Shown in pieces: positions 1-64,000 of a stretch of 64,000 nucleotides of DNA. The stretch's first letter is position 1. The number at the start of each line of letters is the position of its first letter. Source of the stretch: a phage; the sequence record PV805632.1; one strand, given 5' to 3'. Under the pieces are notes generated by a model. It was not told the DNA's origin and made no database searches. It was given only the letters and a program-made list of their open reading frames with translations. The position numbers were made by a program, and so were the translations under genes.

Positions 1-95
1 TGGCTAGGGCTACACCCTTACACGTTAACTACCCCCCCCCCCCCCGGTATGTTGACTCATGGGTGTACTACCCTACCCCACCTTACACGTTACAC

Positions 96-115
96 GTTGC
101 TCCGCAACTTATGGA
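96..115 (+). promoter_or_regulatory. N4-type virion-RNAP early promoter: hairpin GTTGC-TCC-GCAAC followed by TTATGGA
   Basis: 5-bp inverted repeat with 3-nt loop plus TTATGGA; template strand reads 3'-CAACGAGGCGTTGAATACCT-5', one base off the N4 early promoter consensus as I recall it; about 40 nt upstream of the first ORF. Confidence 0.55.
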
Positions 116-151
116 CATGTCGTCCTATCATCAACTATTGGAGCTATCATC

Positions 152-475
152 ATGACTACTACCGCTACTGTACGTATGACCGCAGGAACTCTGCTGGGTA
201 CTGTTAACTCTGCTGCTACTACTGTTGCAGATTCATTCGGTGCTGCTACTAAAGCAGTTGGTATGCTTAATTCTTACGTAGCTACTATGGCAAAGAAACA
301 AGCCATTCGTACTAAATTAGAAATGCATACTTTCGAAAACAAATTAGCTGAAGAAACAGCTATGAACGAGACTATGCGTAAGAAAAGTATCGAAGAATTC
401 TGCAAAGATCCAGAAAACGCTCGTATCTACAACGCAGAATATTCAAGAATAATTGACATCCTGTCTAAAGACTAA
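152..475 (+). CDS. hypothetical early protein (107 aa)
   Basis: ORF track 59..475; start moved to ATG 152 preceded by GGAG 8 nt upstream. Confidence 0.5.
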   Translation: MTTTATVRMTAGTLLGTVNSAATTVADSFGAATKAVGMLNSYVATMAKKQAIRTKLEMHTFENKLAEETAMNETMRKKSIEEFCKDPENARIYNAEYSRIIDILSKD

Positions 476-480
476 ATCAA

Positions 481-503
481 TAGGAGGCTCTTCGAGCCTC
501 CTA
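481..503 (+). promoter_or_regulatory. perfect 10-bp hairpin TAGGAGGCTC-TTC-GAGCCTCCTA without T-run
   Basis: inverted repeat read directly; sits just after the stop of the first ORF; no U-tract, so either a weak terminator, a processing site or a promoter-like hairpin. Confidence 0.3.
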
Positions 504-564
504 TTAAGGGCATTAGATAGATAGATAGTCAGTTCTGTATAAAAAGATAGGAGAGATACCTACT

Positions 565-711
565 ATGAGCAAACTAAAAAACGCATTCATGCTGATTGTC
601 AGTGTCCTTGCACTTGTTGCTATGGTTTCCGTATACATTGGAAAACCTCTGGTAAACACTGACTATGGTCATGGTCAGAAAGTAAAATCCATCCTGCTAA
701 TGGATAAGTAA
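565..711 (+). CDS. small hydrophobic protein (48 aa), not in ORF track
   Basis: manual translation MSKLKNAFMLIVSVLALVAMVSVYIGKPLV...; AGGAGAG RBS about 10 nt upstream. Confidence 0.3.
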   Translation: MSKLKNAFMLIVSVLALVAMVSVYIGKPLVNTDYGHGQKVKSILLMDK

Positions 712-774
712 AATGTCCCTGAATCTAAATCACCGTAAGAATCTCTGGATATCTTACATACCCTAAAAGACAAC

Positions 775-794
775 GACGCTCCGCGTCTTATGGA
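775..794 (+). promoter_or_regulatory. N4-type virion-RNAP early promoter: GACGC-TCC-GCGTC + TTATGGA
   Basis: same 5-bp stem, TCC loop and TTATGGA geometry as 96-115, with compensatory stem changes. Confidence 0.55.
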
Positions 795-895
795 TGATGT
801 AAATGCATCCACTAATCATTGAAATTTTATCCTTTTGTTTGGGTGTTCTCACCGACGAGTTCACCCGTAAATCACATAAATCTGGAGAGTACAAA

Positions 896-1279
896 ATGTC
901 TATTCAAAAATTCACTTTCGGTCAATCTAACGCTGCTGCTACTTCTACTGCTAAAACTGATAAACCAAAAGCTCAGTTCTGGCTGAACATTGGTTATGTA
1001 GCTAATGAAGGCTCTGATGATGAGAAATTCATCTCGCTGCCTACTGGTATTCCACTGGATACTCAGGAACCACTGCCAACTAACAGCAGCAATGCTGACT
1101 TCCGTGCTATGCGTTGTGCACAGAACGATTTGTTAGAACAGTTAATCGAATATGCTCAGAACCTGAAACCAGGTGAAGAAGGCATCATTAACCTGCAAGT
1201 TCAACTTCGTCGTGTGAAAGCAGAGGCTGCTGACATCCCAGCAGACGAGAATAAATATGCTCGTAAACTGACTTTCTAA
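896..1279 (+). CDS. hypothetical early protein (127 aa)
   Basis: ORF track 803..1279; start moved to ATG 896 with GGAGAG RBS; followed by terminator. Confidence 0.5.
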
Positions 1280-1289
1280 TCAACCACTG

Positions 1290-1317
1290 GACTCCCTTCG
1301 GGGAGTCTTTTATTTTT
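1290..1317 (+). terminator. intrinsic terminator GACTCCC-TTCG-GGGAGTC + TTTTATTTTT
   Basis: 7-bp stem, tetraloop, T-run read directly. Confidence 0.7.
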
Positions 1318-1422
1318 AACTCAGCGATAAACTAAGTTTAACTTTTAGGGGCTTTTCGACGAAGAGTCACTAAAACTTAAACGTAAACAGAAGCAGATAA
1401 CTTAGAGTAAGGAGTAATCAAG

Positions 1423-1722
1423 ATGCGTACACTATGTAACCGTTATAATCCAACCGGACTGATTAACATCATGGCCTTATATGGTAGCAAAATGACTTAT
1501 GGTGCTCGTTGGCAAGTGTCTGTAGAAGACAAGAATGGCAAATGTCATGACCACTACTTCGTAGCTAAGCCTACTCGTAAACAAATCCGTAAACTTCACA
1601 AAGTACGTAAGCATTACTTACTAAGTAAATGCTACGAATGTGGCAAAAGGATAGAACTAGGTAAAGAATTTACTTTTGATGATCTCAACTATGCTCACAA
1701 TAACTGCTTAGGAACTAAATAA
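1423..1722 (+). CDS. small Cys-rich protein (possible zinc ribbon), 99 aa
   Basis: ORF track; GGAG RBS (taaGGAGtaatcaag) before ATG; C..C/H..C..C spacing. Confidence 0.5.
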   Translation: MRTLCNRYNPTGLINIMALYGSKMTYGARWQVSVEDKNGKCHDHYFVAKPTRKQIRKLHKVRKHYLLSKCYECGKRIELGKEFTFDDLNYAHNNCLGTK

Positions 1723-1723
1723 A

Positions 1724-2128
1724 ATGACTACTCATAAAATTGTAAAAAGCTGGACTACTGAAGCTGGTTTATCTGCTGTAATCCTGCTAGTAAATGATGG
1801 TTCTCACCATTGTGGTTACGTAGCATTGCCTGCTGATTTAGCAGACAAAGACTTTATTAATTATGATCCAGAAGAATCCATTTCTGTTCATGGTGGTGTT
1901 ACCTATCAAGATGCACTTCCTCAATTAGAGGATAAAATCGCTATCGGTTTTGATTGTGCTCATCACGGTGACCTCATGAAATGCCCTGAGAAGTACAAAG
2001 GTACTCCTCTGGAAGGACTGCGCATGTATTCAGAAGGTGTATGGCGAGATGAGCAATATTGCACCAATGAGTGTGAGTCTATGGCTAAACAACTAATGGC
2101 AATGTTGCCTAAACAACTAGAAGGATAA
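1724..2128 (+). CDS. hypothetical protein (134 aa)
   Basis: ORF track; starts 2 nt after previous stop. Confidence 0.5.
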   Translation: MTTHKIVKSWTTEAGLSAVILLVNDGSHHCGYVALPADLADKDFINYDPEESISVHGGVTYQDALPQLEDKIAIGFDCAHHGDLMKCPEKYKGTPLEGLRMYSEGVWRDEQYCTNECESMAKQLMAMLPKQLEG

Positions 2129-2132
2129 TGCT

Positions 2133-2285
2133 ATGAAGCTACTAGCAGAGATTCTGTGTATTTTATTAATGATACTGCTGGTAGCTGCATTTCCGTGGCT
2201 ATTAGCCGTAGGCATTATTATTGGTATGCTCGTAGCCGGAGCGAGTGATGCTCGTGGCAGAGATGAGCCAGGTGGAGATGTGTAA
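2133..2285 (+). CDS. small membrane protein (50 aa), not in ORF track
   Basis: manual translation MKLLAEILCILLMILLVAAFPWLLAVGIIIGMLVAG...; AAGGA upstream. Confidence 0.3.
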   Translation: MKLLAEILCILLMILLVAAFPWLLAVGIIIGMLVAGASDARGRDEPGGDV

Positions 2286-2317
2286 ACACTGCCAGAAGAG
2301 TATGTACGGGGGAACCA

Positions 2318-2491
2318 GTGATATTCACTAACATTGAGGATGCCATTGAAGAATGTATCTTCCGTAGATATCACACTGGAGTACAGAAACGACACTATGG
2401 TGTTGTGCAACTCAATGGCTATCAAATGGCTGTAAGAATTGTACGTAACAATAAACCTTTTAACTTTATGTGGAGTACTAAACATGCGTAA
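2318..2491 (+). CDS. possible small ORF (57 aa, GTG start)
   Basis: manual translation; competes with antisense ORF 2117..2593, which looks low-complexity. Confidence 0.2.
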   Translation: MIFTNIEDAIEECIFRRYHTGVQKRHYGVVQLNGYQMAVRIVRNNKPFNFMWSTKHA

Positions 2492-2612
2492 GTCATTAAT
2501 CATGGGAACCAAAGCTGACGTACAAAAGATGAAAGAGCGTCTGGCTGCTAAGCAACAGGCATCTGAACCAGTACGTAAGATTGTTACCTTCAATCATCCG
2601 TGCATCAAATAG
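2484..2612 (+). CDS. possible small basic protein (42 aa)
   Basis: manual translation MRKSLIMGTKADVQKMKERLAAKQQ...; ends just before terminator hairpin. Confidence 0.25.
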   Translation: MRKSLIMGTKADVQKMKERLAAKQQASEPVRKIVTFNHPCIK

Positions 2613-2615
2613 TAA

Positions 2616-2653
2616 GGAGTCCTCCAATAGGAGGCTCCTATTTTTTATTTTTG
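2616..2653 (+). terminator. intrinsic terminator (imperfect GGAGTCCTCC/GGAGGCTCC stem + TATTTTTTATTTTT)
   Basis: hairpin followed by long T-run. Confidence 0.6.
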
Positions 2654-2689
2654 AATAGTTAGATATGTATTTAAATAGGAGAAAGAACC

Positions 2690-2998
2690 TTGAATGAAAT
2701 AGTATGCATACTTCCACACTTAGCTAAAGTAGCTGATAGGAATATACGGATACATTTACCCTTCCCATTAAGTAACCCATTCACTCGTAATGAAAGAACC
2801 ACAGTAGAGGATATAGAGGTAGCTTATGAAGCTTACCTTCGTAATCGTCTTATTAGTGGTGACAAATTAATTACAGCAGAGATGGAAAGGATTGCTGGCT
2901 TTGTCACAGATAGTACAAAGAAACCTGTTGGTTTAATTGGTACTGAATCTGATGTTAACGTTATTCGTAAAATATTAATGGAGGCATTAAGCCAATGA
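2690..2998 (+). CDS. hypothetical protein (102 aa, TTG start)
   Basis: ORF track; AGGAGA 8 nt before TTG; N-terminal codon usage atypical so true start may be later. Confidence 0.4.
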   Translation: MNEIVCILPHLAKVADRNIRIHLPFPLSNPFTRNERTTVEDIEVAYEAYLRNRLISGDKLITAEMERIAGFVTDSTKKPVGLIGTESDVNVIRKILMEALSQ

Positions 2999-3216
2999 TG
3001 TACTCAAACGATTATGGTATATGCCCAGTCTGTAAGAAAGGACGTGGAGTTGCCAATCATAAGCGTTGTAGTCGTATATTGCAGAAACAACGGAACCAGA
3101 AAGAATGGTCTAAGGTGCTGGAAAATCAGCATAAAGAAGAGAATCAACAAATGGCTGTTAGGGCATCTACTCAACGTATTCGCCGTATTAACTATATACA
3201 AGGATACCAAAAGTGA
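2995..3216 (+). CDS. small basic protein with CxxC/HxxC motif (73 aa)
   Basis: ORF track; ATGATG overlap with upstream stop. Confidence 0.45.
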   Translation: MMYSNDYGICPVCKKGRGVANHKRCSRILQKQRNQKEWSKVLENQHKEENQQMAVRASTQRIRRINYIQGYQK

Positions 3217-3470
3217 TTATTACATTCCCTGTAACTAAATCATTTAACTATATGGGACAAACTATTGAAGTCCCATTATGGGTTAAATATGTAGCCTTAT
3301 TACCTCGACCACAGAAGAGTAAGAATGCCTCACTAATTGGATTTAGTAGAAAGCCTAAGCTAACCGAAAACTGTATTTGGAAGTCTAGTGGTAGACAAGA
3401 GGAAATTGGTTTTTGTGACTATGTACCTCAACCAAATACAGTATACCTAACCCTGGAGAAAGTAGAGTGA
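3213..3470 (+). CDS. hypothetical protein (85 aa)
   Basis: ORF track; coupled to neighbours. Confidence 0.4.
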   Translation: MIITFPVTKSFNYMGQTIEVPLWVKYVALLPRPQKSKNASLIGFSRKPKLTENCIWKSSGRQEEIGFCDYVPQPNTVYLTLEKVE

Positions 3471-3781
3471 ATAATATTGTAGTAGTACATGATAGTACAT
3501 TTACTGATGTAGATAAGATGATGCGTAATATTGATTATGTATCTCAGACCAGTAAAGCATTTAACGAAGAGTTCACTATTTACTGTGAACCAGAGTCACC
3601 ACTGGTTCCTGTATTAAAAGAAGCTGGTCTACCGTTCTCTACAAAGAACTTCCCAGAGGAACCAGAGTATATGATTACATTCATATATGACTTACATGAT
3701 GGATCTCCTGCCAGTGAACTAGCTATGAACCAGTGGAGTAGTAAACGTCCTGTATATGCTTTCCAGGTACTCAAACCATGA
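3467..3781 (+). CDS. hypothetical protein (104 aa)
   Basis: ORF track; 4-nt overlap coupling. Confidence 0.5.
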   Translation: MNNIVVVHDSTFTDVDKMMRNIDYVSQTSKAFNEEFTIYCEPESPLVPVLKEAGLPFSTKNFPEEPEYMITFIYDLHDGSPASELAMNQWSSKRPVYAFQVLKP

Positions 3782-4020
3782 TCTATGAAGAATATTATGT
3801 ATTCAAAAAGGGAGATGATTTTATAGCTATGTCCAATGATTACATGGATTGGCATACAACTCCTGTATTAAAGGAAGCATTTTCCGTACCTAACCTGGAA
3901 GAGGTTAATAAAGTAATGAACGGAGTAATGCTAACAAGAGGTATGGCTTACAAAATAGACGCATTAGAAGGAGCTTCTGTATGCAAAGTAACTACATCCA
4001 TTGAGGTACTTAAACCATGA
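3778..4020 (+). CDS. hypothetical protein (80 aa)
   Basis: ORF track; 4-nt overlap coupling. Confidence 0.5.
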   Translation: MIYEEYYVFKKGDDFIAMSNDYMDWHTTPVLKEAFSVPNLEEVNKVMNGVMLTRGMAYKIDALEGASVCKVTTSIEVLKP

Positions 4021-4397
4021 AAACTATCTCATTAGGTGATAACACCAATGCTCTGATAGGTATATCTGCACATCCAATTACTATTGTTAATAAGCATCAC
4101 GGTAAATCCGGTGAGTATATTGGACGTGGTTCACCATTAGGCAATCCATTCATCATTGGTAAACATGGAACCAGAGAGCAAGTAATTGCTAAGTATAAGG
4201 TCTGGCTACAAGAACAGATTGATAAAGGTAATCCAGTTGTACTGGATGAACTTAATCGTCTTGGTAATAAAGCCATTGACGAGAAAGGGCTGGCCTTACA
4301 GTGCTTCTGTTATCCGAAGCCATGTCATGGTGAGGTTATTAAAGAGAAGCTCGTTCGGGCTATGTATAACTATTTTGTAGAAAATCCAAAAGGGTAA
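4017..4397 (+). CDS. hypothetical protein (126 aa)
   Basis: ORF track; 4-nt overlap coupling. Confidence 0.5.
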   Translation: MKTISLGDNTNALIGISAHPITIVNKHHGKSGEYIGRGSPLGNPFIIGKHGTREQVIAKYKVWLQEQIDKGNPVVLDELNRLGNKAIDEKGLALQCFCYPKPCHGEVIKEKLVRAMYNYFVENPKG

Positions 4398-4400
4398 CTA

Positions 4401-4751
4401 ATGAAAGAAATCTTCGTATTCACTACCAATGTACTTGGGCAGCATACCAATGCTGCTGCCAAGTTAGCTTATAAGAAGCACGGTGCACGTTGGGGTATGG
4501 CTTACGGTCATTATGGTAATAGCTTTGCCATTCCAGTAAGGGATGGCAATGGTAACCGAATTAAAGAGGGTGCTATCTATGGCTTCGTTGAAGGCTTTAT
4601 TTCCTATGCATCTACTAATCCACAGTGGGATTTCAAAGTAATGGGAGATGACTTTCTGGACCCATACCTGTTCAATAATGTTACTGGCAATGTACTGTTA
4701 CCTGAAGCATGGCGTAAACACTTAGGTGATGCTTACAACTACTGGTCATAA
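4401..4751 (+). CDS. hypothetical protein (116 aa)
   Basis: ORF track. Confidence 0.5.
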   Translation: MKEIFVFTTNVLGQHTNAAAKLAYKKHGARWGMAYGHYGNSFAIPVRDGNGNRIKEGAIYGFVEGFISYASTNPQWDFKVMGDDFLDPYLFNNVTGNVLLPEAWRKHLGDAYNYWS

Positions 4752-4755
4752 GAAG

Positions 4756-4775
4756 GGTGCTCCGCACCTTGTGGT
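4756..4775 (+). promoter_or_regulatory. N4-type virion-RNAP early promoter variant: GGTGC-TCC-GCACC + TTGTGG
   Basis: same hairpin geometry and TCC loop as 96-115 and 775-794, stem differs by compensatory changes; in the 48-bp gap upstream of the RNAP II genes. Confidence 0.5.
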
Positions 4776-4799
4776 AATTAACTAATTGGAGAATATGCG

Positions 4800-5615
4800 A
4801 TGTACTCATCTATCGAACATCAGAAGCAACTCGAAGTACTATTCAATAAAAATCAGCTCCTGCCAAGGATGCGAAAAGAGTTCGAGGACTCCAAAGAAAT
4901 TGACTTTAAGGCATTCGCTGCCTATTTAGAAATTGATTATAAGCTGCTCATTGATGCAATGGTGCAGATTGCCCTACATAAACGTGCTGACATCCAGACT
5001 ATGATTGGCTCCCTCATGAGCCACTCAGATGATGCTCAGTACATCGCTGACTGTCTGTATAAGATGGCAGAGAATGACTGTTTCAACTATGACCCTACTA
5101 TCGACAAATTCGGTGTTATCTATGAGATTAGTGAAGATGTTCAGATGGAACTGGAAGCATTCCAGTATCCATTACCTATCGTAAGTGCTCCTAATCCTGT
5201 CAGAACTAACAGGGATACTGGTTATTACCAGACTAAAGGAAGCATCATCCTCAAGAAGAACCATCATGAGATGGATGTCTGCCTTGACCACATCAACCGT
5301 ATGAACAATCAACGTCTCTGTGTTAACTGGGACGTTGCTAACTATGTAAAAGACTCTCGTCCTAACATGGATAAACCCAAAGAGGGTGAAACCCGTCAGG
5401 ACTATGAGAAACGAGTTAAAGCCTTTGAGAAGTACAGTCGTACTGCTAAGGAAGTAATGGAGTTAGTGACTCAGGAAGGTAATAACTTCTCACTAGCACA
5501 TAAGTACGATAAGAGAGGGAGAACCTATGCCTGTGGTTACCACATTAACTATGCGGGAACCTCTTATAACAAAGCAGTCATAGAGTTCGCAGATAAAGAG
5601 CTTGTGGAGGACTAA
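4800..5615 (+). CDS. phage RNA polymerase II, small subunit (N4 gp15-like), 271 aa
   Basis: size and position match the N4 two-subunit T7-like RNAP II (about 269 + 404 aa); partner gene downstream carries the catalytic motifs. Confidence 0.6.
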   Translation: MYSSIEHQKQLEVLFNKNQLLPRMRKEFEDSKEIDFKAFAAYLEIDYKLLIDAMVQIALHKRADIQTMIGSLMSHSDDAQYIADCLYKMAENDCFNYDPTIDKFGVIYEISEDVQMELEAFQYPLPIVSAPNPVRTNRDTGYYQTKGSIILKKNHHEMDVCLDHINRMNNQRLCVNWDVANYVKDSRPNMDKPKEGETRQDYEKRVKAFEKYSRTAKEVMELVTQEGNNFSLAHKYDKRGRTYACGYHINYAGTSYNKAVIEFADKELVED

Positions 5616-6229
5616 TGAAAATGTGCAAAGACTGTGGAGAAGTTAAAGACCTCTCCCAGTTTGTACCTAAAGCATCCTGCACAGACGGCTACGAAGTACG
5701 CTGCCGTAGTTGCAGGGTACTCAAATACAATAAAGCTGATCCAGTTAAGATGTTTAAAAAGACATATATCTCTCAGGTGAACCACTCTGTAACGAGAGGT
5801 CATCCACCACCAGCTTATAGTCTGGAAGAGTTATATGACTGGCTGGATAACCAGCCAAACATTCATGAACTATGGGATGCTTACGTCACCAACAACTATG
5901 CTAAGGACTTAAAACCATCAATCGACCGCATAGATGACCTTAAGCCGTATACTCTTGATAACATTCAGTTAATGACGTGGAAAGAGAATAGGAACAAAGG
6001 TGCCAAGAGCAAAAAAGAAGGTGTTATTGGGAAGCATAAACCAGTGATTGCCTACCACTTGGATGGCTCAATCTATAAAGAATTTGTTAGTACCATTGAA
6101 GCTGCTAGACATGTGTCAGGCAGAGCATGGGGAATCACCACGGTAGCTGATGGCATACCAGTAAAGGATGGAAGGGGTAAGCTCTACAATCCTAAAACAT
6201 ACAAAGGCTACATCTGGGCCTGGAAATAA
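5615..6229 (+). CDS. HNH homing endonuclease with C-terminal IENR1/NUMOD-like DNA-binding motif (204 aa)
   Basis: N-terminal Cys cluster CKDCG...CRSC; HNH-like core IDRIDDLKPYTLDNIQLMTWKENRNKG; C-terminal KPV...F.S..EAARH..G.....GYIW motif typical of intron-encoded nuclease repeats. Confidence 0.6.
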   Translation: MKMCKDCGEVKDLSQFVPKASCTDGYEVRCRSCRVLKYNKADPVKMFKKTYISQVNHSVTRGHPPPAYSLEELYDWLDNQPNIHELWDAYVTNNYAKDLKPSIDRIDDLKPYTLDNIQLMTWKENRNKGAKSKKEGVIGKHKPVIAYHLDGSIYKEFVSTIEAARHVSGRAWGITTVADGIPVKDGRGKLYNPKTYKGYIWAWK

Positions 6230-6270
6230 TCCATTAAGCAGGGCTTACGCCCAAGAAGCGGAGAAATATC

Positions 6271-7488
6271 ATGCAATTACTTACTGCTCGCGAATATTTG
6301 AAAGTAGACATCGCTAATTCTTATGGTCTGGATAAGAAGACATGGGATGAACGTATTAGCTGGTTCGATGAGAACGAAGCTAACCTGCTTAATCTGGTAG
6401 ATGAAGCTGAAGAATCTGCACTGTTCTATGCAGGTGTAAACGCATGGAAAGATATGAAAGCTGGTAAGCCTATCGGTTATGCCGTAGCTCTGGATGCTAC
6501 ATCATCTGGTTTGCAGTTACTGGCTTGCCTGACTGGTGACCGTTCTGCTGCTGAACTGTGTAACGTAGTTAACTACATGGGAGAGAATGGTAAGCCATTA
6601 CGTCGTGATGCTTATACAGTTATCTATCACAAGATGCTGGACATCCTTGGTGAAGCATCCCGTATTAAACGTAGTGATACTAAGCAGGCAGTTATGACTG
6701 CATTCTATGGTTCAGAAGCTAAGCCTAAAGAAGTATTCGGTGAAGGTATCCGTCTCAAAACTTTTGAGAATGTAATGGAAACAGTTGCTAGTGGACCTTG
6801 GGCACTGAACAAGTTCTTACTGCAATGTGGTAACCCGGATGCTAACCGTTACGTATGGGTACTGCCTGACAACTTCCATGCTGTCATTAAGGTCATGGTT
6901 CCGGAAGTACAGACTGTTAACTTCTTAGGTAAGCCTTTCGACATCACCCGTATGGTTCAGGGTACTGAAGAGAAGACTCGTATGCTCTCTGCTAACATCA
7001 CCCACTCTATTGATGGGATGGTGGTACGTGAGATGCTGCGTCGCTGTAACTTCAACATGAACCAGGTGAACTATATTAAGTCCCTCTGTGAAGGAACCAG
7101 TGAGTATATGCTGGGTACTAGCGAGAATTACGATATGGTTAGTCAACTGTGGCATAACTATGAGAAATCAGGATTCCTGTCTACCCGTATCTTTGATTAT
7201 CTGGATTCTGACTCAATTAAACTGGTTGATACAGATGTAATCATGGCTATGCTTAATACCATGCCTAAGAAACCATTCCCTGTAATGACTGTACACGACT
7301 GCTTCCGTTGTCACCCTAACTATGGCAATGACTTGCGTCGTCAATACAATCAGATTCTGTCTGACATTGCTAAGAGTGATCTACTGGGCTTCATCCTGTC
7401 TCAGGTACTGGGGCAAGAGTTCTCTGCTGGTAAGCTGGATGACAGCCTCTGGCAGGACATTCTTGAAACAGACTATGCATTAAGTTAA
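6271..7488 (+). CDS. phage RNA polymerase II, catalytic subunit (N4 gp16-like, T7-like RNAP), 405 aa
   Basis: T7-RNAP-like motif A (ALDATSSGLQ), motif B (RSDTKQAVMTAFYG) and motif C (TVHDCF). Confidence 0.7.
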   Translation: MQLLTAREYLKVDIANSYGLDKKTWDERISWFDENEANLLNLVDEAEESALFYAGVNAWKDMKAGKPIGYAVALDATSSGLQLLACLTGDRSAAELCNVVNYMGENGKPLRRDAYTVIYHKMLDILGEASRIKRSDTKQAVMTAFYGSEAKPKEVFGEGIRLKTFENVMETVASGPWALNKFLLQCGNPDANRYVWVLPDNFHAVIKVMVPEVQTVNFLGKPFDITRMVQGTEEKTRMLSANITHSIDGMVVREMLRRCNFNMNQVNYIKSLCEGTSEYMLGTSENYDMVSQLWHNYEKSGFLSTRIFDYLDSDSIKLVDTDVIMAMLNTMPKKPFPVMTVHDCFRCHPNYGNDLRRQYNQILSDIAKSDLLGFILSQVLGQEFSAGKLDDSLWQDILETDYALS

Positions 7489-7496
7489 TAAACTGG

Positions 7497-7530
7497 CCTC
7501 ATACCTTCGGGTATGGGGCTTTTATTTTTT
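7497..7530 (+). terminator. intrinsic terminator (CCTCATACC-TTCG-GGTATGGGG + TTTTATTTTTT)
   Basis: hairpin plus T-run read directly. Confidence 0.7.
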
Positions 7531-7547
7531 GCTTGGAGGTAGTCAAC

Positions 7548-7730
7548 ATGACAGACATCTATGATGTTATTACTAAAACCGTACTGATAGTTTTATCTGC
7601 TATTGTGATATTCACTATAGCCAATGTTCATAAATCCAAGTTTTCCTATTGCTACTATGGAGCATATTCTGCCGGATGTTTTGTATTAGCCGGTTGGATA
7701 GCTTACTGGATTTACTGCATCATCAACTAG
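7548..7730 (+). CDS. small membrane protein (60 aa)
   Basis: ORF track 7533..7730; ATG 7548 preferred, GGAGG 8 nt upstream; one hydrophobic helix. Confidence 0.4.
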   Translation: MTDIYDVITKTVLIVLSAIVIFTIANVHKSKFSYCYYGAYSAGCFVLAGWIAYWIYCIIN

Positions 7731-7757
7731 CCACCCTCATGGGTGGCTTTCTTTTTA
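7730..7757 (+). terminator. intrinsic terminator GCCACCC-TCAT-GGGTGGC + TTTCTTTTTAT
   Basis: hairpin plus T-run; overlaps stop codon. Confidence 0.7.
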
Positions 7758-7803
7758 TCAGCCTTCATAATGATTAGGCATATTTACTCAAGAGGATACA
7801 TGC

Positions 7804-8637
7804 ATGCCAACCCTAAAGATTGCGTTTAATAAAACTACCAACGTTGCTACCGTGCTTGATTCAGATGGCAATGTTCCAGATGGTTCTGTGGAAGTAGGTA
7901 CTTTTGTACATCCAGATGCCACTTACCCAGATAGCTTAGTTATCTATCACGGTGTACGCGACCTGTTGTATAAATGCTCAGCTGAAGACCCTGCTGAAGA
8001 AGGTTTCTGGCCTAACAACATCGTGGATATGCAGTCGATCACTATCGACATGCAAGCTACTCCACGACTGACTATTGCTACCAAACTGCCTCGTGTAATC
8101 TCCACCATCGAAGGTGAAGATATTAACTGGCATGTTGATGTAGCAGGCGGTAAAGCACCATTTACTTATGAGTGGCAATATAAAGCTAACACTGCTGATG
8201 CAGTATTCGCTGATATTGATTCTGATGACAACGAATCTGCTGCTACTGCAACATTGACCCTTAATGGCGTAACCGCTGCTTCTGCTGGTACTTATAAAGT
8301 GATTGTTACTGATGCTAATGGAACCACGGTGGAAGATACCTCACTGCTGGCTGTAGGCTACCACGAAGCAAGCTCACTGGTAGCTACCCCAGATTCACTG
8401 GAACTGTCTGTTGCTGACGATGCCACTGATGGTAAGACTGTAACCATTACTGCTATGCCTGTTGGAGCGTCTGTTGGTACTTTATCTATCAAGACTGCTC
8501 CGGATTCTGCCCGTGCTACAGCTACCATTGCTGGTAACGTACTGACAGTTAAACCTGTGGCAGAAGGTGAAGATACTTCTGTAGTAGTTACCAATGGTAA
8601 TGTCGATGTAACCATCGCTGTTACTGTTGCAGAGTAA
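7804..8637 (+). CDS. Ig-like (BIG2-type) domain protein, possible capsid decoration protein (N4 gp17-like), 277 aa
   Basis: Thr/Val/Ala-rich beta-strand repeats typical of Ig-like domains; sits after the RNAP II genes as gp17 does in N4 (recalled). Confidence 0.5.
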   Translation: MPTLKIAFNKTTNVATVLDSDGNVPDGSVEVGTFVHPDATYPDSLVIYHGVRDLLYKCSAEDPAEEGFWPNNIVDMQSITIDMQATPRLTIATKLPRVISTIEGEDINWHVDVAGGKAPFTYEWQYKANTADAVFADIDSDDNESAATATLTLNGVTAASAGTYKVIVTDANGTTVEDTSLLAVGYHEASSLVATPDSLELSVADDATDGKTVTITAMPVGASVGTLSIKTAPDSARATATIAGNVLTVKPVAEGEDTSVVVTNGNVDVTIAVTVAE

Positions 8638-8687
8638 GGGTATACCTTATTTGGGGTTATAAACCCTGAAAGGAATCCCTCTAGTTT

Positions 8688-8717
8688 GACCTCCCTATTG
8701 AAGGGAGGTCTTTTTTT
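8688..8717 (+). terminator. intrinsic terminator GACCTCCC-loop-GGGAGGTC + TTTTTTT
   Basis: 8-bp stem and T7 run. Confidence 0.7.
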
Positions 8718-8742
8718 GACTTAAACAAACTGGAGCCAGGAA

Positions 8743-8931
8743 ATGTATAAAGAGATTGCATTCTTCTCGTTCTTGTTAGGTGGGTTAATTGGTGCAGGAA
8801 TTGTAGCTATTTCTAATAACTACTTTGGTTCTACTCCAAATTCTGTAACACAAACCCTCAAGCATGAATGTGAATTGAATATCCCTCGTAATCAAAGCTG
8901 CGTAATGCAGTTCGTACCGGAGAAGAAATGA
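8743..8931 (+). CDS. small membrane protein (62 aa)
   Basis: ORF track; N-terminal hydrophobic helix. Confidence 0.4.
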   Translation: MYKEIAFFSFLLGGLIGAGIVAISNNYFGSTPNSVTQTLKHECELNIPRNQSCVMQFVPEKK

Positions 8932-9188
8932 ATATTCATAACCTACGTTTGGTTGAAAGACTGTATGAAGAATACAACGACAACCGACAGCAATTGGCTA
9001 GTCTAAAAAAGTCCCCGCATATGGTGAAAGTAACCTTCTGTGATACAGATTTGGGGGTACAAGCTCGTGCAAGCATAATCCCTAAATTACTAGCATTTTA
9101 TCAAAAGAAAGTGGATGACTTAGAGAAACGCCTGAAGCATTTAGGAGTTGATCTATCTTTATTACCTGAAGAAGAGGAAGAAGAGTGA
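8928..9188 (+). CDS. hypothetical protein (86 aa)
   Basis: ORF track; overlap coupling. Confidence 0.45.
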   Translation: MNIHNLRLVERLYEEYNDNRQQLASLKKSPHMVKVTFCDTDLGVQARASIIPKLLAFYQKKVDDLEKRLKHLGVDLSLLPEEEEEE

Positions 9189-9370
9189 AACTTACTCAGT
9201 CCCAAGCAATTTTCCTTCGCATGGTTCAAGGTGGTTCTGCCACCAGCAACCGTAATAACAAAACCGCACAGTCTCTTAAGAAGCTAGGCTTAGTACAGTT
9301 CAATGCTGGTCTTGGGTGGTCATTAACCCCTACCGGTGTACTTCAACTCAACGAGTTAAAAGGTAACTAA
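9185..9370 (+). CDS. hypothetical protein (61 aa, GTG start)
   Basis: ORF track; GAGGAAGAAGA upstream. Confidence 0.4.
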   Translation: MKLTQSQAIFLRMVQGGSATSNRNNKTAQSLKKLGLVQFNAGLGWSLTPTGVLQLNELKGN

Positions 9371-9697
9371 ATGAAAACTTTAATTGCTGTTGTTCTAGTA
9401 GCTCTATCAGTTCTGTCATTCGGTGCTCAAGCATCCAGTCGTGCAACCTTGTTGGAAGCTGCTGCTGATTACAAAGCCAATGAGGGTAACTTTTTGAACC
9501 AGGGTTACTTCATGGGCATGGTTACCATGGCAGCAGAGGCAGGGGATAACTGTGTACCTGATGGTATAAAGTTAGGTCTCCTTTTTGACAAAGTGGCTTC
9601 TATTATTCTGTATGACCGAAAGGTTAATGCAGTAAAAAAACCATCAGACATGATTCTGTTAGCGATAGATACAGCGTATCCATGCGTTAAATCTTAA
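9371..9697 (+). CDS. secreted/periplasmic protein with signal peptide (108 aa)
   Basis: N-terminus MKTLIAVVLVALSVLSFGAQASS has signal-peptide features. Confidence 0.45.
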   Translation: MKTLIAVVLVALSVLSFGAQASSRATLLEAAADYKANEGNFLNQGYFMGMVTMAAEAGDNCVPDGIKLGLLFDKVASIILYDRKVNAVKKPSDMILLAIDTAYPCVKS

Positions 9698-9731
9698 TTA
9701 GTAATTCCATTAACTTTAGGAGAGTAAGTAA

Positions 9732-10784
9732 ATGGCGAGCATTGACTCCTTGACTGTATGTAATACACGTCAAGCCCGTAACTTTATTATCCGTGCCTTG
9801 CAAGCAGGTAACGTACCGTTCCTGACTTCATCACCGGGTATGGGTAAGTCTGCAATTATTCGTTCTATTGCAGAAGAATTTGGTATGAAGCTGATTGACC
9901 ATCGTCTGTCTACTTCTGCCCCGGAAGACTTATCTGGTCTACCATTCCGTAATGGTGACCGTGCAGAGTTTATTCCATTTGCTGACTTATTCCCTATCGA
10001 GGGTGACGAAGTACCAGAAGGCTATAATGGCTGGCTCCTGTTCCTTGATGAGTTCAACTCAGCTAAAAAAGAAGTAGTAGCTGCTGCATACAAACTGATT
10101 CTAGACCGTATGACCGGGCAGAAAAAACTTCACCCTAATGTGATGATTATCTGTGCCGGTAATAAAGCTACTGACCGTGCTATCGTTAACCCACTGGGTA
10201 CTGCAATGCAGTCTCGCGTTGTCCACTTCGAAATGGAACTTAACTTCGACATTTTTGTTGAAGACGTAATGATTCCTCAAGAATGGGATGAGCGTCTGGT
10301 TGCATTCTTACATGCTAACCCTGGTTATCTGCACGACTTCGACCCTGCCCATAAGAACAAAACATTCTGTTGTCCACGTACCTGGGACTTTGTTAACAAA
10401 GACCTCAAGAACCGACCAGAAGGTGCTTTGCCTGATGAAGATTCTATCTACTATGCAGGCCACGTTACTGCTGGTAAGGCTACAGAGTTTGTTCAGTTCA
10501 CTCAGGTATACAATCGTATGATTACGATTGATAAGGTAGTCAAAGACCCTTTGGGCTGTGCACTACCAGAGGATAATAACCTGTGCTGGGCTACCGTTAA
10601 CCACCTGGCTAACAAGACCACTGAAGATAACTTCGTTGATGTACTTAAGTACATTGAACGCTTTAAAACGTTCACCCATAAGATTCTGTACTTCCGTACA
10701 GCAGGCAAAGCATTACCAGAAATTCAGGCTACCCCTGAATGGCGTAAAGCTGCTGCCAATATATCTCGTTACATTCACGGATAA
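9732..10784 (+). CDS. MoxR-like AAA+ ATPase (350 aa)
   Basis: Walker A SPGMGKSA, Walker B LLFLDEF; paired with VWA gene downstream. Confidence 0.6.
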   Translation: MASIDSLTVCNTRQARNFIIRALQAGNVPFLTSSPGMGKSAIIRSIAEEFGMKLIDHRLSTSAPEDLSGLPFRNGDRAEFIPFADLFPIEGDEVPEGYNGWLLFLDEFNSAKKEVVAAAYKLILDRMTGQKKLHPNVMIICAGNKATDRAIVNPLGTAMQSRVVHFEMELNFDIFVEDVMIPQEWDERLVAFLHANPGYLHDFDPAHKNKTFCCPRTWDFVNKDLKNRPEGALPDEDSIYYAGHVTAGKATEFVQFTQVYNRMITIDKVVKDPLGCALPEDNNLCWATVNHLANKTTEDNFVDVLKYIERFKTFTHKILYFRTAGKALPEIQATPEWRKAAANISRYIHG

Positions 10785-10791
10785 TCACAAC

Positions 10792-11967
10792 ATGAACCAG
10801 ATACCTCAGCACACACTTAGTGATGAACAACTCATGCGTGAGTATGACCGTATTCAGGCGCAGGCATTTCTTGGACGCAGTGCAGCGTTTTTTGGTTCAT
10901 TGCTGTGTAGTCTTAAGTTCTCATGGAAACGTGAGGGCTGTCCCACTGCATGTACCGATGGGATAGAACTCCATTTCAACCCAGACTTCTTTATCTGGAT
11001 GTGCCCTGATGCAAGAGAAACGGTGCTAATGCACGAACTCTGGCATGTGGCATACCTACATGGCATCCGTTGTGGAAGCCGTGACCCAGAAGTCTGGAAC
11101 CAGGCATGTGACCACTTCATTAACCTTCAGTTAGAGGAAGATGGTTACAAGTTCACTGGTATCGACGAAGGCATTTGCAAAGACCCTCAATATAAAGGAT
11201 GGGTCGAAGAAGACATCTACGATGACCTGATGAAGAACCCTCAGAAAAGGCAGAAGCCGTCAGGGGGTGCTGGAGCAGGTCTTGCTGGCGACATGAAAGC
11301 TCCCTCTTCGGGGCAGTCCCAGGGTGCTGTTGTCAACAACGTAGTACGTGCAATGCAAAGCCAGAAGATGGCTGGTGGAATGATGCCCGGTAAAGGTGCT
11401 GGTCGTATGGAAGAGGTTATTACCCAATTCCTTAAACCAGTGGTTCCTTGGCAGGAAGTCCTGCTGAACTTCTTTACCGACATTGATGGTACACACTATA
11501 CGTGGGCCAGACCTAACCGTCGTTTCACTGACGTCTATCTACCTTCTCTGGAAGATGATGAAGGACGCTTACGACACTTAGCCTACTTTGAGGATGTATC
11601 TGGTTCTATTAGTAGTGCTGACTCTCTGCGTTTTAACTCAGAGGTTGCCTACGTTAAGAGCCAGTTCAATCCTAAGAAGATGACCCTAATTACCTTCGAC
11701 GATATTATCCAAGAAGAAATAGACATCACTGAAGAAGATACTTTTGAAGAGATTAAGATTACTGGTCGTGGTGGTACAAACCTTGAACCAGTGCGTGAAT
11801 GGATCATTAAGAATAAGCCAACCGCTGCAATCATATTCTCCGATATGTATGTTCGTCCTATGGAAGAATTGCCATTTGATATCCCTATCATCTGGTGTGT
11901 TCTGAATAATCCTAATGCTACCGTACCTTTTGGGGAGGTAGTTCATATCCCTAAAGGAATGAAATAA
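10792..11967 (+). CDS. VWA-domain protein with N-terminal HExxH metallopeptidase-like motif (392 aa)
   Basis: HELWH motif; MIDAS-like DVSGSISS; ORF-track ORF 10558..11967 trimmed to first ATG after the upstream stop. Confidence 0.55.
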   Translation: MNQIPQHTLSDEQLMREYDRIQAQAFLGRSAAFFGSLLCSLKFSWKREGCPTACTDGIELHFNPDFFIWMCPDARETVLMHELWHVAYLHGIRCGSRDPEVWNQACDHFINLQLEEDGYKFTGIDEGICKDPQYKGWVEEDIYDDLMKNPQKRQKPSGGAGAGLAGDMKAPSSGQSQGAVVNNVVRAMQSQKMAGGMMPGKGAGRMEEVITQFLKPVVPWQEVLLNFFTDIDGTHYTWARPNRRFTDVYLPSLEDDEGRLRHLAYFEDVSGSISSADSLRFNSEVAYVKSQFNPKKMTLITFDDIIQEEIDITEEDTFEEIKITGRGGTNLEPVREWIIKNKPTAAIIFSDMYVRPMEELPFDIPIIWCVLNNPNATVPFGEVVHIPKGMK

Positions 11968-12473
11968 TGATTGTTAATGGTAATTCTCTATACCGTTCAT
12001 CTCAATTGCTGGATGTCCCAGACCGTAAGGTATCCGAGCATGGTGTAAGCTATGGATTAGGCGAAGCTGGTTATGATATTCGTATCAAACAAGACATTAC
12101 CTTCTATCGCTTATTTGGGTTAATTCCAATGGTGAAAATCGTTGATGGAAAACAAGTATCACGCCATCTCGGTAAATTCGCATTGGCTTCAGCAATTGAG
12201 AAATTCAACATGTCTCCGTCCTGTGTAGCTATCGTTCACGATAAGTCCACATGGGCAAGACGTGCATTATCTGTGTTCAATACCGTAATAGAACCAGGAT
12301 GGAAAGGGTATCTTACCCTCGAACTGGTCTATCATGGTCGTAAGAAACTGCATATCCCGGCTGGTGCTGGGATAGCTCAAGTATTATTTCATCTGGTTCA
12401 AGAGCCTGCTAATTACAACGGCAAGTATCAGAACCAGGAGGACAAACCAGTAGCTGCAAGAAGCAGTAAATAA
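11967..12473 (+). CDS. dCTP deaminase/dUTPase-family protein (168 aa)
   Basis: weak match to the dUTPase-fold motifs (GYDIRI, VIEPGWKGYLTLEL); motif-level only. Confidence 0.4.
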   Translation: MIVNGNSLYRSSQLLDVPDRKVSEHGVSYGLGEAGYDIRIKQDITFYRLFGLIPMVKIVDGKQVSRHLGKFALASAIEKFNMSPSCVAIVHDKSTWARRALSVFNTVIEPGWKGYLTLELVYHGRKKLHIPAGAGIAQVLFHLVQEPANYNGKYQNQEDKPVAARSSK

Positions 12474-12482
12474 GGAAACAAC

Positions 12483-12683
12483 ATGTCAGTATTTCAAGTA
12501 ACTCCTGTTGACAGTACCCAACGTAAAACTATTGTTGCAACTAACGTAGTAGATGTAGATGAAACTCCGGCTGGTGCTGTAGTTCATCTGATTGATGGGC
12601 GAACTGTAACTGTAAAAGAAAGCTATCGTTCAGTACGTGGTTACGTCCGTAAAGCTTTAACTGCTGACTCTGACGCAGAGTAA
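12483..12683 (+). CDS. hypothetical protein (66 aa)
   Basis: ORF track. Confidence 0.45.
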   Translation: MSVFQVTPVDSTQRKTIVATNVVDVDETPAGAVVHLIDGRTVTVKESYRSVRGYVRKALTADSDAE

Positions 12684-12695
12684 GTAGCTGCCTAA

Positions 12696-12722
12696 ATAGC
12701 CCAGCATAGCTGGGCTATTTGT
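12696..12722 (+). terminator. hairpin ATAGCCCAGC-ATA-GCTGGGCTAT + TTT
   Basis: 10-bp stem, short T-run. Confidence 0.5.
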
Positions 12723-12756
12723 GAAGAAACTAACTCAACCCCACATAGGAACCATC

Positions 12757-13017
12757 ATGGAATCTTTAGCAGCAATTCTCGTTCTGTTATTTGCACTTGC
12801 TATATACCTTATCCCTACTATTATTGCTTTTGCACGAGGCCATGCCTCTAAGTGGGGCATTGGTGTACTCAATATCGTATTAGGCTGGTCTTTAGTCTTC
12901 TGGGTAGTAGCACTGATTTGGTCACTGTCTAATAAAGGACAGTCTCAGACTACAATCGTTAACGTTGGTAGTGGTAACCAGTACAACGTGTCTCAAACGA
13001 GCCAGTCTGATAAGTAA
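12757..13017 (+). CDS. superinfection-immunity (T4 Imm-like) membrane protein (86 aa)
   Basis: PTIIAFARGH...LNIVLGWSLVFWVVALIWSL resembles the Imm family signature; start moved to ATG 12757 downstream of the hairpin, AGGAA RBS. Confidence 0.45.
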   Translation: MESLAAILVLLFALAIYLIPTIIAFARGHASKWGIGVLNIVLGWSLVFWVVALIWSLSNKGQSQTTIVNVGSGNQYNVSQTSQSDK

Positions 13018-13091
13018 CTAACTTAAGCATCATTGTATAGTGGTGCTTGTGGAAGTTGCTTCCAGCTCATTACTTATCCATCTCCTAATCC

Positions 13092-13118
13092 AAGCCCACC
13101 TAACCCGTGGGCTTTTTT
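13092..13118 (+). terminator. intrinsic terminator AAGCCCAC-loop-GTGGGCTT + TTTTAATT
   Basis: 8-bp stem plus T-run. Confidence 0.7.
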
Positions 13119-13139
13119 AATTACAGGTAGTAAATACTA

Positions 13140-13583
13140 ATGCGTATCCCATTCCTAAGAAAAAGGGAACGAAATCCTGTTCTTTATAATAAAGGCATAG
13201 AGGATGAGTACGAACTCAACCGTAAAGCTCGTTCCTACGCAACAAAATTATTCATGGGGACTAGCAACCCTAATAGATTACTGGACTTTGTTTTCGAACA
13301 AGTCTTTATCATATACAGCTTAGCTATGTCTGCTGGTTCACAAGAAGTAAGTGATAAGGCAAGATATGCTCTCTGTATGCTCCGGAAAGAGTACGAAGCC
13401 ATCCTGTATGAAGACTTGTACTCCTTTAAGAAAGAAACCGCTGTAGCGTGTTCTGTGGCTCTTACTGAAGGTATAGCAGTATTACAAGAACTGCCCCGTA
13501 GTGAGTTTAAACTGGTATATGTCCAGGCCAGGAGAATTACAGAAAACCGTAGTGGTATTACCAACTATCTAAGGTCATTCTAA
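13140..13583 (+). CDS. hypothetical protein (147 aa)
   Basis: ORF track. Confidence 0.45.
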   Translation: MRIPFLRKRERNPVLYNKGIEDEYELNRKARSYATKLFMGTSNPNRLLDFVFEQVFIIYSLAMSAGSQEVSDKARYALCMLRKEYEAILYEDLYSFKKETAVACSVALTEGIAVLQELPRSEFKLVYVQARRITENRSGITNYLRSF

Positions 13584-14527
13584 TGATTAAGGCAACTGTC
13601 ATTGCAGATTCCGTTCATCATGTAACGGGTACTCGTATTACTACCTTTGAATTGGTTTATCCTCGATTCATTCACAGTGAGTTTATGACCCACCGTGTAT
13701 TCAACCGCAATGCTTCAAGTAGTCGTGCTATCCCTACTTCTAAGTTTATTGAACAGGTTCGTAATGAACCAGTAATGCCAAGTCACTGGGGCAAGAACCA
13801 GAAAGGTATGCAGGCATTTGAAGAATTGTCTGAAGACCAACGTAGTGATGCAACCTTTATCTGGGAACAGGCTGCATCCAGTGCTGCTACCTATGCAGAA
13901 ATGCTACGTCGTGGACAAGTACATAAGCAGATTGTTAACCGCATTCTGGAACCATTCACACATATCCGTGTAGTGGTAACTTCAACTAGCTGGGCTAACT
14001 TCTACGGCTTACGTGACCATGAGGATGCCCAACCAGAAATTCGTTTACTGGCTCAGGCCATGAAGAAAGCTCATGAAGAATCTGTTCCGCAAAAGCTCAA
14101 GAAAGGTGACTGGCATCTGCCTTATATTCGCAGGATTGATTGTATTAACGCTTACGATCATTGCAAATATCAACGAGTTACTTGTGATAAACCAAGTGAT
14201 GAAGAAGTTTTAGGCTTACTGCTTAAAGTCTCTGCTGCTCGTTGTGCTCGTGCCTCCTATAACAACTTTGAAGGCAAGCCATCTACTATTAGTGATGACC
14301 TTGCTCTCTTTGCTAAGTTGGTAGAGAAACAACCAATACATGCATCACCTACTGAGCATCAAGCTACCCCTATGGACTTCAGTACCAAGTTTGTTAACAA
14401 CCAGAACCCATTAACCTGGGAACAAGGTGTTACCTCTATGGACCGTGAAGGTAAGCTGTATTCTGGTAACTTAATGGATTTCATCCAATTCCGTAAACTA
14501 ATCCCCGGAGAAACAATTACAGAATGA
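13583..14527 (+). CDS. possible flavin-dependent thymidylate synthase (ThyX-like), 314 aa
   Basis: HRVFNRNASSSR resembles the ThyX RHR-x7-S signature; longer than typical ThyX, so tentative. Confidence 0.35.
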   Translation: MIKATVIADSVHHVTGTRITTFELVYPRFIHSEFMTHRVFNRNASSSRAIPTSKFIEQVRNEPVMPSHWGKNQKGMQAFEELSEDQRSDATFIWEQAASSAATYAEMLRRGQVHKQIVNRILEPFTHIRVVVTSTSWANFYGLRDHEDAQPEIRLLAQAMKKAHEESVPQKLKKGDWHLPYIRRIDCINAYDHCKYQRVTCDKPSDEEVLGLLLKVSAARCARASYNNFEGKPSTISDDLALFAKLVEKQPIHASPTEHQATPMDFSTKFVNNQNPLTWEQGVTSMDREGKLYSGNLMDFIQFRKLIPGETITE

Positions 14528-14760
14528 AACGTCTAGCTATCCAAGCAACGATTATAAGTATCATCCTGGTTCTGGAATTTGTATTTGCACTGCATGGTGC
14601 ACAGAGCCTGGAAGAGATGTTTTTCGTAGTAGCCCGTTTCTCTGCGTGTGTTCTTGGTTTATGGTGTGTGTATTACTATGCACGCGACTATGTAGCTATC
14701 AAGGAACACGATGATGCTAAGGAACGTCTACGGCAATTCGTAGAAGAGAATCGTAAGTAA
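14524..14760 (+). CDS. small membrane protein (78 aa)
   Basis: ORF track; two hydrophobic segments. Confidence 0.4.
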   Translation: MKRLAIQATIISIILVLEFVFALHGAQSLEEMFFVVARFSACVLGLWCVYYYARDYVAIKEHDDAKERLRQFVEENRK

Positions 14761-14766
14761 ACCTAA

Positions 14767-14791
14767 GACCTCCTCCGGGAGGTCTTTTTTT
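14767..14791 (+). terminator. intrinsic terminator GACCTCC-TCCG-GGAGGTC + TTTTTTT
   Basis: 7-bp stem, tetraloop, T7 run. Confidence 0.75.
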
Positions 14792-14819
14792 GGTTTCAAT
14801 TACTGTCCCAGGAGGACTT

Positions 14820-15044
14820 ATGGCAAGTTGGTACGCAACTATGTTGGAGAAGGATTCCAATGGACTATACAGGGAATCCGTCGGTAGTTTTAAAAACATC
14901 TGTATAGATGGGCGTTTACATGAAGGTAATGCAATGGATATTGCAGAAGAAGCCCTGTCTAAAGAGTCAGGTTATGCAGGGTTTAAGCTGGAAAAACTTA
15001 ATAGAGCCTGGGATTACAGAAATCCTTTTATTTATAAAAATTAA
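14820..15044 (+). CDS. hypothetical protein (74 aa)
   Basis: ORF track 14790..15044; ATG 14820 preferred, GGAGG 5 nt upstream. Confidence 0.4.
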   Translation: MASWYATMLEKDSNGLYRESVGSFKNICIDGRLHEGNAMDIAEEALSKESGYAGFKLEKLNRAWDYRNPFIYKN

Positions 15045-15053
15045 GGAAACAGT

Positions 15054-15266
15054 ATGCCTGCTAAATACCGTATCAAAGACACTCCACTAATGTGTGAGGG
15101 TGAGAAGGGTGACATTGTATATGCCTGTATACAGGATGATTTCAATGCTGCTCTGATGTTAACCCAAATGACAAATACACTGCATGTATCAGTAACACTG
15201 GACCCTACCGGGGACTATCCATGCTTCCCTATCCCTGCTCATAACCTGGAGCAAATCCGTGATTAA
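15054..15266 (+). CDS. hypothetical protein (70 aa)
   Basis: ORF track. Confidence 0.45.
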   Translation: MPAKYRIKDTPLMCEGEKGDIVYACIQDDFNAALMLTQMTNTLHVSVTLDPTGDYPCFPIPAHNLEQIRD

Positions 15267-15573
15267 TCCTGAAGTTATTCATAGTAAAACTGGTAAGGCT
15301 GTACCACTTAGTGATATTGCAGTTACTGGTGATATTGCTGCTTGCCCAGCTAATATCGCCTCCCTATGTATGTGCATTGCTGCACTAGCAGAAGAACGTA
15401 AATTATGGCTGGAACCAAGCAAAGAAATGGTACTGGCTGGCATGTCTGAACTGAATGCACTTCTGAAAGAAATGTATGACGAGGATGGACAATTAGTTGA
15501 GCCAACTGATGATCAGATTTCGGATGCTGTAGTATTCGTCCTTCAAGCAATGGCAGGTAAACGCAATGATTGA
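15259..15573 (+). CDS. hypothetical protein (104 aa)
   Basis: ORF track. Confidence 0.45.
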   Translation: MINPEVIHSKTGKAVPLSDIAVTGDIAACPANIASLCMCIAALAEERKLWLEPSKEMVLAGMSELNALLKEMYDEDGQLVEPTDDQISDAVVFVLQAMAGKRND

Positions 15574-15706
15574 AGTATTCATCTATTTCATGGCTCTACC
15601 CTACATACTTAATGAGTTATTGGGTACATACGGTACAGCCGTAGGCATTTCTGTAGTTGTATTCAGTCTTTTCCTATAAGCAACATTTAAACTGGAGAGT
15701 AAATAA

Positions 15707-18271
15707 ATGTTAGTCGCAGATACCAATCAATCAGCCACTTCAGCGACACTGGGTGGCAAAGAAGCAATCGCTTTTGCCATCTCAGATGACCCGGCATTCT
15801 TTCATGTATTAAGTACCTCCTTGTATAACAACCCTACTCTGGCAGTAGTCCGTGAGACTATCTGTAACAGTTGGGATGCTCATATTGAAGCAGGTAAGAC
15901 TGATACTCCTATCCGTATTACTATTGATACAGACAATTTTATTACCTTCCGTGACTTCGGTAATGGGATACCAGATGAACTCATTGGTTCCATTTACGGT
16001 GTCTATGGTGCATCTACCAAGAAGTCCAACAGTAGTGTTACTGGTGGCTTTGGTCTGGGATGTAAATCCCCATTCGCTTATACAGATAGTTTCCAGGTTA
16101 CTTCATGGAACCAGGGAAAGATGTCGGTATATAACGTAGCTAAGGCTGCAATTGAGAATGATGGTAAACCGGGTATTGTCCCTATTGTTACTGGTATTCC
16201 TACTGAAGAATCCGGTCTGGAAGTTAAATTCCAACTGGGTAAGCATGATGTAAATACCTTTGTACATTACATCACATCAATTGTATTTAACGGCGAGATT
16301 AAGGCTGAGCTTAATATTCCTAAACTTGTTCGTGAAGAAACGGGTAATAGTATTCAGCAAGGTAACTACACTCTACTGAATACTCTAGGTATGTCATTTG
16401 AACCTGGTTCATATGATATGTCTGATAGATGGTATCAAGGCTATATGGGTAACAGCACCATCTTTGTTCGCTACGGTAACGTAATGTACCCAATAGTATC
16501 TAGTCCGGCTAGTGAAGAGGCTGTAGGTCTTATTCTCAACTTCATGAATATCATTGGAGCTGATAATTTAGTAGTTCAGGCTGCACCGGATACCTTAGCT
16601 ATTGCCCCTAGTCGTGAAACTCTGTCTAACCAGAAGTTAACCGACGATGGTATTACTACTCTATGCGTAAATTTAGTAGATCGTATGGAGAAAGAAATTA
16701 AGGCTAAGATTCCTGAAGCTATTAAGCAGATTGAAGAATATGCCTCCAAATCTTCTACTCGCTACTGGGAATACCCATCTTTCATTCTTGCTGTTACAGA
16801 TGAGATTGTTAGACGCTATATGTCCTCTAGCTTGTGGGCTAAGCAACGTAAGCATCATATTAAGCACTGGCGTAATCTATCTAATAAGGCATTACTAGCT
16901 CGCCCTGAATATGCAGGTCTTAAAAGACTGTATGGTAAGGCTATGCGTGCTCTTAAGGATACCCGTGAAGATAGTACCAACCATTCTTTCCAGGATTTGG
17001 TATATCGTCATCTGCACCTACCTCAGCTTGCTGCTTTAAAAGCTACAGGTATTAAGTGGTCTGGTTACATAATGAACCAAGGTAACTGTGTTGACTTAGT
17101 GAAGGGTAAACTTACTGACTACTTTAAGATGGGTTATAACTCCCACCTAGGTATTGGTATTTTCACTACCAGGAACGTTGTAGTTACCCGACGTTTATCT
17201 GACTGTGCAGACTCTTTCTCATACTTCCCAGAGTACATCCAAGGTGACCTGGAGCGAACAGCTTTTGTTCACGTCGTTGGTCCTAAGAAAGGGGAAGCAG
17301 AGAAAGCTGTAGCTAAGTTCACTGCTATGGGTTATCGGGTTATTGACCTTACTCAATATAATGAGTGGGACAGGCCAACTAACTTCCGCAGGGAACAGGC
17401 TAAGATAGCTGCTGAGAAGCGGGCTAAGACAATAGCTGCCAATAAAACCAAAGCAGGTGGTAAAACTAATGCACTGGTTTCATTGAATGCAGTACTTGGT
17501 ACTTCCCCTGTACGAGATAAAAATGGAGATTTGGTATCTAAACCACACATTGACAAGGATTTTGCTGACCCAAGATTCCATGAGGAACCTAGATTCGTTG
17601 AGGTGGATCTGCCTAAGTACTACGTACCAGCCAGTCAGGTTGTTTCTGGTAGACCAGAAACTGCCAAGATTGGAACCATGTGGAAATGGTGGGAGTTGTC
17701 TGATGAGATGAAGGCAGAGACTGTTGTCTGTCGTAATCAAATCGAAGTTAACAAAGCCAAACGACGTGGTGCTATTCATATTGATGATGTTCGTTTTAAC
17801 GAACTGATGTCCGTCATTACCAGTAAAGGATTCAAGAAATATGCTACTGAACAGCGTATCGGTGTTCTTGAGTATCTTGATTTAAATGACAAAGAGTACT
17901 GTGAAATCCTCGACATTCTTGGACTAACATTCAAACCATTACAGAGTCTGGTTCTTAAACCAGAGTATGAATGGGCATGTAACTTCCTAAGAAATCATTC
18001 GAGTAACAAAGATAAACTGGTTGAGAAGGGCCTCATTAAGTCAGTAGATGACTTGGAACCATATGTAAAGATGGTTAATCCTCGTATGCATAAGCATTTC
18101 GAAGTACTTAACGAGTACAAAGGGTTATTTAGATATAGCTGGGCTAAAAATGACATCCTACAGACGCTAGACTTAGGTAGTTTAGTTAAACACCTCAAGA
18201 AGAATCCAGAGGATATCCCTGGGTTTAAGTCCCTCTACCGTAATCGTCTAAATAAACTGAAAGGTAAATAA
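15707..18271 (+). CDS. rIIA-like protein with N-terminal GHKL-type ATPase motifs (854 aa)
   Basis: NSWDAH...FRDFGNGIP...GGFGLGCKS resembles the GHKL Bergerat fold of rIIA; followed by an rIIB-like gene. Confidence 0.55.
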   Translation: MLVADTNQSATSATLGGKEAIAFAISDDPAFFHVLSTSLYNNPTLAVVRETICNSWDAHIEAGKTDTPIRITIDTDNFITFRDFGNGIPDELIGSIYGVYGASTKKSNSSVTGGFGLGCKSPFAYTDSFQVTSWNQGKMSVYNVAKAAIENDGKPGIVPIVTGIPTEESGLEVKFQLGKHDVNTFVHYITSIVFNGEIKAELNIPKLVREETGNSIQQGNYTLLNTLGMSFEPGSYDMSDRWYQGYMGNSTIFVRYGNVMYPIVSSPASEEAVGLILNFMNIIGADNLVVQAAPDTLAIAPSRETLSNQKLTDDGITTLCVNLVDRMEKEIKAKIPEAIKQIEEYASKSSTRYWEYPSFILAVTDEIVRRYMSSSLWAKQRKHHIKHWRNLSNKALLARPEYAGLKRLYGKAMRALKDTREDSTNHSFQDLVYRHLHLPQLAALKATGIKWSGYIMNQGNCVDLVKGKLTDYFKMGYNSHLGIGIFTTRNVVVTRRLSDCADSFSYFPEYIQGDLERTAFVHVVGPKKGEAEKAVAKFTAMGYRVIDLTQYNEWDRPTNFRREQAKIAAEKRAKTIAANKTKAGGKTNALVSLNAVLGTSPVRDKNGDLVSKPHIDKDFADPRFHEEPRFVEVDLPKYYVPASQVVSGRPETAKIGTMWKWWELSDEMKAETVVCRNQIEVNKAKRRGAIHIDDVRFNELMSVITSKGFKKYATEQRIGVLEYLDLNDKEYCEILDILGLTFKPLQSLVLKPEYEWACNFLRNHSSNKDKLVEKGLIKSVDDLEPYVKMVNPRMHKHFEVLNEYKGLFRYSWAKNDILQTLDLGSLVKHLKKNPEDIPGFKSLYRNRLNKLKGK

Positions 18272-18275
18272 TCTG

Positions 18276-20320
18276 ATGAAAATCGAACTGATTTCTATCA
18301 TCGCACTGGCAGTTGACAGTCGAAACCTCACACTGTGGAAGCCTGATGGCTCCACGGTTGTATACCCTCAGAGCGACCCACGGGTTGCTCGTATTGTATC
18401 TGAAGCACAGACTAAAGGTCTGGGCACTACCCAGGATCAAATAGAAGTAAACATTGCACCAGAAGTAGAACTTCGTACTGAATACCTGGAAGCAGAGAAG
18501 AACACCAACGGATTCGTTCGTTTCTTTAAGGTAGCTAAAGCTAAACTCAAAGAGTTCTTCGAAGATGGTACAGGTGTTTCACCAGCCCGTACCGTTTCAG
18601 ATATTAAGCTGGGTAATCCTACTAAGACACTAGTGTCTAAAGCTATGGATACTTTTCTGGCTGTCCAGGCTAATGAACCAGAAGTAACGGTAGCAGATGG
18701 TTACTACGACAAACGTGACAATCTGATGTGGGTTACCGGTTGGGATAAAGACCATAACCATCTTGCACTGGTTCGTTTTATTGACTACGTACTTTGTTGG
18801 AGTCATAAGCATACTGATCATATTCTTGCACAGGAGTGGCCTATTGCAATTCGTGCAGTATCTGATGATGAAATGGGTGAGTTTGCTAAACAAGCCCAAT
18901 ACATCAAAGGTGTACACATTGTATTTACCAACCGTGGAGAAACACCACTGCCTTACGTGGAAGTAGCTAAAACCTCGAACCAGGATAAGCTGGCTGCTGC
19001 TTCAGAGAAACTGGCTGCATTAGGTGCTATCAGTACTGATGACACTAACTTCCATACTGATGTGAAGGAAGATGAAGTGGTTGTTGCTGTTACCAACAAT
19101 GGGGTTATCCCTGGGGTTGAGAACCTGCAACGCCACCTGCGTCAGTCTGCCAAGCTGAAAGACTATAAGGGCTTTACTAAGTTCCTTGAGCGTCTGGCTC
19201 CGGTTATTAAAGACCGTCTGCACTCAGTGGAAGACCTGATGAAGTTCATGGAAACTGCTGAACTGCCTATCGCTGATGATGGCTCTATCCTGTTCCTGAA
19301 ACGACTTAAGTTCAGAGGTGAAGAAATGGTAAGCGTGTATTCGTTGACTGTCACTCAGGCAACATTCGTCAGTGGGTAGGTTGTAAAGTACAGGTACGAG
19401 AAGACCTGGTAGACCCTGACCGTCGTCAGGACTGCTCTAATGGTCTGCACGTAGCATCTATGAGCTATATCCGTACCTTCGGTGGTAACGTAACTATCCT
19501 TGGTAAAGTAGCACCAGAAGATGTATTTGCTGTTCCTGAGTACAACACTAATAAGATGCGTGTAGCTGCGTATCACATTATTGCTGAACTACCAGAAGAG
19601 GAACGTTGCAACGTTAACAATGGTATCTATCTGTCTAATACAGAAGTGGGTAAGAAGTTACTTAATGATGCCATCGTTGGGAACCATAGTTCACCTACCA
19701 CACTTGTTATGGTTGGTGGGCATCGTGGTACTAACCTCAAATACACCAATCTATCGTCTGGTTCTGTAGAACAATTCCGTACAGTTGCTAATAAAGAGGC
19801 ACTGAATATGGAAGAGTCACTGAATGAAGCTGTAGCTGCTGAACCAGTGAAGGCTACTGACCTTAAACCTATTGTTAATAAGGCTCCTACCGTGAAAGAA
19901 CAAATCCAGGAACTGATTAAAGAGTTCCTTAACGCTGCTACTCCAGAAGATAAATTAGCTGCTGCTGATTTACTTGTGGAAATGCGAGGTAAGGCTCGTA
20001 AGCCATGGGCTGCTTTAGGTGTTGGTTCCGATGTGGTATCTAAGATTGCTGATGTACGTAGTACTCGCATTCCTGCACCAAAAGCGAAACCAGTGAAGAA
20101 AACTAAGGTTCACCGTTCGGCTACTGCTACTAAGGTAGCACCGTCTGGTAAACACGCTGATAATCTGCGTAGCATCCTGAATGATACGTCCTACTCTGAC
20201 TATCAGAAAGGTCATGCTCTGCAAGACTATAAGCGTCATGCTAAGAAGTCATTCACTGCAATGGGTCTGACTGAAGAAGAAGCTAAGTTAGCTACCAAGC
20301 TGGTCAAGGCCGTTAAGTAA
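18276..20320 (+). CDS. rIIB-like protein, reading frame interrupted by an apparent -1 shift near 19320-19330
   Basis: downstream frame encodes DCHSG...CSNGLHVASMSYIRTFGG...APEDVFAVPEYNTNKMR, matching the T4 rIIB core (DCHSG...CSRGLHVCSKSYIRHFG) as recalled; ORF-track ORFs 18276..19379 and 19460..20320 are in frames 0 and 2; no RBS before ATG 19460. Confidence 0.6.
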
Positions 20321-20335
20321 TAGCCTGTTCAAATG

Positions 20336-20359
20336 CCCTCACTTATAATAAAGTGAGGG
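20336..20359 (+). terminator. hairpin CCCTCACTT-ATAATA-AAGTGAGGG, weak T-tract
   Basis: 9-bp perfect stem after the rIIB-like stop. Confidence 0.4.
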
Positions 20360-20382
20360 TAAATTTGAAGAGGAAATGTACT

Positions 20383-20778
20383 ATGAGTTCTGTATACAGA
20401 GTTAATCGCAAAGCAACTGATGAAGACATCATTCGTATGAATGCTGTTGGTCTGTCCCTCGCAACTATCGCTAAGACGTTGGGGGTTCACCCCACTACGG
20501 TTACTTTGCGATTGCGTTCTTTAAACATTGAACCAGCCGACACACGTCGGACGTTCATGGAGAATGTACTCCGTCCATTACCAACCCATGTGGTAGATTG
20601 GCTATCAGAGCAAGTTGGTCCTGCTTATGAGATTCGTTCATATGTAAGGGACTTGATTCTGGAGGCATATAATAATCGCCACCTTAACCAAGAGAGTGAG
20701 CATGACAAGTTCATCCGTTTGTACGCTGGAAAACACACGGCAATGGTTTCTAAAAGCCGTACCAAATCCGACGAGTAA
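20383..20778 (+). CDS. putative HTH DNA-binding protein (131 aa)
   Basis: ORF track 20353..20778; ATG 20383 with GAGGAAA RBS; helix-turn-helix-like GLSLATIAKTLGVHPTTV; C-terminus overlaps the putative MazG start. Confidence 0.4.
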   Translation: MSSVYRVNRKATDEDIIRMNAVGLSLATIAKTLGVHPTTVTLRLRSLNIEPADTRRTFMENVLRPLPTHVVDWLSEQVGPAYEIRSYVRDLILEAYNNRHLNQESEHDKFIRLYAGKHTAMVSKSRTKSDE

Positions 20779-21156
20779 GAATATTAGTACCCAGATTGGT
20801 TGCCATCTGGAAGAAGTAGAGGAAATGCTTCAGACCATTTATCCAATGGTAGTTACGATGCAGAACTACTACAACGTGCACAGGATGCCATTACAAATCT
20901 GGCAAACCATATGAAGCGTAAGGCCGATGCCTACCGTATTGACGTTAGTACTGACCTGCTGGATGCACTGGCAGACCAGATTGTTACAGCAACTGGCGTC
21001 GGTACTTTCCTTGGGATGAATGTCCCCGGAGCATTGGCTGAGGTCAATCGCTCAAACTATTCCAAGTTCGAAGATGGGGAACCTATCTTCAACGAGAACA
21101 AGAAAGTCATGAAGGGGAAAGATTATACTCCCCCTGATTTAAAACCTTACATCTAA
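20702..21156 (+). CDS. MazG-like NTP pyrophosphohydrolase, apparently split across two frames (break between about 20840 and 20912)
   Basis: frame 2 carries RQWF...HLEEVEEMLQ (EExxE motif), frame 1 carries IDVSTDLLDALADQ...AEVNRSNYSKF (second MazG motif and C-terminal box); ORF-track ORFs 20696..20914 and 20800..21156. Confidence 0.35.
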
Positions 21157-21176
21157 CCCTCTACGGAGGGTTTTTT
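21156..21176 (+). terminator. intrinsic terminator ACCCTC-TACG-GAGGGT + TTTTT
   Basis: hairpin plus T-run. Confidence 0.7.
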
Positions 21177-21189
21177 ACTGGAGATTTAA

Positions 21190-22500
21190 ATGTTTTCCAA
21201 ACCTACCAAAGCCCCATTGAACCAGGGGCAAGAAGCGGTTGCGAAGGAGTTCTTCGACTTCCTGCTCGACCCTAATGCCACAGAGTTCGGAATCAGTGGA
21301 CCTGGAGGAACTGGTAAGACATTCCTGATGTCGCACCTCATTGATGACACTATGCCTGCATATATGGAAACCTGTTCTCTAATGGGAACCAAGCCTCTGT
21401 ATAACGAAGTTGTCATGACTGCGACCACGAACAAAGCTGCTGAAGTTCTGGCTCAAGCTACTGGGCGTCCAACGTCTACCTATCATTCCTTCCAGGGGCT
21501 GATTGTTAAGAATGACTTTAAAACCGGTGAGGCTACTGTCGTACCGTCTAAGTCATTCGCTATTAAGAAGAACAAAATCATCTTCGTAGACGAAGCATCC
21601 ATGATTGACCGTCAATTACTTAAGTATGCACGTGAAGGCACTCACCAGTGCAAACTGGTATTCGTAGGTGATGCTTCTCAGCTTCTGCCTGTTAAAGAGA
21701 GTAAATCTCCAGTGTATGCTGGCAATATTCCAACACACTATCTGACTGAACAGATGCGTACCGATACACCAGAACTCAAAGCGTTGCATCAGCAATTGCG
21801 TGATACGGTGGAAGGTAAGACAGGCTTCCTGCCTATTAAATGTATTCCAGGCATTATTGACTGGGTACAGGGGGAAGAGATGGAGAAACTGGTTCTCAGT
21901 CACTTCACTCAACCCACCAATAGCCGCATTGTTGCTTACACCAATGACCAGGTTATTAATTACAATAACTACATTCGTGAAGCTAACGGTTACGTGGGGG
22001 AATATTCCATCGGTGAGCAGCTAGTTTCTAACTCAGCCGTTCGCTTGGGCGTGGAAGACCGTCTGTCTATTGAGCAGGACGTAAAACTTATTGACCAGGA
22101 TAGTAGTACTCGCATGATTCAAGTCACGGGAGACCTGGAACTGGAAGTCCGTGATAGTACTCTAGACCTTGGTTATGGTGGTATTGTTAGTGAAGTACCA
22201 GTTCCTACCGACCCAGACTACTTCAACCGTTTGGTTAAGTGGTTAGGTAAAGAGAAGAACTGGGAACCTTACTTCCGCCTTAAAGAAACCATTCCAGACC
22301 TGCGTGCTACTCATGCATGTACTGTTCATAAATCACAAGGCTCTACTTACGACACAATCTTCATTGATGCAAATGACCTCTCAAGCTGTCGCCAACCTGA
22401 TATGGTTGCCCGTCTGCTTTACGTCGCTGTGTCTCGTGCCCGTAAGCGAGTAGTGTTCTATGGCAATCTTGCCAGTAAGTATGGTGGTCTAACTTTCTAA
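21190..22500 (+). CDS. SF1 DNA helicase, RecD/Pif1-like (436 aa)
   Basis: Walker A GPGGTGKT, Walker B IIFVDEASM, C-terminal TVHKSQGST and VAVSRAR motifs. Confidence 0.65.
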   Translation: MFSKPTKAPLNQGQEAVAKEFFDFLLDPNATEFGISGPGGTGKTFLMSHLIDDTMPAYMETCSLMGTKPLYNEVVMTATTNKAAEVLAQATGRPTSTYHSFQGLIVKNDFKTGEATVVPSKSFAIKKNKIIFVDEASMIDRQLLKYAREGTHQCKLVFVGDASQLLPVKESKSPVYAGNIPTHYLTEQMRTDTPELKALHQQLRDTVEGKTGFLPIKCIPGIIDWVQGEEMEKLVLSHFTQPTNSRIVAYTNDQVINYNNYIREANGYVGEYSIGEQLVSNSAVRLGVEDRLSIEQDVKLIDQDSSTRMIQVTGDLELEVRDSTLDLGYGGIVSEVPVPTDPDYFNRLVKWLGKEKNWEPYFRLKETIPDLRATHACTVHKSQGSTYDTIFIDANDLSSCRQPDMVARLLYVAVSRARKRVVFYGNLASKYGGLTF

Positions 22501-22510
22501 GGGAGGGTAT

Positions 22511-23041
22511 ATGCCTCAGATTGGTTCAGCGACTATTGGTCAGGTTGCCAATAGTAGTGAGATAGTCAAACACCTGTTCTTAGCAGAGCTGGTTCGTCTT
22601 GATGGTGTGTTAAACGGCATTATTGATAAGAATGATCGTATCAATGGTGTAGATGTATCGGCTGGATTCCTTCACCAAGGGGAGTTCTATCAGCGTTCTA
22701 ACGCTACCAGACCTCCAACCTACGGTGAGCGATTAACACTTAATCCAGAACTTTGGCCTGCAATGGACAAGTATCTGAAAGCCTCCAGTCGTCTGATTAT
22801 GGAAGTACACCTTGTGAACCAGACTGTATATCGTCTGGTTCGTGGTTGTATGTCCTATCAGGATGTACGTGATGCTTTACCTGAATGTCTGGTAGCACAA
22901 GACCAAACTGGTCAGTACAAAGGACTACCACGTACTCGTGAAGCAGCTTGGACTCTTGCTGGTGACGCTATGGCAATCAAACAGTATGAGAAGATTCTAC
23001 CTTCTATTGAGTACTATGCAGCTTCACATCTGATCTTCTAA
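22511..23041 (+). CDS. hypothetical protein (176 aa)
   Basis: ORF track. Confidence 0.45.
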   Translation: MPQIGSATIGQVANSSEIVKHLFLAELVRLDGVLNGIIDKNDRINGVDVSAGFLHQGEFYQRSNATRPPTYGERLTLNPELWPAMDKYLKASSRLIMEVHLVNQTVYRLVRGCMSYQDVRDALPECLVAQDQTGQYKGLPRTREAAWTLAGDAMAIKQYEKILPSIEYYAASHLIF

Positions 23042-23050
23042 GGTAAAGCT

Positions 23051-25630
23051 ATGCGTTACATCACCTCTCAGGATACTGGCAAGTATCCTATTGCTATCCT
23101 CGGTCATCAAATCCGAAGGGAGGAGATGATTAAAACCTACCTGCTGCCTTATGACCTAAGCATGGAAGATTTCATCTTCCTTGAACTCCATTCTGCCCCC
23201 GGCAAGAAGAAAACTCCTGCAAGGGAGATTAAAGAGTTCATACAGCAGGAACTACAGCAAGTACTGGATGATGCAGAGACTCAGTACATTATCTGTACCG
23301 ATTCTGACTACTTCAAAATACTGACTAAAGAAGCTAAAGCAGAGGCTAACCTCGGCTATGTTTGTGATTCAGTATGGGGTAAGCAGAAGGTTATCTATAC
23401 ACCTAGCTACAGACAGGTCTTTTATGACCCACCTGTAGTGAAAGCCAAGATTGCTCAGGGAATGGATGCATTACTTAACCACATTCGCGGACAGTATGCT
23501 GAACCAGGGCAGGGAATAATTGAGTTTGAAGCCTACCCAGATACACCCGAAAAGATTAAAGCCTGGTTGGACCAGTTGCTTGAGATGAATAAGCCTCTGG
23601 CTATAGACATCGAATCGTTCGGTTTAAAGCACTATAACGCAGGTATAGGAACGATTACGTTCTGTTGGAGTAAGACACAAGGCATAGCCTTTAATGTGGA
23701 CTATGAGCCGATTAAGGGGGCTACTGAAGCTCCTTATGGGCGTATTAACAGGAACGATGTTGTTCGTAACCTGTTACGTGAGTTCTTCATTAAGTACACT
23801 CAACGGCAGATGTATCACAACATTAGCTATGACGTGTACATACTTATCTATCAGTTATTCATGGATAACCTGATTGATACAGAAGGCTTACTACATGGCA
23901 TGGAAATCATGCTGCGTAATTGGGACTGTACTAAGTTAATCACCTACCTGGCTACTAACAGTTGCGCCGGTAATCACCTTAGTCTGAAAGAACAGGCTCA
24001 GGAATATGCTGGTAACTATGCTCAGGACGATATTAAAGACATACGTCTTATTCCTAATGAGCAACTGTTACGCTACAACCTCATTGATGGTTTATGTACG
24101 TGGTACACCTACGAGAAGCACTGGGATACTCTCATTGCTGATGACCAACTGGATGTTTACAACAACATCTTTAAACCAGCCTGTGAAGACATTATTCAGA
24201 TGCAGTTAACCGGTATGCCCATGAACATGGAAACCGTTAACCAAGTGGCTGAAGAGATGGAAACTGACAGGAACCAGGCTTTGAAAACTATTCGTGAATC
24301 TAAGCTCATGAAGAATTTCACCCTGATGCTGCGTCAGGAATGGGTAGATGATAAGAATGCTAAGCTTAAGAAGAAGCAGGTAACACTGGCTGATTGTGAC
24401 ATTGAGTTTAATCCTAACTCCGGTCCTCAATTACAGAAGCTGTTATTTGATTATATTGGCTTACCGGTTCTTGGTCTTACTAAGAGCAAGCAACCTGCTA
24501 CTGACGGTGACACTATTAAAGCACTGCGTACACATACGCAGAGTGAAGATGTTAAGGAACTGCTCAATGCACTTATCGACTATAAACTTGTGGATAAGAT
24601 TATCACTAGTTTTATACCAGCTTTCAGGAATGCCCAACCGGGGCCGGATGGCTGGCACTATCTGTTCGGAAACCTCAATCTGGGAGGCACAGTCTCCGGC
24701 AGGTTATCGGCTTCAGAGCCAAATCTACAAACAATTCCATCCGGCTCTAAATATGCCAAGAAGATTAAGAAATGCTTCGAAGCCCCTCCTGGCTGGATAT
24801 TTTGCGGTTTGGACTTCGCCTCGCTGGAAGACAGAATATCTGCATTGACTACTAAAGATCCTCAGAAACTTAAGGTGTATACCGATGGTTACGATGGTCA
24901 TAGTCTTCGTGCGTATGCTTACTTTGGCGAGCAGATGCCAGATATAGTAGACACAGTTGAGTCAATCAATTCTATTCAGACGAAGTACAAGCACTTGCGC
25001 AGCGATTCTAAAGCCCCAACATTCTTGCTTACCTATGGTGGCACGTATATGGGCTTGATGAAAAACTGTGGCTTCTCAGAAGAGAAAGCTAAAACAACAG
25101 AGAAGCGTTATCACGATCTCTATGTAGTTAGTGATGCGTGGGTTCAGGCTAAGCTAGACGAAGCTGCCAAGACTGGCTATGTTACTGCTGCATTTGGTTT
25201 GAGAGTGCGTACTCCTTTACTGGCTCAGGTATTACGTGGGACATGTAAGACTCCATATGAAGCAGAAGCTGAAGGTAGAACTGCTGGTAATGCTTTAGGG
25301 CAAAGCTGGTGTCTACTTAATAACCGTGCTGGTTCAGAGTTTATGCGTAAAGTCAGAGCCAGTGAGTTCAGGTTAGATATACGTCCTAGTATTCATATTC
25401 ATGATGCTCAGTACTTCATGATTCGTGACAACATGGATACTTTGCAGTACACGAACAAGCATTTGGTTGAGGCTGTTAACTGGCAAGACCATCCTGATAT
25501 TGCTCATCCAGAAGTTGGTTTGGGTGGGGAACTATCCTTGTTCTACCCAACGTGGGCTAACGAGATTGAGATTCCAAATCACGCTACCCCGGAAGAAGTT
25601 CATCAAATAATTCAAAAGGCATTCGCATGA
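23051..25630 (+). CDS. family A DNA polymerase with 3'-5' exonuclease domain (859 aa)
   Basis: Exo I-like DIESFGL; motif A LDFASLEDR; motif B RSDSKAPTFLLTYGG; motif C HIHDAQ. Confidence 0.7.
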   Translation: MRYITSQDTGKYPIAILGHQIRREEMIKTYLLPYDLSMEDFIFLELHSAPGKKKTPAREIKEFIQQELQQVLDDAETQYIICTDSDYFKILTKEAKAEANLGYVCDSVWGKQKVIYTPSYRQVFYDPPVVKAKIAQGMDALLNHIRGQYAEPGQGIIEFEAYPDTPEKIKAWLDQLLEMNKPLAIDIESFGLKHYNAGIGTITFCWSKTQGIAFNVDYEPIKGATEAPYGRINRNDVVRNLLREFFIKYTQRQMYHNISYDVYILIYQLFMDNLIDTEGLLHGMEIMLRNWDCTKLITYLATNSCAGNHLSLKEQAQEYAGNYAQDDIKDIRLIPNEQLLRYNLIDGLCTWYTYEKHWDTLIADDQLDVYNNIFKPACEDIIQMQLTGMPMNMETVNQVAEEMETDRNQALKTIRESKLMKNFTLMLRQEWVDDKNAKLKKKQVTLADCDIEFNPNSGPQLQKLLFDYIGLPVLGLTKSKQPATDGDTIKALRTHTQSEDVKELLNALIDYKLVDKIITSFIPAFRNAQPGPDGWHYLFGNLNLGGTVSGRLSASEPNLQTIPSGSKYAKKIKKCFEAPPGWIFCGLDFASLEDRISALTTKDPQKLKVYTDGYDGHSLRAYAYFGEQMPDIVDTVESINSIQTKYKHLRSDSKAPTFLLTYGGTYMGLMKNCGFSEEKAKTTEKRYHDLYVVSDAWVQAKLDEAAKTGYVTAAFGLRVRTPLLAQVLRGTCKTPYEAEAEGRTAGNALGQSWCLLNNRAGSEFMRKVRASEFRLDIRPSIHIHDAQYFMIRDNMDTLQYTNKHLVEAVNWQDHPDIAHPEVGLGGELSLFYPTWANEIEIPNHATPEEVHQIIQKAFA

Positions 25631-25932
25631 CTAAAAGTACTAAAGAAACCGTCGTCAAAAAATATCATTGGATGGTGGCAGCACAGGTAATCTTCCAGCT
25701 TCCTAAAGCCGATGATGGTTCCCTGCTTACCATGAACACAATGCTGCTCACTGACGAACCTCATGTGACTTATAAAGATTTGGCCCGTGTCAATCACTCC
25801 CTGAAAATTAGTCTGGACCAGCGTTTCGACACCTCAGTTGACCTGAAAGATATTGTTTATCTGTCTCTTAGCAACCTGGGTCTGATGTCTGAACCAGAGT
25901 TCCAGGCAAACATGATTCCCAAGGGGGAATAA
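25627..25932 (+). CDS. hypothetical protein (101 aa)
   Basis: ORF track. Confidence 0.45.
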   Translation: MTKSTKETVVKKYHWMVAAQVIFQLPKADDGSLLTMNTMLLTDEPHVTYKDLARVNHSLKISLDQRFDTSVDLKDIVYLSLSNLGLMSEPEFQANMIPKGE

Positions 25933-26216
25933 TGACTAAGCTCTCCGGTGGTCTTAATAACTACTATGTAGTTTCAATTAAGAATCCCCAACGGAAAGAG
26001 CAAGAGCCATATCAAGCAGAGTGTGAGGATATTATCCAAGCACTGGGCATGACCTTCGATGAAGGTTGTGCCTTTAAAGCTCTATGGCGAAATGCTGCTG
26101 CCCGTATGGGTAATGGTAAACCTGGCAACTCTTCAGTGTACGACTCAGAGAAGATTGTGCATTATGCCAATCGAATATTGAAAAAGGCTTACAATGAAAG
26201 TAACCAACAATCATGA
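25932..26216 (+). CDS. hypothetical protein (94 aa)
   Basis: ORF track. Confidence 0.45.
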   Translation: MTKLSGGLNNYYVVSIKNPQRKEQEPYQAECEDIIQALGMTFDEGCAFKALWRNAAARMGNGKPGNSSVYDSEKIVHYANRILKKAYNESNQQS

Positions 26217-27174
26217 TGTCTCACTGGCTCTGGCTGTATGGCTATTACATGATGAGTATGATTATGTAGACAATCCCAAGTACCTGTCTGCTACTACATT
26301 GCTTAAGCCCATTAAGCAAATCGTCATGAAGCATCGTGTAGATTTTAGTGACCAGTCCATTGATGTTATGGATTTTGTTTCCACATCAATGGGTACTGGC
26401 TTACATGATTCTATCGAGAAAGCCTGGAAGCTAGGCCATAAGACTGCATTGAAGAAGCTAGGTTATCCTCAGCGAGTAATTGATGCAGTAGTCATTAACC
26501 CAACCAAAGAAGACTTTGCTGCTAACCCTGACCTTATCCCAATCTACATTGAACAGCGTGGAACCAAGCAGGTTAAGGGATGGACTATTGGTGGTAAATT
26601 CGACATCGTAACAGAAGGTCTGTTGCAAGACTTCAAGTCTACCTCAACCTATTCCTGGGTTGCTGGTTCCCGTGATGATGAACACAAGATGCAAGGCAGC
26701 TTGTACCGTTGGATTCACAACGACATCATTACTGAGGATGTCATTCGTATTAACTACATCTTCACCGACTTCATGAAACACATGGCTAACAGCAATCCGA
26801 ACTATCCTGCTAATCGTATTATGCATAAGGATATACCATTGCTATCTGTCGAGAAGACTGAGCGTTGGGTGGAAGAGAAGATTCACTTAATCGAAAAGTA
26901 CTGGGATGCACCTGAAGAGGAAATCCCTGAATGTACTGACGAGGAGTTGTGGCGAACAGAGCCACAGTTCAAATACTTCTCTGATGCTTCTAAGGTAGAT
27001 GTACCTGGGGCCAGAAGTACCAAAAACTTTGGCGATATGGCATCTGCCCGTATCTTCATGGCTGAAAAAGGTGGCAAGGGTGCTATCAAGGTTGTGGAGG
27101 GGCAGGTTAAACGCTGTTTATATTGCCCTGTCGCATCCATTTGCAAACAAAGAGAGAGATATTTTCCATCATGA
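26194..27174 (+). CDS. possible PD-(D/E)xK nuclease with C-terminal Cys cluster (Cas4/RecB-like), 326 aa
   Basis: FDIV...QDFK candidate catalytic motif and C-x2-C-x5-C near the C-terminus; motif-level only. Confidence 0.4.
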   Translation: MKVTNNHDVSLALAVWLLHDEYDYVDNPKYLSATTLLKPIKQIVMKHRVDFSDQSIDVMDFVSTSMGTGLHDSIEKAWKLGHKTALKKLGYPQRVIDAVVINPTKEDFAANPDLIPIYIEQRGTKQVKGWTIGGKFDIVTEGLLQDFKSTSTYSWVAGSRDDEHKMQGSLYRWIHNDIITEDVIRINYIFTDFMKHMANSNPNYPANRIMHKDIPLLSVEKTERWVEEKIHLIEKYWDAPEEEIPECTDEELWRTEPQFKYFSDASKVDVPGARSTKNFGDMASARIFMAEKGGKGAIKVVEGQVKRCLYCPVASICKQRERYFPS

Positions 27175-29324
27175 GCATTGACCTTACCGGAGTAGTGCAT
27201 CATCCAGCGATTGAAGAAATCGTAGATGTGCTCTGCAATAAAACCCAGAATAACGACCGGGGATTCTTCCGTGTCGAAGTAGCCTACTTCTTGGCTAAAA
27301 TGGCATCCTGCATGGGTGCAACCATCGTAACTAAAGACCGTGGTGACCTGCCGGTAAACATCTACGCTATGGCGTTGGCTACATCTGGTTTCGGTAAAGG
27401 TCACTCGGTAAATATCATTGAAGACGGGTTCATGACTGGCTTCCGTAAACGTTTTATGGAAGACACCATGCCCGTCATTGCAAATGACCGTTTATGGAAG
27501 ATTGCTAACGAACGTGCTGCTCGTCAGGGTACGGACCAGAATGATGAGTTCGATAAAGTTGAGGCAGAGTATAAGCGTGCTGGGGCATTCCCATTCACAT
27601 TCGACTCTGGTACAGCACCTGCTGTAAAACAGCTTCGTCACAAGCTGCTTATGGCTGGTTGTGGTGCTATTAACTTACAAATTGATGAGATTGGTTCCAA
27701 CCTCATTGCCAACGTTGAAGTTCTTAACCTGTTCCTTGAGTTGTATGACCAGGGGAAAGTAAAACAGAAGTTAACCAAGAACACTGCTGAAAGTATTCGT
27801 GGTGAAGAACTGGATGGTAAAACTCCTGCTAACCTGCTGCTGTTCGGTACTCCGAGTAAGCTGCTGGATGGTGGTCAGACCGAAGACCAGTTCTATGACT
27901 TCCTCGATACAGGGTATGCACGTCGTTGTCTATTTGCCATTGGGCACTTAGATAAACGAGCACATGCAACGATGACTCCGGAAGAAATCTACCATAACCT
28001 GATTAAGCAGGATAACGTTCAGTCTCTTGGTAAGTGGGCCAACCACTTCCATAGTCTGGCTGACCCAAACCTGTTTGGCTTTAAGATGATTGTGGAAGAT
28101 GCAGTGGGTATTGCTCTGATTGCTTACAAAATTGATTGTGAGAAACAAGCAGAGGCTATGGCTGACCACGAAGAAATTCGTAAGGCTGAAATCTCCCATC
28201 GTTACTTCAAGGCTCTTAAACTGGCAGGTGCATTGGCGTTTGTTGACCAGAGTTCATTCATTGAGATGTCTCACCTTAAACAAGCAATCCTGCTCGTAGA
28301 AGAATCTGGGGCAGCATTCCAGGGTATTCTCAATCGTGAGAAAGCCTATGTGAAGCTGGCTAAGTACATTGCCTCCGTAGGTAAAGAGGTTACTCATGCT
28401 GACTTGCTGGAGTCGTTACCATTCTATAAGAGTGGTAATGCAGCTCGTAATGAGATGATGACTCTTGCTACAGCATGGGGTTACAAACAGCACATCATTA
28501 TTAAGAAGACCTTCAATGAAGGTATTGAGTTCTTCCGTGGGGAGACTCTGAAAGAGACTGACACCAATGAGATGATAGTGGCATATAGTGATAGCTTTGC
28601 TTATGACTATGTTGGTGAACGTGTACCGTTTGACCAGCTACATGTATTAACCCAAGCTCCCGGTATGCACTGGGTAAACCATCACATGAAGAATGGGCAT
28701 CGTTCTGAAGAGAACGTTATTCCAGGATTTAACATGATTGTTATTGACTGTGATGGTGGAGTACCACTGCATACGTGCCATGAACTGATGAAGGAATATA
28801 AGTTCATGACCTATACCACTAAGCGTCATACCGATGAAGAGAACCGTTTCCGTTTGATTATTCCAATGAACTATGAGTTACACCTCGACACTGAGGAATA
28901 CAAAGAGTTCATGAATAACGTTATGGCTTGGCTACCATTCGAAACGGATGAGTCTGCTAACCAACGAGCTAAGAAGTGGATGTCCTGTGAGACTGGTTCC
29001 TATCATTACAACCTTGATGCGAATCTGTTGGATGTACGTGACTTTATTCCTCGTACCAGTAAGAACGAGCAGTTCCAGAACCAGATGAAGGAAGTTCAGT
29101 CGTTGGATAATCTGGAGCGTTGGTTCGCTGGTCGTATTGCCTCCGGTAATCGTAATAATCAAATGATTAAATACGCACTGGCATTAGTAGACAGTGGTTG
29201 GGACTTTGCTCAGGTACAGCAAGCCGTCTACTCATTCAATAAGAAACTGGCTAATCCATTACCAGATGATGAATTGAATTCAACCGTAATGGTCACCGTG
29301 GCTAAACGCTTCGCTGGCAAGTAA
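27171..29324 (+). CDS. primase-like replication protein (717 aa)
   Basis: ORF track 27123..29324 trimmed to ATG 27171 (ATGA overlap with upstream stop); VIDCDGG resembles a primase-polymerase DxD motif; position between polymerase and recombination genes. Confidence 0.4.
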   Translation: MSIDLTGVVHHPAIEEIVDVLCNKTQNNDRGFFRVEVAYFLAKMASCMGATIVTKDRGDLPVNIYAMALATSGFGKGHSVNIIEDGFMTGFRKRFMEDTMPVIANDRLWKIANERAARQGTDQNDEFDKVEAEYKRAGAFPFTFDSGTAPAVKQLRHKLLMAGCGAINLQIDEIGSNLIANVEVLNLFLELYDQGKVKQKLTKNTAESIRGEELDGKTPANLLLFGTPSKLLDGGQTEDQFYDFLDTGYARRCLFAIGHLDKRAHATMTPEEIYHNLIKQDNVQSLGKWANHFHSLADPNLFGFKMIVEDAVGIALIAYKIDCEKQAEAMADHEEIRKAEISHRYFKALKLAGALAFVDQSSFIEMSHLKQAILLVEESGAAFQGILNREKAYVKLAKYIASVGKEVTHADLLESLPFYKSGNAARNEMMTLATAWGYKQHIIIKKTFNEGIEFFRGETLKETDTNEMIVAYSDSFAYDYVGERVPFDQLHVLTQAPGMHWVNHHMKNGHRSEENVIPGFNMIVIDCDGGVPLHTCHELMKEYKFMTYTTKRHTDEENRFRLIIPMNYELHLDTEEYKEFMNNVMAWLPFETDESANQRAKKWMSCETGSYHYNLDANLLDVRDFIPRTSKNEQFQNQMKEVQSLDNLERWFAGRIASGNRNNQMIKYALALVDSGWDFAQVQQAVYSFNKKLANPLPDDELNSTVMVTVAKRFAGK

Positions 29325-29380
29325 GTAAACAGGAGTCTTTCTTTGGTTTGAAGGACTCCTAAACTAAACGAGGAAAAATA

Positions 29381-30133
29381 ATGTCCGAAGAAATCTCCAA
29401 TGATATGAACACTCAGCTAATTCTGATTGCAGGATTCTCAGCGAGTGGTAAATCAGCATCATTGCGTAATATCCGGAACCAGGATCGCTGGTTGTATCTG
29501 AATACGGAAGCAGGTAAGCGTCTACCTTTCCGTAATAAGTTCAACACCTACAACATTGAAGACCCATATCAGATTTGGGAAGCATTTGATGTTGCATCTC
29601 CGGGTGGTGAAATGGCAGACGATGTTGATGGTATCATTATCGACTCTGCTACCTTCATGATGGACATGCTGGAATCCCAGTATGTATTGCCATCTGCTAA
29701 TACCCAGAAAGCCTGGGGAGACTTTGCACAGTTCTTTAAAATACTGCTGCAACAAAAAGTCGTTAAGTTTGGTAAGCCAGTAATCATTACTGCTCATGCC
29801 AAAGATGAACTCGATGAAGCTGCTGGTGTGATGAAAACATTCATCCCAGTTAAGGGTTCACTGAAGAACAATGGCCTTGAGGCTTACTTCTCTACAGTGG
29901 TTTACGCAGAACGCGTAGACATTAAAGAGCTGGAGAAGTATGGCAACAAGATGCTTGATATTACGGAAGAAGAACGTGACTTAGGCTATAAGCACGTATT
30001 CCAGACACGTCCAACCAAGAAGTCTGTTGGTAAACGACTTCGCTCACCAATGGGTATGTTTGATAAGTCGCAGACTTATATTGATAATGATGCCCAAAAA
30101 CTCTTAGACCATCTGGCTGAATACTACGCTTAA
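29381..30133 (+). CDS. RecA-like/Sak4-like P-loop ATPase (250 aa)
   Basis: Walker A GFSASGKS, Walker B GIIIDSATF. Confidence 0.45.
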   Translation: MSEEISNDMNTQLILIAGFSASGKSASLRNIRNQDRWLYLNTEAGKRLPFRNKFNTYNIEDPYQIWEAFDVASPGGEMADDVDGIIIDSATFMMDMLESQYVLPSANTQKAWGDFAQFFKILLQQKVVKFGKPVIITAHAKDELDEAAGVMKTFIPVKGSLKNNGLEAYFSTVVYAERVDIKELEKYGNKMLDITEEERDLGYKHVFQTRPTKKSVGKRLRSPMGMFDKSQTYIDNDAQKLLDHLAEYYA

Positions 30134-30173
30134 GCGTTTGCCTGGTTGTTAATCACTTATTAGGAAAAATATT

Positions 30174-30977
30174 ATGTCACTGTTCGGTAACTTGAAAGAA
30201 AAGACCAAAAACGTTGAAGCTGCAAAAGACACTCTTGGTGGTGGTGGCTTCGGTGTGAAAGAATCTGATATCTACACCGGTACTGTAAAAGTAGCTTACG
30301 TAGGTAAAGCTGATTCTGGTGCAGACTGGATGCAATTAATCATCGAAAACCTGAAAGGTTCTGACGGCAATAATGCTGGTGAGTTCCGTGCTCAGGTGTA
30401 CTTTACTTCTGGTAATGCTAAAGGCAATAAGCCAACTTACGAGAAGAATGGTAAAGAATACTTCCTGCCTGGTTACACTGTCATTAATGACATGATGCTT
30501 ATGGCTACTGGTTGTGAACTGCCGGATGCAGACTTTGAAGAGAAGATTGTTAAAGTCTATGACTTCGATCTGAAAGCTGAAACCAACAAGTCTGTCATGG
30601 TTCCAGTTGACCTGGTTGGTCAGACTGTTACCTTCGCTCTGGAAAAGGTTCTGGAAGCTAAACAGGTTAAAGGTGACAACGGTTACGTTGACTCCGGTGA
30701 AACTCGTGAAGTAAACGAGATTCAGAAAGTGTTTCACCCGGAACTGCTGGTCACAGTCGTCGAGGCTCAGGAAGCAGAGAAGGCTGAGAAAGAACTGACT
30801 CCAGAACTGGCTGTATTCTATGGAGCATGGCTGGAAAAGAACAAAGGTAAAACCCGTGATAAGACCAAGGGTTCTGCTGGTGGCAATGGTAAAGGTGGAT
30901 TGCCTCCTAAACCAGGTGCAGGTGCTGGCACTGGTACTACTCCAGCTGGTGGTAAATCTCTATTCGGTAAGCGTTAA
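30174..30977 (+). CDS. putative single-stranded DNA-binding protein (N4 gp45-like by position and size), 267 aa
   Basis: size matches N4 SSB (about 265 aa, recalled) and sits next to recombination genes; Gly-rich C-terminal tail; no motif evidence. Confidence 0.35.
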   Translation: MSLFGNLKEKTKNVEAAKDTLGGGGFGVKESDIYTGTVKVAYVGKADSGADWMQLIIENLKGSDGNNAGEFRAQVYFTSGNAKGNKPTYEKNGKEYFLPGYTVINDMMLMATGCELPDADFEEKIVKVYDFDLKAETNKSVMVPVDLVGQTVTFALEKVLEAKQVKGDNGYVDSGETREVNEIQKVFHPELLVTVVEAQEAEKAEKELTPELAVFYGAWLEKNKGKTRDKTKGSAGGNGKGGLPPKPGAGAGTGTTPAGGKSLFGKR

Positions 30978-31531
30978 TGAAAATCCCAATTGTCGGCGCA
31001 GATATTAGCCTCCGCAATTGGGGATTAGCTCGTGGGATGCTGGACATTGAGTCCGGCGTCTTCGAGCAGGTCGAACTTAAACTGGTTCAAACTGAAGTTG
31101 ACCATAACAAACAAGTTCGAACCAACTCCAAAGATATACAAGCTGCCCATGATTTGTTTCTTGGTTGTGAAGAATGGTTACGGTCTGCTAAAGCAGTATT
31201 TGTAGAAGTACCAGTAGGCTCTCAGTCTGCTAATGGTATGAAGTCCTATGGTGTATGCGTAGGATTAATCGGTGCATTCCGTGCATTGGGTTGCCCAATC
31301 TTTGAAGTATCCCCAATTGAAAACAAACTTGCACTGGTCGGTGATAAAACTGCATCCAAAGACACGATGATTCGTGCTGCTCATGCCATCTATCCTGAAG
31401 CCAACTGGCTCACGGATAGTAAAGGTAAACTTCTGAATAAGAATGAGCACTTAGCTGATGCAATCGGTGCAATCCACGCTGGGGTAAATCTTCCAGCTTT
31501 CCAGAATCTCATTAAATTAATAAAGGCATAA
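30977..31531 (+). CDS. RuvC-like Holliday junction resolvase (184 aa)
   Basis: N-terminal acidic IVGAD and C-terminal EHLADAIGAIHAG resemble RuvC-family catalytic motifs. Confidence 0.45.
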   Translation: MKIPIVGADISLRNWGLARGMLDIESGVFEQVELKLVQTEVDHNKQVRTNSKDIQAAHDLFLGCEEWLRSAKAVFVEVPVGSQSANGMKSYGVCVGLIGAFRALGCPIFEVSPIENKLALVGDKTASKDTMIRAAHAIYPEANWLTDSKGKLLNKNEHLADAIGAIHAGVNLPAFQNLIKLIKA

Positions 31532-31532
31532 T

Positions 31533-31982
31533 ATGCAAATCGTTCTGAACCAGTCTGAAGTTGAAGCTGCTATTGAAGCTTATGTAAATGAGCAAGTTAA
31601 TCTTGCCGGGGACATTAATATCCTGGTGAATGCAGATGGTACTGCCACTATCGGTATTAATGAAGAGGCCGGTCATAGTGATGACACTCCCCCCGTGGTA
31701 GAGAAGAAGACTCGTCGTTCTCGTAAGAATCCACAAGAAGCCAAACACCGTCCGGTAGAACCGGAACCGGTTGTTGAGGATGAAGCTGAAGAAGAGGTAA
31801 AGGAAGAAGAAATCCAGACCTCTACTGGTGGTGTGAACGGGAGTTCTACGCCGGAACCTGAAGAAGTAGTAGCTGAACCAGAAGCACAAGAAGAAGTTGT
31901 GCAGGAGGAAGTTAAGGCAGAAGAACCAGCAGAGAAACCTGCTGCGAAGCCTTCACTGTTCGCTGGCCTAAAACGTAGTTAA
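31533..31982 (+). CDS. highly acidic protein with Glu/Pro-rich C-terminal half (149 aa)
   Basis: ORF track; composition only. Confidence 0.45.
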   Translation: MQIVLNQSEVEAAIEAYVNEQVNLAGDINILVNADGTATIGINEEAGHSDDTPPVVEKKTRRSRKNPQEAKHRPVEPEPVVEDEAEEEVKEEEIQTSTGGVNGSSTPEPEEVVAEPEAQEEVVQEEVKAEEPAEKPAAKPSLFAGLKRS

Positions 31983-32213
31983 TCTGGTAGGTGGCTCAGA
32001 AGCTGCTGCTAGGTGTGGTAGTGTTTATAGTCCTGATGCTACTACTGGTCAGGATTATAGACGTGTCGGCTCCATACATAGCTTTTATCATCACTGTCAT
32101 TATCCTGTGGAAATGCAGTGGTAAACACGGTGGTGACAAGCCGCCAGAATAACAACAACCGAACCAGTGGATTGGAATACTCTCCCCAGTCCATTGGTTC
32201 AACCGAGGCTAAT

Positions 32214-32384
32214 ATGAACAAATTTACTATTCACTGGCTCAATGGAATAGTTAGTTCTTTCATGGGTGGGGAACCTGTTGAAGGAAACAAAGCATTCCAC
32301 ATTGATTCAGAAGGCTGCAAAATCTTAGTACCATACGCTTGGTATAAGAATGGTGAAGTTGAAGCATTGAAAAAGAGCAGTTAA
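32214..32384 (+). CDS. hypothetical small protein (56 aa)
   Basis: ORF track 32118..32384; ATG 32214 with CCGAGG RBS preferred. Confidence 0.35.
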   Translation: MNKFTIHWLNGIVSSFMGGEPVEGNKAFHIDSEGCKILVPYAWYKNGEVEALKKSS

Positions 32385-32922
32385 TATCGTGAAGGGTTCT
32401 GTCAGAATCCTTTGAGATAGGAACTCCTATCATAACCTTTCTTAACTTAATCTTTGCCGTATGGCACTGACGCTAGGGGTGGCCCCCCATCCGTCAGACA
32501 GACTATTTTAAGAATAGGTTATCTCAGAAAATGTAAAGCAACATTCGGGTTAATCAATGGCCTCTTCTATAGGGGCCATTTCTGAATCTTAGGCTATATC
32601 CCAAAGGTTAGTATCTTTGGGATAAGGCTTCAGATCCCTTATCAAACTAACTGCTCAATGTTGAGTATATTAACTAACCAAGCCCAGTAAGGGGGCGGGA
32701 GTTTAATGCCGGTAAGCATAAGCCTATCCGTCTACGACATCGAACTGTTAGATCTTACGTGCAACATAGGGTAATGGGAGGATTCGTCCCCTCCCACCTA
32801 TTATGAACCAATTCGAAGTAGCACTGATTGATTAGCTGTGGAAGGTAGGCCGATGTCCACAAGCATGGCCCAGAATCAGTGCTACCCCTAATTGGAAGAA
32901 TTAAGACGGGTCTGGTGAAGTA

Positions 32923-33016
32923 GATGGGGTTCGATTCCCTCCGGTGGAGTAATCCACTAGCGTGCTTGGTGCACGAATAAGACTTAGTACTGGTGGTTCG
33001 ATTCCATCCCCCGTTA
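32923..33016 (+). other. tRNA-like element: two tandem consensus T-arm motifs (GGGGTTCGATTCCC at 32926-32939 and GGTGGTTCGATTCCATC at 32992-33008) that do not fold into canonical cloverleaves
   Basis: GGTTCGATTCC 11-mer twice, 69 nt apart, inside a 1.1-kb ORF-free region; a partner 5' acceptor strand is absent for the first copy, and for the second only as GATGGGG giving a 94-nt span. Confidence 0.25.
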
Positions 33017-33442
33017 CCCGAAGTCGCCAGGTACTTATGGCAAACAACGAGGTAGTAACGAACTAGTCATTCGTCAAACGCCTCACCTAATTATGAGTCA
33101 GCAAGAACGCCTTCACCTAAACTTAAACAAAAAAGCTTAACGCAATAATTATGTAGGGGTATGTAAGGATTGCGAAGAAGGAGCCAGTTAGAGCCTGGTA
33201 TGACTCACCTATTTAGCAGTAACATAGTCCTGATTGCATAGCACTCTAAAGACAACACTGGTAAGACAGTCCAGTGGCTGCTAATGTATAGTTATTCCCC
33301 TCGACGGGAATTTCGCTAGTGAAGGTAACACTTAAAAATCCAAACCTACGTCTTACTACTATCGGGCTATCAACCCACGGTCGCTTAACCCACTGGTGGT
33401 AGCAGTTTGACGGCCTGCCTCGTTGACTGCGTTAAAGTCACT

Positions 33443-33480
33443 AAGTCCCTCGGAGCCGTCACTCTGGGGGACTTTTTTAT
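33443..33480 (+). terminator. hairpin AAGTCCC...GGGACTT with TTTTTT
   Basis: 7-bp stem, large loop, T-run at the end of the ORF-free region. Confidence 0.35.
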
Positions 33481-33507
33481 TTGAGAACTACTTATGAGAC
33501 GTTTTAT

Positions 33508-33660
33508 ATGATTGACCTAATCTTAACCCCGTATGCCTATGAGGTAACGGATAACCGAGGACGTAAGTCTTTGGTGTTTGCAGGTAGCGTAGCCTATAAC
33601 AACGCAGTCATGTTTAAATACAAACTTAAACCACTCTATGAGGCTAACAATGGAATTTGA
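33508..33660 (+). CDS. possible small ORF (50 aa), not in ORF track
   Basis: manual translation MIDLILTPYAYEVTDNRGRKSLVFAGSVAYNNAVMFKYK...; overlaps start of next small ORF. Confidence 0.25.
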   Translation: MIDLILTPYAYEVTDNRGRKSLVFAGSVAYNNAVMFKYKLKPLYEANNGI

Positions 33661-33787
33661 TGATTTAGATTTTGAAGCTATTGAAAAGGCGAACCAGGAG
33701 AAGCTGGAACAGGCTAATCGTGAAGCTGAAGAGCTAGAAAACGCTAAAGGTAACAACGATTGCACGAGTGGTGGTTGCACCATTTAA
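33650..33787 (+). CDS. possible small acidic helical protein (45 aa), not in ORF track
   Basis: manual translation MEFDDLDFEAIEKANQEKLEQANREAEELENAKGNNDCTSGGCTI; codon usage matches the genome; preferred over antisense ORF 33523..33783. Confidence 0.3.
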   Translation: MEFDDLDFEAIEKANQEKLEQANREAEELENAKGNNDCTSGGCTI

Positions 33788-33860
33788 CAAACAAGTGTAA
33801 GGTAGTTTTTACCGAAAGGTACTGAACTACTTACGTAGTGAGGCTGTAATAGCCAAAACA

Positions 33861-33898
33861 AAGAAAGCCCCTCATTTGAGGGGCTTTCTTATTTATAC
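33861..33898. terminator. bidirectional intrinsic terminator (13-bp stem AAGAAAGCCCCTC / GAGGGGCTTTCTT)
   Basis: long perfect stem with T-runs on both strands, between convergent + and - units. Confidence 0.7.
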
Positions 33899-34495
33899 AG
33901 GATTTACTGTTTGAAATACCCTGACAGATACCTTAGTGAGTGTAATAGTTTGTCCACTAACGTTATGCATACCTAATTGTATGCCATTGACCATAAATGG
34001 GTCAGTGCTGCCCATGGTATATGTTGCAAGGTTTACTTCCTCGTTGCTTATATCATTACCCTGGAATTTAGAACTAAAAGCAGAACCCCTTATAGTTGTT
34101 CCATTGGGTCGTCTTGTTTGTGTTCTCCACTCTCTAACTGTCCCATCATCCCCGGCAATACTACCAGTAATCCGTACTACGAAAATTACTTGTGTATTGC
34201 CTTCTCTAGCAGGGAAGAGTAGATTGTTATCTAATATAGTAGTACCAGCAGTTCCTGCCGGATCCTTAGTTAAGCCTTCCAAACTAAAATAATTGAACCA
34301 GCTTGTATCAGTGATTGTCTGGCTTCCAGCCCAATCCCATATATCTAATAAAAAAGGATTTGGCAATTCTTTTGCCAAATCCTCGTCCGTTTTGGATGCA
34401 AGTATGCTTTTCCCCTTGTCTCCGATAAGGGTCATTCCACCCATAACCAAAGGCATTGCATCAAAACCCTGATCGTATTTGTCTTTAATGGTCAT
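33893..34495 (-). CDS. hypothetical protein downstream of the virion RNAP gene (200 aa)
   Basis: ORF track 33893..34531; start moved to ATG 34495 (MTIKDKYDQ) with GGGGA RBS, since 34531 lies inside the terminator hairpin. Confidence 0.5.
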   Translation of the reverse strand: MTIKDKYDQGFDAMPLVMGGMTLIGDKGKSILASKTDEDLAKELPNPFLLDIWDWAGSQTITDTSWFNYFSLEGLTKDPAGTAGTTILDNNLLFPAREGNTQVIFVVRITGSIAGDDGTVREWRTQTRRPNGTTIRGSAFSSKFQGNDISNEEVNLATYTMGSTDPFMVNGIQLGMHNVSGQTITLTKVSVRVFQTVNPV

Positions 34496-34523
34496 AAAGT
34501 CCCCGTAGATAATAATAAAAAGA

Positions 34524-34550
34524 AAGCCCACACTACTGGTGGGCTTTATT
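34524..34550. terminator. terminator hairpin AAGCCCAC-loop-GTGGGCTT with T-rich flanks
   Basis: 8-bp stem immediately after the virion RNAP stop. Confidence 0.6.
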
Positions 34551-34553
34551 TTA

Positions 34554-37500
34554 TCAATTTACAAGGTTTATCCAAGGGTTCAGGTTGTGAGCACGAAGAC
34601 CCTGACCAAAGCCCCATGAGTAATCCAGACTACCCTTAGCAGCAATACTAAAGATGTTGTCCTGAATAGGTAAGCCAACATTACCAAACATGGTAGGAGT
34701 TGGAGCCAACATCGCCATTGCTGCATGTACTGGGTTGTTACGAATCATGGACACTGCAACCTTAGCTGAACGAATCTTAAAGTTGTAGAACCACATCAAA
34801 CCAACGCTTTCCATATACCCACGGAAGCGACCAGGCAGACGGTCATAGTTAATGAACTCTTCGGTTACACGTCCCAGTGCTTCTTCACGAGTCTTACCTT
34901 TACGCTGGGTCAATTCATCATAGATGATTGCTTTAGCGATAAAGTCAGAGTACTCAACCGTCTTCTGGATACCCTGGAACAGAGCAGTATCCTTAGTGAT
35001 AAGTGCATAACGACCAGCAGCACGTACAGACTTAGGTAACTTATCCGCCAGCTTTTCCATGTATTCGTGAAGTTTACCTTCAGTAATCAGGATGTCATCA
35101 CGACCAATACCAGCATCTGCAATTGAAGAGAACTCACCAGCTTCTATCAGAGGCCAGATACTCATACGCTTATGGCTATCAGTAATGGACTGAATCTCAG
35201 CCTTAAGTTTACGAATCTGGTTCGGGTTAGTAGCTGCACGTAATTCTGCTTCTGCATCTACCTGACGTAAACGAGATTTAAGGTATTGGTTAATCTCAGC
35301 AGTCTTCCGTGGAATGCTCTTAGCAATGCTCTTAACCGGTACACCACGAGCAACCATCTGGTAAAGGTTAGCCAAAAAGTTAACAACAGGTACGACTACT
35401 GACTTAACTACAATCAGAGTCTTAGCATCTTTAACTAAATTTTGAACCAGGTTCTCACCACCCATTAAGTACTTATAGGCACGGTTACCGGCTAAACCCA
35501 GAATAGCTTTTTTAAAAGTATTAAGCGTTTCCGGGGACCAACGAGAATTACCAGACCAAGCATCACCAATCGAAGCTGCACGATAGCCAAGTGCATCATT
35601 CAGCATGTCACGACGTACCCACAGTTCACCCTCACCAAACAGTTTTTCTGCTTTCCGTCGAGTTTCACTGTTCATCAGCTTAAGAGCATCAGCAGTTACT
35701 GGGTCCAGTTTAGAACCAAAAAGGTTCACGTACTGGGACTTATTAGCAGCAGACATCTTAATGTCTTCCTTGTACATGCTATACAGGTTCTCAATCAGCA
35801 TATCGTTGAAACGCTGAGCCTTAGCTTCTTCCACCTGACGACCACGCCATACACCAATTGCACGGGCAAGATGATTTTCACCTTCAATATGCTTCAGCAT
35901 ATTAGGGTTAATTGATTCCTCATAAGCAACCACATCACCTTTAGCATTATATACGGGCAATAGTGGTTCATTACCACGTTCACCACGAGCTAGTGCTTTA
36001 GCGATACGGTCTACAGAAGGCTTGTCAGTAATACGACCAGCTACCATGGAACCCATCGTAAAGCCTGTACCGAGGTCTACACCACCAGCAGTATTACGAA
36101 CGTTCTGTAGAATACCTTGTGAGAACGGAGCCTGTGCCTGTACTGGGGCAAAGTAGTAGCTACGTGCCAGACCTCGGTTAGCAGAGCTACCTTGATAAGT
36201 ACTCAGACGTACATAGGACTTCTCTATCAAATCACCAAACTGGCTATCTTCAGCAACAACCAGACTAACACCCTGTTTAGTCTCACTAGGGATATACCCT
36301 TTGTACTGGTTCAGGGTTGCACGCATATTAGATTTGGCTTTAGCCATTTCATCTTTACGCTGCCCAACCAGGTAAGAAGTAGCAAAGTCCATTCCCTCAA
36401 CTTCTGTCTGAGCCAGTGAAGATAACATCTCACGGTCGGACTTGTTCATTGCTTCCAGTGCATACAGGGTAATAAGTTTATCCAGTTGAGCTACATCTAC
36501 AATAGAGCGAGTAGTCTTACGTTCACCTAACATACGAGAGATTGCAGTAGCATTCCGCAGCAAGTTTTTACCGACTGTGCCATTAATCATGTACTGAGCC
36601 AGTTGCTTAGATTTACGGTTAATCAGAGGCCAGTTACGACCAGCTTGTTTCTGCAAATCTGCTTCCAGCTTATTCACTTCACGGTCAACAATCTTCTGGT
36701 CAGATAGCAGGTCACGGATTTCAGCCAGAGACATGGTGTCACGCAGGACAGCTAAGTCAGTTTTACCCATACCAGTGTACATTGCTTTCCACTCATCCTT
36801 AGTCAGCTTACGGCTGAACTTAGATGCGATAGTGGTAGGCAGGTGTTCACGGAACTGCTGACGGTCAGCCTGCACCTGTGCACGAACTGCTTTAATCAAA
36901 TCGTATACAGAAGCATTACTCTTAGTACGACCGGTTAAGTCATTAACCAGGTCATGGAAAGGTTGCCATACTTTACCCTGGTTCATTGCAACCATAACGC
37001 CTTCAGCTACGTTTGCACCATTCTTCTCTGTAGCAATAGCAGCCATTAGTTGTGCAGCATGAGCAGCACCCTTAACCAATGGATTTTTGGTATTGGCTGC
37101 AACTTCACGAGCACTTTCTAAAACACGGGTAGACAGTACATCAATAGAGTCCACCAAATACTGGTTAGCACGGTCAATAGCATTACCACTAGGAGTAGCA
37201 ACGGAATCATAGAATGACTGTGCATTAAGGCTAGTCTGCATGATTGTTTGAGCCAGTGCATCCATACCTTCCTGTACGTTGGTAGCTTTAGTGTCACCTG
37301 CTACACGAGCATTCAGGCTTGCCATTGCAGCAGTACCAATGTTAGTCAGCATTGCATCGACGGTATTCCCAGATTTCTTATCTGCTTTCATAACAGGAAT
37401 GTTAGCCAGTACATTACGTACCTCTTCACTTACCATTGCCAGACCAACAAAGGTAGGCAGTATTGAAGAACGACCCTGCGCATCAAACTCAATATTGTTA

Positions 37501-40500
37501 GCACCCATGATGGTATCGAACTTCTGCTGTGCATAGTAACGGTCAGCAGGGTTAGTACTATCTGGGTCAGTCATGAATGATTCAACAGTCAGGTTCTTAG
37601 TAACGTGTGCATAGTATTCCTGTGCACGAGAAAGAGCAGCCGGACTAATAGCAGCTTCAGTAGCGAGTGCAGCAACAATGTTAGTAAAGAGACGCTGCTC
37701 CTGCATATTCATAGTGAAGCCATGAGCCTGAACATCACGGGTTACTTTAGTTGCGTGCTTTTTCGCATCAGAGAACTTACCTTCACGGATTACTTGCTGT
37801 ACTGGTTCTGAACCAATGTAGTTAGTAATCAGCTTATCAAATGTCTGTCCTAACTCTTCCAGACGGGTATTGTCACCATATGCTTTGTTATGGAACAAGG
37901 TAGTATCTTTGGCTACAGCAGCCGTAGGAGCCTGTCCACGCATAACTACTGAAGAGTTAAACAGTAAGCCAGAGAACATATCATCTGCATTAGCAGGTGC
38001 TTTCTTGCGACCAAATACCAGACGTTTGATTGCTTCATATACTGACTGAACCATGGCTTTCAGTGCAGTGGTCTTCTTCTGCTTACTAATTAATTCACGG
38101 TTAGTTAAGCCCCAAGCCATGTACTCATTCAGTGCAGCAGCTTTAGCCATTGCTGGTTCAATAAAGCCGTTAGACAAGTGACCATTAATGGTATTAAGTG
38201 CATCAGCATATGCTTCACGTACTGCCGGAGATTCATCCATAACATCCAGATTACGGAACTGGTTCATCAAGTCTTCAATATTCTGGACTGCTTCATTAGG
38301 AGTACCCTCATAGTGAGCCAGTACAGATTCAAAAGTAGAAGCATGTACTAATTCATGAACCAGAGTCTCTAGGGAAGGGGTAACTAAGTAGATGGTTTTA
38401 TCATCAAAGTTAGTCCAGCCATACGCATTACCAGCTTCGGCAGCTTCAATATCTTCCGGTGCTGGACGAGTAATGTTCTTCTCAATAGCATAGGCATCCA
38501 GTTGAGCAGGAGTACCGTAAACAACTTTGTAGTCTTTAGCAGCAAGGGATTTCTGTATCTCTTTCAATACTGCTTGCTGTTCTGGAGACATCTCTTTAGC
38601 CAGCTTGGTAATAGCAGTATTAGACAATAGACGTACACCAGACTTAAGTACACGACCAACTTGTTCCATTGCTGGCACTTCTTTAACAGGTGCTTCTTTA
38701 GTAGGTACTTCTTTCACTGGATCTGCTTTAGCAGCACGTACTGCATCACGACGCTTATTTAATTCAGCATCAAACAGTTCGTTCAGCTTAGCTACTTGCT
38801 GGTCTACAGTCAGTCCCTCAAGAGAAATTTTACCGTTGTTCACATAAGGAGCACCTACAGCAGCCATCTGGTCAACAGTGGTCTGTACCTGGTTCATTAC
38901 TTTGTGGCGAATATCCACACTTAAAGCAATGTTACGCAGGTTACGCTCAATAAGGTTAACACCTGAATTCTTAATCATATCAATCTTATACTGCCTGTCT
39001 CCCTCAACGCGACTGATATGAGAAAGCTGTTCAAAATCTAAAGCGGAACGGGCAATGTCATCAATTGTCTTATCTGACAACTTATCAAAGTCTACATTCT
39101 TCAAGAACTCAGAGAAGGATTCATATACAGCCTTGATAGGATTCCCCTGCCAGGAAGTGTATACAGCCTCGTTTGCTTTACGACTTGCATCAGTGATGTC
39201 ACTAATACCAATGTTCATACCATCAAAGATTTTCAGGGTATTCTTCGGAGCACCTTTCATAGTAGAAAGGGTCTGCATCATCATGCCATCACCAGTACCG
39301 ATGGTCATAAATGGAATACCTGCAACACCTGCTTGTGAAGGAGCATAGATGCTCATTGGCACACGCATACGGTCATCTAAGTTGGTAGCCAGTACTTGGT
39401 TAGCAACGTCAGTACTCTCACTGCCAGCAAGGTAGAAAGTCTGTGAGCCAGTCTCAATCATTGGAGCCAATGGAGATAATGATTCCTGGATTTCATTCAG
39501 TTCTTTCTGTGTTAAGAAATCACCCTTCTTCCAGGTTGGGTCTTTTTCTTTTTCTGCTAGCTTAGCCTGTACTGCTTGCTGGAACATATCCTGCAATACC
39601 AGAGACTGAATCTGAGTAGCCTTCTGCAAGTTCTCAGTAGAGTACATCAGACCTTCACCAACAGTATTACGGATACCGGTACGCATTGGCTCAACGAACA
39701 AATGGAGCATGTTCTCTTGTAAGTTCTTCAGAGCATTACCGGATACGGTAAATTTCTGAGGGTCTAACTTACCAGTCAGAGCACCATCTACTTCCTTAAT
39801 AAATAACTTACCTTTGCGCTTAGCTGGAATTTTACCAGTCAGTGCTTCCATAGAAGTAAGGAAGGTATCCAGCATAGCCTGAGCATCTGCCTCAGACGCA
39901 GCCTCTTTACCAAACATTGCCATAGCCGGGGAAATGCTGGGGTCAGCAGCACGTGCTTGCAGAACGTCGCTGAAACGTTCGTAGATGGTGTCAGTAATTG
40001 CACCGACTATATTACCAGCAATACCACGTGCACCAGCACCATAGATGGTAATGGTCAGGGGGTTTTTAGCGATGCCACGTTTCAGGTCCAGAGTACCATC
40101 TTCATTCAGGTTAAAGTCTTTAATGAACAGGTCCATTAACTTCTGGAGATGATTTATCTGGTTTATAACTGGAACGTTGTTACGGTAAGTAGTACGTAAC
40201 GCATTCAGTGCTTGTTGCAGACCATTGGTAGATGCTTCATACAAGTCAACATTATCGTCGATAGAACAATGTTCGTTCATCGTTTTACCAGCACGACCGA
40301 AGAACAAACCACCTTTGGCAGTATTCTTAATCCAGTCTGGGGTGAACTTACCACCAGTCATTAATACCATTGCGTTGATTGGGCCGTTGGTTACACCATC
40401 AGCTTCAACGTACAGAGGGGTAGTAAAATTAGCACGGTCATCACTGTTCAGGTAACGGGCATATTCCATCAGGGCCATGAGAGCTACGAAGGATTTGTTA

Positions 40501-43500
40501 TCACCCAGAGAGGTTTTCAGAATATCTACTGCATCAGTAGGTAAATAACCAGACTTATCAAACTCAACCATCATATCAACAGCAGGTTTCAAATTACCTT
40601 CCAGAGCTTTGGTCAGATTTTCAGACATAGCTTCACGGGACATTTTATGTACCTTGATGCCCAATGCCTGAGCCAGACCTAACTGGAAGTCAGAGAATGC
40701 TTGGCTGTTTTCATTACTCAAGTCGATAGTGGAGAAGGTTGGCAGAATTGCTTCACGAACCAGTTTACTGGATTGTGGGTTATTCTTACCAAGCATCTGC
40801 ATACGACCTACACGGGTCATGTTGTAACCGTAGTGAATGGGGGTATCCAAACCATTCTCTTGTTCTTTTAGCTGATTAATTAAACCGAACAAAGAATCAT
40901 ATGCCATAGATACCGATAAGTTCTTACCTTCCAGAGATTTGGCAGTGTTTTCATTCAGCAAATCAGGATTAAGAGAACCAGCACCCATCAGTTCCAGAAT
41001 GCCGTCTCGGCCTAATGCTTCATAGAAGTTAACCATCGGCATGTGTACACGGAACTCCGTAGCCTGTTCAGCTTTCAAAGCAGCTTTCTGTTCCGGGGTA
41101 TTCCTAACAGCAGGGTTACGTAACTGAGTTTGAGCCACGGAAGGAATGTCATCACCGAAGTACGTTTTCTCTTCCGGATTTACCAGCACAGCTTCCTCAA
41201 TTGCTGTAGGGAAATTATTAATAGGGTCTTTATCTGCCAACTTATTAATAGTGTACAAACCAATAGTCTTATTAGAATCCGGGTCAATCTCAGACACATC
41301 CAGCATAGTCTCAGTAACTGCACCCATCTCGATGAGGGAAGACAGAATCTCTGTAGCCATTGCCACTGGAATACCCTTGGTATAACCCAGTGGTGCATTA
41401 GGGTTACGGTTTAAACCCCAGTAGGATTCAATCTTTTGAGCCAGTGAGTTAGTAGCCTCAATCAGAGTCTGGGCATTCTCGAACTCAGCCAGAATACTTT
41501 CTGGTAACAGAGATGCATCTACACCAGTAATAGCAGCCACGTCTTTCATATCTTTAATGGCAGCATTCTGTGTAGCAGTCAGTCGCCATTGCAGACCAGC
41601 AAGTACAGCAGTCTCTAACAACTGGTCATTGAACTTAAAGGTATCTCCATCTTTCTCTACGATGTTAAGTAACTTACCACCTACCCAACGGTTAGCCTCA
41701 GTACCTTCTGCAAAACGTTTACCAACATTTTTATTAGCAAGGAACTTAGCCAGTCGTTCAGACAGAGTAGCCTTCAGAGTTTCCCCAAAGTCCATCAAGT
41801 CTTGATAGCGTTCTAACACATCACCTGCGAGAACGTTATTTTCTTTTTGAGTGAACGCTTCAAAGCGAGCAGCAGAAGACAGTGCTTGCTTGATATCAGC
41901 CAAAGGAGATTCAGAACCAATGGTACGGGACTTAGGTTCTTCCGGTAGGGTAAATGCCTTCAGGAACTGGTTCGGTGTCTTCTCATTGTTATAGACAGGG
42001 AACACTGCTTCCATTCCAGAAAGGGGTTTGCCACCCACTGTATAATCTGCTTTCAGCTGAGCCAGTGATACTTCATCCTTCTCCACGTTGTTAGTGTTAC
42101 GACCAGTGGTATCTACACCAACCAGAATCTGTGCATTATTGGCTTCAACGAAAGACTGAACAGTATTGAATTGTTCAGCAGTCAGCTTCTGATTATCAAA
42201 CAGTTGCAGAGATACAAATGGTTGTTCACTGCCTTTATAGAAGGTAGAGCGAATAGCACCTGTATCCAGGGACATATCACGATACCCATCATGCCCAAAT
42301 ACGTCGGACAGGCTGATATGGTCGCCATTAGAACCAACCACAGTACCATCAGCAAACAGCCATGGACTCTCCCTACGATCACCATACTTATTAAGAGTTT
42401 CCTGTGAAATAGTATTTTCTTTCACATAGGCATCTCTTTCAGATTCAGTAGGTTGCTCGATGGTATCCTCATTAGTGGGGGTAGCATCATCTACAACCGG
42501 GCTAGTCTTTTCAGACTTAGGTACTTTCTCTTCCTGTACAGGTGTAACTTCTGGCTGGGAGAATGTATTACGTACATAGTTCATAAAATCATTACGTGCT
42601 TGAGAAGGAGAAGACCATACTTCCCGTGTGCTACGTAAACTAAAGATTCGACCTTCAGGAGTCATTACGTAAGGTACATTTGTTTTACCGTACTTAAATG
42701 AAGTGAGTACATCTGACTTACCAGTAACAGTGCTTTCCCCTGGAATGACAATAGTCTTACCACCAGTAGAGGGAACAGCACGAACACCCTCAATATCCTT
42801 ACCAAGAGAAATATACTCTTTACCGTTGTAATCAAAGTACTGACCTATCTGCATATAGGTAGCTTGTTGCTTACCAGTAAACTCAGCAGTTTTCATCTCC
42901 GGGCCGTTAGGTACAGACGTACTTTCAGACTTAGGCTTAGATACTTTCTCTGGTTCTGACTTAGACTCTACAGTGTTAGGAGCAGTTTTATTGTTTACCA
43001 CTGGTTTAGCTTTAGACTGTACAGTAGTAGTGTCCTCTTGCACTGGTGCAGGGGTTTCATCAACCTGATTCACTGGTTCATTAGTCTGTTGGGACTGAGT
43101 GGCATTAAGACCACCTTGACGGAACTCTTTAACTACCTGGGCAGCTGGCTTGTTCAGACGTGAATCCAACGAGGTAACTTTCACATGAGAAACATTAAGC
43201 TCCGGGTAAGCCGTAGCAAGTGCGTTAGCAATATCAGCTACGGTCTTAGCTTCCAGCGCTACTTGCTGGGCAAACTTAACAGACTTGGTATCATAAGGAT
43301 TAACACCGAGGCCAGTACGACTACGTACCCATTCACGCGTAGGCGTGAGAGCCTGATAATGAACAGACTTATTCTTATCCGCATTCCCCGAAATCAGATG
43401 CTCATTCAACGCTCCGACCTTATTCTGCATGTGCTGGGCGAACTTCATAAAATCGCTCAGATAAGCGGAGGCCAAATCGAAGTTACCAGAGTTATACGCA

Positions 43501-45815
43501 GAACGAATGCGTTTCGCATGTTGCAACGCAGAGTACTGTCCTTCATTAGAACGAGACTCGTCGGTTTTAATCTGTTTACTAACGATGTCTTGACGACGTA
43601 AGCCCAGTTCTTCTGCTTTAGCATCATACTCACGTGCACCCTGTAACAGAGCAGCAGCTGATTGCAGGGCAGCACGTTGACGATTATTCAGTGTAATCTT
43701 ACCCTCACTCGCATGCTTCAGAACCATGTTCACTGAATCTGCATCCAGTACTTCTGGAGACACATCAGCAGCCATAGCAATGTTGTTTGCTTGGGCTTGG
43801 TTAGCTTCTTCAGTAGCTTTCAGCTTACCTGCTTCAGCCTGTTCCTGAATCATAGAATGGATGGCACGGAATGCACGAAGTACTTTAGGGGTATTCTGTA
43901 TGTTAGCCATCAGACCGGAGAACTGGTCTACGATTGCAGCAGCAGGGGAACCTTGTTCCAGATTAGCCAGTGCACCTGGGTCACGGTTAATGAAGCTATC
44001 CATAGACATGATGTTGTCATACATCTGGATTGCAGCTTCCATTTGAACGTTAGGGTCTTCAGCAGTATTAACCAGGTCAGCCATCTTCTGAATAGCTTCC
44101 ACACGGTTAGTGGAACCAGAAACAGCTTCGCGGATTACTGGGTTAGCTTGCTCCAATTCTACTGGGTCAAACTTCATTGCCTGAGTTAAATCAGCAGCAT
44201 ACTGGGTAGCAGCAGCCTTCTCTTCTGGAGTGATATCCATTGCATCTACTGCTTCCTGTACAGTTGCTTGTGCTTGCTCTGCCTGAGCAGCAGCTTCCTG
44301 TGCAGCAGCATTAACCGTAGCATCAGCTACAGGGGATGCTTGTTCATTACGCTTAGCAACTTCTTCACCACGTTGAACCAGGATGTTAGTAAGAGGAGAT
44401 GCAGCTTTTGCTAATGTTTTACCAACCAGAGAAGCACCAGCCAGAGTAGTACGAAGAGCAGGGCCAGCAGCAGCACCGGCAGCTTTAACAGTTGCACCAG
44501 GAGCTTGAGCAACCCCAGCACTACCGAAGCCATAAAGTGCACCAAGACCAGCTTGCTCACCAACCCCTTTGAGAGTATCTCGGGATGCATCAACATTTTC
44601 CTTGATTGCACGGTTCTGGGCATACTGACCAAAGCCTGACTGAATACCTTCTTCAACTGTTTCACGTAGCATATTGGAACCAGCACCAGCCAGTGAACCT
44701 ACCTTAAGTGGGTTAAGTTCAAAGCGAGATACCAGTGGACCGGTAGCAGCAGCAACTGGAGCAGTTAAGCCAGCAGCAAGGATACCTGTTTCAGATGCAG
44801 TCTGACGACGTGCTTCATCAGGAGATAAACCATCGGCAATATGTTGTTGGTAAACAGGAGACTTACTTGCCAGTTCTGGATGGGACATCTTCATGATTTC
44901 AGAAGCAGTCTGTTGGTATGCACCACCAGCTTCCATAGCACCGATTGCAATAGCAGGTGCAGCAACACGACCAGTAGACAATGCAACCTGTGCAGGACGT
45001 GAACCCAACCCAGCAGCTAAGGTAATACCCTTAACAGCTTTATCACCACCTACCATTACTTTACCGAGTGCAGATACACCACGGATAAGTGGACCACCGG
45101 TAAAGAGGGAACCAACACCTTCACTCAGTCCATCTGAGGCAGCCATACCATTATCAAGTGTGTTAGCAACAGAGTCGAAAGCGTCACGACCAATACGAGA
45201 CAGGGAGGCAACCAAATCGCTCTCCCCGTTTTTGATATCCTGTTCATAGAGTTTCTGGTTCTTTTGGGCAGAAATCTGGTTCTGATTCTGAACAACTTTA
45301 CGGGTAGCATTCAGTGCATCAGACTGTAGATTGTGTACACCTTCATTCAACCAATCCATCCCGGAAGCAATGGTTGCCCCGGCATTATCATTGACCAGAC
45401 CTGCGCCAAGAGCAGCAATGCCCCCAAGGGTATTAGCAACACCAAGACCAACACCAGAAAGAGTATCGCCAAATGCTTCTGCGTTAGTACGCTGTTTAGA
45501 TAAGTCCTGACGTACAGCATCCGCAGCATTAGCTCGGCTATTAAGAATCTGTAAACCTTGCTCATTACCGTACTTATTAATGATTTCTAATGGGGAGGCT
45601 TGAGTGAAATCTGCCTGAAGTGAACCTGGTTCGAATGCACCGATTCCAAGATTACCTACTCGTCCAGTCTGGAGATTGTAAGCATTCTCTGGGGTTAATT
45701 GGAAAGGGTTTTGCCCTTGTGCAGCTTGCTTCTGAGAGGTTGCAGTAGAGACATCGACTTGCTTAGCATTAGTGATGCTGTCTGCGAAACCTGCCAGACG
45801 GTCAAATGTTGACAT
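34554..45815 (-). CDS. giant virion-encapsidated RNA polymerase (N4 vRNAP-like), about 3,750 aa
   Basis: single uninterrupted ORF of about 11.3 kb, the hallmark of N4-like phages; start set to ATG 45815 (MSTFDRL) with AGGAAA RBS; no catalytic motif verified by eye. Confidence 0.8.
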   Translation of the reverse strand: MSTFDRLAGFADSITNAKQVDVSTATSQKQAAQGQNPFQLTPENAYNLQTGRVGNLGIGAFEPGSLQADFTQASPLEIINKYGNEQGLQILNSRANAADAVRQDLSKQRTNAEAFGDTLSGVGLGVANTLGGIAALGAGLVNDNAGATIASGMDWLNEGVHNLQSDALNATRKVVQNQNQISAQKNQKLYEQDIKNGESDLVASLSRIGRDAFDSVANTLDNGMAASDGLSEGVGSLFTGGPLIRGVSALGKVMVGGDKAVKGITLAAGLGSRPAQVALSTGRVAAPAIAIGAMEAGGAYQQTASEIMKMSHPELASKSPVYQQHIADGLSPDEARRQTASETGILAAGLTAPVAAATGPLVSRFELNPLKVGSLAGAGSNMLRETVEEGIQSGFGQYAQNRAIKENVDASRDTLKGVGEQAGLGALYGFGSAGVAQAPGATVKAAGAAAGPALRTTLAGASLVGKTLAKAASPLTNILVQRGEEVAKRNEQASPVADATVNAAAQEAAAQAEQAQATVQEAVDAMDITPEEKAAATQYAADLTQAMKFDPVELEQANPVIREAVSGSTNRVEAIQKMADLVNTAEDPNVQMEAAIQMYDNIMSMDSFINRDPGALANLEQGSPAAAIVDQFSGLMANIQNTPKVLRAFRAIHSMIQEQAEAGKLKATEEANQAQANNIAMAADVSPEVLDADSVNMVLKHASEGKITLNNRQRAALQSAAALLQGAREYDAKAEELGLRRQDIVSKQIKTDESRSNEGQYSALQHAKRIRSAYNSGNFDLASAYLSDFMKFAQHMQNKVGALNEHLISGNADKNKSVHYQALTPTREWVRSRTGLGVNPYDTKSVKFAQQVALEAKTVADIANALATAYPELNVSHVKVTSLDSRLNKPAAQVVKEFRQGGLNATQSQQTNEPVNQVDETPAPVQEDTTTVQSKAKPVVNNKTAPNTVESKSEPEKVSKPKSESTSVPNGPEMKTAEFTGKQQATYMQIGQYFDYNGKEYISLGKDIEGVRAVPSTGGKTIVIPGESTVTGKSDVLTSFKYGKTNVPYVMTPEGRIFSLRSTREVWSSPSQARNDFMNYVRNTFSQPEVTPVQEEKVPKSEKTSPVVDDATPTNEDTIEQPTESERDAYVKENTISQETLNKYGDRRESPWLFADGTVVGSNGDHISLSDVFGHDGYRDMSLDTGAIRSTFYKGSEQPFVSLQLFDNQKLTAEQFNTVQSFVEANNAQILVGVDTTGRNTNNVEKDEVSLAQLKADYTVGGKPLSGMEAVFPVYNNEKTPNQFLKAFTLPEEPKSRTIGSESPLADIKQALSSAARFEAFTQKENNVLAGDVLERYQDLMDFGETLKATLSERLAKFLANKNVGKRFAEGTEANRWVGGKLLNIVEKDGDTFKFNDQLLETAVLAGLQWRLTATQNAAIKDMKDVAAITGVDASLLPESILAEFENAQTLIEATNSLAQKIESYWGLNRNPNAPLGYTKGIPVAMATEILSSLIEMGAVTETMLDVSEIDPDSNKTIGLYTINKLADKDPINNFPTAIEEAVLVNPEEKTYFGDDIPSVAQTQLRNPAVRNTPEQKAALKAEQATEFRVHMPMVNFYEALGRDGILELMGAGSLNPDLLNENTAKSLEGKNLSVSMAYDSLFGLINQLKEQENGLDTPIHYGYNMTRVGRMQMLGKNNPQSSKLVREAILPTFSTIDLSNENSQAFSDFQLGLAQALGIKVHKMSREAMSENLTKALEGNLKPAVDMMVEFDKSGYLPTDAVDILKTSLGDNKSFVALMALMEYARYLNSDDRANFTTPLYVEADGVTNGPINAMVLMTGGKFTPDWIKNTAKGGLFFGRAGKTMNEHCSIDDNVDLYEASTNGLQQALNALRTTYRNNVPVINQINHLQKLMDLFIKDFNLNEDGTLDLKRGIAKNPLTITIYGAGARGIAGNIVGAITDTIYERFSDVLQARAADPSISPAMAMFGKEAASEADAQAMLDTFLTSMEALTGKIPAKRKGKLFIKEVDGALTGKLDPQKFTVSGNALKNLQENMLHLFVEPMRTGIRNTVGEGLMYSTENLQKATQIQSLVLQDMFQQAVQAKLAEKEKDPTWKKGDFLTQKELNEIQESLSPLAPMIETGSQTFYLAGSESTDVANQVLATNLDDRMRVPMSIYAPSQAGVAGIPFMTIGTGDGMMMQTLSTMKGAPKNTLKIFDGMNIGISDITDASRKANEAVYTSWQGNPIKAVYESFSEFLKNVDFDKLSDKTIDDIARSALDFEQLSHISRVEGDRQYKIDMIKNSGVNLIERNLRNIALSVDIRHKVMNQVQTTVDQMAAVGAPYVNNGKISLEGLTVDQQVAKLNELFDAELNKRRDAVRAAKADPVKEVPTKEAPVKEVPAMEQVGRVLKSGVRLLSNTAITKLAKEMSPEQQAVLKEIQKSLAAKDYKVVYGTPAQLDAYAIEKNITRPAPEDIEAAEAGNAYGWTNFDDKTIYLVTPSLETLVHELVHASTFESVLAHYEGTPNEAVQNIEDLMNQFRNLDVMDESPAVREAYADALNTINGHLSNGFIEPAMAKAAALNEYMAWGLTNRELISKQKKTTALKAMVQSVYEAIKRLVFGRKKAPANADDMFSGLLFNSSVVMRGQAPTAAVAKDTTLFHNKAYGDNTRLEELGQTFDKLITNYIGSEPVQQVIREGKFSDAKKHATKVTRDVQAHGFTMNMQEQRLFTNIVAALATEAAISPAALSRAQEYYAHVTKNLTVESFMTDPDSTNPADRYYAQQKFDTIMGANNIEFDAQGRSSILPTFVGLAMVSEEVRNVLANIPVMKADKKSGNTVDAMLTNIGTAAMASLNARVAGDTKATNVQEGMDALAQTIMQTSLNAQSFYDSVATPSGNAIDRANQYLVDSIDVLSTRVLESAREVAANTKNPLVKGAAHAAQLMAAIATEKNGANVAEGVMVAMNQGKVWQPFHDLVNDLTGRTKSNASVYDLIKAVRAQVQADRQQFREHLPTTIASKFSRKLTKDEWKAMYTGMGKTDLAVLRDTMSLAEIRDLLSDQKIVDREVNKLEADLQKQAGRNWPLINRKSKQLAQYMINGTVGKNLLRNATAISRMLGERKTTRSIVDVAQLDKLITLYALEAMNKSDREMLSSLAQTEVEGMDFATSYLVGQRKDEMAKAKSNMRATLNQYKGYIPSETKQGVSLVVAEDSQFGDLIEKSYVRLSTYQGSSANRGLARSYYFAPVQAQAPFSQGILQNVRNTAGGVDLGTGFTMGSMVAGRITDKPSVDRIAKALARGERGNEPLLPVYNAKGDVVAYEESINPNMLKHIEGENHLARAIGVWRGRQVEEAKAQRFNDMLIENLYSMYKEDIKMSAANKSQYVNLFGSKLDPVTADALKLMNSETRRKAEKLFGEGELWVRRDMLNDALGYRAASIGDAWSGNSRWSPETLNTFKKAILGLAGNRAYKYLMGGENLVQNLVKDAKTLIVVKSVVVPVVNFLANLYQMVARGVPVKSIAKSIPRKTAEINQYLKSRLRQVDAEAELRAATNPNQIRKLKAEIQSITDSHKRMSIWPLIEAGEFSSIADAGIGRDDILITEGKLHEYMEKLADKLPKSVRAAGRYALITKDTALFQGIQKTVEYSDFIAKAIIYDELTQRKGKTREEALGRVTEEFINYDRLPGRFRGYMESVGLMWFYNFKIRSAKVAVSMIRNNPVHAAMAMLAPTPTMFGNVGLPIQDNIFSIAAKGSLDYSWGFGQGLRAHNLNPWINLVN

Positions 45816-45880
45816 AGCATGTTTCCTGTTCAAACTTATATCGTATATAGGTAACCTACTCTACAGTAAGCCAGTGTAAG

Positions 45881-45902
45881 AAAAAAGCCCCGTAGGGCTT
45901 TT
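45881..45902 (-). terminator. intrinsic terminator AAAGCCC-CGTA-GGGCTTT with U-tract on the - strand
   Basis: between upstream virion gene stop (45919) and virion RNAP start. Confidence 0.6.
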
Positions 45903-45918
45903 ATTAGTATGAAGTATT

Positions 45919-47865
45919 TTAAGGCATTTTCACATACCCAGGTATGCCTTGGGCTTGGCGTATATACCGTATAGCACGCTCCTGGTTTTCTTTCTCAGCC
46001 TCCCGATCTACAGAAGCCTGTGATCGAAAATTACGTGGAGCCAGGTTTTGAGGGTCAGCCTGAACTTGGCCCTGGGCATTTTTAAGCATTTCAGCAGCTC
46101 TACGTACTTGTTCCTGTCGTGCAGGTAACAGTGCAGTAAGTCCAGTCTGCCCAGTAGCAATCTTATTCTGAGTATTTGTCAGTGCAGCTACAGCAGCATC
46201 ATATGCAGTCTGTGCTGCCTGAATATTCTGCATAGCCTGAGCACGACCAAGGTTACGTACACTTGCTTCAAGGGGTTCACCACGTTTTAGCCCCTCAATC
46301 ATTTGGTCTACCTGACGGTCATTAAGTCGCAAGCCATTACCGGCTTCTGGGGTTTGTCCTATGGTTAGATAATCAATAAGACGTCCTGTATTACTTTCCG
46401 GTACGTTAGTCATTGCACGTTGAACAACAACACCTGCCATAGCCGGGGATACATTAGCACGCTGAGCAATATCATTGATACGAGCCACAACCCATTGTTT
46501 ATCTGCCCCCTTAAAGTCACCCTCTAGTAATCTGTTAGCAACTTCCCCAACAGTAGAAGTGTCATTTAAGGCAGGTAAATAATCGGGGGCAATACTTCCA
46601 GCATTGTCCTCCATAGAACGAGTACCAATCATACCGGTAGCCAGAGTAGATACTGCCTGATTGCCCTGAGCCATAGCAAGTGGGTCAGCCCCTACTTCAG
46701 CTTGAGCAATAACAGGTTTCATCTCTTCCCATGTCTTATCCTTATAAGCACCTGGAGTAGCGTTAGGCAGAGCAGCCCAGGTATCTTTAAGGTTACCGTT
46801 CTTACGAGCCTCGAAGATAGCCCTACCAATCTTATCCTGGTTCTCAGGAGAAAGAGGCTGGCTTTGCCAATCTGAACCAAGAACTTTGGGAGCGAAGTCT
46901 AGCAGAGTAGCTTGGTTAATCTGGAATGCACCAACAGGAGAAGCACCCTGCTTCGTCTTCATACTATCCTGGTGTTTAATTACATCACCAATACTCATTT
47001 GAGTAATAGGGGTAGATGTACCAGCAAACTGGTAAGTAACATCATAAGGGGAACCCTGACGAGTACCAGCAGTGCCTGGTGCAGACGTAGCACCAACATT
47101 GTTACCGTAAACACCTGGATATGCTCGTGCAAGCATTTCCTGCAAACGTGCCTGTGCAACCGGAGACAGATTCTTACTATAGGATTCTGCCAGAATACGG
47201 GCATCGTCAGCATTCTCAGCACCTCTAGTAATCAGTGCCATTACACCCGTAGCAGCCTGACTATCAGCATCATTACGTTGAGCAACACCCAAATCAAAAC
47301 GGTTCTGTGCCTGATTAATAGCCTGACCACTTTGGCCTTGAAGACGGCTCAGCATGTCCAATTGCTGGTCAGCAGGGAGTGCAGACAATGCATCGCGGGT
47401 CTGACTTAATGCAGCATTAATACGGTTCTGGTCTCCAGACTGATAAGCCTCAGACAGTAAACGAATAGCTGGGGAAGCATTATCTAATGCAGAGTTAGTA
47501 TCTTGTAACCGTCCAAGGTTATAAGAATTGTAGTCATTGGTTCCCTGCTGACCTTGTTGAGTCAGCAATGTACCTGCTCGCTCATCCAGGTTTTGGAGGG
47601 TACGCTGGTTTATCAATGAACGGTCAACCCCCTGAAATAATGCACCAGATGCCAAAGCATTACGGTACTCAGTAGGGTCTTGGTACTGCATAGCATTCAT
47701 CATGACGGCATTGCCAGCCTCCTGCTTGGCAGCGTTCTGGAAATTACCCAGTGCATCACTTAAGCCGGAGGTGGCGTTACCAATCATGCTACCAAATGTG
47801 CGAATGCTGTCACCAACTCCGGAGAAGTTAGGTGCATCAACATTTCTCCACGTTATCTGAGCCAT
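45919..47865 (-). CDS. virion protein (N4 gp51-like by position), 648 aa
   Basis: ORF track; AGGAAACC RBS; Gln/Ala/Asn-rich. Confidence 0.5.
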   Translation of the reverse strand: MAQITWRNVDAPNFSGVGDSIRTFGSMIGNATSGLSDALGNFQNAAKQEAGNAVMMNAMQYQDPTEYRNALASGALFQGVDRSLINQRTLQNLDERAGTLLTQQGQQGTNDYNSYNLGRLQDTNSALDNASPAIRLLSEAYQSGDQNRINAALSQTRDALSALPADQQLDMLSRLQGQSGQAINQAQNRFDLGVAQRNDADSQAATGVMALITRGAENADDARILAESYSKNLSPVAQARLQEMLARAYPGVYGNNVGATSAPGTAGTRQGSPYDVTYQFAGTSTPITQMSIGDVIKHQDSMKTKQGASPVGAFQINQATLLDFAPKVLGSDWQSQPLSPENQDKIGRAIFEARKNGNLKDTWAALPNATPGAYKDKTWEEMKPVIAQAEVGADPLAMAQGNQAVSTLATGMIGTRSMEDNAGSIAPDYLPALNDTSTVGEVANRLLEGDFKGADKQWVVARINDIAQRANVSPAMAGVVVQRAMTNVPESNTGRLIDYLTIGQTPEAGNGLRLNDRQVDQMIEGLKRGEPLEASVRNLGRAQAMQNIQAAQTAYDAAVAALTNTQNKIATGQTGLTALLPARQEQVRRAAEMLKNAQGQVQADPQNLAPRNFRSQASVDREAEKENQERAIRYIRQAQGIPGYVKMP

Positions 47866-47877
47866 GATGGTTTCCTA

Positions 47878-48339
47878 TTAACGGGTTAGTTTATTAGCTG
47901 CAATGTAAGCGTCAGCCGAAGACTGGTCACGGTTCTCTGCTGTAGCACGACTACGAGCACGGTCTTCCAGTGCAGTGTTATAAGACTTAATCTGATTATT
48001 CAGGTTAGTGTTAGTAACGCTCTTAGCAAAGTTCAACTGGTTTTTGGCTAACTTGTTAGCCTGGAAACCGCCATAGATATTGGCTAAGGAACCAAGTGCA
48101 TCCAGACCTAGTTGGAAGGTAGGAATGTTCATGCCCAATTGGTCAGTCAAGCCTGAATCGTTACCAGAACCAAACAAAGAACTATCCAAACTACCATTTA
48201 AAAAATCCATGCCAACTGTTTGTCCGGGCCGATAATTCATTGCCGGAGTACTAAAGTTTTGCTTCTGGTTGTTACCAGATAACCAGGACAAAGCCCCTGG
48301 CTGAAGGGTTTGGTTGCCTGTTAAGAATGACAAATCCAT
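47878..48339 (-). CDS. virion protein (N4 gp52-like by position and size), 154 aa
   Basis: ORF track 47878..48360; ATG 48339 preferred, AGGAGA 6 nt upstream. Confidence 0.5.
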   Translation of the reverse strand: MDLSFLTGNQTLQPGALSWLSGNNQKQNFSTPAMNYRPGQTVGMDFLNGSLDSSLFGSGNDSGLTDQLGMNIPTFQLGLDALGSLANIYGGFQANKLAKNQLNFAKSVTNTNLNNQIKSYNTALEDRARSRATAENRDQSSADAYIAANKLTR

Positions 48340-48352
48340 GGGGATTCTCCTG

Positions 48353-51003
48353 TTAAACAAGGTCTGTATTAAGAGTCATATCAGAGTAGCTGCCAATCAT
48401 GTTTAAAGACATGTCAGCTATATCCGAACCAGTCATAAGAGTACGTGAGAGGAAAGAATCCAACGACTCCATTGACACAAATTGCATAGGGTCAATTACA
48501 CCCTGCCCAGCAGTACCAAACATTTCTTCATACTGCTTATTGATTGCCATCATATCAGTATTGTACTGCTGCATTACATTCTCTGCTTTCTGAATAGTAG
48601 CAGCCGTAGATGCATTAATATACTGGCTAATACCATTACCTACTGAACTGGTAAGCTGCATAATGTTCTGAGCATTCATCATTTCACCGGCTAAGGTAGA
48701 TAAGGATGTACCAGTAGACATAGCAGTACCAACGTTCATAGCCACCATTGAAGCAATAGCAGCAATGATAAAACCTAGCTTATCACCAAACAGAGAAGTG
48801 GATACTTTAGTGACAATAGATATCATAATCATTGCAGCAATGGCGTTTGCTACAGCACCTACTATTACAGCAGCTAATCCAACAAAACCTAGCGATGCAC
48901 CAACTGCACCATAAGCCCCAAGAATACCTGCACCACCAGCACTACCAGCACCCATAGTAAATACGGATATAACGACAGCAACTACAACAACCACAATCTT
49001 AAAGGCAGAGGACTGATACCACTTTTTCTTAACCTTTTTATATGAGTTCATTACTAAGTAAGAGCAGGCAGTAGATAACTGAGTGCTACGAACTAGTGAC
49101 ATTGAACGATAGATGTTGGTGTGCAGGGGAATAATGAATCCACTCTCTTCTGCATCACCCATTGCTTCAGCAACATCAATATTTACTGACTTATTTTTAT
49201 ATACCTTGTTGCTATGATGAAGGCCCAATACCCTAAGTTTACGGTAGGTATTATTACCATCCTGCCAAAGCAACTCATATTCTTGCATAGTATAAAACGT
49301 AGGGGTAACTTCCAGCTTTTTGCTAGCACCAGCACGCATGTTCTTACGGGTAAGGGTTATATCCCCTGCATATCTGGCTCGAAGTTGTCCTTGTTTAGCA
49401 CCAGCCCATGCTTCACCGGAATGGGTAGTTTCAAATACGTAGTTCCAACTAATAGTCATATCATACTTATAATGCTTACTACTATGCACCCTAAACTCCC
49501 GCTTAGGTATAACAGGGTATTCTGGCAGAGGTGGAGGTGTTCCAACAATTTGACCTTCCTGCCTGTTCCACCATTCCTCATATGCATCAACTGCATCATT
49601 TGCTGCCTGATAACCTGCAATCACTGCTTCCAGTGTAGGGTAGGTTGGATCAGGTGGAAATGCTTCAGTAGCCATCTGAAAGAAACGGTAGATGTATTCC
49701 TTAGCAGTATCTTCTGGAGTATTAAGAGATACACCGAATGTGCCATAGATGTATTGAATATCGCCTATGTCATCATTCTTCTTAAGCTCAGTCACTACTT
49801 TATCTAGCTTACCACCAGTAGCTTTATAGAGTGCCTTCTTACAGTGGGGGTAGATTGTGTCATTCTCTACCCATTGCTTATCATTCCTGATTGGAATAAA
49901 TGGATAGAATCGGTTATCAGTAGCCTCAGTTTCAAACAGTGAATCGAGTGTAGCGTTACCTGAGTTCTTCTTATAGATAAGCATCTTAGGTGTACCAACA
50001 GCAGTCATCTCAGTGTCAGTACGAGTAGTCTGGGATGAGTACTTACGAACCAGTGTCTCTGTGGTCGTGGTGATTGTATCTGTGCGAGTAACACCACCAC
50101 CTAAATTAACTACATTAGTGGTTACAGTAGTACTGGATTGAACCTCACCGAACTTTCTATGAGTCATTACCCTATCAGATACAACTACAGTTACATCATC
50201 AGGCTTCTCAGTGAATCCTCTACGGTAAACCTTAACGTAAGAGTTCCAGTTATCCACACTTGGTACAGTAACAGTACTGTCTTCATATGGTCTACCATCA
50301 GAGTAAACAGAATGAATCTGTATAGTCTTAGTAAGATTGGTTGTGTTAGCCGTCGTATTACTTGAGATGGTAGTCCATAACAGAGTAGACGGTAAGTCAT
50401 TTTCGCTGTTATAGACAGTAGTCGGACCTACTACCGGTGGATTGGTAGCCGGGGACTTATAGAACGTGTAATCAGCATAGAGATACAAAGCACCTGGTTC
50501 AAAGTTAGTAGGTGTGAATGTAATGGGGGAACTCCATCTAAGGAGGTCATAGTGATTACATTAGTATCTTCATCAATGTCTATGTCGAATCGTTCCATGA
50601 TTCGACTTGGGGCATTCTCATAAAGATACTGATCACACCATTGCTCAAAGTCAGCAAAGCCAATCTCTGCTGCCTGAACATAGACAGATTCTCCAGCAGG
50701 TGGGGTAATTTGATCCTCTATAACAGTAGGGTCAATCTTAGCCAGTACACCTAACGAAGAACCTGCCATACCAACTTCTGAATCATAGTGATTCTTACTC
50801 CAGCTAGAAAACAGTCGCATACGTATACCAGGCCCCTTCAGATAACTATCAGAGATAGTGTCTGCCATAGTGAATCCTGTATCAGCAACAATCTTACCGA
50901 TGACTACAGTCTTCATATAGTTTGGACGCTTGTGTATATCCCCTGCCATGTTATAGACAGAGGATGCTACGTATACTTTGGTCTTACTACTGAATAAGCC
51001 CAT
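48353..51003 (-). CDS. large virion protein with C-terminal transmembrane segments, apparently one gene split by a -1 frame break at a C5 run near 50510-50525
   Basis: ORF 50431..51003 and ORF 48353..50488 overlap by 58 nt; downstream ORF has only a TTG start with poor RBS, its frame is open and well codon-adapted upstream of that TTG, and the frames meet at GGAGTTCCCCCATT. Confidence 0.45.
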
Positions 51004-51004
51004 A

Positions 51005-51847
51005 TTAATTCAGCCCGTTGTTAATCTTCAGCTTGGACAAAATGGTATCAATACTTGCGTTGGTGAAACCATTAGGTGGGTTCAAGCCTTCATCAATAGT
51101 CTTCTGTGTAATCCATGCATCAGTAAACAGCTTAGATGCTTTAACTTCTGCATCACGTTGGTAAGAAGTAATCTGTTGAGAGTACAACTCTTTCTGCTTA
51201 CCTACGGAACCCCTAACGGCTGCACCGTCTGTACGAGTATCCAATGTCTGTGCACGTTGTGCCTCAGTCTGCTCAGTAATCAGTTTAAGCTGTTGAGGTA
51301 ACATCTGGTTAGCATTAAACAATGCAGCACAGTATGTTTCAGACTCAGTAGCAATCTTCATCTTAGTGAGGGCATATTCACTTTTAGCAGACAGTGCCTG
51401 AATCTTAGCCAGCACATACTGAGCTTTAGAAGTAGCCAATGTAACACGAGCAGTAACAGCCTGAATCTGTGCCATAGCAGCAGCCCAGTATGCTTGGTCA
51501 CGACCAAGTAAGAACTGAACAGCATTACTCATGCATGATTCCATCATGGCAATATAGGCTTTGGTATATTCACCACCAGTAATACGGTTAGCTTTAAACT
51601 CAGCTTTAAGATGGTTGTGTGCAGATTCCATTAAAGCATCAAACGTACCGCTACCACCCACTTCACGGGTAGTAAGTGATTCATTAGTTACTTTAGTAAT
51701 AGCATCAAAGATTGGGGAATCATCTCCACCAGGGATATCCCATTCAGGACCAGACATATCAATGTCAGGGAGGGTAAAGTCATCACCCTTTGTTAACTCT
51801 TCTAGGAGTCGGTTAGCTTCTACCTCAGCAGAACAAGACATAATCAT
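51005..51847 (-). CDS. virion structural protein (280 aa)
   Basis: ORF track; AAGAGGA RBS. Confidence 0.5.
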
Positions 51848-51917
51848 TCCTCTTGGTTCAAAAAGAAACGGCCCACGGAGTTACCCCAGTGAGCCGTGTT
51901 GAACTGTAGCTTATACG

Positions 51918-52559
51918 TTAATCGTTCAGGCTACCAGCAGCAATCTGTGCTTGAGCCAGTTGAGCCAATTCTGCTTCAGTCAGCGGAGGCAATACTTCAA
52001 TGGAGAACTCACGTGCTTCTGTTGCACGGATATCCGGTAAGCCATTCTTACCTTTACGAGTCGTAATGTTGATGAACTTACGCTCTTTAAGGAACTCGTA
52101 GATACAGTACGGAATATGATAACCATTGTCGGTGACTTCACCGAACGGAACAAACTTACGTACAGTACCCATATATTCGTTAGCTACGGTGATAATCTCA
52201 CCCGGCAGGTCTTTCTTCTTAGGATCAAGGTTCTGGATACGTACACGAATCAGTCGAGTCTGCTCTGCACGAATCTTCTGACCCAGAGTCATCTTCTTAA
52301 CACCAGCTTCCTGTTTTTCACCCAAAGGGTTAACAGCAGCTTCTTTTACTTCTGGTTCATCTTTTGCTTGTGCAGCTTCAATCTTCTCACGGAGTTTCTC
52401 AACGGAGATGTTGTTAGAGAACTTAATATTCATCAACGTTGCACGTTGCTTAAGAACCTCAAGTTCGCTAGGCATTGCAATATCGTTAACGGTATCTTCG
52501 TTGCCCTGTACGTCCAGTTCTACGCCAGTGGTCGGTTTATCGTTAATGCTCATGTTCAT
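51918..52559 (-). CDS. structural-module protein (213 aa)
   Basis: ORF track; AGGAAA RBS. Confidence 0.5.
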   Translation of the reverse strand: MNMSINDKPTTGVELDVQGNEDTVNDIAMPSELEVLKQRATLMNIKFSNNISVEKLREKIEAAQAKDEPEVKEAAVNPLGEKQEAGVKKMTLGQKIRAEQTRLIRVRIQNLDPKKKDLPGEIITVANEYMGTVRKFVPFGEVTDNGYHIPYCIYEFLKERKFINITTRKGKNGLPDIRATEAREFSIEVLPPLTEAELAQLAQAQIAAGSLND

Positions 52560-52588
52560 ATTTCCTGTGGTTCAACTAGTTTTATTAA

Positions 52589-52620
52589 GAGGGGGACACT
52601 AGTCCCCCTTATTTTATTTA
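52589..52620. other. strong hairpin AGAGGGGGAC-ACTA-GTCCCCCTT with T-run only on the + strand
   Basis: 9-bp stem; in a - strand gene gap just downstream of the putative capsid gene but oriented like a + strand terminator. Confidence 0.4.
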
Positions 52621-52626
52621 GGACTA

Positions 52627-53829
52627 TTACAGAGGAGCAACAGTCTTAATCAGAGCCAGACGTTCCGGACGTTTAACCAGGATACCGTAGTACCACTTGA
52701 TGGAGCTGAAGCCAGTCTCACCATACGGGTCATTACGGTCAGCAGTTTCTCGACCAGGCATCTTAGTCATGATGGAGAACTTAACAGACTTACCATCAGT
52801 CTGGAAGCCAATGGTAGAGAAGGAGTCATCACCAACTACCAGCATCGGGAATACGTCGTAGTGTTCTTGACCACTAACCATAGAAGAACGGTAACCTGGG
52901 TTAGTAGAGACTTGAGCACCAGCACCTGCCCAATGCAGCATCTCAGGAACCTGGATAATACGGAACTTGTCGATACAACCAATCTCACCATTCATCAGAG
53001 TACCAGCATCAGCATAGTGCTGAACCTCGATGAATGCTTTATTACCGAACAGATCTTTCATCGCTTTCAGTTCTGGAACCAGTTCAGAACCAACGTACAT
53101 TACACGAGTACCACCAAGTACTTTGGTATCGGTAAGTTTAGAGCCAGTGATGATAGTAGTCTGAGTCGGAGTACGGTTCTCAGTAAGAATCTGGTCAAGA
53201 CGCATCAGGTTCTTATAAGAAACTACAGACGGGGTAGCACCTTCACCAGTGATGGTAGCATCGGAGGTAGCAGCACCTGCATACAGTACAGTACCAGCAG
53301 CAGCCAACAGGTCTTTCTGGAGAACAGCTTCAGTCAGCTGTACAGCACCGTTCATCAGTTCGCGAGACAGGTGTTCTTTCAGTTGGTCATCAGAATCAAA
53401 GTCCAGGGACTCTTGAGTAAATTCGTAGAAGAAACCAAACTTATGAATGGAACCTTCACGAGACAGACGGGTAAAGCCTACACGGTTAACACGACCACCG
53501 TTCTCTGTCAGCAGAGGCAGTTTAGAGGTGATGTTACCAACGTCTCGGGAAGAACCATACAGGTTACCGTTAACGATGGTAGCACCATTAGCATCAATAC
53601 CCTGGTCGTTGATGTTCTTATCGTCAAGCAGTGGAACGTACTCATACACCTTAACAGTCTTACCATAGTTCTTCGGCATGTTAATGGTGTTAGCCAGTGG
53701 CATGAAGTACTGGTCTTTACGGGACTGAATAATAGCTTTCTTCAGCCAGTAATAGGTATTCATCTGGTCGGAACCAGCACCATCAATGCTAGATTTCTGG
53801 CCGTCAATTGGGGCGTTATAGTTTAACAT
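52627..53829 (-). CDS. putative major capsid protein (N4 gp56-like by size and position), 400 aa
   Basis: size matches N4 capsid protein (about 44 kDa, recalled); position between scaffold-like and portal-side genes; no motif evidence. Confidence 0.5.
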
Positions 53830-53845
53830 ATCATCTTATTCCTGT

Positions 53846-55078
53846 TTAAAGACTACCCGGTACTGGGAGTTTAGCGAAATCTTCATCACTCATGGCGAGT
53901 GGGTTTACAATAGGTGTTGCTTTACGTGTAGCAGCCCGATTAAGGGAAGCTGCTTTAGCTTGCTCACTGTTAGCCAGAGTCTGCTTAGGTTGTGCTACTC
54001 GCACTACCGGCTGAACCACTGGTTTAACTGCTTGTACCGGTTCTGGCTTAGCTACTCGGTTAAATGCCCCCTGCTGTGCAAGGAGGTTACCGACGTGGTT
54101 ATAAGCCTGAATGAACGGAGTACCTACCGGAATCTGGCCTAACATCTGAAGACGGTTCACTTCGTTTGCAATGGTGTCATAAATACCATTCTCACGTTGT
54201 TCGTGAATAGTCTGGAGTAGGCCACGATTCTGGTAAAGAGCTTCTTTACTGGCAGCATCCCATGTCGAGCCGATAACACCTAATGTAGCTTGTCCTTCTT
54301 GAGTAGACTTTAAGTCGTCAATTTCGGTTGCAAAATCTGCTTCGGTGTCGGTAACACGGTGATTGCCACCCTGGTAGTTAATTTCCTCATCTGGGTTAAA
54401 GTCCAGAGGATCTGTACCAGAGTCTTTGAGCAACTTCTTAATGGCTTCTGGATTCTTTTTATCCAGGTCAATCAGGAAGGAAAGTTTATCCTCATCCATT
54501 AAACCGTTGTTCTGTAACATCAGCATTACCTTACGGTAAGGCTTCAGTTCTTGCATCTTACGAGTATAGTTAGCACCCATCTGCATCAGGCTAATGGCCT
54601 CCTCCGGTGAACGGGGAGTAATCACTTTGCCGTTAGCTTTAAAAGGAGCCATCAACTTCTCGTAACCTTCCTTATAGTTGAAGTCAGCAGGCAGACCTTC
54701 AGACTGTTTGCCTTCTTCTTTCTGTTCCTGGCCTAGTTCAGTAGTAGAAGGTTCAGCTTTAGTAATCGGCTCACCGTTACTATCAACTTCTGTGTCAACA
54801 ACTTTATCAACAACTTTATCATCAACTTTATCAGAAGTTAAAGAATTTGCTGAATCTTCTTCATCAGGTTCGGCTTCAGGGGGGGTTTCTTCGGTTGGTA
54901 GGTCTTCAACAGCAGGAGTGTCAACTTCTTCTTCAGGAGTCTGTACGCCGTTGGTTTCTGGGTTGTTCTGAGTGGAAGTATCTTCCTCAGCAATAATTGC
55001 TGGGGCTTCCATATTCAGAATCTCATCATCCGACATTGCGAGAATGTCGGAAGCTGTGGTTGCAGCTTCCGTAGTCAT
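53846..55078 (-). CDS. acidic structural-module protein, possible scaffold (410 aa)
   Basis: ORF track; strongly acidic N-terminal third; immediately upstream of the capsid gene. Confidence 0.4.
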   Translation of the reverse strand: MTTEAATTASDILAMSDDEILNMEAPAIIAEEDTSTQNNPETNGVQTPEEEVDTPAVEDLPTEETPPEAEPDEEDSANSLTSDKVDDKVVDKVVDTEVDSNGEPITKAEPSTTELGQEQKEEGKQSEGLPADFNYKEGYEKLMAPFKANGKVITPRSPEEAISLMQMGANYTRKMQELKPYRKVMLMLQNNGLMDEDKLSFLIDLDKKNPEAIKKLLKDSGTDPLDFNPDEEINYQGGNHRVTDTEADFATEIDDLKSTQEGQATLGVIGSTWDAASKEALYQNRGLLQTIHEQRENGIYDTIANEVNRLQMLGQIPVGTPFIQAYNHVGNLLAQQGAFNRVAKPEPVQAVKPVVQPVVRVAQPKQTLANSEQAKAASLNRAATRKATPIVNPLAMSDEDFAKLPVPGSL

Positions 55079-55097
55079 AGGAAATATCTCCGGTTAA

Positions 55098-55442
55098 TTA
55101 TTCGTCTTCAGGTTCAGCACGAACTGCGTCGAGTTCTTCTTCTACCTGTAGAATAACGTCAGCTTCGTTTTCGCCCATACGAATGGCAAGATCAAGCCAA
55201 CGACGTAAGTGACCAGCAGCTTGAGCCATGTTCAATGCATCTGCACGGTTATTAGGTTCAAGCAGTGGGTCACCAGACTCTTGCACGTAACGTGCACAAT
55301 CTTCCGTACAGAACTGGCGAAGAATTACTTTACGGAACAGTGGATTCTCCAGAAGTTTACGTACATCTTCTGCATGTGCAACTGCACCTTTAGCAGCTTC
55401 CAGTCGATGTTCCAGTCCAGCGATTGTTGATTCTTTACTCAT
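55098..55442 (-). CDS. hypothetical structural-module protein (114 aa)
   Basis: ORF track. Confidence 0.45.
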   Translation of the reverse strand: MSKESTIAGLEHRLEAAKGAVAHAEDVRKLLENPLFRKVILRQFCTEDCARYVQESGDPLLEPNNRADALNMAQAAGHLRRWLDLAIRMGENEADVILQVEEELDAVRAEPEDE

Positions 55443-55455
55443 GTGAAGGTCTGCC

Positions 55456-57726
55456 TTACAGGTTCATGCCAAGAGCCGATGCTGGGTCTTGGCTAGGGTC
55501 ATAGTATTGGGAACTAAGTGAATAAGCTGGGTCTTGCTGAGCAGCTAAATCCCGTTCTGGTATAGAGTTCACGTTAGTCAAAGTATTATATCCAACAGCT
55601 GCAGATATGTTGGGGGTAGTTTCCCCTTCTTTAATAGGTGTTGTCAATGCCTTAGTTATCTGAAGGTTCTGGTTTCCTTGGGATTGTGCTTTTTGTTTTT
55701 CCATATCACGAGCATGTTTAGTACCAGATTCCTGTTCCAGATAATCCAGGTCTTTAAGGTCACCACTGGAAGCAGCCTCTTTAGCCTTAGCCATATTGAG
55801 TGCAATCTTACTTTGTAACTCTTCATTCTCAAGCTGTGCTTTCTGAATTGCCAATTGCTTAAGCTGTTCTTCCATAGGGTCTGGCTGTGGTTGCCAGGTA
55901 CGTAACTCATGAGCCAGGTCGGGCATACGTTTAAGTTCTGCAATCTTAGCTACGAGAGATAACGTAATAGTTTGGTCAACCGTATTACCCAATGTTTGAA
56001 CCATGAAGCTCAAGTCCTGGGATTTCTGGTTATCAATTTCAGCAGTGTTGATATCAACCTCAATATCGAAGTTACCTTTAAGGTCTTCACGGTTAATCTC
56101 TACATACTGCTCGTTAGTAATACGTACTACTTCTTTCTCAGATAAGAACACAGCATTCATTGCACAAATCTTAGTACCAATGTCTGCCATGCCCTTAGCT
56201 AATCGGCGAAGGATTGCCATCTCACGTTTGGATGCTGCATCAAGTGCACCACGAATACCGGCAGCCACTTCCCCGTATGCTGAACCAGTTACACCACCAG
56301 AGAATGCTTTAACACCAGTTAATGATTCAGCTTCCTGGTTTTGCATCTGGGTCATTATTATTGCCGACTGAGGTAACTCAGGGAACTTATGTTCCATAAT
56401 GGCCTGACTAGGATTACCCTGCATTGGGTTGTATTCGTAGTCTTGCCCATCGTCATATCGACGACGGTTTAGTGTATCCAACATCCCTTTAGGATAACCA
56501 CGTTGACCGTTTGCACTTCGACCTAACAGGTCAATCATCCCACGCATAGTTGCACCAAGAATTGCTTGGTTATCCCCTAACAGTTCAGCATCAGCTTCAC
56601 CGAAGAGTTCGCGTTTACGGGGCATGTAAGGAACAACTACTAAAGGTAATTTACCGTCAGGGAATGGGTTCCTCTCCATACGAATAAGAGTAGAACCAAT
56701 CCAGGTAGCAACAATAGGTTCCAGAGAACCATCATCATTGATGTCGTAAAATCCCCAGTATTCGTAGGCAACAACTTTCTTACGAAGTGCATCCTTAAAC
56801 TGAAAGTCACTTGGAGTCTTACTTTCATGGTCTGGGTCGGTCATAGGGCTAGAACTTTCCCAGTCAATCTTATCTAAATTGTGATAACGATCTTTGTTCT
56901 TCATGAGGTCTGCTTTGCATGTCTCAAAGGAGATAACTGCATACAGAGCCTTATCCAAATCACCGTTACAGCTTGGGTCAATAACTACGTTATTAGGGTT
57001 AAGCATTTCAACGGTAGGTCTGTTAACTAGTGCCTTCTCTACTTCTACTTCAGTAACTCCAGTCTGGATTGCATAGGTAGCTTCCCCAGTTTCATTAAAG
57101 TAGTTAACAGCTTCCTTAATATCTTCCGGCATTGTCTCATCGTACTCACGAGGATTCTCTGCCTGAAGCTGTAAAGCCTGTTGAAGAACATCTGCTTGTT
57201 CCTGGTTCTCGATTGGATATAACTGGAAGACTGGTGTTTCTGTTTTAATCTTAACAGTCTTACGTTCCCAACCAATACGAGCAATACCAGTACCGTCATC
57301 TACAACACTGTGTACGTAATCATCCACCAGTTTTACTTTATTAAGCTGGGTACGAAATTGGTAGTTAAGAACTAATTCATTCTGTCGTGCAGCTAACTCA
57401 TCCTCAAAAGTAACCGGAGTTACTTTAAAGAGCTTATTAGATGAGAGGAATGGCTCAGACAATGGAGCATATCGCCACTCTGCCTGACGGCGAACCAGTC
57501 TGGGTTGGACTTGTGAGCGTCCCTTAACCTTTGGGGGTTTAGCCTTACCTTTAACTTCCATCAGGTCATTCCACTCACGAATCTGAGCCATAATTGCATC
57601 GTGAGCAGGTTTAGCCGATTCCAAATCACCCTTCAGTAATTGGATACTTGGTTCCTTCTTCCAGTCCGTTAGCTTCTCTGATTGAGCTGGGTCTGGTAAA
57701 GGCTTAAAAGTGTCTTGGTGTTCCAT
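55456..57726 (-). CDS. putative portal protein (N4 gp59-like by size and position), 756 aa
   Basis: large ORF between lysis cassette and capsid module, as in N4; no motif evidence. Confidence 0.5.
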
Positions 57727-57734
57727 AGTTAATC

Positions 57735-58262
57735 CTATTCAAAAAGTTTACGGTCAGCCTGAATTTGTTTACCCAACTCAATTAGTTGGTTGTCACGGAG
57801 TCTAACAGTTGCCCGGAGTTCTTCAACCAAACGTCTGCCTTCTTCAAGACTGTTGTCGAGTCTGGCTGCATGGCTTGCAAGACTTCTGCACTCAAGGGTT
57901 CCGGCTTCGGCTTGACGTTTATATACCGATGCTCGTCTTTCAGACTGTTGCATCCGGCTGTCGTAATCACTGCTAACGCGAGCAAGCTCGCTTGCGTAAT
58001 TACTCTCAGCCGTCTGCAACCTAGAGGTGAGTATCCCGACTTCATAACTATGGTTTCTTTGGAGAGCATTGTATTTGTCCTGTATTTTTTGTGTTGCCTT
58101 CAGGTCTTCGGCTTTTTGGGCATCCCACTTCTTTTGAACAGTAGACTGTCCATTGGAATTGCCCCAAAAGTAAATGGTGGCCCCGAGGACCACCACCAGA
58201 AGATAAGGCCAACCTTTAGAGATTAGCATCTTCATTACATGCCTCCAGTGGTACATTACCAA
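57735..58262 (-). CDS. i-spanin (Rz-like): N-terminal TM segment plus coiled coil
   Basis: hydrophobic [16 protein letters not shown] followed by charged helical sequence; downstream of endolysin; true start probably an internal Met. Confidence 0.5.
57782..58045 (-). CDS. o-spanin (Rz1-like) lipoprotein nested in the i-spanin gene in another frame
   Basis: signal sequence ending in lipobox LAVITTAGC, then Pro-rich mature region; ORF track 57782..58069 trimmed to internal Met. Confidence 0.4.
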   Translation of the reverse strand: MKSGYSPLGCRRLRVITQASLLALAVITTAGCNSLKDEHRYINVKPKPEPLSAEVLQAMQPDSTTVLKKADVWLKNSGQLLDSVTTN

Positions 58263-58851
58263 TTCGGTTAGCTACCCAACCATACGTAAAGTCTGGCATG
58301 TTCAATGAGGTGTAGTGGTTCAGTTGTTTAGCATCGAGTAACTTAATCATTACCTTACATGCTGCAACTTTGCCTCGTTTTTTCTGTAATGCTTTATATG
58401 CATTAACAGTACCTGCACCGACTTTACCATCAACTTGTATTTTAGGGTAGTCTTTGCCATCACGGGACATTTCATTAAGAGATTGCTGCAACCACTTGGC
58501 TGGTCTGGTTACACCAGTGTTAACACCAGCATCAACCAGTTTGTGTGTTACAGCAGGAGATATATCAGCGAAGGCTACGAAGTTAGGCTTAATAACGTAG
58601 TCATCAATGTATATCTCAGCAGCCATCTCTTTAGATAAACCCTTCATGGAACCATCCCAACCATACTCAGTAGCCAGAACTTCTTTATGAGACTTAGCTA
58701 CTGATTGGGTAATACCATGATTAGTTTCCCCACCCGGGTCACGAGGATTGTTTACGTACCCTCCTTCCATATAGAACACTGCCCCCAGAATAGCAGCGAT
58801 AACTCCTCCCACTGCACCCCCTTTTGCAGCAAGTTTCTGTTTAGCTTTCAT
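58216..58851 (-). CDS. SAR-type endolysin, GH108 N-acetylmuramidase with peptidoglycan-binding domain (211 aa)
   Basis: Gly/Ala-rich weakly hydrophobic N-terminus GGAVGGVIAAILGAVF, then GH108-like MEGGYVNNPRDPGGETNHGIT. Confidence 0.65.
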   Translation of the reverse strand: MKAKQKLAAKGGAVGGVIAAILGAVFYMEGGYVNNPRDPGGETNHGITQSVAKSHKEVLATEYGWDGSMKGLSKEMAAEIYIDDYVIKPNFVAFADISPAVTHKLVDAGVNTGVTRPAKWLQQSLNEMSRDGKDYPKIQVDGKVGAGTVNAYKALQKKRGKVAACKVMIKLLDAKQLNHYTSLNMPDFTYGWVANRIGNVPLEACNEDANL

Positions 58852-59101
58852 GAGAATCTTCCTTTGGATGGAATCGTATTAGTCTGCCTACAATATTTAA
58901 GGCAAACAGTGCGATTGTAATACTGGAACCATGGGGAATATATTCAAGGATGTGACGTGGTAGTCCCGTCAACATTGGTTGGATAATATCTACTGTAGAA
59001 AACAGAATTAATCCAAATGCACTAATCTGAACAGATGCCCACTTCCAGGACTTCTTCCAGTTAGGAACTAGCCCTATTTTTCTTTTTAGCTTGTGAACCA
59101 T
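58841..59101 (-). CDS. holin, two transmembrane domains (pinholin-like), 86 aa
   Basis: ORF track 58841..59167 trimmed to ATG 59101 with GGAGATA RBS; two hydrophobic helices; adjacent to SAR endolysin. Confidence 0.5.
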   Translation of the reverse strand: MVHKLKRKIGLVPNWKKSWKWASVQISAFGLILFSTVDIIQPMLTGLPRHILEYIPHGSSITIALFALNIVGRLIRFHPKEDSHES

Positions 59102-59418
59102 GCGAATATCTCCCGTCTTGCAGCAGCCAATACACCAATAATTGCACCTGCACCAGCCCACACCCACTTACCAAAAATTCCAGCACCTGCAACCTTATGT
59201 TTAATGGTGATGAACTCTTCGATGGTAGGTTCAGACTTAGTGATGCTCTCCTCTACCCGTCTAAGTCGGGTACTAAGATCACCCATAGACTCGCTTAGCT
59301 TTTTAATAGACTCATCCATTTTCTCCCTTTCCCTCGATTCACGAGTTTGGTTTTCGAAAATGTTTCTCAGTCTCTCTTCGAGTCGGGCTAGAGTTACGTT
59401 ATCTGGTTCATTTCCCAT
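59086..59418 (-). CDS. coiled-coil protein with C-terminal transmembrane segment, possible lysis regulator (110 aa)
   Basis: ORF track; overlaps holin start by 16 nt. Confidence 0.4.
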   Translation of the reverse strand: MGNEPDNVTLARLEERLRNIFENQTRESREREKMDESIKKLSESMGDLSTRLRRVEESITKSEPTIEEFITIKHKVAGAGIFGKWVWAGAGAIIGVLAAARREIFAWFTS

Positions 59419-59488
59419 AGGGATTTTCTCAGGTTAGTTAAGTCGTAATTGACTGAAACAGTCTACATAAAGGTTTGATTGGGGTACA

Positions 59489-59515
59489 ACAAAAAAGCCC
59501 CTCCCTCATGGGCTT
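59489..59515 (-). terminator. intrinsic terminator AAGCCC-loop-GGGCTT with U-tract on the - strand
   Basis: hairpin plus T-run on - strand, downstream of tail-spike gene. Confidence 0.55.
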
Positions 59516-59540
59516 CGAAGATTAAATACTTTTTCTGATG

Positions 59541-59566
59541 ATAAAAATAACCCCGCCGAAGCGGGG
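59541..59566 (-). terminator. intrinsic terminator CCCCGC-CGAA-GCGGGG with U-tract on the - strand
   Basis: hairpin plus TTATTTTTAT on - strand; same core as 62170-62192. Confidence 0.65.
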
Positions 59567-59594
59567 CATAATTTTAGTTAACTGCTATGCCAGA

Positions 59595-62150
59595 TTAGCC
59601 CACATTACCAATAGTCATGCTGTACTCAAGAGTAAATAACTGACTAGAAGCAGACGTGTTATATAATCCTACATAACCAGATGTAGCTACAGTAGTAGAG
59701 AATGCAGACGTAGTTGCCGTGCCATCATCTGACTCTACGGTAAAGGTATGAGCACCAGTAGAGGCGGAAGTATATTCCCATACTTTAAAGCCTTTATCTT
59801 CACGAGTAGTATCACCAAATACTACCCAGTCAGTTGGGTTAGTATTGTTGAACGTACCGATGCACATATTACCTGCAGCATTCACACCGACTAACACACC
59901 AACATTAGTAAGTGGGTTATAGTTAAGTGCAATATAGGTGTTTTTCTTAAGACCTTTCGGTACAGCCAGATAACCTACAGATGCAGCATTATAAAGGTGA
60001 GAGTCTGCGGTTTTACTGAACTGAGTACCAGACAAAACTTCACCAAATACACCATAGTCATTGGCGTTAGACTGCTTCATTACTGGAGCAGGGCGGGTCA
60101 TGTTAGGTTCTTTGCTAAGACGAACCATCGGCAGCTTAACCCCATCCGTTTTGTAAGAACCAAACTTCAGCATAGGGAAGTAAGCATCAGTAGGACTACC
60201 ATCAATGATATAACGGATAAAGTTCAAACCTTTACGTAATCGCCCCATATAGGTAGTAAGGGTTTTGCCACCCCCAAAGTAACTCATGGCAGTCTTGCCA
60301 TTAAGCACGGTACGGTAGGCATTAATTTGAGTATTACGCTCTTGGTATTCACCGGACTCAATCAATGCTTTGCCCGCAGGAGACTCAACACGGATGTTGT
60401 GCTGTTGCCCAACAACGGCAGCATTAGTCCATGGTTCTAGAAGGGATACAGTCATACCTTCTTCTTCACACCATACCATTGTGGTCATGGTTACATTTTC
60501 ATTAGTTACACACTTAGACAGAAAACGGAATACGTTCAGAGCAGGAGCACCAGATACAGGTACATACTGTGGTGCATAGTGAGTACCGGAAGGATACCCT
60601 ACACAATCCCAATAGTTTTCTACAGCAGCCTGAGTGATCATATCCCCCGGTCTAACACGACGACAGTACTTATTACCAAGGGTCTGCATATACATCGCAT
60701 TACCCATAGCCATTTGTCCAAGTTCTTGTGGGTGAGTAGTATCCCAGGTTCCATCCTTCTTAACATAGTAGTAGTACCCAGTTTGCTCATTGCGGCTACT
60801 TGCACTAGTCAGATTTGGTCCCAAGTTAAAATACTCAACACCTAGTTTATCTGCCATGTACTTCTTAGTACTAAGCTCAAATGCCATACGTACTGAGTCA
60901 TTATCGTTGACTGTTACAATACCAACAGCACAACCGTAGCCCCATGCTTTACGAACAAACTTGTCAATCTGGTCACGGTAGGTAGCGATACTAGCACTAC
61001 TGTCATTCCAACCCATTGCAAGGATACATACACGAGGAGCTTCTGCACCATAGCGTGTGTTACCGAAGAACCCACGGTCGAAGTTACGATAGCCCCAACC
61101 GTCGGATAACTTCTTACCAGATACGGAACAGTTAGCTGATTGGTAAATAGTTTCACCACTACGACGAGACTGTGTGAGCAACAAGCCATTCATCCAGTGT
61201 TCAGTCCATGAGTGGGAACCTCCAGATAAAGAATGATTGTATGTACTTGGGGCATCTAAGTCACCATCTGAGTTAGTTGGCGGAGAACTCCAGTCCTGTT
61301 TACCCCATGCACCATCAGTAATGGAATCGCCAATGATACCGATACGACAAAATGTCTGGTCACGGAATGCACAGTATATTTCGTCATTAACGGTTTTATT
61401 GTTACCATTCATTGAAGCAGCAATGTCAAACGTATGGTCCTTTGCATACCACTGGTTTTTAACAATAAGTTTGCCTTCCCCAACAAACTTACGGACATCA
61501 TCATCGGGGAGTAAGTTACAACGAATGGTAACACCCTTAGGGATAAAGATTTTACCGGGGAAAGCATAAGCAGCTGCACGGTTATCCGTAGTAGTATTAA
61601 CAACAATACCAGGAACATCATATACGGAAGTAGAACCAACAGGAGGAATTAGACCACTGTTTAATTCTTGTCGTATTAATTCATCATTAGCAATAACCCA
61701 TGCAGTGGGAGAAATACCACCTGCACTAAACGGAGTAGAGTTAAGTGGTACGCTCTTGGGTAACCCACCAGCCCAGCGATACTGCGTGCCATTATGAGTA
61801 AGCAACTCATTCTTGGTCTGTATAACTGAGCCAGAAGTAAACGTATCCGGTAAAGTTACATATTCTTTGCGAGTAACAGCTAATGCACCTAAGTCCACGC
61901 TACCAGCAGAGTGAACTAATACACCAGCAGGGCTAAGGCTTATAGCAGTAACACCTGAACCAATGTTAGCAGGTAAGGAATAAGCACGTTGTGTAGCTTT
62001 GTCATAGATGACTTTGTAACCAGTAAGCAGAGCACCCACTGAGAAGTAAACAACCTCAGATTGTTTAACCCCAAAGTGACGTGCTATTGCTTGTTTATTG
62101 GTTAGGATTCCTGTTGAACCCTTACCGCCTTGTGAGAACATTTCGTTCAT
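59595..62150 (-). CDS. tail spike with SGNH/GDSL esterase domain (851 aa)
   Basis: GDSL block GIIGDSITDG, GxND block AMGWNDSS, DxxH block WDTTHP; resembles the esterase tail spike of G7C-type N4-like phages (recalled). Confidence 0.6.
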   Translation of the reverse strand: MNEMFSQGGKGSTGILTNKQAIARHFGVKQSEVVYFSVGALLTGYKVIYDKATQRAYSLPANIGSGVTAISLSPAGVLVHSAGSVDLGALAVTRKEYVTLPDTFTSGSVIQTKNELLTHNGTQYRWAGGLPKSVPLNSTPFSAGGISPTAWVIANDELIRQELNSGLIPPVGSTSVYDVPGIVVNTTTDNRAAAYAFPGKIFIPKGVTIRCNLLPDDDVRKFVGEGKLIVKNQWYAKDHTFDIAASMNGNNKTVNDEIYCAFRDQTFCRIGIIGDSITDGAWGKQDWSSPPTNSDGDLDAPSTYNHSLSGGSHSWTEHWMNGLLLTQSRRSGETIYQSANCSVSGKKLSDGWGYRNFDRGFFGNTRYGAEAPRVCILAMGWNDSSASIATYRDQIDKFVRKAWGYGCAVGIVTVNDNDSVRMAFELSTKKYMADKLGVEYFNLGPNLTSASSRNEQTGYYYYVKKDGTWDTTHPQELGQMAMGNAMYMQTLGNKYCRRVRPGDMITQAAVENYWDCVGYPSGTHYAPQYVPVSGAPALNVFRFLSKCVTNENVTMTTMVWCEEEGMTVSLLEPWTNAAVVGQQHNIRVESPAGKALIESGEYQERNTQINAYRTVLNGKTAMSYFGGGKTLTTYMGRLRKGLNFIRYIIDGSPTDAYFPMLKFGSYKTDGVKLPMVRLSKEPNMTRPAPVMKQSNANDYGVFGEVLSGTQFSKTADSHLYNAASVGYLAVPKGLKKNTYIALNYNPLTNVGVLVGVNAAGNMCIGTFNNTNPTDWVVFGDTTREDKGFKVWEYTSASTGAHTFTVESDDGTATTSAFSTTVATSGYVGLYNTSASSQLFTLEYSMTIGNVG

Positions 62151-62169
62151 ATAAACCTCTTTGTTTTTC

Positions 62170-62192
62170 TAAGAAACCCCGCCGAAGCGGGG
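62170..62192 (-). terminator. terminator hairpin CCCCGC-CGAA-GCGGGG (second copy)
   Basis: identical core to 59551-59566; in the 47-bp gap between the two tail-spike genes. Confidence 0.5.
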
Positions 62193-62197
62193 GTATT

Positions 62198-64000
62198 CTA
62201 CCTGATAATGAACTTACCGAGGCTAATATCATTTATCAAAGTTGCTACTATGTTTGCCAGTTGGGTGGTTGTTAACGTGTTCACATCACCACCACGCAAC
62301 TGTCCGGCGTTGGTGAACGGGAACTGCTGAGGCTGAGCGCTATTGTAGAACTGGTTACCCTCTTCATACCGAGAAGACGGCGTAGAAGTGTAAAGGATTC
62401 CTTTAGTAGTCGCAGGAACAGAACAATTCACGATGTTTACATGACCAGCGATGCCAACGCACTCGATAGGGCGATCAACAGTACCAAACGGTTGAACACC
62501 AACCAGGCGATGCACGTTCAAGCTCTGAGCTGCCTGCGCGTACAGATAAGAACTAGGCTGCCCGTTAACACCTCTGATGTTCCAGTTATCCACTTCAATA
62601 TGACGGGCATTATGAATCTGACAGATTGCTTGACCGTCTGCATCAGGAAATGCGCCAACAATACGCACGTTCTTCATAGTGATGTCGGAAGTAGCTGTTG
62701 CGTTCAACCCGCAGTTAATCATAACAGCTTTAGACCCAGATTGTGTGCAGTGGATTGTTAACCCATCGAATTCAATATCACCTAGATTTACCGTGTGAGA
62801 GGATCCATCCTTACGCAAAAAGAATACAGCCCAATCTGTGTGACCTGTTATTAAGATATTACTAAATCGCAGGCGTGTGCAGACTACCGGATAATATCGA
62901 CAGAGGATTGGCTGTGAACAATTCTTGATTGTGATGTTGTCATACGTGACATCACTGGAACCCTCAATCGCAATACCCGCATTACATGCTTCAATGTAAG
63001 CACCGGTCACACTTCCGTTGGTGAAGTTTGCGCGGATGCCATGCGATTCACAGTTCTTAATTGTTACGTTGCTAATGTTGACGCGAGTAATTGCAGTACC
63101 ATTACCGCCGCCAACACCAGTAACCAAATCGTCAGACTGAAGACGCAAACCGTTACCGCCGGATCCATTAATACTAATATCATGAATCATCACATTAAGC
63201 GTGCGACCGGGACGTGTTGAAGTCATAAACACAGAAGATGCCCATGTGTCTCTAGTACGGATATGATGTATATGTGCTTCTGTTGCGTTCCCAACAATAA
63301 TCGCCATACCCTGACGGTTGCTGCCGTCCGGCTGTTGGATTTGTCCACGCCCACAATCGTGAGAATACAGGTTGTTTGCAAGCGTCCATCTACCATAATC
63401 CATTGTTACGTTGCTATTCCATGCCCCCTGCAATTCACACCCTGAAAGCTCAAGCGTACCAGCAGATTGCATAGCCAACCCAACGCCAGGGTCAAATGAC
63501 GCATCCTGTCGGTAGAAATCAAAAAGGAAGTTACCGACAATGCGGATGTCATAAGGGGTATAGTCATATTCATTGTTTGTATCATTCCATGTTCTCGGTG
63601 AACGCAGCCAGAACTGACGCGAATCTACCGTCACTTTCGGTAATAGCGGTTTGAGGTGAATATCCCCCTGGATGGTGAATATACCCTCAACTGTAACCGG
63701 TGAATAGCCAATGTAAATATTACCTGCCTTTGGTAGTAGGCGCGAAAGCTGCGCATCGTTCTGCGCAATCTTCCAGCCAGTGATCACTTCGTTGAAGAAC
63801 GAAGCCGGATATAGCTCGTGAGCGCCGTTAATGACGGTCTGGTCGAAACTGGTGACTGTCACAGATGACGTAAGCGCGGAACCCAACATCATCAGATTGC
63901 CACTCACCCTGACAAACAGTACTCCTGACGGAATAACATCACCGACAGACAACGAACGGTTATTTTCTGTTGGGAAGCACGAACCACCGTAAAAACCTGA
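62198..64000 (-). CDS. tail spike/fibre with right-handed beta-helix repeats; 5' end beyond the window
   Basis: repeated NVTIKNC / ITIKNCS segments; frame stays open on the - strand to position 64000, so the N-terminus is outside the window. Confidence 0.5.
   Translation of the reverse strand, partial: SGFYGGSCFPTENNRSLSVGDVIPSGVLFVRVSGNLMMLGSALTSSVTVTSFDQTVINGAHELYPASFFNEVITGWKIAQNDAQLSRLLPKAGNIYIGYSPVTVEGIFTIQGDIHLKPLLPKVTVDSRQFWLRSPRTWNDTNNEYDYTPYDIRIVGNFLFDFYRQDASFDPGVGLAMQSAGTLELSGCELQGAWNSNVTMDYGRWTLANNLYSHDCGRGQIQQPDGSNRQGMAIIVGNATEAHIHHIRTRDTWASSVFMTSTRPGRTLNVMIHDISINGSGGNGLRLQSDDLVTGVGGGNGTAITRVNISNVTIKNCESHGIRANFTNGSVTGAYIEACNAGIAIEGSSDVTYDNITIKNCSQPILCRYYPVVCTRLRFSNILITGHTDWAVFFLRKDGSSHTVNLGDIEFDGLTIHCTQSGSKAVMINCGLNATATSDITMKNVRIVGAFPDADGQAICQIHNARHIEVDNWNIRGVNGQPSSYLYAQAAQSLNVHRLVGVQPFGTVDRPIECVGIAGHVNIVNCSVPATTKGILYTSTPSSRYEEGNQFYNSAQPQQFPFTNAGQLRGGDVNTLTTTQLANIVATLINDISLGKFIIR

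Follow-up and report, generated by a model that had tools for sequence, protein, structure and literature searches.

A natural allele of the G7C gp63.1 esterase tailspike and the adjoining gp66 gene in a G7C-like phage genome

The DNA analyzed here is a 64,000-nt stretch of phage sequence (PV805632.1; hereafter, the window), and the whole of it is colinear with phage G7C at about 96% nucleotide identity. We conclude that the window is a G7C-like Gamaleyavirus genome, that of an N4-family podophage. Two adjacent minus-strand genes make up the locus under study. One, found in the ORF listing at 59595..62150 (ATG start, 851 amino acids plus stop), encodes an esterase tailspike that is an allele of G7C gp63.1. 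The other, at 62198..64000, is the 3' part of the tail spike/fiber gene gp66 and encodes residues 464 to 1063 of 1063; the gene is cut by the window end, and its start lies beyond base 64000. The initial annotation had the neighbor running off the window, and indeed, its minus-strand frame is open to base 64000. A complete 584-aa ORF with a TTG start at 62198..63952 was also considered for the neighbor and was rejected because direct translation continues to base 64000. The gene order gp63/gp63.1/gp66 is the same as in G7C. Elsewhere, a Pfam search of window-specific ORFs outside the spike locus returned DUF7279 as the only useful match.

The 851-aa protein shares 836 of its 851 residues with G7C gp63.1 (98.2% amino acid identity over the full length, with 15 substitutions), and the gp63.1 locus is 98.4% identical in nucleotide sequence to the G7C genome, HQ259105. 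The crystal structure of G7C gp63.1 (AEL79675.1) is PDB 4QNL, and the homology check proposed in the initial annotation, carried out with phmmer, matched 4QNL over aa 1 to 851 of 851 at 1944 bits. Five Pfam models scored above their gathering thresholds (Tail_spike_N, Gp63_3rd_G7C, SGNH, G7C_GBD, and G7C_C), and the three G7C-specific tailspike domains among them gave E values from 8e-41 to 2e-122. The assignment is not a chance match, as the Lipase_GDSL model exceeded its gathering score, the G7C-specific domains were present, and phmmer recovered 4QNL. Thus, a protein that had been likened to the O-antigen-deacetylating spikes of G7C-type phages is an allele of G7C gp63.1 itself, with an identical SGNH domain. 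We conclude that the gene encodes an already characterized G7C-type esterase tailspike and that only the allele is new.

The domains of the protein follow one another along the minus strand. The N-terminal attachment region (aa 1 to 170; 61641..62150), which would dock onto gp66, contains Tail_spike_N (PF18668; aa 91 to 153, within 61641..62150; E = 2.6e-14), and by phmmer it matches the N termini of CBA120 TSP1, TSP3, and TSP4 and of B2 gp48. Domain 3 of the G7C tailspike comes next (PF21562, Gp63_3rd_G7C; aa 179 to 244; 61419..61616; E = 8e-41), followed by the SGNH/GDSL esterase domain (PF00657; aa 270 to 485; 60696..61343). Two carbohydrate-binding-module-like domains complete the protein, the first of them galactose-binding-like (PF21988, G7C_GBD; aa 514 to 665; 60156..60611; E = 1e-106) and the second C terminal (PF22245, G7C_C; aa 669 to 848; 59607..60146; E = 2e-122). 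In functional terms, gp63.1 joins a docking region at its N terminus to an SGNH esterase domain and, toward the C terminus, a pair of carbohydrate-binding-like domains. The G7C protein is a homotrimer in its crystal structure.

The claim that GDSITDG, GWND, and DTTHP mark an SGNH hydrolase in an 851-aa tail protein held, on the minus strand. The three motifs lie at aa 274 to 280, 380 to 383, and 470 to 474, respectively, and Lipase_GDSL (PF00657) scored 26.6 bits against a gathering cutoff of 23.6. SGNH blocks I (GDS), II (G), III (GxND), and V (DxxH) are all present in the spike. Their key codons are those of block I Ser276 (61323-61325), block II Gly345 (61116-61118), block III Asn382 (61005-61007), and block V Asp470 (60741-60743) and His473 (60732-60734), all on the minus strand. 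In an alignment of 28 homologues of the spike with a mean column identity of 27%, G274, D275, S276, G380, N382, D383, D470, and H473 were invariant, and G345 was conserved in at least 90%. The catalytic triad of gp63.1 would be Ser276/Asp470/His473, with Gly345 and Asn382 as oxyanion residues. An SGNH domain could instead be a catalytically dead binding module in a spike that serves as an adhesin only, but the catalytic and oxyanion residues are all intact and conserved in the family. Moreover, no residue of the domain differs from G7C gp63.1, for which enzymatic activity is reported to be essential for infection (PMC10743462), and the Schitoviridae spikes Moo19 gp82 and B2 gp48/49 hydrolyze 4-nitrophenyl acetate. 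We regard a dead module as very improbable and an active esterase as the reading to be preferred.

What that esterase does is known from G7C. G7C gp63.1 is reported to deacetylate the O22-like O antigen of E. coli 4s while the backbone stays uncut (PMC10743462; PMC6393563), and its deacetylase activity is reported as essential for G7C infection (PMC10743462). Growth of phages with the G7C-type allele is restricted to wild-type, acetylated E. coli 4s (bioRxiv 10.1101/542787). The spike might alternatively be a lyase or glycosidase that cleaves the polysaccharide backbone, as the sister phages Alt63, N4G2, and Sz33 carry an O-polysaccharide-depolymerizing gp63.1 allele at the same position (bioRxiv 10.1101/542787). 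The C-terminal part of the Alt63-type allele is unrelated, however (bioRxiv 10.1101/542787), and the window protein aligns throughout with G7C gp63.1 and has an SGNH domain and no beta-helix. Backbone cleavage also runs counter to the intact O-polysaccharide reported for G7C gp63.1 (PMC10743462; PMC6393563). We therefore rejected an Alt63-type identity given the full-length alignment with the esterase allele, and a backbone-cleaving activity of this spike is hardly credible. Because its catalytic domain is identical to that of G7C gp63.1, we infer that the window allele has esterase activity; by analogy, it would behave like G7C gp63.1, as an essential deacetylase docked on gp66.

How the allele differs from that of G7C is a matter of where the substitutions fall. 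Changes cluster in the docking domain and the two carbohydrate-binding-like domains, and the esterase domain is unchanged in amino acid sequence. The N-terminal docking region accounts for five of the 15 substitutions and domain 3 for one; another is L505I, and the other eight are in the carbohydrate-binding-like domains, with S583Q, V592A, and F597I in G7C_GBD and G722A, R732K, A770T, S796A, and P832T in G7C_C. Residues 206 to 504, SGNH domain included, are identical to those of G7C gp63.1. Codons 251 to 504 carry four synonymous and no nonsynonymous nucleotide differences, and the fifth nucleotide difference in the codon block 251 to 510 is L505I, at the margin of the esterase domain. If 15 substitutions were placed at random, the probability that all of them would miss the 254 residues from 251 to 504 would be (597/851)^15, or approximately 0.005. 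A substitution-free esterase domain fits purifying selection on the esterase.

The same substitutions bear on another reading, in which the spike belongs to the same family but its carbohydrate-binding-like and N-terminal changes have shifted receptor specificity to a different acetylated O antigen or to a variant host. The carbohydrate-binding-like domains of gp63.1 have been proposed to form an LPS-binding valley (PMC13082707), and because 8 of the 15 substitutions (aa 583, 592, 597, 722, 732, 770, 796, and 832) sit in these proposed contact domains, the fine specificity of the window allele could differ. Small changes can matter, as the single substitution R421P was reported by itself to switch the host specificity of G7C (bioRxiv 10.1101/542787). 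Moreover, the exact 851-aa sequence was absent from a protein collection of about 15 billion entries. Most of the substitutions are conservative, however (G/A, R/K, S/A, V/A, and L/I), and the esterase domain, which has an O-antigen binding site of its own, matches the G7C domain residue for residue and keeps Arg421. Phages of the G7C set that carry the G7C-type allele also share a narrow host range on E. coli 4s (bioRxiv 10.1101/542787). We consider a shift of receptor unlikely and favor a gp63.1 allele with G7C-like function. A more speculative suggestion is that the eight carbohydrate-binding-like-domain substitutions could tune O-antigen binding. The window adds one natural allele, whose substitution pattern is mildly useful for mapping the surfaces of gp63.1 that tolerate change.

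The gene is flanked by repeated hairpins. Upstream, a Shine-Dalgarno-like AAGAGG, read from the sequence, lies 5 nt before the ATG of the esterase spike (62156..62161, minus strand). In the interval that separates the end of gp66 from the start codon of gp63.1, the terminator scan found a terminator-like hairpin, CCCCGC-UUCG-GCGGGG (62177..62192, minus strand), with an RNA folding energy of -14.4 kcal/mol. The gp66-gp63.1 intergenic region, hairpin included, is identical to that of G7C, and HQ259105 lists the hairpin as a repeat_region. Exchange of the spike module has been proposed to have its recombination boundary at this conserved stem-loop, which marks the swap point (bioRxiv 10.1101/542787). 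A second copy of the hairpin, found as an exact 16-nt repeat and by the terminator scan, sits 28 nt past the stop codon of gp63.1 and is followed by a T-run (59550..59567, minus strand); the scan reported it as 7 pairs plus TATTTTTAT. This downstream copy probably terminates transcription of the spike operon.

The part of the neighboring gene product within the window matches G7C gp66 (AEL79676.1) at 595 of 600 residues (99.2%; five substitutions) and phrog_12242, "tail protein," at E = 3e-149, and it comprises the end of a gp10-like attachment region and a C-terminal right-handed beta-helix module. The first 463 residues of G7C gp66, which comprise the virion anchor, XD2, and the larger part of XD3, match PDB 9D80, 9D83, and 5W6H. 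A PDB sequence search with full-length G7C gp66 gave matches only to residues 1 to 480 and none for the C-terminal module, and Pfam on the window part gave Pectate_lyase_5 alone, below threshold (E = 0.079); the C-terminal fold was therefore tested by modeling. The AlphaFold2 model (pLDDT 85.8; pTM 0.83) is an almost unbroken series of short strands. All hits listed by Foldseek were beta-helix proteins, nearly all of them polysaccharide-active enzymes or tailspikes and including HK620, Sf6, and CBA120 TSP3, and their scores (E = 4e-5 to 3e-3; TM 0.26 to 0.40) indicate a common fold class only and identify no enzyme family. Close relatives of the module carry PF13229 (Beta_helix) and the NCBI name "right-handed parallel beta-helix repeat." The model, the Foldseek hits, and these relatives support a right-handed parallel beta-helix as the predicted fold of the module.

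Relatives of the gp66 module are found on other tail proteins. Shigella phage MK-13 and Enterobacter phage fGh-Ecl02 have the module in their tail spikes (82 to 84% nucleotide identity); it also occurs on E. coli prophage tailspikes of the P22-like type (70 to 87% amino acid identity) and in proteins of Enterobacter hormaechei (83 to 85% amino acid identity). The host of MK-13 is S. boydii type 1. Among complete E. coli genomes, only 27 matched the module, at 71 to 75% nucleotide identity over 41 to 58% of the query, and no target O serogroup was assigned from these prophage hosts because the matches are too distant. Several acidic residues (D241, E287, E296, and D389 in fragment numbering) were invariant in 20 homologues, and none was placed in an active site. 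The initial annotation had described beta-helix repeats typical of depolymerases; the beta-helix is borne out by the model, Foldseek, and PF13229 in relatives, and the depolymerase part is hypothetical. The beta-helix might actively depolymerize another surface polysaccharide and so provide these phages with a second, latent host, a suggestion that we view as doubtful. Likewise, the proposal that the two spikes together define host range is established for gp63.1 and only hypothesized for the gp66 C-terminal module. The main role described for gp66 is that of an adaptor, anchored to the virion and bearing gp63.1 (PMC6393563; PMC8825819; PMC13082707).

Taken together, the locus is very probably the host-recognition module of a G7C-like phage, with the 851-aa protein as its gp63.1 allele, an O-acetyl esterase docked on gp66. 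In G7C, gp63.1 is reported to be joined to the virion through gp66 in a branched receptor-binding complex (PMC6393563; PMC8825819; PMC13082707), with the contact placed at the XD3 domain of gp66 (PMC8825819). On this basis, the N-terminal part of gp66 (residues 1 to 463, outside the window) would anchor to the virion, with gp63.1 borne on the gp10-like XD3 domain, giving a branched two-spike adhesin. In a first step, gp63.1 would bind the O-acetylated O22-like O antigen of the E. coli host. It would then remove the O-acetyl groups, reportedly processively, leaving the polysaccharide backbone uncut, and deacetylation would allow the virion to pass through the O-antigen layer and would license DNA ejection. 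For the gp66 C-terminal beta-helix, binding of a second polysaccharide is probable and its cleavage possible. Modification of O antigen by deacetylation instead of cutting has a textbook example in the G7C gp63.1/gp66 adhesin, with a crystal structure, biochemistry, and genetics behind it, and to that account the window adds little.

Among known systems, the closest is G7C gp63.1 itself, which has the same length as the window spike (851 aa), the same five domains and genomic position, and the same flanking hairpins and neighbors. The phages Alt63, N4G2, and Sz33 have been described as almost identical to G7C (PMC10743462; bioRxiv 10.1101/542787). Their gp63.1 allele shares the locus and the conserved N-terminal docking part with the window spike but has a C-terminal O-polysaccharide depolymerase (lyase) that does not need O-acetylation, whereas the allele in the window is the G7C-type one, the esterase. 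Moo19 gp82 and B2 gp48/gp49 (PDB 9D80-9D84) are spikes of N4-family Schitoviridae with 4QNL-like topology and esterase activity. With phmmer, similarity between these and the window spike is detectable in the N-terminal region only (the N terminus of B2 spike 9D84 is homologous to aa 1 to 189; E = 3e-71), and the phages differ in having Shigella hosts and in not being inactivated by LPS alone. The Ackermannviridae spikes, CBA120 TSP1-4 and those of Det7, have N-terminal docking domains homologous to that of the window spike (PF18668; phmmer E = 1e-47 to 1e-67) and follow the same principle of spikes docked on gp10-like XD domains (PMC8825819), but these phages are myoviruses with four spikes, and the spikes are beta-helix glycosidases instead of an SGNH esterase. 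Finally, gp66 of Pectobacterium phage Possum is an N4-like receptor-binding protein whose SGNH domain O-deacetylates the host O-polysaccharide; it differs from the window spike in its distant sequence, in its other C-terminal receptor-binding domain, and in an extra N-terminal helical part.

The minus-strand gene at 59595-62150 is an esterase allele of gp63.1, a tailspike of the N4-family Escherichia phage vB_EcoP_G7C, rather than the alternative lyase (Alt63-type) allele. The predicted reading frame was present, encoding 851 amino acids from an ATG at 62150 that lies 5 nt downstream of a Shine-Dalgarno-like AAGAGG, and it contained every SGNH hydrolase motif quoted in the initial annotation (GDSITDG, residues 274 to 280; GWND, residues 380 to 383; and DTTHP, residues 470 to 474). 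By phmmer against the PDB, residues 1 to 851 matched 4QNL_A ("Tail fiber protein") at 1944 bits. By megablast against GenBank phages, the best match for 59400-64000 was vB_EcoP_G7C (100% coverage, 98.4% identity), and the runners-up covered the query only partially. The counterparts in the G7C record are gp63.1 and gp66, flanked by gp63 and gp67 and located downstream of the lysis cassette and portal gene. The whole window was colinear with G7C by blastn at ~95 to 97% identity and is a G7C-like genome that reads from the left terminal repeat. Compared with G7C gp63.1, 15 of the 851 residues are substituted. The exact sequence found no match in a collection of ~15 billion proteins, where the G7C cluster has only three members and the next relatives are at most 56% identical.

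Five Pfam domains were placed on the spike: Tail_spike_N (residues 91 to 153, E = 2.6e-14), Gp63_3rd_G7C (179 to 244, E = 8e-41), Lipase_GDSL (270 to 485, 26.6 bits against a cutoff of 23.6), G7C_GBD (514 to 665, E = 9.6e-107), and G7C_C (669 to 848, E = 2e-122). The protein was aligned with 27 homologues from phages and prophages of Escherichia, Enterobacter, Proteus, Providencia, Citrobacter, and Vibrio. Mean column identity was 27%, and SGNH blocks I (G274, D275, and S276), III (G380, N382, and D383), and V (D470 and H473) were invariant throughout, while the block II glycine, G345, was at least 90% conserved. The N-terminal anchors differed among the homologues and included Tail_spike_N, P22 head-binding, tail-collar, and T7 fibre domains, a variety that is usual for modular receptor-binding proteins. 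Homology, domains, and conserved residues each agreed with the proposed G7C-type esterase spike, and the initial annotation correctly recognized a system that is already known.

None of the 15 substitutions relative to G7C fell within residues 206 to 504; the two carbohydrate-binding-like domains together hold eight of them, and another five affect the N-terminal docking region. Codons 251 to 504 differed from G7C by four synonymous and zero nonsynonymous changes. By our own calculation, 15 random substitutions would all miss those 254 residues with a probability of (597/851)^15, or ~0.005. The pattern fits purifying selection on the esterase, not a recent copy. A change of Arg421 to Pro reportedly alters which host G7C is specific for (bioRxiv 10.1101/542787); the window allele keeps Arg421.

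How G7C uses gp63.1 is described in two reports (PMC10743462, PMC6393563). There, gp63.1 strips the O22-like O-antigen of E. coli 4s of its lateral O-acetyl groups, seemingly processively, and leaves the backbone intact; infection requires the deacetylase activity, and both rough and nonacetylated mutants are resistant. The gp66 protein attaches gp63.1 to the virion and needs its T4 gp10-like XD3 domain to bind it, and the two form a branched adhesin thought to relay the DNA-release signal (PMC6393563, PMC8825819, PMC13082707). Because the catalytic domain is identical and the locus organization is the same, the window allele very probably works by the same mechanism. We infer the activity and exact specificity of the window allele itself, as well as any activity of the gp66 beta-helix.

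The neighbouring gene, gp66, does run off the end of the window as annotated, in a minus-strand frame open from 62198 through the last base. A complete 584-residue ORF beginning at TTG was rejected as a mechanical start only, the frame being open to the final base. The 600 residues present (464 to 1063) differ from G7C at 5 positions. PDB matches to full-length G7C gp66 ended at residue 480, with none over the C-terminal module, and Pfam gave that module only a subthreshold pectate-lyase-like match. A homology search found 121 relatives, whose N-terminal anchor was Tail_spike_N, a P22 head-binding domain, or absent; in some, Pfam placed PF13229 Beta_helix or NCBI had assigned the name "right-handed parallel beta-helix repeat-containing protein." An AlphaFold2 model built on an alignment of 20 sequences (pLDDT 85.8, pTM 0.83) contained a long run of short strands. 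Foldseek matched the model to beta-helix proteins in the PDB, nearly all polysaccharide-active enzymes or phage tailspikes (including GH87 glucanase, PL6 lyase, HK620, Sf6, CBA120 TSP3, and K64-1 depolymerase), at E values of ~4e-5 to 3e-3 and low TM-scores of 0.26 to 0.40. The model and these matches, along with the names and domains of relatives, support the beta-helix proposed for gp66 as a predicted fold class, but they pointed to no particular enzyme family or active site.

The module has close copies elsewhere. At 62198-63850 (minus strand), it shares 84% nucleotide identity with a tail spike of Shigella phage MK-13, a phage of Ackermannviridae size (158.8 kb) whose host is S. boydii type 1, and 82% with one of Enterobacter phage fGh-Ecl02 (phage records compared, MK509462 and ON212266). 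Prophage tailspikes of E. coli and Enterobacter carry it too, with 70 to 87% amino acid identity to those of the P22-like type. Podophages, myophages, and temperate phages clearly share one receptor-binding module here. That gp66 may extend the host range has already been considered in the literature.

Each spike gene is followed by the same 16-nt palindrome, which reads CCCCGC-UUCG-GCGGGG on the coding strand. The copy after gp66 occupies 62177-62192, ahead of the gp63.1 start codon, and the copy after gp63.1 occupies 59551-59566, where a T-run follows. Both copies were terminator-like by scan, and the G7C record annotates them as repeat regions. A preprint on G7C and its sister phages describes the stem-loop that separates genes 63.1 and 66, notes its conservation at the edge of the exchanged spike modules, and proposes a role in recombination (bioRxiv 10.1101/542787). 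A second possible hairpin (GAAGCCC ... GGGCUUU, then a U-run) lies at 59490-59516 (minus strand), ~35 nt 3' of the first terminator; it was seen in the centroid fold only and was not called by the terminator scan. The arrangement suggests tandem terminators after gp63.1, ahead of gene 63.

Elsewhere, the G7C homing-endonuclease genes gp2.1, gp24.1, gp41.1, and gp47.1 are absent, at otherwise colinear junctions (1337-1349, 10784-10801, 26176-26194, and 32179-32221); near 26176-26194, ~226 bp of the G7C gp41 3' end also has no counterpart. In place of the HNH endonuclease gp15.1, which in G7C separates the genes of the RNAP1 B subunit and the RNAP2 A subunit, the window has an unrelated 204-residue ORF (5615-6229, plus strand) that had no match in Pfam and is 75% identical to "endonuclease VII" or "endonuclease" ORFs of Shigella phage pSb-1 and Escherichia phage HK2. 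Just 3' of the virion RNA polymerase gene, a 212-residue ORF (33893-34531, minus strand) with no G7C counterpart matched phrog_17779 (unknown function) and is ~53 to 57% identical to ORFs of pSb-1, Bp4, PD38, and UE-S5b/UE-M3. The UE-S5b and UE-M3 relatives are annotated "tail needle knob," and if that is right, the ORF would set the window apart from G7C in one more virion or host-interaction feature. Finally, early-region ORFs at 1423-2128 and 8928-9188 (both plus strand) are divergent from, or missing in, G7C; a 99-residue ORF matched DUF7279, and ORFs of 134 and 86 residues had no Pfam match.

Sister phages of G7C carry the Alt63-type lyase allele at the genomic position where the window carries the esterase allele (bioRxiv 10.1101/542787). 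Since the work on G7C, related esterase spikes have been described in other Schitoviridae, namely, Moo19 and B2 (cryo-EM structures 9D80-9D84) and Possum.
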